805 nucleotides of DNA from assembly GCF_003334765.1 (NCBI RefSeq), contig NZ_QOWT01000096.1; one strand, given 5' to 3'. Of the stretch, positions 1 to 805 are shown one piece after another. The position numbers and the translations under genes were made by a program. Source of the DNA: Escherichia coli (GTDB taxonomy: Bacteria > Pseudomonadota > Gammaproteobacteria > Enterobacterales > Enterobacteriaceae). Positions within the stretch are counted from its first letter, which is position 1. Every line of letters begins with the position of its first letter. The notes beneath the pieces were generated by a model. The model made no database searches. It was not told the origin of the DNA and saw only the letters and a list, made by a program, of their open reading frames with translations.

Positions 1-805
1 CTGAAACGTATTTTGCCTGGTAACGGGCGTCATCAAGTGCATTATGGCGCTCACCTTCGAATGGAATAGCCGTTCTGGCATCGAAGTCTATGGCTTTCCC
101 CAGCTCAACGATTGTGCGTACATCGCGATCGTTGTAGTAACGCCACGGGCAGGGGATCCCCTGCCGTTCGTATGAACGGCGCAAAATCGTGTTGTCGAAG
201 TTGGCTCCATTTCCCCAAACCTGAACAAAAAATTCACCGGAGTTTTCGTCGATAAATTCCCGCAATTGTAACAGTGCATCATCTAACGGGATTTCATCGG
301 TCATAATGGCAGATTGCGCTTCGCGTGATTGCTTAAGCCACCATTTAATGGTGTCCCGATCAATGACTCCGCCAGCAGTTTCCAGATCGATAGTCTTACT
401 AAATTCCGGTCCCATATCTCCGGTTTGCGGATCGAAAAATATTGCACCTATTGAGATGATCGGGGCATCAGGATTTTTTCCCATGGTTTCAAGGTCGATC
501 ATTAGATGGTCACACGTCCTGCTGGTGGATGTGATTTCTTGATGACCGTTCACCTTAATTGAGTGATCTGCCGTCTCGCCAGTTTCATTATCGCTATCGT
601 GATGCTGATTGCCGCCAGTGTTCTCCTTGTGTGGATGTTCAGCGCCTTCCATTTCCTCCGGATCATCTTCCTGAACTTCAACCTGATACTCTTCATCGAA
701 TGTTTCTTGGTATGTTGCGTCGCCCATCACCGCGCCACAATCAGGGCAGTTGCCGCCGCCGGTCTGACCGCAGGCGGTGCAGACTTTTTCCACTTCCTGT
801 TGCGC
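1..805 (-). CDS. Internal fragment (5' and 3' ends outside window) of a large prophage-type nuclease: RecE-like Cys4 zinc ribbon and acidic linker followed by a DEDDh (DnaQ-like) 3'-5' exonuclease domain
   Basis: Reverse-complement translation in the frame where + 803..805 is codon 1 gives 268 consecutive sense codons with no stop: [268 protein letters not shown]. It contains recognisable exonuclease motifs and an enterobacterial-looking codon pattern. The other five frames are broken by stops or give only the short ORFs in the track. Confidence 0.88.
148..165. repeat. Perfect 18-bp palindrome GGCAGGGGATCCCCTGCC (9-bp arms, no spacer, GATC at the centre)
   Basis: Read directly: + 148..165 equals its own reverse complement; position 147/166 breaks the symmetry. 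Lies inside the CDS (codons for R-Q-G-I-P-C-P). Confidence 0.95.
163..180. repeat. Inverted repeat / hairpin: 7-bp stem GCCGTTC (163..169) and GAACGGC (174..180) with a 4-nt loop GTAT
   Basis: Read directly; overlaps the 3 terminal bases of the 18-bp palindrome, giving a 33-bp block (148..180) of dense dyad symmetry. Confidence 0.85.
566..721 (-). other. Acidic, His-containing low-complexity linker between the zinc ribbon and the exonuclease domain
   Basis: Translation [53 protein letters not shown] is dominated by D/E with several H, G and N and has no hydrophobic core pattern, consistent with a flexible interdomain linker. Confidence 0.6.
737..781 (-). other. Cys4 zinc-ribbon-like motif (CxxC-x7-CxxC)
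   Basis: Translation [19 protein letters not shown]: Cys codons at + 779..781, 770..772, 746..748 and 737..739. Glycine-rich spacer typical of small zinc ribbons. Confidence 0.6.

Follow-up and report, generated by a model that had tools for sequence, protein, structure and literature searches.

Introduction

The nearest characterised relatives of the protein analysed here are two DNA exonucleases, DexA of phage T4 and EcD of Escherichia coli. The structure of DexA, a 3'-5' DNA exonuclease, has been solved (Kang et al., NAR 2025; PMC12153337). In the same study, the E. coli DexA homologue EcD (HREX) is described, an enzyme that protects against T4 and cleaves DNA containing 5hmC while leaving unmodified DNA intact (PMC12153337). 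The loss of an aspartate at Ala78 of EcD (equivalent to Asp90 of DexA) is said to prevent both tetramer formation and cleavage of unmodified DNA, while the tryptophan Trp152 and the acidic residue Asp169 of DexA were proposed to function in 5hmC recognition (PMC12153337). A further group, named TONDO in a 2026 preprint, consists of ISG20-like DEDDh enzymes with auxiliary domains, encoded by prophages and plasmids, which block the RNA phages MS2 and Qbeta; the search for TONDO candidates was limited to proteins of fewer than 500 amino acids (PMC13344964).

Two genes of E. coli K-12 prophages are also relevant. RecE (exodeoxyribonuclease VIII) of the Rac prophage is the 5'-3' double-stranded DNA exonuclease partner of RecT; according to a review, its amino-terminal part is without known function and full-length RecE improves linear-linear recombination (PMC11611040). 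The second gene is ydfE (b1577) of the cryptic prophage Qin. A 2024 preprint reports that the DicA-repressed dicB promoter transcribes dicB together with ydfD and the pseudogenes ydfE, insD7 and intQ (PMC11430063). A search of the literature on ydfE and on Rv2179c-like proteins returned no functional report for the protein described below.

The open minus-strand frame is part of a real gene

The window, a stretch of 805 nucleotides of E. coli DNA, was translated in all six frames. The minus-strand frame running from position 805 down to position 2 contains 268 sense codons and no stops, compared with 8, 25, 11, 8 and 12 stops in the other five. An earlier note had drawn attention to this frame as filling the window without appearing in the accompanying list of open reading frames, and this is confirmed: the list contains only frames closed within the window, which explains why 88..282 (minus strand) and 306..542 (plus strand) are listed and 805..2 (minus strand) is not. 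As the note also observed, there is no start boundary; in-frame ATG codons exist, but no stop precedes them, so the frame has no limit inside the window. For short windows, a listing program that discards frames extending past the edges will overlook real genes.

From the base composition, the probability of 268 open codons in the 805..2 frame is about 9e-7, rising to about 4e-5 when all six frames are considered, and only one of 20,000 mononucleotide shuffles contained a fully open frame of any kind. For a coding comparison, eight copies with 90–100% nucleotide identity were aligned: the window and the prophage loci L001, L002 and L007–L011. The frame is open and free of insertions and deletions in all eight, the seven other copies being 90–99.8% identical to the window. 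Variable columns are in excess at third codon positions (39, 36 and 76 for the first, second and third), and the median pairwise dN/dS is 0.33 in this frame versus 0.49–1.34 in the other five. The odds from composition and shuffling, the conservation of the open frame and the dN/dS ratios together reject a chance open frame; the 805..2 frame is a real coding sequence. The two listed frames are spurious, in agreement with the lower plausibility assigned to them in the note: coding-type selection is seen in the 805..2 frame only, and both are broken in some copies. The 64-residue frame (88..282, minus strand) has an internal stop in L008 and a median dN/dS of 1.09, while the 78-residue antisense frame (306..542, plus strand) has lost its ATG in L008 and contains an internal stop in L010.

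At 99.8% identity, the window matches E. coli chromosomal sequence and induced or annotated prophages, where the annotation reads "exonuclease" or "3'-5' exonuclease", in a gene of 824 codons of lambdoid prophages. We assign it, with a probability of about 85% for identity and anatomy, to an internal coding piece (codons 544–811 of 824) of a large exonuclease gene of Qin/Rac-like lambdoid prophages. Within L001 (strain 510016), positions 6001–6805 of the locus correspond to the window and lie inside a coding sequence (4372..6846) for an 824-residue "exonuclease"; there are two base differences, leading to one amino-acid change. The open frame (2..805, minus strand) is thus codons 544–811 of an exonuclease gene of the intact ydfE type, in which 543 codons precede window position 805 and 13 codons (VIWQKLIPSQADF) and a TAA stop follow beyond window position 1. 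The proposal that the gene is longer than 268 codons and extends past both edges is supported by the two 99.8%-identical records, L001 and L002, which have coding sequences of 824 or 813 codons in exactly the same frame. The stop reached 13 codons beyond the window is the gene's own. Tblastn and protein searches match in the 805..2 frame and in no other, so the combination that would have spoken against the note, a stop just outside the window together with homology in a different frame, does not occur.

Matches are present in 4722 of 5426 complete E. coli genomes (about 87%), at a median of two and up to eight places per genome. The gene is thus already known, as an annotated and very common prophage gene, and the unlisted frame is real but ordinary. 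Damaged copies are frequent: ydfE of K-12 is cut by IS2, the copy in L010 is annotated as frameshifted, that in L009 has a C12Y substitution in a four-cysteine motif, and many fragments of the family are found in PHROG and in protein databases. The copy to which the window belongs might likewise be a disrupted pseudogene of an otherwise functional family, which we consider improbable, as the window contains neither stop nor frameshift and differs from intact annotated copies at only two positions (one amino acid). From the near-identical records, it would be expected to be intact.

Overall structure of the protein

The protein is modular. A long amino-terminal scaffold is followed by a mini-module with four cysteines (Cys4), a disordered acidic linker and a carboxy-terminal DEDDh domain. 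Residues are numbered here from the first codon of the window unless the full-length protein is specified. In the full-length protein, the only significant Pfam match is PF16473 (3'-5' exoribonuclease Rv2179c-like domain; E 5.2e-67, model positions 2–177 of 177). Within the window the same family is matched with an E-value of 2.3e-66 (model positions 2–174 of 177), together with a weaker match to RNase_T. In a newer Pfam release, the scaffold is covered by the families YdfE_N and YdfE_C. An AF2 model of the scaffold (about 540 residues) contains three confident units, formed by residues 1–206, 247–340 and 390–435 of the full-length protein, and gave no informative structural match.

The window starts in a segment shared with RecE (residues 1–83, positions 557..805, minus strand), recognised by BLASTP, by DNA identity to recE and by a match to positions 521–602 of the RecE profile. 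It comprises the Cys4 module and the linker. The Cys4 module, 28 residues long (698..781, minus strand), resembles a zinc ribbon, with its cysteine codons at 779–781, 770–772, 746–748 and 737–739. In the AF2 model of the segment encoded by the window, residues 1–30 form a small beta-module of short strands (pLDDT 72–79). The acidic linker of 47 residues (557..697, minus strand) contains 17 aspartates and glutamates, a single lysine or arginine and five histidines; it is predicted to be disordered, residues 32–82 of the model having a pLDDT below 50. Following a 62-nucleotide stretch that matches neither of two gene lineages (503..564; see below), the DEDDh domain (residues 100–268, positions 2..508, minus strand) occupies the rest of the window, with the last 13 residues of the protein lying outside. 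Residues 100–275 are modelled as an alpha/beta domain with a pLDDT of 90–98. Constraint is uneven along the chain: among the eight copies, 51% of the residue columns vary in residues 1–83 versus 7% in residues 100–268. At the nucleotide level, no RNA family was found in the window with Rfam at E<=1; the window is free of repeats, whether direct or inverted, and its composition profile shows nothing unusual.

The DEDDh exonuclease domain

The three exonuclease motifs are all encoded in the window. Exo I (488..496, minus strand) has the sequence DLE and provides Asp104 and Glu106 (Asp647 and Glu649 of the full-length protein). Exo II, with the sequence WGNGANFD (194..217, minus strand), provides the catalytic Asp204 (Asp747), as judged from alignment conservation. 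Exo III, HNALDD (29..46, minus strand), contains His254 and Asp259 (His797 and Asp802), the histidine being the marker of the DEDDh subtype. When the protein is aligned with Sb30 of Salmonella phage ST64B, gp71 of phage 9NA and DexA of phage T2, none of the five residues varies, and across 80 diverse sequences they are at least 90% conserved. The DEDDh (DnaQ-like) active site is intact and under strong purifying selection.

When the model was compared with known structures using Foldseek, T4 DexA (PDB entries 8KEL and 8KEN) came first with an E-value of 1.8e-12, followed by RNase T, oligoribonuclease (Orn)/REXO2, Cap18 and 3'hExo; the top 50 matches are all DEDDh enzymes. In a single-sequence search of the PDB, DexA is the sole match. 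In its profile, its catalytic residues and its RNase H-like DnaQ fold, the domain belongs to the Rv2179c-like/DexA-like branch of the DEDDh enzymes. We infer that it is a metal-dependent (Mg2+) 3'-5' exonuclease. Its substrate is most likely DNA, since both T4 DexA and E. coli EcD, the characterised enzymes nearest to it, are exonucleases acting on DNA.

The closest domain lineage is that of Sb30 and similar proteins annotated as "3'-5' exoribonucleases". The two domains share 56.9% identity and both genes are located directly upstream of xis-int, but Sb30 is a standalone protein of 189 residues, without scaffold, Cys4 module or linker. DexA, the best structural match, is more distant in sequence. 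All DEDDh catalytic residues align, at an overall identity of 28%, while DexA is a standalone protein of 227 residues with extra loops. Trp152 of DexA, one of the residues proposed for 5hmC recognition, is replaced by tyrosine (Tyr224); the equivalent of Asp169 is Asp240 in one alignment, the region being aligned differently in another. Temperature-dependent or 5hmC-related behaviour cannot be inferred for the prophage protein from DexA.

To compare the protein with EcD, an EcD-like sequence was recovered from viral contigs by means of the published primers; it deviates by one base from the reverse primer as printed. The encoded protein has 189 residues, starts with MIDTET, ends with PFLNI and contains Ala78 as published. 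It is homologous to the DEDDh domain described here, with 36.7% identity over 177 residues (E 1e-31), and also comes from an E. coli mobile element. However, it is a standalone protein, encoded beside a Dam methylase in a P2-like element, and its Ala78 corresponds to an aspartate in the prophage protein (residue 176). The serine Ser87 of DexA, in the same region, has a proline as its equivalent; the alignment is moderately reliable there. By the criteria of the EcD paper itself, the prophage protein would not be of the EcD type.

Comparison with RecE

The similarity to RecE is confined to the central region. By BLASTP, residues 262–626 of the full-length protein align with residues 278–591 of K-12 RecE; from about residue 478 onward the two sequences are very similar, until the match ends and the proteins diverge after the sequence ETGE(T/V)AD. 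The same limit is visible at the DNA level: positions 565..803 of the window have 85.4% nucleotide identity to K-12 recE (blastn), while positions 1..502 are 65% identical to sb30 of ST64B. The 62 nucleotides in between (503..564) match neither recE nor the standalone-exonuclease lineage. Because the flanking parts match different genes, the window spans a mosaic joint, from which RecE-type genes continue into a PD-(D/E)XK domain and the gene described here into a DEDDh domain.

Several phage records name the gene "exodeoxyribonuclease VIII", and the protein gives a partial match to the NCBIfam RecE equivalog NF007259. That the protein is RecE itself, the 5'-3' exonuclease partner of RecT, is nevertheless a very remote prospect. 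The NF007259 match reaches 277 bits, where the curated cut-off is 1269, and covers profile positions 440–602 of 877 only. Both domains of K-12 RecE, PF06630 at the amino-terminus and PF12684 (PD-(D/E)XK, residues 615–850), are absent, and the shared part lies outside the nuclease domain of RecE with a solved structure (PDB entry 3H4R, residues 605–866). Next to the gene, recT is absent in eight loci (L001, L002, L007–L011 and L040), while in two true recE loci (L003 and L005) it follows recE. RecE and the protein described here have in common the central region, with the Cys4 module and the acidic linker, and the location of their genes in the early-left slot before xis-int; they differ in the amino-terminus, in the neighbouring gene and in the nuclease with which they end. 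Membership of the RecE family was rejected on the cut-off, the lack of a PD-(D/E)XK domain and the lack of an adjacent recT; the Cys4/linker central region is present, but does not define the family. The labels "exodeoxyribonuclease VIII" and "exonuclease VII" given to the gene in phage records are wrong, since the catalytic superfamily is different and the predicted polarity opposite. A classical RecET-like mechanism is made less likely by the lack of a neighbouring annealase together with a predicted polarity unsuited to producing 3' tails.

The cysteine module

The Cys4 module is kept in seven of the eight copies and in RecE; in L009 the second cysteine is replaced by tyrosine (C12Y). Zinc binding is a prediction, Pfam zinc-ribbon matches being weak (E 0.2–0.7). 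The same 28-residue module is located at the carboxy-terminus of a Dam-type methyltransferase, with 68% identity and a pairwise E-value of 3e-12, and this dam gene is the one that adjoins the EcD-like gene in the P2-like element. By tblastn against phages, the module is detected in 42 phage records, which include RecE/exonuclease-type genes, dam of Enterobacter phage phiT5282H, a Klebsiella element and Aeromonas phage proteins. A 40-residue query containing the module, searched against an index of 5.8 billion proteins, retrieved one tiny identical fragment only, a word index being ill-suited to short queries. The scaffold and the Cys4 module may serve to tether or target the nuclease.

Other combinations of scaffold and catalytic domain

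An exhaustive search with the full-length protein returned 11,777 cluster representatives at E<=1e-3, mostly standalone DEDDh proteins of about 180–200 residues. Among the larger proteins, several combine the parts in other ways. In P0124, an amino-terminus 100% identical to residues 1–277 of K-12 RecE is present together with the DEDDh domain (98% identical); its locus is Rac-like, with the order SieB-KilR-YdaE-fusion-xis-like-int and without recT. P0158 and P0138 have a YdfE-type scaffold joined to a PD-(D/E)XK domain. In P0134, P0141, P0147, P0170 and P0203, the scaffold continues into a different tail of about 330 residues, for which only weak Pfam matches (Rad52_Rad22) are found. Homologues of this tail (E~1e-59) include standalone proteins that contain PF04098 or are named as Rad52/Rad22 family members, and a locus encoding it has the order KilR, a weak Gam match, the fusion, Sipho_Gp157, Exc and Int. 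A PDB sequence search with a profile of the tail gave nothing meaningful. PHROGs name the tail "exonuclease", which we regard as a carried-over name; judged by its homologues, it is a probable Rad52-like annealase. These fusions show the same scaffold joined to either of two kinds of exonuclease or to a probable annealase, and in every case the gene lies where lambdoid phages have their recombination genes.

Genomic context

In seven loci (L001, L002 and L007–L011) the gene order is the same: a repressor of the cI/dicA type, ydfA/B/C, dicB, ydfD, the exonuclease gene, xis and int. Insertion sites of these prophages are ompW, potC and rspB. The gene is the last of a repressor-controlled early-left operon (ydfABC-dicF-dicB-ydfD-gene), directly upstream of xis-int, and a scan of the operon for promoters and terminators gave no signal of note in the interval before xis.

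The exonuclease gene corresponds, in intact form, to the Qin pseudogene ydfE of K-12. When the full-length gene of the near-identical records is compared with ydfE (the amino-terminus being encoded outside the window), the first 254 residues of the two proteins are 87% identical, and both genes have the same place after dicB-ydfD. In K-12, however, IS2 truncates ydfE after about 254 residues, leaving that strain without Cys4 module, linker and DEDDh domain.

Possible biological role

A role in DNA-end processing during lytic growth is our tentative proposal, to which we give a little less than an even chance. Encoded in the recombination slot of the phage, the nuclease would process DNA ends during the lytic cycle. 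The proposal is based on the fusions of the same scaffold to the RecE nuclease or to a Rad52-like annealase, and on the location of these genes between kil/gam-type genes and xis. The main rival is that the protein is a nuclease for anti-phage defence or exclusion, resembling HREX EcD or TONDO, the latter trimming the 3' ends of RNA phages. Homology of the domain to the EcD-like protein, EcD being protective against T4 (PMC12153337), is consistent with this, as is the defence against MS2 and Qbeta provided by DEDDh enzymes of prophages and plasmids, whose auxiliary domains vary (PMC13344964). The gene is also extremely common in E. coli and present in multiple copies, up to the eight per genome mentioned above. 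It is furthermore located within the dicB operon, and DicB has been reported to be protective against some phages. We nevertheless consider a defence nuclease unlikely. No PADLOC model matches the full-length protein, the position treated as diagnostic in the EcD paper keeps its aspartate and Trp152 of DexA is a tyrosine; an 824-residue fusion in a lambdoid early operon is quite different from a 189-residue standalone protein in a P2-like element, and the TONDO candidates are all smaller than 500 residues. In addition, the CI-like DicA represses the operon in K-12, which fits expression in the lytic cycle better than constitutive defence.

Action on RNA, as an exoribonuclease or nanoRNase taking part for instance in the turnover of transcripts or small RNAs during phage development, appears improbable to us. 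It is suggested by the name of the Pfam family, given after Rv2179c of M. tuberculosis, by the presence of RNase T, oligoribonuclease/REXO2 and 3'hExo among the structural neighbours, and by the small RNA dicF being encoded in the same operon. Yet the nearest solved structure, which is also the only PDB match by single-sequence search, is that of a DNA exonuclease, the nearest tested bacterial relative EcD is another, and the domains to which the scaffold is fused are those of DNA recombination; all three favour DNA. A more far-reaching idea, which we regard as doubtful, is that this common chimera is an alternative to RecE of reversed (3'-5') polarity, built on the same scaffold without a linked annealase and perhaps acting as an exclusion or defence nuclease (HREX- or TONDO-like) on superinfecting phages, with the Cys4 module as a portable targeting peptide. 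If so, the Cys4 module common to RecE and to Dam methylases of the P2 type would bring phage DNA enzymes to a common partner, either in the host or on DNA. Being related through its modules to RecE, Rad52-like annealases, DexA and EcD, the protein is a reasonable candidate for functional study. By-products of the analysis are the mislabelling of such genes as exodeoxyribonuclease VIII, the domain swap at a joint inside the window, a portable Cys4 module and the fusions of the scaffold to a probable annealase.

Shared domains in other phage and prophage proteins

The 28-residue Cys4 module that the ydfE-type gene has in common with RecE (window 698..781, minus strand) is also present on phage enzymes of other kinds. 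A Dam-type DNA methyltransferase of a P2-like element (contig L024, 5187..6167, minus strand) ends in this module, which forms its carboxy-terminal residues 294–321 and is 68% identical to that of the window. A tblastn search against phages gave 42 phage records with the module, among them the dam gene of Enterobacter phage phiT5282H, a Klebsiella element and Aeromonas phage proteins. Judged from these sequences, the Cys4 module looks like a portable mini-module carried by phage DNA enzymes.

The amino-terminal scaffold of the YdfE type is likewise found joined to another partner. In five long homologues (P0134, P0141, P0147, P0170 and P0203) it is followed by a tail of about 330 amino acids, the homologues of which, at E-values of around 1e-59, carry the Pfam domain Rad52_Rad22 or bear the name Rad52/Rad22. 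One such scaffold-tail fusion gene, at L041 5001..7337, has a weakly Gam-like gene and Sipho_Gp157 as neighbours. PHROGs 2489 and 7838 label the tail as exonuclease; this label is probably a carried-over name and the protein an annealase fusion.

The DEDDh domain, in turn, is found behind a RecE amino-terminus. In the chimera P0124, encoded at L040 5001..7418, residues 1–277 of K-12 RecE (100% identical, PF06630) are joined to a DEDDh domain that is 98% identical to that of the window gene. The Rac-like element around the chimera no longer contains recT, and the DEDDh domain, xis and int appear to move together as one block.

Standalone homologues of the exonuclease domain and a possible internal start

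Reading of the window sequence reveals an in-frame ATG on the minus strand, corresponding to window residue Met102, with the stretch upstream of the methionine at about 497..520. This ATG coincides with the start position of standalone homologues such as Sb30 of Salmonella phage ST64B, and an AGGA is located about 14 nucleotides upstream of it. The DEDDh domain might also be produced on its own, from an internal start at Met102.

A gene resembling that of EcD, the standalone DexA homologue published as a 5hmC-specific anti-T4 exonuclease, was found in IMG/VR contigs from the published primer sequence (L015, L024, L025, L028, L031 and L039). Its product has 189 amino acids, with Ala78 present, and the gene is located in a P2-like element, between the region of the GpA-type replication gene and the Dam methylase. 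Compared with the locus, the reverse primer as printed has one additional base, an A.

Gene names and copy number

RefSeq names the ydfE-type gene "exonuclease" or "3'-5' exonuclease". Labels of the ExoVIII or ExoVII style occur in phage records including ON470612.1, ON470583.1, OV696610.1 and NC_029120.1; DEDDh-type copies of the gene, such as that in ON470612.1, are annotated as "exodeoxyribonuclease VIII", a name to which their domain content gives no support. Other long genes with the Cys4 module are called "exonuclease VII", as in NC_029120.1.

The ydfE-type gene is multi-copy in E. coli: a single genome can carry it at up to eight sites, as in O121 and O157 strains. Most of its database proteins are flagged "partial". 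Assembly breaks inside a repeated prophage gene would fit these flags, and such breaks may be the reason that the window spans only a short inner part of the gene. Some copies are damaged: in L009 (NZ_CM128586.1) the second cysteine of the Cys4 motif is replaced by tyrosine, in L010 (NZ_CP169546.1, O157:H7 AC-5) the gene is annotated as frameshifted, and in the Qin prophage of K-12 (L004) ydfE is interrupted by IS2E.

Follow-up and report, generated by a model that had tools for sequence, protein, structure and literature searches.

The gene in the window

The window (the whole stretch of 805 nucleotides analysed here) is open from end to end in only one of its six frames, the minus-strand frame that starts at base 805 and runs for 268 codons. 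The plus-strand frames and the other minus-strand frames hold just ORFs of 21-78 aa, which are without support, and no RNA family was found when the window was scanned with Rfam (E<=1). The open frame is an internal fragment of a prophage gene of 824 codons in locus L001 and 813 codons in locus L002 (Table 1). In L001 the window corresponds to residues 544-811 of the 824-aa protein, that is, to its C-terminal third. The window lacks the start codon of the gene as well as its last 13 codons and stop, and contains all five catalytic residues described below.

At 99.8% identity, the DNA of the window matches annotated genes of E. coli chromosomes and of sequenced temperate phages. The matching coding sequences are variously named 'exonuclease', '3'-5' exonuclease', '3'-5' exoribonuclease domain-containing protein' and 'exodeoxyribonuclease VIII', the label '3'-5' exoribonuclease' being given by PGAP to some copies and 'exodeoxyribonuclease VIII' by the phage records, and the PHROGs family phrog_2082 covers an entire protein of 823 aa. 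A separate standalone gene beginning at the ATG of the sequence MIDLETMG was considered and rejected, as the frame is open upstream of it and the sole AGGA lies ~14 nt from that ATG.

Table 1. Features located in the window, with the evidence on which each was placed
Feature	Position	Strand	Evidence and remarks
Internal gene fragment	2..805	-	Open frame and offset mapping; 268 codons of a prophage early-left-operon gene of ~813-824 aa
DEDDh (DnaQ-fold) 3'-5' exonuclease domain	2..508	-	Pfam PF16473, DexA / Rv2179c-like family
Exo III motif H-x4-D (HNALDD)	29..46	-	H254 at 44-46, D259 at 29-31; start of the last long helix
Exo II motif WGNGANFDN	191..217	-	Catalytic D204 at 194-196
Exo I motif D-x-E	488..496	-	D104 (494-496) and E106 (488-490), in MIDLETMG, on strand beta-1
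Acidic, His-rich low-complexity linker, predicted to be disordered	509..736	-	Composition and full-length AlphaFold2 (AF2) model
recE-homologous stretch	565..803	-	blastn/megablast; 85% DNA identity to K-12 recE, RecE aa ~509-588
Zinc-ribbon-like CxxC-x7-CxxC motif	737..781	-	Read from the translation; common to RecE, conserved in K-12 RecE

The exonuclease domain

The C-terminal domain is a DnaQ-fold exonuclease of the DEDDh type with a complete catalytic set, a conclusion on which the HMM match, the conservation of the residues and a confident structural model agree. The Pfam family PF16473 ('3'-5' exoribonuclease Rv2179c-like domain') matches aa 100-268 of the fragment, window positions 508-2 on the minus strand, with an E-value of 2.3e-66. 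The match takes in model positions 2-174 of 177, the end of the window being the sole cause of the cut, and in the full protein positions 2-177 are matched. The general RNase_T/DEDD family (RNase_T, PF00929) gives a weak match (E=1.3e-4). The domain call itself had already been made by RefSeq, PHROGs and Pfam and is thus already known.

Residues D104, E106, D204, H254 and D259 align column for column with D7, E9, D119, H186 and D191 of T4 DexA, both in a MAFFT alignment and in an HMMER profile alignment. The active-site residues of DexA are common to the epsilon subunit of Pol III (PMC12153337); that paper prints E12 where the DexA sequence has E9. The five residues are invariant in an alignment of 12 sequences and at least 90% conserved in one of 76 sequences. 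Of the clusters that cover all five positions, 90 of the 94 close ones and 124 of the 129 representative ones have the full DEDHD pattern, a retention of ~96% among full-coverage homologues. This conservation is far above chance, and a chance match to the motif was therefore rejected. A sequence-only reading of this DNA had placed an intact set of five DEDDh residues at 2-514, and it is confirmed by the Pfam match, whose limits fit these coordinates, by the alignment with DexA and by the conservation of the residues.

A profile search of the PDB matched T4 DexA (8kel, E=6.9e-35) with the catalytic columns aligned, and oligoribonuclease (Orn) weakly (E~5e-4). The AF2 model of the domain has a pLDDT of 94.4 and a pTM of 0.90 and fits an RNase H-like alpha/beta fold in which Exo I is carried by beta-1 and Exo III by the last helix; in the numbering of the domain, D8 and E10 are in strand 4-11, D108 starts helix 108-118, and H158 and D163 are at helix 160-178. 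In a Foldseek search with this model DexA was the best match (E=7e-12, TM 0.78) and RNase T, Orn and REXO2 came next, with a probability of 1.0 for DexA, RNase T and Orn. The modelled structure thus points to the same DnaQ fold as the HMM. The sequence-only reading had also taken the domain to be likely catalytically competent; by homology, with T4 DexA as its best match, it is probably active. Across the domain dN/dS is 0.21 in comparison with a 90%-identical allele, and the domain is under purifying selection.

Homologues are numerous, as a search of a library of representatives at 50% identity (E<=1e-3) returned 12,127 representative clusters, the majority of which are standalone proteins of ~180-190 aa.

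The RecE-derived body and the chimeric architecture

The gene is a chimera in which a variable head is followed by a body homologous to RecE as far as residue ~591, a CxxC motif, an acidic linker and the DEDDh domain, the latter sitting where RecE has its PD-(D/E)XK 5'-3' nuclease. Similarity to recE DNA ends at about window position 565 and there is none below this point, which places the swap junction inside the window. The recE-like stretch of the window corresponds to positions 521-602 of the NCBIfam profile for exonuclease VIII (NF007259), and in the full-length gene product this profile is matched from position 1 to position 602 of 877 and no further. The BLASTP alignment with K-12 RecE extends to RecE aa 591, a point just short of the PD-(D/E)XK nuclease domain.

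The heads vary between loci. The L002 form carries a RecE-like head (PF06630, E=5e-35) and is 59% identical to K-12 RecE over 565 aa; the L001 form carries a YdfE-like head and has only the body from about aa 262 in common with K-12 RecE. Their NF007259 scores, 944 bits for the L002 form and 277 bits for the L001 form, are both below the curated cut-off of 1269 bits. A Pfam search of both full-length forms found no PD-(D/E)XK domain, and the C-terminus gave PF16473 only. The identification of the gene as RecE proper was rejected. In cluster P0122 the exact N-terminus of K-12 RecE is joined to the DEDDh C-terminus, and long forms of 450-900 aa with a C-terminal DEDDh domain are enterobacterial and extend down to ~55% domain identity.

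Natural chimeras in which the exact RecE head is joined to a nuclease whose polarity is opposite show that the head is an autonomous module, and they offer a handle for its study. To our knowledge the sole known effect of the RecE head is an improvement of linear-linear recombineering. For the cysteine motif the Pfam zinc-ribbon matches are weak (E 0.2-0.7), and the motif is missing from the more distant long forms. The acidic linker, of ~75 residues, lies between the RecE-like body and the exonuclease domain, and its dS in comparison with the L010 allele is 0.71 vs 0.085 in the domain. The AF2 model of the full-length protein, built from an alignment of 15 sequences, has a mean pLDDT of 54.5, with values below 50 over L001 residues 501-638, and is confident only at a helical region (~245-343), a small segment (~385-435) and the DEDDh domain; owing to this low confidence it was left out of the fold search. 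According to a recent review, the function of the N-terminal domain of RecE is not known (PMC11611040).

Genomic context

The order int - xis - gene - ydfD - dicB - ... - repressor was found in five loci, inducible phages included, and DicF is annotated in one of them. The annotation of the flanks shown for these five loci includes neither recT nor any other gene for an annealing protein. In prophage Rac, recE followed by recT occupies the same slot next to xis and int. The standalone homologues are found beside genes of DNA metabolism: within an erf - ssb - exo - abc2 module in phage mEp235, in the series exonuclease - SSB - 3'-5' exonuclease - DNA polymerase in Klebsiella phage SBP, and in the series Cas4 exonuclease - hypothetical - exonuclease - DNA polymerase in RcPescado.

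That lambdoid early-left operons contain DnaQ-like nucleases was already published in 2025, in a survey that reports 3'-5' nucleases of this kind in lambdoid Rec modules and, in addition, sporadic DnaQ-type genes 'very near int' (PMC12315714). The main text of that survey does not describe a fusion to a RecE head, and in the literature on ydfE, on PF16473 and on RecE combined with DEDDh no study of the fusion itself was found.

The name 'exodeoxyribonuclease VIII' implies that the protein is equivalent to RecE, the exonuclease half of a recombinase composed of an exonuclease and an annealing protein. Such an equivalence would agree with the phage records, with the homology of the RecE head over ~590 aa, with the slot that the gene shares with Rac recE-recT and with the one standalone homologue that is inside an erf-ssb-exo-abc2 module. 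It is nevertheless highly improbable, since the protein scores below the NCBIfam equivalog cut-off and is devoid of the PD-(D/E)XK domain, none of the five loci has an annealing-protein gene annotated in its flanks, and a 3'-5' polarity would remove the 3' tail that annealing proteins require. Moreover, according to the 2025 survey, the usual effect of DnaQ-type exonucleases on homologous recombination is inhibitory (PMC12315714). The description of the locus as a prophage recombination-type gene in the sequence-only reading can consequently be kept in part: the homology to RecE 1-591 upstream of the domain and the early-left slot beside xis and int are in its favour, but the lack of an annotated annealing-protein gene in the flanks of the five loci and the score below the exonuclease VIII cut-off are not.

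Comparison with known nucleases

T4 DexA (exonuclease A; PDB 8KEL/8KEN), a phage-encoded 3'-5' DNA exonuclease, belongs to the same Pfam family as the domain, has the same DnaQ fold and the five aligned DEDDh residues, and is the best PDB match in both sequence and structure, with ~26% identity. However, DexA is a standalone protein of 227 aa from a virulent phage and carries extra loops and helices, whereas the domain of the window is the C-terminus of a temperate-phage protein of ~820 aa. The residues of DexA that have been implicated in 5hmC recognition and tetramerisation are only partly kept. W152, which stacks on 5hmC (PMC12153337), aligns with Tyr (RYYNDRD vs KFWNQRD) and S87 with Pro, whereas the tetramer-forming D90, which is Ala78 in EcD, is still Asp (LDDALL) in both alignments. 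The position of D169, in a loop region, is Ala in the MAFFT alignment and Asp in the HMMER profile alignment.

A family named after Rv2179c of M. tuberculosis raises the question of RNA as the substrate. Rv2179c, RNase T and oligoribonuclease/REXO2 are cellular RNA-processing enzymes that have the DEDDh fold and chemistry in common with the domain, and RNase T and Orn are its next-best structural matches after DexA, but the sequence similarity is weak (RNase_T E~1e-4, Orn E~5e-4). A 3'-5' exoribonuclease similar to Rv2179c (RNase T-like), trimming or degrading the 3' ends of RNA in phage development, would be in line with the Pfam name, which PGAP repeats on some copies, with the action of RNase T, Orn and REXO2 on RNA, and with the description of Rv2179c as a divergent RNase T orthologue (PMC8628891). 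We regard it as improbable, because DexA, the closest characterised relative by sequence and fold, is a DNA exonuclease, and a search of the PDB with the family profile did not bring up the structure of Rv2179c, even at E<=10. In addition, the standalone homologues have SSB, DNA polymerase, Erf and other DNA nucleases as neighbours, and the fusion partner comes from a DNA exonuclease. As many DEDDh enzymes do not discriminate between sugars, DNase and RNase activities may coexist.

Another relative of interest is EcD, a DexA homologue of E. coli described in the 'HREX' report (accession HAK9828821.1; PMC12153337). The sequence used here for comparison is an inferred one, obtained by scanning viral contigs with the published forward primer, which led to proteins of 189 aa; their 3' end fits the reverse primer except for one extra A, and their residue 78 is Ala, as stated in PMC12153337. 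EcD is of the same family, is encoded by E. coli and has a complete catalytic set, as does the domain of the window. The inferred EcD-like protein of 189 aa is, however, only ~39% identical to the domain; it stands alone, retains the Trp and carries Ala where DexA has D90, and its motif WCKGASFDF in place of WGNGANFDN indicates another subfamily.

By extension from EcD, the gene could encode an anti-phage or superinfection-exclusion nuclease that protects the lysogen through the selective degradation of incoming modified (5hmC) phage DNA. Plasmid-borne EcD gave E. coli protection against T4 and cleaved DNA containing 5hmC, leaving unmodified DNA uncut (PMC12153337). The gene of the window is of the same PF16473 family, is prophage-borne and occurs in about 75% of E. 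coli genomes, and no annealing-protein partner was seen in the flanks of the five loci. Against this, the identity to the EcD-like protein is low, the Trp that stacks on 5hmC is replaced by Tyr, and Asp is present where EcD has Ala. Furthermore the protein is a fusion of ~820 aa and not a standalone enzyme, and the PADLOC defence models gave no match for either of the two full-length forms. A defence function of this kind is therefore unlikely.

Two further comparisons concern the context of the domain. RecE of prophage Rac (NF007259, PF06630) has a body homologous to that of the present protein as far as RecE aa 591, including the CxxC motif and acidic linker found at window positions 565-803, and occupies the same position beside xis and int; it differs in having a PD-(D/E)XK catalytic domain where a DEDDh domain is found here, with the opposite polarity to be expected, and in that no recT was seen in the flanks inspected here. 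The standalone DnaQ-like nucleases of lambdoid Rec modules (for example in mEp235 and epsilon34; PMC12315714) have a 58% identical domain and are likewise encoded in the early-left operon. These proteins are of ~180-190 aa and are flanked by erf, ssb and abc2, whereas the domain of the window forms an in-frame fusion with a RecE-like body, next to which there is no gene for an annealing protein, SSB or an anti-RecBCD protein.

Proposed activity and role

Window positions 2-508 (minus strand) encode the catalytic C-terminal domain of a chimeric early protein of lambdoid prophages, and this protein is likely to be a 3'-5' DNA exonuclease that may be concerned with the processing of DNA ends. By analogy with the family, the most likely activity is that of a two-metal-ion 3'-5' DNA exonuclease, in which D104, E106, D204 and D259 would hold two divalent metal ions and H254 would be the general base that activates a water molecule, so that nucleotides would be removed singly from a free 3'-OH end. 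DNA would be the most likely substrate because the closest characterised relative, T4 DexA, is a DNA exonuclease, because the neighbours of the standalone homologues are DNA enzymes and because the fusion partner derives from a DNA exonuclease. DexA, RNase T and Orn act as dimers, and the enzyme probably does so too. The weakest step of this proposal is the biological role: expressed upon induction, the protein may contribute to the processing of DNA ends by the early-left operon in lytic development, and its RecE-like body would be a module for targeting or a scaffold. A two-component recombinase of the RecE/RecT type is unlikely, as the polarity is wrong for making 3' tails and no partner gene was seen.

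A broader and rather doubtful extension is that the RecE-like body may be a general delivery module on which nucleases of opposite polarity are interchangeable, either PD-(D/E)XK together with RecT or DEDDh alone, the DEDDh version eroding 3' tails and not promoting recombination. If this were true, the DEDDh version might antagonise the recombination and replication of the host or of rival phages, or exclude superinfecting phages, and would be a distinct function of the lambdoid early-left operon.

For annotation, the label 'exodeoxyribonuclease VIII', which is used in many phage records, transfers a 5'-3' recombination activity to a protein that has neither the RecE nuclease domain nor RecT nearby. 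The correct description would be '3'-5' exonuclease with a RecE-like N-terminal region'. The candidate roles (recombination accessory, exclusion factor, relic) concern a gene which about three quarters of the complete E. coli genomes carry and to which a standalone enzyme reported to defend against T4 is related; the overall importance of the finding is modest.

Occurrence, alleles and decay

DNA of the DEDDh domain was found in 4063 of 5426 complete E. coli genomes, at 8086 places (~75% of the genomes), and that of the PD-(D/E)XK domain of Rac recE in 1736 genomes, at 1827 places. The sequence-only reading had held the 3'-5' type of exonuclease to be the less common one, and in E. coli these counts contradict it: the commoner version is the 3'-5' nuclease on a RecE-like body with no annealing protein nearby.

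In some alleles, catalytic or conserved positions are substituted. The L010 allele has D replaced by E in Exo II, P0007 has E replaced by K, and P0127 and P0132 show multiple changes. The existence of these substituted alleles indicates that the activity is dispensable in at least some lineages. Together with the frequent disruption of the gene, they could suggest a decaying relic, in which, as in cryptic prophages, the motif is intact by descent although expression and use of the protein have ceased. This is very unlikely, given the dN/dS of 0.21 in the domain, the intact ORFs of ~820 aa in the inducible phages Tritos, HannyBb and vB_EcoS-640R1, and the maintenance of the fusion architecture down to ~55% domain identity across the enterobacterial long forms.

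Disrupted copies include ydfE of K-12, which is interrupted by IS2, L011, which is interrupted by IS1, and the copies of Stx2a phages, which are frameshifted. Many copies of the gene are located in cryptic prophages or are disrupted.

Mosaic structure of the gene

The DNA similarity to K-12 recE (85% identity) is confined to positions 565-803 of the window and the sequence below that stretch is unrelated, which places a recE/DEDDh domain-swap junction inside the window. When compared with the L010 allele, the part encoding the linker and the zinc-ribbon (509-805) presented a dS of 0.71 and the part encoding the DEDDh domain (2-508) a dS of 0.085. This approximately 8-fold gap indicates that the two halves have different histories, and points to mosaic recombination inside the gene, as judged from sequence divergence. 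Moreover, the same body and DEDDh tail were found with three or more different heads, which comprise the N-terminal ~250-440 residues and are divergent from or unrelated to one another. An extra small segment (~385-435), confidently modelled, is present in the L001 form and in the homologue cluster P0125 and is missing from RecE.

The zinc-ribbon-like motif is common to the window protein and RecE, and is missing in the more distant long forms. No significant Pfam family covers this stretch, and no function for the motif was found in the literature consulted.

Features and loci of the fusion gene and its relatives
Feature	Location	Strand	Remarks
recE/DEDDh domain-swap junction	window ~560-565		inside acidic linker; end of recE DNA similarity
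Zinc-ribbon-like CxxC-x7-CxxC motif	window 737-781	minus	also in RecE aa ~517-532
YdfE-like head	L001
RecE-like variant head	L002
Exact K-12 RecE head	P0122
ydfE pseudogene, K-12 Qin prophage	L007 4079-4843		interrupted by IS2E
Stx2a-converting/PPompW phage copies	L006 1688-4155
Strain JCC-EE 7 copy	L011 3960-4508
Allele L010	3960-6431	minus
Genes carrying the RecE-type labels	L002 7960-10401; L005 5960-8431
mEp235 region with standalone homologue	L008 4775-6859

Annotation and disrupted copies

In phage records, L002 and L005 among them, the gene is labelled 'exodeoxyribonuclease VIII' or 'ds DNA exonuclease'. Such naming was inherited from its RecE-like head, and the gene lacks the nuclease domain of RecE. 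The K-12 ydfE corresponds to the first 255 residues of the L001-type protein (87% identity) followed by IS2E, and through this truncation the DEDDh domain of that gene has been lost in K-12. The Stx2a-converting/PPompW phage copies carry an annotated frameshift resulting from a 4-bp deletion, and in strain JCC-EE 7 an IS1 insertion has left the DEDDh domain alone, as a pseudogene.

Alleles altered at catalytic or conserved positions include L010 (D to E in Exo II, KWWLK to KRWLK and G to D) and those of clusters P0007 (649 members; E to K in Exo I), P0021, and P0127 and P0132 (two or three catalytic changes). Such changes indicate that versions of the fusion predicted to be inactive are in circulation.

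Standalone homologue and published sequences

Phage mEp235 encodes a standalone homologue (58% identity) located downstream of erf, between ssb and the anti-RecBCD gene abc2. This locus is a complete P22-type recombination module to which a 3'-5' nuclease has been added.

The catalytic Glu of the T4 exonuclease DexA is named E12 in the text of PMC12153337 but is E9 in the sequence (D-x-E motif). The reverse primer for EcD, the E. coli DexA homologue, has one A more in the supplementary table of that paper than the matching genomic sequences.

Follow-up and report, generated by a model that had tools for sequence, protein, structure and literature searches.

A prophage-borne DEDDh exonuclease domain joined to a RecE-type scaffold and hinge in Escherichia coli

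Genomic context and distribution

The window, that is, the whole 805-nt stretch of E. coli DNA analysed here, carries on its minus strand one uninterrupted frame of 268 codons without a stop (reverse complement, frame 1; Table 1), while its plus strand holds no ORF longer than 78 aa. An Rfam search of the window returned no match at E ≤ 1, and no repeats were found in it. The frame belongs to the 824-residue CDS WP_097346547.1 ('exonuclease') of strain 510016, to which the window protein is 99.6% identical, and the window encodes the C-terminal third of this modular protein of about 824 residues. In strain 510016, ydfA, ydfC, dicB and a ydfD-like gene (DUF1482) lie on the 5' side of the gene, and the excisionase gene, the integrase gene and then the ompW attachment site lie on its 3' side.

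The gene is the last large one of the early-left operon in lambdoid E. coli prophages and phages (PPompW type, Tritos, HannyBb), where the order is repressor, ydfA/B/C, dicF, dicB, ydfD, the YdfE-family exonuclease gene, xis and int. In the complete phage Tritos, the repressor is followed by three small genes, dicF, dicB, ydfD, the exonuclease gene, xis and int. The recT/bet-like annealase that the first-pass annotation had proposed to look for among the neighbours does not occur in the operon of the window's gene, and no annealase, Gam or Abc is annotated in the whole Tritos genome. These prophages lack an annealase, Gam or Abc partner and hence offer the exonuclease no complete Rec module in which to work.

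The same annotation had also raised the idea of a PD-(D/E)XK/YqaJ-type domain downstream of the window, which would make the protein a RecE with two nucleases. This idea rested on sequence beyond the window, and nothing was found in its favour. Because the ORF stops 41 nt past the window (13 further codons), and is directly followed by the excisionase and integrase genes, a second downstream nuclease is refuted. Furthermore, the DEDDh-type family PF16473 is alone among the Pfam matches of the full-length protein (with a profile set that did not report YdfE_N or YdfE_C), and the RecE nuclease structure 3H4R is not matched, which makes the dual-nuclease protein an exceedingly improbable one.

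The gene is very common. Of 5426 complete E. coli genomes, 4066 contain at least 80% of the window, at up to 8 places each, and many E. coli chromosomes match its DNA with 99.8% identity. The hinge-to-DEDDh junction described below was found in 4003 of the 5426 genomes (~74%; 301-nt probe, at least 80% covered), and the K-12 recE junction in 1694 (401-nt probe, at least 80% covered). The window DNA also occurs in lambdoid phages, including Tritos, HannyBb, the PPompW group and several vB_Eco isolates, whose records label the gene 'exonuclease' or 'exodeoxyribonuclease VIII'; the names used in RefSeq are 'exonuclease', '3'-5' exonuclease' and, often, '3'-5' exoribonuclease'. PHROG 2082 matches the entire protein (E 0, residues 1-824 on positions 1-823 of the 823-position profile). 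In addition, the full-length protein shares 88% identity over its first 256 residues with ydfE of K-12 (b1577, a pseudogene in Qin), a remnant of the window's gene, and precomputed Pfam matches to YdfE_N (PF27430) and YdfE_C (PF27432) exist for the relatives P0504, P0180, P0195 and P0209. As the architecture is thus a catalogued and very common family, the novelty suggested for it at first is refuted, and the sequence feature is ordinary. In the literature searched, no paper was found that characterises the function of ydfE or of the window's protein.

Table 1. Features of the window (coordinates in nt of the 805-nt stretch)
Feature	Position	Strand	Remarks
ORF fragment, YdfE family prophage 'exonuclease'	1..805	-	residues 544-811 of 824
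DEDDh (DnaQ-like, DexA/Rv2179c-like) 3'-5' exonuclease domain (predicted)	1..508	-	last 13 codons beyond the window
Exo III motif H-N-A-L-D-D, catalytic His and Asp	29..46	-	'h' type of DEDD; alignment
Exo II motif N-F-D-N, catalytic Asp	191..202	-	alignment
Exo I motif D-L-E-T, catalytic Asp and Glu	485..496	-	D647 and E649 of the full-length protein; alignment
Connector specific to DEDDh-type proteins	509..564	-	begins at the mosaic junction after ETGETA
Chi sequence GCTGGTGG	521..528	+	antisense to the gene; 12-16 codons downstream of the junction
recE-homologous DNA encoding the hinge (presumed zinc knuckle and acidic segment)	565..805	-	blastn and protein alignment
Acidic segment, conserved	629..736	-	window residues 24-59
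Four-cysteine knuckle CTAC-x8-CPDC, presumed zinc-binding ribbon	737..781	-	window residues 9-23; full-length 552-566

The RecE-like hinge and the mosaic junction

The first 83 residues of the window protein align without gaps to residues 509-591 of K-12 RecE (73% identity, E 3e-38), and a longer stretch of the hinge is 73% identical to RecE of Rac-SA53 over 148 residues. At the DNA level, blastn aligned window nt 565-803 to K-12 recE with 85.4% identity and nt 565-805 to Rac-SA53 recE with 88.8% identity, a likeness of the hinge to RecE that is far beyond chance. The RecE nuclease domain in PDB 3H4R begins at residue 605, hence the hinge-like segment sits just upstream of that domain, and the peptide quoted in the first-pass annotation (window residues 9-59, nt 781-629 on the minus strand) is indeed the RecE linker upstream of the nuclease domain, as had been proposed there.

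The likeness has a precise end. The DNA similarity to recE stops sharply at nt 564/565, and window nt 1-564 gave no blastn match in either K-12 recE or Rac-SA53 recE; likewise, alignments to the K-12 and SA53 RecE proteins showed no likeness to RecE, or to its PD-(D/E)XK domain, after residue 626 of the full-length protein. The NCBIfam model of RecE (NF007259) gives a similar picture, as its match to the full-length protein is limited to residues 448-626 (profile positions 440-602) and scores 277 bits, below the cutoff of 1269, versus 1830 and 1355 bits for K-12 and SA53 RecE, respectively. When proteins with the three C-terminal types are aligned, all of them diverge right after ETGE, the position at which RecE proteins run on into either of two PD-(D/E)XK nuclease types. 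Close to this junction, three DEDDh-fusion variants share the Chi sequence at one and the same position, and both recE genes lack it.

Within the hinge, all four cysteines of the knuckle (4/4) are invariant in four proteins that have three different C-terminal domains. Since Pfam zinc-ribbon matches to the knuckle were not significant (E 0.2-0.7), zinc binding is something we infer from the four invariant cysteines, and the knuckle is best called a presumed zinc ribbon. The acidic segment is nearly invariant among the RecE and DEDDh-type proteins compared. The dN/dS values of the hinge, 0.13-0.6 over 51-69 codons (0.13-0.48 for the stretch from the knuckle to EHPH), give a hint of purifying selection in a sample too small to carry weight. 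The knuckle-containing hinge was seen only in Escherichia, Shigella and E. albertii in the hinge search and the search of representatives; a word-indexed protein search with the hinge yielded almost only short partial fragments from E. coli, Shigella and E. albertii, in which the architectures are not visible.

The DEDDh domain and its predicted polarity

Past the junction, the window protein matches PF16473, the Rv2179c-like 3'-5' exoribonuclease domain family, over window residues 100-268 (E 2.3e-66), and on the full-length protein the match extends over positions 2-177 of the 177-position profile (E 5.2e-67). A DEDDh domain therefore does follow the RecE-like linker in place of the PD-(D/E)XK domain, as proposed earlier; the hinge matches RecE, and the remainder PF16473 and DexA. 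When the domain is aligned with T4 DexA and with standalone homologues from phages, the five catalytic residues (D, E, D, H and D) are all invariant (5/5). An AF2 model of the domain is very confident, with pLDDT of 92-98 in nearly all ten-residue blocks and 89 in one, and Foldseek placed T4 DexA first (8KEN/8KEL, E 1e-9), followed by RNase T and oligoribonuclease, which supports a DnaQ-like fold. A sequence search of the PDB gave DexA as the sole match (nearest 8KEL).

The conserved catalytic residues of the DEDDh type, together with the modelled fold, strongly predict a 3'-5' polarity for the enzyme, opposite to that of RecE, in agreement with the first-pass annotation, which had raised the possibility of a different polarity. 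Using two-metal-ion catalysis, the C-terminal domain would strip nucleotides from free 3'-OH ends, and it is such removal from 3'-OH ends that gives the polarity its opposite sense; by analogy with DexA, single-stranded DNA would be the preferred substrate. Importantly, among the 'RecE-like' proteins of E. coli prophages, the most frequent one is thus predicted not to be a 5'-3' nuclease, and the label 'exodeoxyribonuclease VIII', which it often still bears in phage records, suggests the wrong polarity and falsely points to a RecET-type system.

RNA may also be a substrate, given that the Pfam family is named after an exoribonuclease, Rv2179c of M. tuberculosis, and that RefSeq often uses this term. 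A domain directed at RNA, which might for instance trim host RNAs or operon transcripts (the DicF sRNA precursor among them) from the 3' end, would fit with RNase T and oligoribonuclease being among the close structural neighbours and with the presence of dicF in the same operon. However, sequence and structure both place the DNA exonuclease DexA nearest among characterised relatives, the scaffold is fused elsewhere to domains of DNA recombination, and no link was found between the gene and DicF processing, hence we regard a dedicated RNA function as very unlikely.

The PF16473-type domain family is well represented in phages, where 1286 records carry it, T4 dexA among them. Standalone homologues that are 58-60% identical to the window's domain occur in the lambdoid phages mEp235 and mEp460. 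The mEp235 homologue (58%) is encoded inside a canonical Rec module composed of Erf, SSB, exonuclease and anti-RecBCD genes, and the gene of the mEp460 homologue lies directly upstream of xis. Two apparently 'standalone' E. coli DEDDh proteins, P0199 and P0174 (70-87% identity), turned out not to be independent genes, since one lies within a twice-frameshifted copy of the long gene and the other is an internal call in an intact 813-residue ORF.

Architecture of the full-length protein

An AF2 model of the 824-residue protein, built on 115 sequences, gives the order of the modules (pLDDT values are means of ten-residue blocks). A confident alpha/beta domain at residues 1-~95 (pLDDT 84-95) is followed by less certain helices at ~100-240 (35-78) and by a very confident helical domain at 245-345 (94-98). 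Residues 347-~460 are disordered with short single-residue exceptions (pLDDT ~30), residues 470-500 form a short helical element (64-79), and residues 503-547 are disordered again (29-44). The four-cysteine knuckle at ~550-570 is modelled with short strands (74-77), residues 572-636, which include the acidic segment, are disordered (33-37), and the DEDDh domain occupies residues 640-820. The protein therefore consists of a YdfE_N-type alpha/beta domain, a helical domain shared with RecE, long stretches of disorder, the knuckle, a conserved acidic and disordered tether and the DEDDh domain. When the whole model was used for a structure search, most of the matches were to the DEDDh domain, and no fold was assigned to the N-terminal domains.

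Exchange of C-terminal domains on a common scaffold

Representatives from a search of 1.84 billion proteins were analysed by local domain mapping, which revealed at least four different C-terminal ends, and two different N-termini, in combination with the scaffold and hinge. The domain shuffling among early-left-operon genes of prophages proposed in the first-pass annotation is therefore real, and wider than was thought. The protein encoded by the window's gene (P0240) combines a YdfE-type N-terminus, middle part and hinge with DEDDh, whereas P0243 has the N-terminus of K-12 RecE (100% identical over 277 residues) and the hinge in front of a 99% identical DEDDh domain. Similarly, an intact ORF of 813 residues (L010) joins a RecE-type N-terminus to DEDDh. 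P0256 has a YdfE-type N-terminus and an SA53-type PDDEXK-like domain (Pfam DUF3799), and P0272 has a mixed N-terminal part and a K-12-type RecE nuclease.

Proteins from other genera extend this range. Citrobacter and Atlantibacter proteins of 750-850 residues have a divergent RecE-like N-terminus without a knuckle and a DEDDh domain that is 55-61% identical, and the Citrobacter relatives match the Pfam families Exonuc_VIII and Rv2179c-like. Klebsiella aerogenes and Enterobacter proteins of 740-790 residues have a YdfE-type scaffold and no nuclease, and end instead in a domain of ~200 residues, which is modelled at pLDDT 95. Altogether, these comparisons support the view that one type of scaffold and hinge carries two types of PD-(D/E)XK nuclease, a DEDDh domain or a Rad52-type annealase; among the versions of the scaffold, the DEDDh one is the commonest in E. 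coli.

The mosaic would have arisen through homologous exchange inside the conserved hinge DNA of co-resident prophages, and the P0243 and L010 hybrids argue for such exchange by recombination. A more general, and rather speculative, proposal is that the RecE/YdfE N-terminal scaffold, with or without the hinge, could be a delivery platform of enterobacterial lambdoid prophages for swappable C-terminal DNA-handling domains (PD-(D/E)XK, DEDDh or Rad52-type), in which case the DEDDh version might be a RecE of reversed polarity that cooperates with host RecBCD and Chi where the phage lacks its own annealase and Gam. We hold this broad reading to be unlikely. If it were true, the natural series of C-terminal swaps would offer a way into the role of the RecE N-terminal part. 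The function of this region is unclear; it matters for linear-linear recombineering in direct cloning (PMC11610958), and swaps of the C-terminal domain on one scaffold provide a concrete route to the role of the N-terminal two thirds of RecE.

Proposed function and alternatives

Overall, the locus is probably best explained as part of a gene for a prophage DEDDh exonuclease that is built on a RecE-type scaffold and hinge and would trim DNA 3' ends, an interpretation drawn from the alignments and from analogy with characterised relatives. The more specific assignment, namely that the protein trims DNA 3' ends or flaps in phage recombination or replication after induction, is a tentative one by analogy, to which we give slightly less than even weight. 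The scaffold and hinge would act as a flexible tether for the DEDDh domain and bring it to the targets that they serve in RecE; since the role of RecE's own N-terminal part is unclear, such directing to a target is conjecture. The link to recombination is made because of the operon position, the Rec module of mEp235 and the other partners of the scaffold, which are RecE-type nucleases (the PD-(D/E)XK fusions P0256 and P0272) and a Rad52-type annealase. The lack of an annealase, Gam or Abc partner in these prophages counts against a recombination role. Furthermore, 3'-5' exonucleases usually inhibit homologous recombination, according to literature as it is cited in PMC12315714.

Membership of the window's domain in the DexA family also invites a role in defence or superinfection exclusion, in which the nuclease would degrade incoming, possibly modified, phage DNA. 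The standalone E. coli enzyme EcD ('HREX'), a homologue of DexA, has been reported to degrade 5hmC-containing T4 DNA and to protect against T4 (PMC12153337), and the window's gene is prophage-borne and widespread, with its ~74% occurrence and as many as 8 copies in a genome. However, EcD is not the same protein as the window's, in which Y and A replace the two residues proposed to recognise 5hmC (W152 and D169, respectively) while D90 is retained, and a PADLOC search gave no match. The scaffold is otherwise tied to recombination domains. In addition, the gene sits in the repressor-controlled early-left operon, which in lambdoid prophages is silent in the stable lysogen. A defence function is thus improbable, although it deserves some weight.

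A third possibility is that the enzyme acts as a DexA-like scavenger in lytic growth, turning broken host DNA and oligonucleotides into nucleotides with no direct part in recombination. T4 DexA, the closest solved relative, has a documented part in the scavenging of host DNA (PMC12153337), its catalytic residues recur in the window's domain, and no recombination partner is encoded nearby. On the other hand, a 640-residue RecE-type scaffold with a conserved hinge would be unnecessary for scavenging, and standalone homologues are found in Rec modules. Moreover, we know of no lambdoid phage that breaks down the host chromosome. Scavenging is accordingly quite unlikely, more so than defence, and trimming of DNA 3' ends by a scaffold-borne DEDDh exonuclease stays the preferred reading. 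Taken together, the mosaic and the predicted polarity of the first interpretation stood, and its second nuclease and novelty fell.

Comparison with known systems

RecE of the Rac prophage (exonuclease VIII) occupies the same operon slot as the window's gene, upstream of xis and int, with recT, ralR and ydaC in between in Rac, recT being directly downstream of recE. Residues 262-626 of the window's protein are 38% identical to RecE 278-591, a likeness that rises in the hinge with its knuckle and acidic segment (73% at the protein and 85-89% at the DNA level), and some DEDDh variants even have the N-terminus of RecE itself. The N-terminal 261 residues of the window's variant are, in contrast, of the YdfE type and unrelated to those of RecE. 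The C-termini differ as well, since RecE ends in a 5'-3' PD-(D/E)XK nuclease (residues 605-866) and the window's protein in a DEDDh domain with a predicted 3'-5' polarity. Finally, RecE has RecT as a partner, whereas the window's gene is without recT and has an excisionase gene next to it. YdfE of K-12 is cut by IS2 and lacks everything that is encoded in the window.

A survey of lambdoid phages described DnaQ-type nuclease genes in Rec modules and near int, and also 'RecE-2' proteins that have no nuclease domain (PMC12315714). The DnaQ-type exonucleases of mEp235 and mEp460 are likewise encoded in the early-left operon and closely resemble the window's domain, but at ~180-190 residues they have neither the scaffold nor the hinge of the window's protein. 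EcD is from the same domain family and also from E. coli, yet it is a different, standalone protein; identity with it was rejected, as EcD begins MIDTET (according to the cloning primer) and the diagnostic residues are not shared.

T4 DexA (8KEL/8KEN) has the same fold and the same five catalytic residues as the window's domain at an identity of ~26%, but is a standalone protein of 227 residues with extra loops, whereas the window's domain is tethered to a 640-residue scaffold. DexA prefers ssDNA over dsDNA, its W152 and D169 have been proposed for 5hmC recognition, and the loss of D90 defines the EcD type (PMC12153337). While the first two of these residues align with Y and A in the window's protein, D90, the Asp involved in tetramer formation, aligns with an Asp of IPLDDALL and is kept.

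Distribution and exchange of the DEDDh form

Among 5426 complete E. coli genomes probed with junction sequences, the junction between the RecE-like hinge and the DEDDh domain is present in 4003 and the K-12 RecE junction in 1694, a ratio of more than two. Despite being carried on the commoner junction, the DEDDh form is annotated as 'exodeoxyribonuclease VIII' in several phage records. P0243, an 805-residue E. coli protein, combines residues 1-277 that are 100% identical to K-12 RecE with a C-terminal DEDDh domain that shares 99% identity with that of the window, and these identities point to a very recent exchange between co-resident prophages. The comparison locus L001, which holds the full-length gene and is one among many equally good 99.8% matches, differs from the window by two bases (window positions 615 and 707). 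One of these differences alters a residue in the acidic tether, within its variable part, where L001 has Asp (ENTDGNQ) and the window has Gly (ENTGGNQ).

Truncated and broken copies

In K-12, ydfE corresponds to the first 256 residues of the exonuclease, with 88% identity, and is cut off by IS2, therefore the part encoded by the window is missing from this strain. The short 'standalone' DEDDh proteins of E. coli in the databases can be artefacts or decayed copies of the long gene, as two loci demonstrate. At L010, the source record does not annotate an intact ORF of 813 residues that has a RecE-type N-terminus and a DEDDh domain; the sole call there is an internal '3'-5' exoribonuclease' of 180 residues. 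At L007, two frameshifts break the long gene into products of 456, 157 and 183 residues.

Coordinates of the features discussed in the text
Feature	Location	Strand	Remarks
Chi, GCTGGTGG	window 521-528	+	antisense to exonuclease gene, 12-16 codons past mosaic junction
KLLAxSRGEFVxGISDPNDPKWVKGI	L001 8803-8880		full-length residues 478-503, upstream of window
ydfE (b1577)	L004 10079-10999		Qin prophage pseudogene, E. coli K-12
Intact long ORF	L010 4102-6543		
Frameshifted long gene	L007 737-3127		

Conserved motifs of the scaffold

The motif located upstream of the window is almost invariant across RecE and DEDDh-type proteins, and a weaker copy, ADRGEYIEGISNAEDKNW, is found in P0252. Structure prediction places a helical element here with moderate confidence, with disorder on both sides, and the motif may serve in docking. 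Two scaffold proteins, P0269 (683 aa) and P0248 (702 aa), have no nuclease or annealase domain at the C-terminus and share the motif L-T-[YW]-x-Q-x-L-T-I-A-A-x-x-G-L-C-A-N-P-A there, which may represent an additional C-terminal type.

Chi sites

The Chi site of the window is kept in three variants of the DEDDh fusion, and neither of the two recE genes compared contains it. The whole genome of phage Tritos (L011) contains nine Chi sites on the top strand and two on the bottom strand, against about 0.9 per strand expected from base composition, and no annealase or Gam gene is annotated across it. This agrees with the class termed 'no Rec module, many Chi' in PMC12315714.

Follow-up and report, generated by a model that had tools for sequence, protein, structure and literature searches.

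The window, by which we mean the whole 805-bp stretch of DNA that was analysed, lies in one gene. Six-frame translation found frame 0 of the reverse complement open over all 805 bases (268 codons), and the window is 99.8% identical to two annotated coding sequences, namely 14447-16888(-) of phage vB_EcoS-640R1 (locus L001) and WP_097346547.1 of E. coli 510016 (locus L002). The full exonuclease gene encodes about 813-824 amino acids and the window represents its C-terminal third; the stop codon is situated 41 nt past window position 1, and about 13 last codons fall outside. The gene is placed directly upstream of the excisionase and integrase genes (xis/int) in lambdoid prophages of E. coli (Rac-like/PPompW-type) and in phages. 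Sequence matches were obtained in 4,722 of 5,426 complete E. coli genomes (~87%), at a median of 2 and a maximum of 8 places per genome, and 20 of the places were plasmid-borne. The parts of the gene in the window are as follows:

1-805, minus strand: prophage exonuclease gene, internal-to-3′ fragment (from the translation and the 99.8% identity to annotated coding sequences)
2-508, minus strand: predicted Rv2179c-like 3′-5′ exo(ribo)nuclease domain (DEDD superfamily), residues 100-268, PF16473
557-802, minus strand: acidic linker plus a segment of the pattern Cys-X2-Cys...Cys-X2-Cys; homology to RecE outside its catalytic part, NF007259

The profile PF16473 matched residues 100-268 of the window protein over practically its full length (model positions 2-174 of 177, E = 2.3e-66), and the related region was also recognized by PF00929 RNase_T (E = 1.3e-4); by these profiles the domain is a predicted 3′-5′ exonuclease domain of the Rv2179c-like type. 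Window residues 2-83 were aligned to positions 521-602 of the NCBIfam profile NF007259 (E = 6e-34). The full protein scored 944.4 bits against this profile, where the curated cutoff is 1269, and was aligned to profile positions 1-602 of 877 only. An identity as the RecE (exodeoxyribonuclease VIII) equivalog was thus rejected, the score being under the cutoff and the catalytic C-terminal domain missing. Judged from its domain content, the gene is a chimera of a RecE-like N-terminal region and a DEDD exonuclease, and RecE proper is excluded. It resembles RecE of the Rac prophage in holding the same place beside xis/int in the early-left operon and in its N-terminal ~600 residues, which are homologous, and differs in that the RecE catalytic domain (profile ~603-877) is absent and a DEDD domain is present instead. 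Database records often label the chimera as ‘exodeoxyribonuclease VIII’. The Rv2179c-like DEDD exonucleases of many phages are stand-alone proteins of ~190 amino acids, whereas here the domain is fused to the RecE-like N-terminal region of ~600 amino acids; T4 DexA, a PF16473 relative, is 28% identical to the window domain over 79% of its length.

At residues 9-24 (window 733-781, minus strand) there are two Cys-X2-Cys pairs, followed by a very acidic and His-rich stretch. The pair motif in the RecE-like linker is possibly a small zinc ribbon; a Pfam search of this candidate returned zinc-ribbon families at sub-threshold level only (E = 0.2-0.7).

The prophage copy of E. coli 510016 also carries a truncated DNA methyltransferase gene (L002 34310-34720), and an integrase gene is located ~170 bp downstream of it (L002 34891-36105); an integrase-bearing element may have interrupted the methyltransferase gene. 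When a prophage-encoded Dam was sought, this remnant was the sole methyltransferase found, a PRK11524-like adenine methyltransferase fragment, and since it scores 68 bits against a cutoff of 292 its GATC specificity is unsupported.

The earlier note had listed nine GATC tetramers in this DNA, and a motif count over the 805 bp returned exactly these nine and no others. They are given below with the codons that carry them:

127-130, strandless: GATC in codons GAT-CGC, Asp-Arg, residues 226-227
155-158, strandless: GATC in codons GGG-ATC, Gly-Ile, residues 216-217; centre of the palindrome at 148-165 and of a BamHI site
358-361, strandless: GATC in codons GAT-CGG, Asp-Arg, residues 149-150
385-388, strandless: GATC in codons GAT-CTG, Asp-Leu, residues 140-141, within a TIDLET motif
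430-433, strandless: GATC in codons GAT-CCG, Asp-Pro, residues 125-126
458-461, strandless: GATC in codons CCG-ATC, Pro-Ile, residues 115-116
497-500, strandless: GATC in codons ATG-ATC, Met-Ile, residues 102-103, start of a MIDLET motif
565-568, strandless: GATC in codons GAT-CAC, Asp-His, residues 80-81
661-664, strandless: GATC in codons GAT-CCG, Asp-Pro, residues 48-49

Seven of the nine are inside the domain coding sequence (2-508) and two in the entire linker portion (nt 509-805). At six sites the codon GAT for Asp is followed by a codon that begins with C (DP, DH, DP, DL, DR and DR), and at the other three a codon ending in G precedes ATC for Ile (MI, PI and GI). Every GATC is therefore an Asp-X or X-Ile codon pair, in agreement with the remark that GATCG and ATCGAT contexts here come partly from Asp, Ile and Arg codon pairs. 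The window protein has 25 dipeptide positions capable of a GATC, of which 9 are used. The two DLET motifs (MIDLET and TIDLET) were considered as an internal repeat that generates regular GATC spacing, and this was rejected, because the GATCs sit at different places in the one and the other.

The bases of the window are near even (A 167, C 213, G 187, T 238). In a ranking of tetramers against base composition GATC was at the top of 136 classes (observed/expected 2.87), and ATCG, CATC, ATCA and TCGA came next with 2.5-2.7 fold enrichment. As these neighbour tetramers are equally enriched, the excess would lie in GAT and ATC as trinucleotides.

A motif excess in coding DNA is to be judged against a protein-aware null, and not against base composition. 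From mononucleotide composition 3.02 GATC are expected, which bears out the ‘about 3’ of the earlier note, and the Poisson probability of at least nine is 0.004. Shuffles that preserve dinucleotides gave 5.28 ± 2.05 sites and reached nine in 13 of 200 cases, and the trinucleotide Markov estimate, N(GAT) × N(ATC)/N(AT), was 8.8. Permutation of the codon order gave 5.74 ± 2.11 (P(≥9) = 0.10). Synonymous-codon permutation, which keeps both the protein and the codon usage of the window itself, gave 6.84 ± 1.65 (P(≥9) = 0.15). Back-translation takes its codon usage from outside, so that the own usage of the window cannot mask selection; it gave 7.41 ± 2.03 sites with the usage of 63 long host ORFs (P(≥9) = 0.29) and 6.31 ± 1.88 with that of the other genes of the same prophage (P(≥9) = 0.12). 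An analytic dipeptide model expected 7.17 sites (Poisson P(≥9) = 0.29). This model was calibrated on 155 host ORFs (206 kb), where it predicted 1011.9 sites and 997 were observed (ratio 0.985); a protein-aware null that departs by no more than 1.5% from the count in 206 kb of host genes thus removes the signal.

The three-fold excess claimed for this DNA accordingly stands against base composition (P = 0.004) and falls away against the synonymous-codon and protein-aware nulls, under which no GATC excess beyond the coding constraints was found (P = 0.12-0.29). The observed nine are still 1.6-2.7 sites over the expectations of the synonymous, back-translation and dipeptide models. In 14% of host windows of 268 codons the observed-minus-expected residual is at least as large as here, and in 26% the ratio is. 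Within the window, the domain coding sequence has 7 sites against a protein-driven expectation of 5.06 and the linker portion has 2 against 2.10; the full exonuclease gene has 15 against 15.35, and its remainder outside the window 5 against 7.75. With its protein-driven expectation of 7.17 the window ranks among the top 0.6% of host windows, and hence what is unusual here is the protein and not the nucleotides. Asp makes up 10.1% of the window protein and 5.5% of host proteins.

The density was also compared with its surroundings. The window has 11.2 GATC/kb, and the stretch 127-664 has 16.7/kb. The host chromosome carrying the gene has 4.25/kb over the 340.8 kb surveyed, and its 805-bp windows hold on average 3.40 ± 2.33 sites, a distribution which is overdispersed relative to Poisson. 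At least nine sites occur in 3.5% of these host windows, in ~30 separate regions of the 340.8 kb. The housekeeping genes mfd and potD, beside one of the prophage copies, reach up to 10 GATC per 805-bp window, and the dnaA region of the same genome, taken as positive control, reaches up to 15. No other stretch of the prophage is as dense as the window, which has about four times the density of the rest (11.2/kb versus 2.7-2.8/kb).

The prophage outside the window is poor in GATC, with 2.7-2.8/kb against 4.25/kb in the host (L001 13029-35292; L002 18539-34720). The host flank adjoining the prophage in L001 has 5.8/kb.

Conservation was judged from five homologues, whose identity to the window in the alignment ranged between 95% and 79-80% (BLAST 95-81%). 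By falling identity they have 9, 9, 7, 6 and 4 GATC in total and keep 8, 8, 7, 4 and 4 of the nine sites of the window, while the retention predicted from all tetramers in the same alignments is 7.6, 7.2, 6.8, 4.5 and 4.5. No preferential conservation of GATC was found in these five homologues of 79-95% identity; the retention is that of an average tetramer. Six more remote homologues of the domain, at 28-59% protein identity, from phages of E. coli, Serratia, Providencia and Klebsiella together with T4 dexA, have 2-3 GATC per ~520 nt; their 3.8-5.7/kb is no different from the genome average. On these alignments, the family conserves neither the sites nor their density. A further 80 related loci on viral contigs, with 6-7 GATC in the domain, are all 99-100% identical at the protein level and hence of no use for tests of divergence.

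Taken together, the richness in GATC is very probably a passive by-product of the encoded protein and the ordinary codon choice of E. coli. The window protein is unusually rich in Asp, and its GATC-capable dipeptides are Asp before Leu, Pro, His or Arg, Ile after any residue, and Arg-Ser. E. coli favours GAT for Asp (~62%), and about half of its Ile codons are ATC; the usual codons, applied to such an Asp- and Ile-rich protein, would give ~7 GATC, and nine would be within normal scatter. From established Dam biology, the sites would be methylated by the host Dam, bound by SeqA transiently after replication and used by MutH like any other GATC. We see no sign in these comparisons that the number or the position of the sites is under selection. 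The points that speak against a by-product (the tetramer rank, the contrast with the prophage, the surplus of 1.6-2.7 sites, the spacing and the palindrome) do not survive the conservation tests, and yet their weight is not zero.

The earlier note had offered a compositional origin as an alternative and had proposed codon-shuffled versions of the ORF and the genome background as controls. Both support that alternative: 6.8-7.4 sites are expected from the protein where 9 are observed (P = 0.15-0.29), which does not uphold the excess, and 3.5% of host 805-bp windows are as dense. Since codon-shuffled controls and genome background show a similar density, the functional reading fails by the standard which the note itself had set. 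Within the reach of an analysis of sequence, its suggestion of a role in methylation-dependent regulation, mismatch repair or restriction sensitivity is refuted, the sites being intragenic, not preferentially conserved and short of known cluster definitions. The result has little biological consequence and its value is in clearing the finding. A real excess would have suggested Dam- or SeqA-linked control of the early-left prophage operon in ~87% of complete E. coli genomes, and the evidence does not support it.

One alternative is that the sites form a selected element responsive to Dam and SeqA. SeqA would bind the hemimethylated cluster after replication, or the state of methylation would change how a regulator binds, and either would modulate transcription through exo-xis-int or raise the fidelity of MutH-directed repair in this gene. 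We consider this very unlikely. Its attraction is the local density of 11.2/kb, where the host has 4.25/kb and the prophage 2.7/kb, along with the spacing: of the eight distances between neighbouring sites, three are 27-28 bp (pairs 127/155, 358/385 and 430/458), a pattern with a post hoc P of 0.008-0.017 under synonymous-codon permutation, i.e. ~0.01. SeqA is reported to bind pairs over a range of roughly 31 bp, and these pairs are inside it. A phasing of the SeqA type was nevertheless rejected on geometry, for 27-28 bp is ~2.6 helical turns and would place the two sites of a pair on different faces of the helix. The count is accounted for by protein and codon usage, the sites are conserved no better than random tetramers, and the 27-28 bp pairs are lost in the diverged homologues (79-93% identity). 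A promoter scan of the window returned 0 sites, the density is far below the 15 per 805 bp of the dnaA region, and the sites lie further apart than in the intragenic clusters defined by Riva et al. (2004).

It is just as improbable that a local structure is the real feature and the GATC in it is incidental. An 18-bp perfect palindrome, GGCAGGGGATCCCCTGCC, lies at 148-165; it is centred on the GATC at 155, has the BamHI site inside, and is adjoined by a hairpin at 164-179 (CCGTTC-GTAT-GAACGG) with a 6-bp stem. The two might act as a double stem-loop of the early-left transcript, or the palindrome as DNA bound by a protein. A palindrome of 18 bp has a per-window P of 0.003 by mononucleotide shuffle and 0.009 by synonymous permutation, and only 5 perfect palindromes of at least 18 bp exist in 340 kb of host DNA. 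The RNA of 135-190 (minus strand) folds into the two hairpins at -23.9 kcal/mol (z = -2.7), and 2 of 200 shuffles were as good. One homologue of roughly 79-84% identity has the palindrome whole. In a 93% homologue, however, two purely synonymous changes disrupt it, in the 81% homologue amino-acid changes do, and such breakage argues against strong constraint. The structure covers only one of the nine GATC, an Rfam search of the window at E ≤ 1 gave no match, and the palindrome was picked post hoc among many possible oddities.

Other repeats of the window are slight. A 13-nt direct repeat has two copies (378-390 and 423-435) which bear two of the GATCs in GATCGA context, and this short two-copy family was treated as chance; apart from it, the repeat search found weak inverted repeats only. 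One weak terminator-like site at 513-533 (plus strand, the non-coding strand) is within the shuffle expectation.

The palindrome at 148-165, the hairpin at 164-179 and the three pairs of 27-28 bp could also be imagined as one joint DNA or RNA element, sensitive to Dam methylation and lying within the 3′ part of the exonuclease gene, which would tune read-through into xis-int and hence excision. The chance of this is slighter still; an element of this kind would concern a prophage family that is present in most E. coli genomes.

Least credible of all is a link to GATC-targeting restriction, through a counter-selection relaxed by Dam protection or through a role as decoy or target of methyl-dependent (DpnI-like) enzymes: the entire prophage is indeed GATC-poor (2.7-3.2/kb against 4.25/kb in the host), which is a difference of GATC composition at the scale of the element, but an effect of restriction would be expected element-wide and not on a single 805-bp stretch, the full gene has its expected number of sites (15 against 15.35) with an ordinary residual in the window, and the sole methyltransferase remnant is truncated and not of Dam type (PRK11524, 68 against 292 bits).

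We compared the window, read as a by-product of protein and codon choice, with the known systems of clustered GATC. The clusters of oriC and the dnaA promoter, where SeqA sequestration operates, likewise have several Dam sites close by and some pairs less than 31 bp apart; oriC carries 11 GATC in 245 bp. Those clusters belong to regulatory or origin DNA, with a much higher density and with GATCs whose positions are conserved, whereas the sites of the window are intragenic, number 9 per 805 bp, are explained by the codons and are not preferentially conserved. A cluster of the sequestration type has tens of sites per kb, far above the tail of the genome, and the window has 11.2/kb (16.7/kb in 127-664); in the five homologues no positional conservation beyond the background was seen, and in place of an origin or promoter the window is wholly inside an ORF with 0 promoter-like sites. 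In the Dam-dependent phase-variation switches pap and agn43 the methylation state of GATC serves as the signal, with 2-3 GATCs falling within promoter-region sites for Lrp or OxyR; the window, by difference, is deep in an ORF and has no promoter-like site. Riva et al. (2004; PMC493266) require of an intragenic GATC cluster two motifs less than 8 bp apart or three within 62 bp, and in a second step at least 4 motifs whose spacing averages less than 18 bp. In the window no two sites are closer than 27 bp, the densest group of three covers 71 bp, and in the densest group of four the gaps average 33 bp. What the window shares with the intragenic clusters of Hénaut and Riva is an above-average GATC density inside coding sequence.

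Follow-up and report, generated by a model that had tools for sequence, protein, structure and literature searches.

A conserved four-cysteine cassette, probably zinc-binding, in a prophage exonuclease of Escherichia coli and its occurrence on RecE, Dam methylases and small phage proteins

The window and its host protein

The window, that is, the whole 805-base stretch of DNA that was analysed, was spanned completely by one open reading frame on the minus strand. The CDS annotated over it has 824 codons and encodes WP_097346547.1, named 'exonuclease', of E. coli strain 510016; the window corresponded to residues 544-811 of this protein (hereafter the window protein) with a single difference (G607 versus D607). 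The window was 99.8% identical to a gene of most sequenced E. coli, with a match in 4722 of 5426 complete genomes at a median of two places per genome, and the gene was also found on induced and isolated phages, e.g. the PPompW family. The WP_097346547.1 gene was located in a lambdoid prophage adjoining ompW, in the order dicB, a DUF1482 gene (ydfD-like), exonuclease, xis, and int. The exonuclease gene (L001:4372-6846) occupied the slot of exo/bet or recE/recT in lambdoid elements, and neither a recT nor a bet gene was present next to it in its neighbourhood in the strain 510016 prophage. The following features were assigned in the window.

2..508, minus strand: DEDDh 3'-5' exonuclease domain (Rv2179c-like), residues 643-811; Pfam PF16473
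515..697, minus strand: acidic, His-rich flexible linker, residues 580-640; AF2 pLDDT 23-28
698..784, minus strand: full conserved cassette, residues 551-579 (29 residues), the unit that recurs in other proteins
737..781, minus strand: Cys4 motif CxxC-x7-CxxC, consisting of C552, C555, C563, and C566 of the 824-aa protein
785..805, minus strand: end of a Q/E/N/P-rich low-complexity spacer, residues 544-550

The order in the protein was therefore a Q/E/N-rich spacer, the Cys4 motif, the acidic His-rich linker, and the exonuclease domain. The only Pfam domain of the full-length protein was PF16473, which matched residues 643-814 with an i-E of 5.2e-67 over model positions 2-177 of 177. The exonuclease motifs were DLET at 647, NGANFD at 742, and HNALDD at 797, and the domain ran 13 codons past the end of the window. 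As judged from the full-length domain match and the DEDDh motifs, the host protein is an Rv2179c-like DEDDh 3'-5' exonuclease. The spacer started outside the window at about residue 508, and residues 508-551 contained 16 Q/N and 8 D/E in 44 residues, with a pLDDT of 24-32. There was neither a plus-strand ORF of at least 20 aa overlapping the Cys4 site, nor an Rfam family on either strand of the window at E<=1, nor a match in the PADLOC defence-system search.

Within the acidic linker, a well-conserved, His-rich motif was observed at window positions 632-658 on the minus strand (residues 593-601), in which E596 was present in 97% of clusters. This motif could be a second, weak metal site or a partner site.

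The Cys4 motif and the cassette

The original prediction, made from the DNA alone, had described a CxxC-x7-CxxC motif with a Gly-rich spacer at 737-781, directly upstream of an acidic linker. The motif was read exactly in the translation of the reverse complement, with the Cys codons at window positions 779-781, 770-772, 746-748, and 737-739; the two knuckles were CTAC and CPDC, each followed by Gly, and the spacer between them was GQTGGGN. The linker that followed, 61 residues long, contained 19 D/E against 3 K/R, together with 6 H. In composition-preserving shuffles, CxxC-x(2-25)-CxxC appeared in 0.04% of the shuffles of the window translation and in 0.07% of those of the full protein (P ~5e-4). 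These results confirmed the Cys4 observation: the motif is real and non-random, and its description had been accurate in every detail. That description had missed that the Cys4 motif is half of a longer cassette, that the cassette also occurs in RecE, on Dam methylases, and in small phage proteins, and that it is optional in the family. The consensus of the cassette was C-x2-C-G-x2-GGG-x-CPDCG[AP]VMGDATY-x-E-x-F, in which the Cys4 motif formed the front half.

Conservation and variation of the cassette

Homologues were gathered with two phmmer queries, residues 1-640 and residues 456-639, and the motif played no part in the selection. In this set, all four Cys residues were kept in 123 of the 132 homologue clusters covering the site, and they also persisted across unrelated host proteins, which supports the original prediction. 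Residues 552-579 were the best-conserved island of the otherwise variable, low-complexity linker region, which indicated that the conserved unit extends 13 residues beyond the last Cys. In an alignment of 40 diverse carriers (A2), P564, D565, G567, V569, G571, T574, and Y575 were invariant and M570 was nearly so, several of these columns being fixed by the DNA pattern that was used to find some of the carriers. The Cys codons varied synonymously between TGC and TGT in a motif-selected set of 93 distinct DNA versions, and synonymous changes also occurred at Pro, Asp, Gly, Thr, and Tyr positions of the cassette. The Cys residues stayed although the Gly-rich spacer differed in sequence and could be 6 or 7 residues long. 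Four proteins without the second Cys (C2) carried a new Cys three residues before C3, giving C-x6-C-x2-CPDC, so that four thiols were kept. Such a migration of a ligand would be hard to explain without a metal, and it therefore argues for metal ligation. The cassette was nearly invariant while the flanks fell to 38-48% identity, as seen in the Dam tails of seven other genera. Recent ancestry accounts for part of the conservation, because the carriers are for the most part closely related genes of enterobacterial phages.

The cassette was also found to be missing from close relatives. The closest paralogue of the same architecture, P0123 (901 aa, 61% identical over residues 83-545), showed no trace of it, it was entirely absent from the RecE-type relative P0226, and the natural deletion variant P0209 retained only CPDC. 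Because close paralogues lack it, the cassette is regarded as accessory.

Two deletions cut into the cassette, one of them that of P0209. In P0209, the sequence ...SGANAGGGN was joined straight to the rear of the cassette; about 280 residues were gone, and with them half of the Cys4 motif. P0202 (703 aa) was a RecE-RecT fusion with its junction inside the Cys4 motif, where CNACGQTGGD was joined to SALGHAYLL...; this deletion took away everything in recE after the junction together with the beginning of recT, and left two of the four Cys residues.

Comparison with RecE

RecE of E. coli K-12 (exonuclease VIII of the Rac prophage) carried the same cassette, with C517, C520, C528, and C531. RecE also shared with the window protein the motif KLLAxSRGEFVxGISDPNDPKWVKGI upstream of the cassette and the acidic linker motif downstream of it, and the shared region covered approximately RecE residues 452-591. 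The similarity stopped at RecE residue 591, at the start of the PD-(D/E)XK nuclease. Both genes occupied the same genomic slot, the early left operon of a lambdoid prophage, whereas the catalytic domain after the linker differed: a PD-(D/E)XK 5'-3' exonuclease in RecE and a DEDDh 3'-5' exonuclease in the window protein. The first ~260 residues of the window protein were considered unrelated to RecE, since the BLASTP alignment began at residue 262, and no recT-like gene followed the window-protein gene. With NCBIfam NF007259 (the RecE equivalog), the protein scored 277 bits against a cut-off of 1269, and only profile positions 440-602 were matched. Judged by these comparisons, the window protein is not RecE, and its nuclease belongs to another superfamily. 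The label 'exodeoxyribonuclease VIII' on many phage records is therefore misleading, because the cut-off of NF007259 was not reached and the C-terminus was PF16473.

The upstream motif was a second conserved element, about 45 residues before the Cys4 motif (residues 473-507; RecE residues 452-486). In tblastn searches it was the only part of the query that matched the RecE-like proteins of Salmonella Gifsy-1/2 and SPN3UB, and the cassette region gave no match to these Gifsy and SPN3UB proteins. A short helix at 476-483 was modelled by AF2 with low confidence. In RecE itself, residues 239-254 (TASGANAGGGNLTDRG; L003:5790-8387, minus strand) formed a Cys-less echo of the cassette with 9 of 16 residues identical, which was not significant alone.

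Two 2023 reviews describe the N-terminal region of RecE as 'of unknown function' and mention neither zinc nor Cys residues in it (PMC11611040; PMC11610958). The nuclease domain of RecE alone, without the cassette region, substitutes genetically for full-length RecE (PMC11611040), and full-length RecE is better at linear-linear recombination, for which the N-terminal ~600 residues give a boost (PMC11611040; PMC11610958). A 2025 survey reports that lambdoid Rec modules include DnaQ-like nucleases as well as 'RecE-2' proteins that have no nuclease (PMC12315714); a term search of this survey and its nuclease section gave no mention of the cassette. The cassette sequence was not found in the searchable literature.

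The cassette on other phage proteins

A scan of IMG/VR with a degenerate DNA pattern gave 120 loci. Every combination of two N-terminal types (window-type and RecE-type) with two C-terminal nucleases (DEDDh and RecE-type) was found among the ORFs, together with a third C-terminal type that was small and hydrophobic. D12-class Dam methylases accounted for 11 of the 120 ORFs, and in these, such as the Dam of Enterobacter phage phiT5282H, the cassette formed the C-terminal tail. The chemistries of the host enzymes were unrelated to one another, and all of these enzymes came from phage early regions.

In P0136, P0149, and L042, a RecE-type N-terminus, the cassette, and the linker were followed by a short hydrophobic domain (...LEKLDWKRQVVIAAVYGLCANPAG...) and no nuclease. 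These may be the nuclease-less 'RecE-2' proteins of PMC12315714.

At the species level, one genome per species was scanned with a looser pattern, in which C3, C4, and part of the tail were the only fixed positions. The cassette was found in Enterobacterales only, apart from L130 and L143, which were labelled as non-enterobacterial MAGs and whose sequences matched Escherichia versions. Exonuclease and RecE versions were found in Escherichia, and Dam-tail versions in Citrobacter, Enterobacter, Klebsiella, Kosakonia, Mixta, Hafnia, and Yokenella. Although the search pattern left C1, C2, P, and D free, these residues were present in all 15 enterobacterial hits. They were missing from the remaining 8 hits, which were chance matches or generic zinc ribbons.

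Small proteins also carried the cassette. It lay at the end of a 60-aa Mu-like phage protein, an 89-aa Klebsiella protein, and a 132-aa IMG/VR protein, and mid-chain in a 299-aa Aeromonas phage protein. Protein homologue searches with the module and with the A3 profile gave only matches of about the query length, which were mostly fragments, and revealed three small carriers. When positions 254-289 of the PHROG exonuclease-family profile were compared with unrelated carriers, E values of 1e-5 to 1e-8 were obtained, indicating that the similarity of the cassette between unrelated proteins is statistically real. The cassette represents a small family that had not been annotated before, of a very familiar type: a putative short Cys4 metal-binding module.

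The 60-aa protein (L151:6001-6183) consisted of a short N-terminus and a variant cassette, and was encoded among the early genes of a Mu-like phage, after MuA, MuB, Kil, and DUF3164 and before GemA and Mor.

Metal binding and fold

The form CxxCG is that of the classical rubredoxin or zinc knuckle, and both knuckles of the cassette read CxxCG. Short zinc ribbons (DZR PF12773, Zn_ribbon_3 PF13248, and TFIIB Zn_Ribbon_TF PF08271) likewise have two CxxC knuckles with a Gly after each, and generic ribbons in unrelated bacteria had second knuckles of the form CxxCG-x-V-M/I-G-x-x-T-Y. The spacer of the cassette, 6-7 residues that were all Gly or polar, was shorter than that of these ribbons, in which roughly 9-20 residues are usual, and the invariant tail GAVMGDATY-x-E-x-F was specific to the cassette. 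Stand-alone Rv2179c-like 3'-5' exoribonucleases (PF16473), e.g. a 185-aa P2-like Klebsiella protein, had neither the Cys4 cassette nor the linker.

In the full-length scan, Pfam gave no hit over residues 552-566 even at E<=10. The isolated module matched zinc-ribbon families only, all below threshold (DZR i-E 0.0085 for the window version; best member 1.8e-3), and none of 40 members gave a Pfam match at E<=0.001. DZR was matched in 20 of the 40 members at E<=0.1, and RZ-type and TFIIB ribbons were also matched. A PDB sequence search with the cassette gave only chance-level knuckle matches (e.g. MAT1 and BRF; E>=0.5).

The full-length protein (824 aa, alignment of 96 sequences) was modelled by AF2 with a mean pLDDT of 59.9. 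The two blocks containing the site had a pLDDT of 48 and 40, versus 24-32 in both flanks, and the exonuclease domain only 45-70. Since a genuine exonuclease domain reached only this value, the full-length model was underpowered for the fold. The 51-aa cassette modelled alone, with 40 diverse sequences, had a pLDDT of 54-61, which is not confident; this model had a helix beginning at Y575 and, before it, isolated beta-bridges (V551, T558, C563, and G567), and Foldseek of the model against the PDB gave no match below E=5.

The site had been proposed to be a zinc ribbon and a small structured module flanked by disorder. Two CxxC knuckles with conserved ligands agree with the first proposal, whereas its fold label is not established, because there was no significant match in Pfam, the PDB, or Foldseek and the AF2 confidence was low. 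As for the second, the disorder of the flanks was borne out, and the site itself had a pLDDT of only 40-48. Overall, the original interpretation was supported in part. We consider metal binding by the cassette, taken by itself, likely, and the cassette is probably zinc-binding.

A short zinc loop of the alcohol dehydrogenase (ADH) kind would be an equally possible fold. The structural zinc loop of ADH, C-x2-C-x2-C-x7-C, holds one structural Zn with four Cys residues within 15 residues, and the variant cassette C-x6-C-x2-C-x2-C mirrors this spacing. The ADH loop has no sequence similarity to the cassette, and it is part of a large folded domain, whereas the cassette would be a free-standing bead in a disordered linker.

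Proposed role of the cassette

The explanation that we favour, with moderate confidence as a whole, is that the cassette is a small structural Zn(Cys)4 bead with an accessory docking or adaptor role, for a shared partner or for self-association. The four Cys residues would be the tetrahedral ligands of a single structural metal ion, probably Zn2+. The metal would close the 15-residue Gly-rich loop into a compact knot with two knuckles of the CxxCG type (CTACG and CPDCG), and this knot would fix the shape of the invariant stretch behind it, G-A-V-M-G-D-A-T-Y-x-E-x-F. The whole, approximately 30 residues, would be a self-contained cassette that phages have moved between DNA enzymes of their early regions. 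In the window protein it would form a structured bead between the Q/E-rich spacer and the acidic linker, ahead of the DEDDh exonuclease, with the flexible linker tethering the bead to the catalytic domain. Through its conserved face of hydrophobic and acidic residues, V-M-G-D-A-T-Y-x-E-x-F, the bead would dock a protein partner common to the carriers or associate with itself. We infer the docking or adaptor role because the cassette is acidic with no basic residue and is found on exonucleases of both polarities (5'-3' and 3'-5') and on an N6-adenine methylase. The motif, its conservation, its modular distribution, and the dispensability of the cassette are direct results of the comparisons; metal, fold, and docking role are inferred from them.

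If these proposals hold, phages would swap very small structured modules, and not domains alone. RecE is the workhorse of recombineering, and a conserved, probably metal-binding cassette is a concrete and cheaply mutated target in its N-terminal region. The practical consequence is modest; the cassette is also on the 3'-5' exonuclease of most sequenced E. coli and on prophage Dam methylases. What is added is a link to the unexplained N-terminal region of RecE and a 30-residue module shuffled among phage DNA enzymes.

A more specific form of the docking role, which we regard as tentative and rather unlikely, is that the cassette is a portable recruitment tag of lambdoid, P2-like, and Mu-like phages that would dock unrelated early proteins onto one shared partner, e.g. 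a component of the replisome or of DNA-end processing. In RecE, such a tag would partly explain the need for the N-terminal region in linear-linear recombination.

A DNA-binding zinc ribbon that holds the substrate DNA and passes it on to the nuclease or methylase was considered improbable. Zinc ribbons often bind nucleic acid, all identified host enzymes (RecE, the DEDDh exonuclease, and Dam) act on DNA, and the cassette had weak Pfam similarity to TFIIB and DZR ribbons. However, residues 551-579 contained three acidic residues and neither Lys nor Arg, with a net charge of about -3, and the linker around the cassette was strongly acidic, which makes direct DNA binding unlikely. The conserved non-ligand residues, V, M, D, T, Y, and F, were of hydrophobic or acidic character and not basic, and close paralogues with the same nuclease had no cassette. 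The contribution to DNA binding raised in the original prediction was therefore disfavoured.

We give just as little probability to a non-functional relic of the linker, in which the Cys residues bind no metal and persist through recent divergence and frequent recombination. The low AF2 confidence, the lack of a significant family match, the dispensability of the cassette in paralogues and in truncated RecE, and the origin of most copies in Escherichia prophages would all suit such a relic. They are set against a cassette that stayed near-invariant in the Dam tails of seven other genera beside strongly diverged flanks, the synonymous codon changes at Cys, Pro, Asp, Gly, Thr, and Tyr, the compensating Cys where C2 was lost, and the recurrence of the cassette in unrelated proteins of lambdoid, P2-like, Mu-like, and Aeromonas phages.

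A redox-active or iron centre, with rubredoxin-type Fe(Cys)4 or Fe-S ligands and a sensing or regulating role, was very improbable: CxxCG ... CPxCG is the rubredoxin knuckle signature too, and some nucleases (AddB, Cas4, and Dna2) carry Cys4 iron-sulfur clusters, but the spacer between the knuckles is 7 residues versus ~28 in rubredoxin, no rubredoxin Pfam match appeared even at E<=10, a disordered linker of ~75 residues separates the site from the nuclease where an iron staple embraces the nuclease domain, and the cassette is also carried by a methylase and by tiny proteins. Rubredoxin itself, whose knuckles fit, was rejected on the spacer and the Pfam result, and a staple of the Cas4/AddB type was rejected on the disordered linker and the non-nuclease carriers.

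Further observations on the tail of the cassette and the Dam proteins

A clamp-binding motif (QL[SD]LF) in YQETF was rejected by eye, as it did not fit and the Dam versions were without the Gln. In a P2-like Klebsiella element with a cassette-bearing Dam, a stand-alone Rv2179c-like protein (L006:1202-1759) was encoded two genes upstream. It appeared to have lost its catalytic residues, with DLIIIN for DLETMG and YTLTDA for HNALDDA. A common origin of the cassette and the exonuclease in P2-like phages was rejected, since this stand-alone exonuclease was only 28% identical to the window exonuclease.

The tails of many Dam-type cassettes closed with an acidic stretch followed by Phe as the last residue (FDDLEAF, FEDQEVF, and FDGAEGF), as in L004:2158-3129 (phiT5282H Dam), L006, L009, L131, L145, L146, and L148, and other Dam tails ended in ...FGAPAC. 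The acidic tails with a terminal Phe resemble the C-terminal tip of SSB (DDDIPF).
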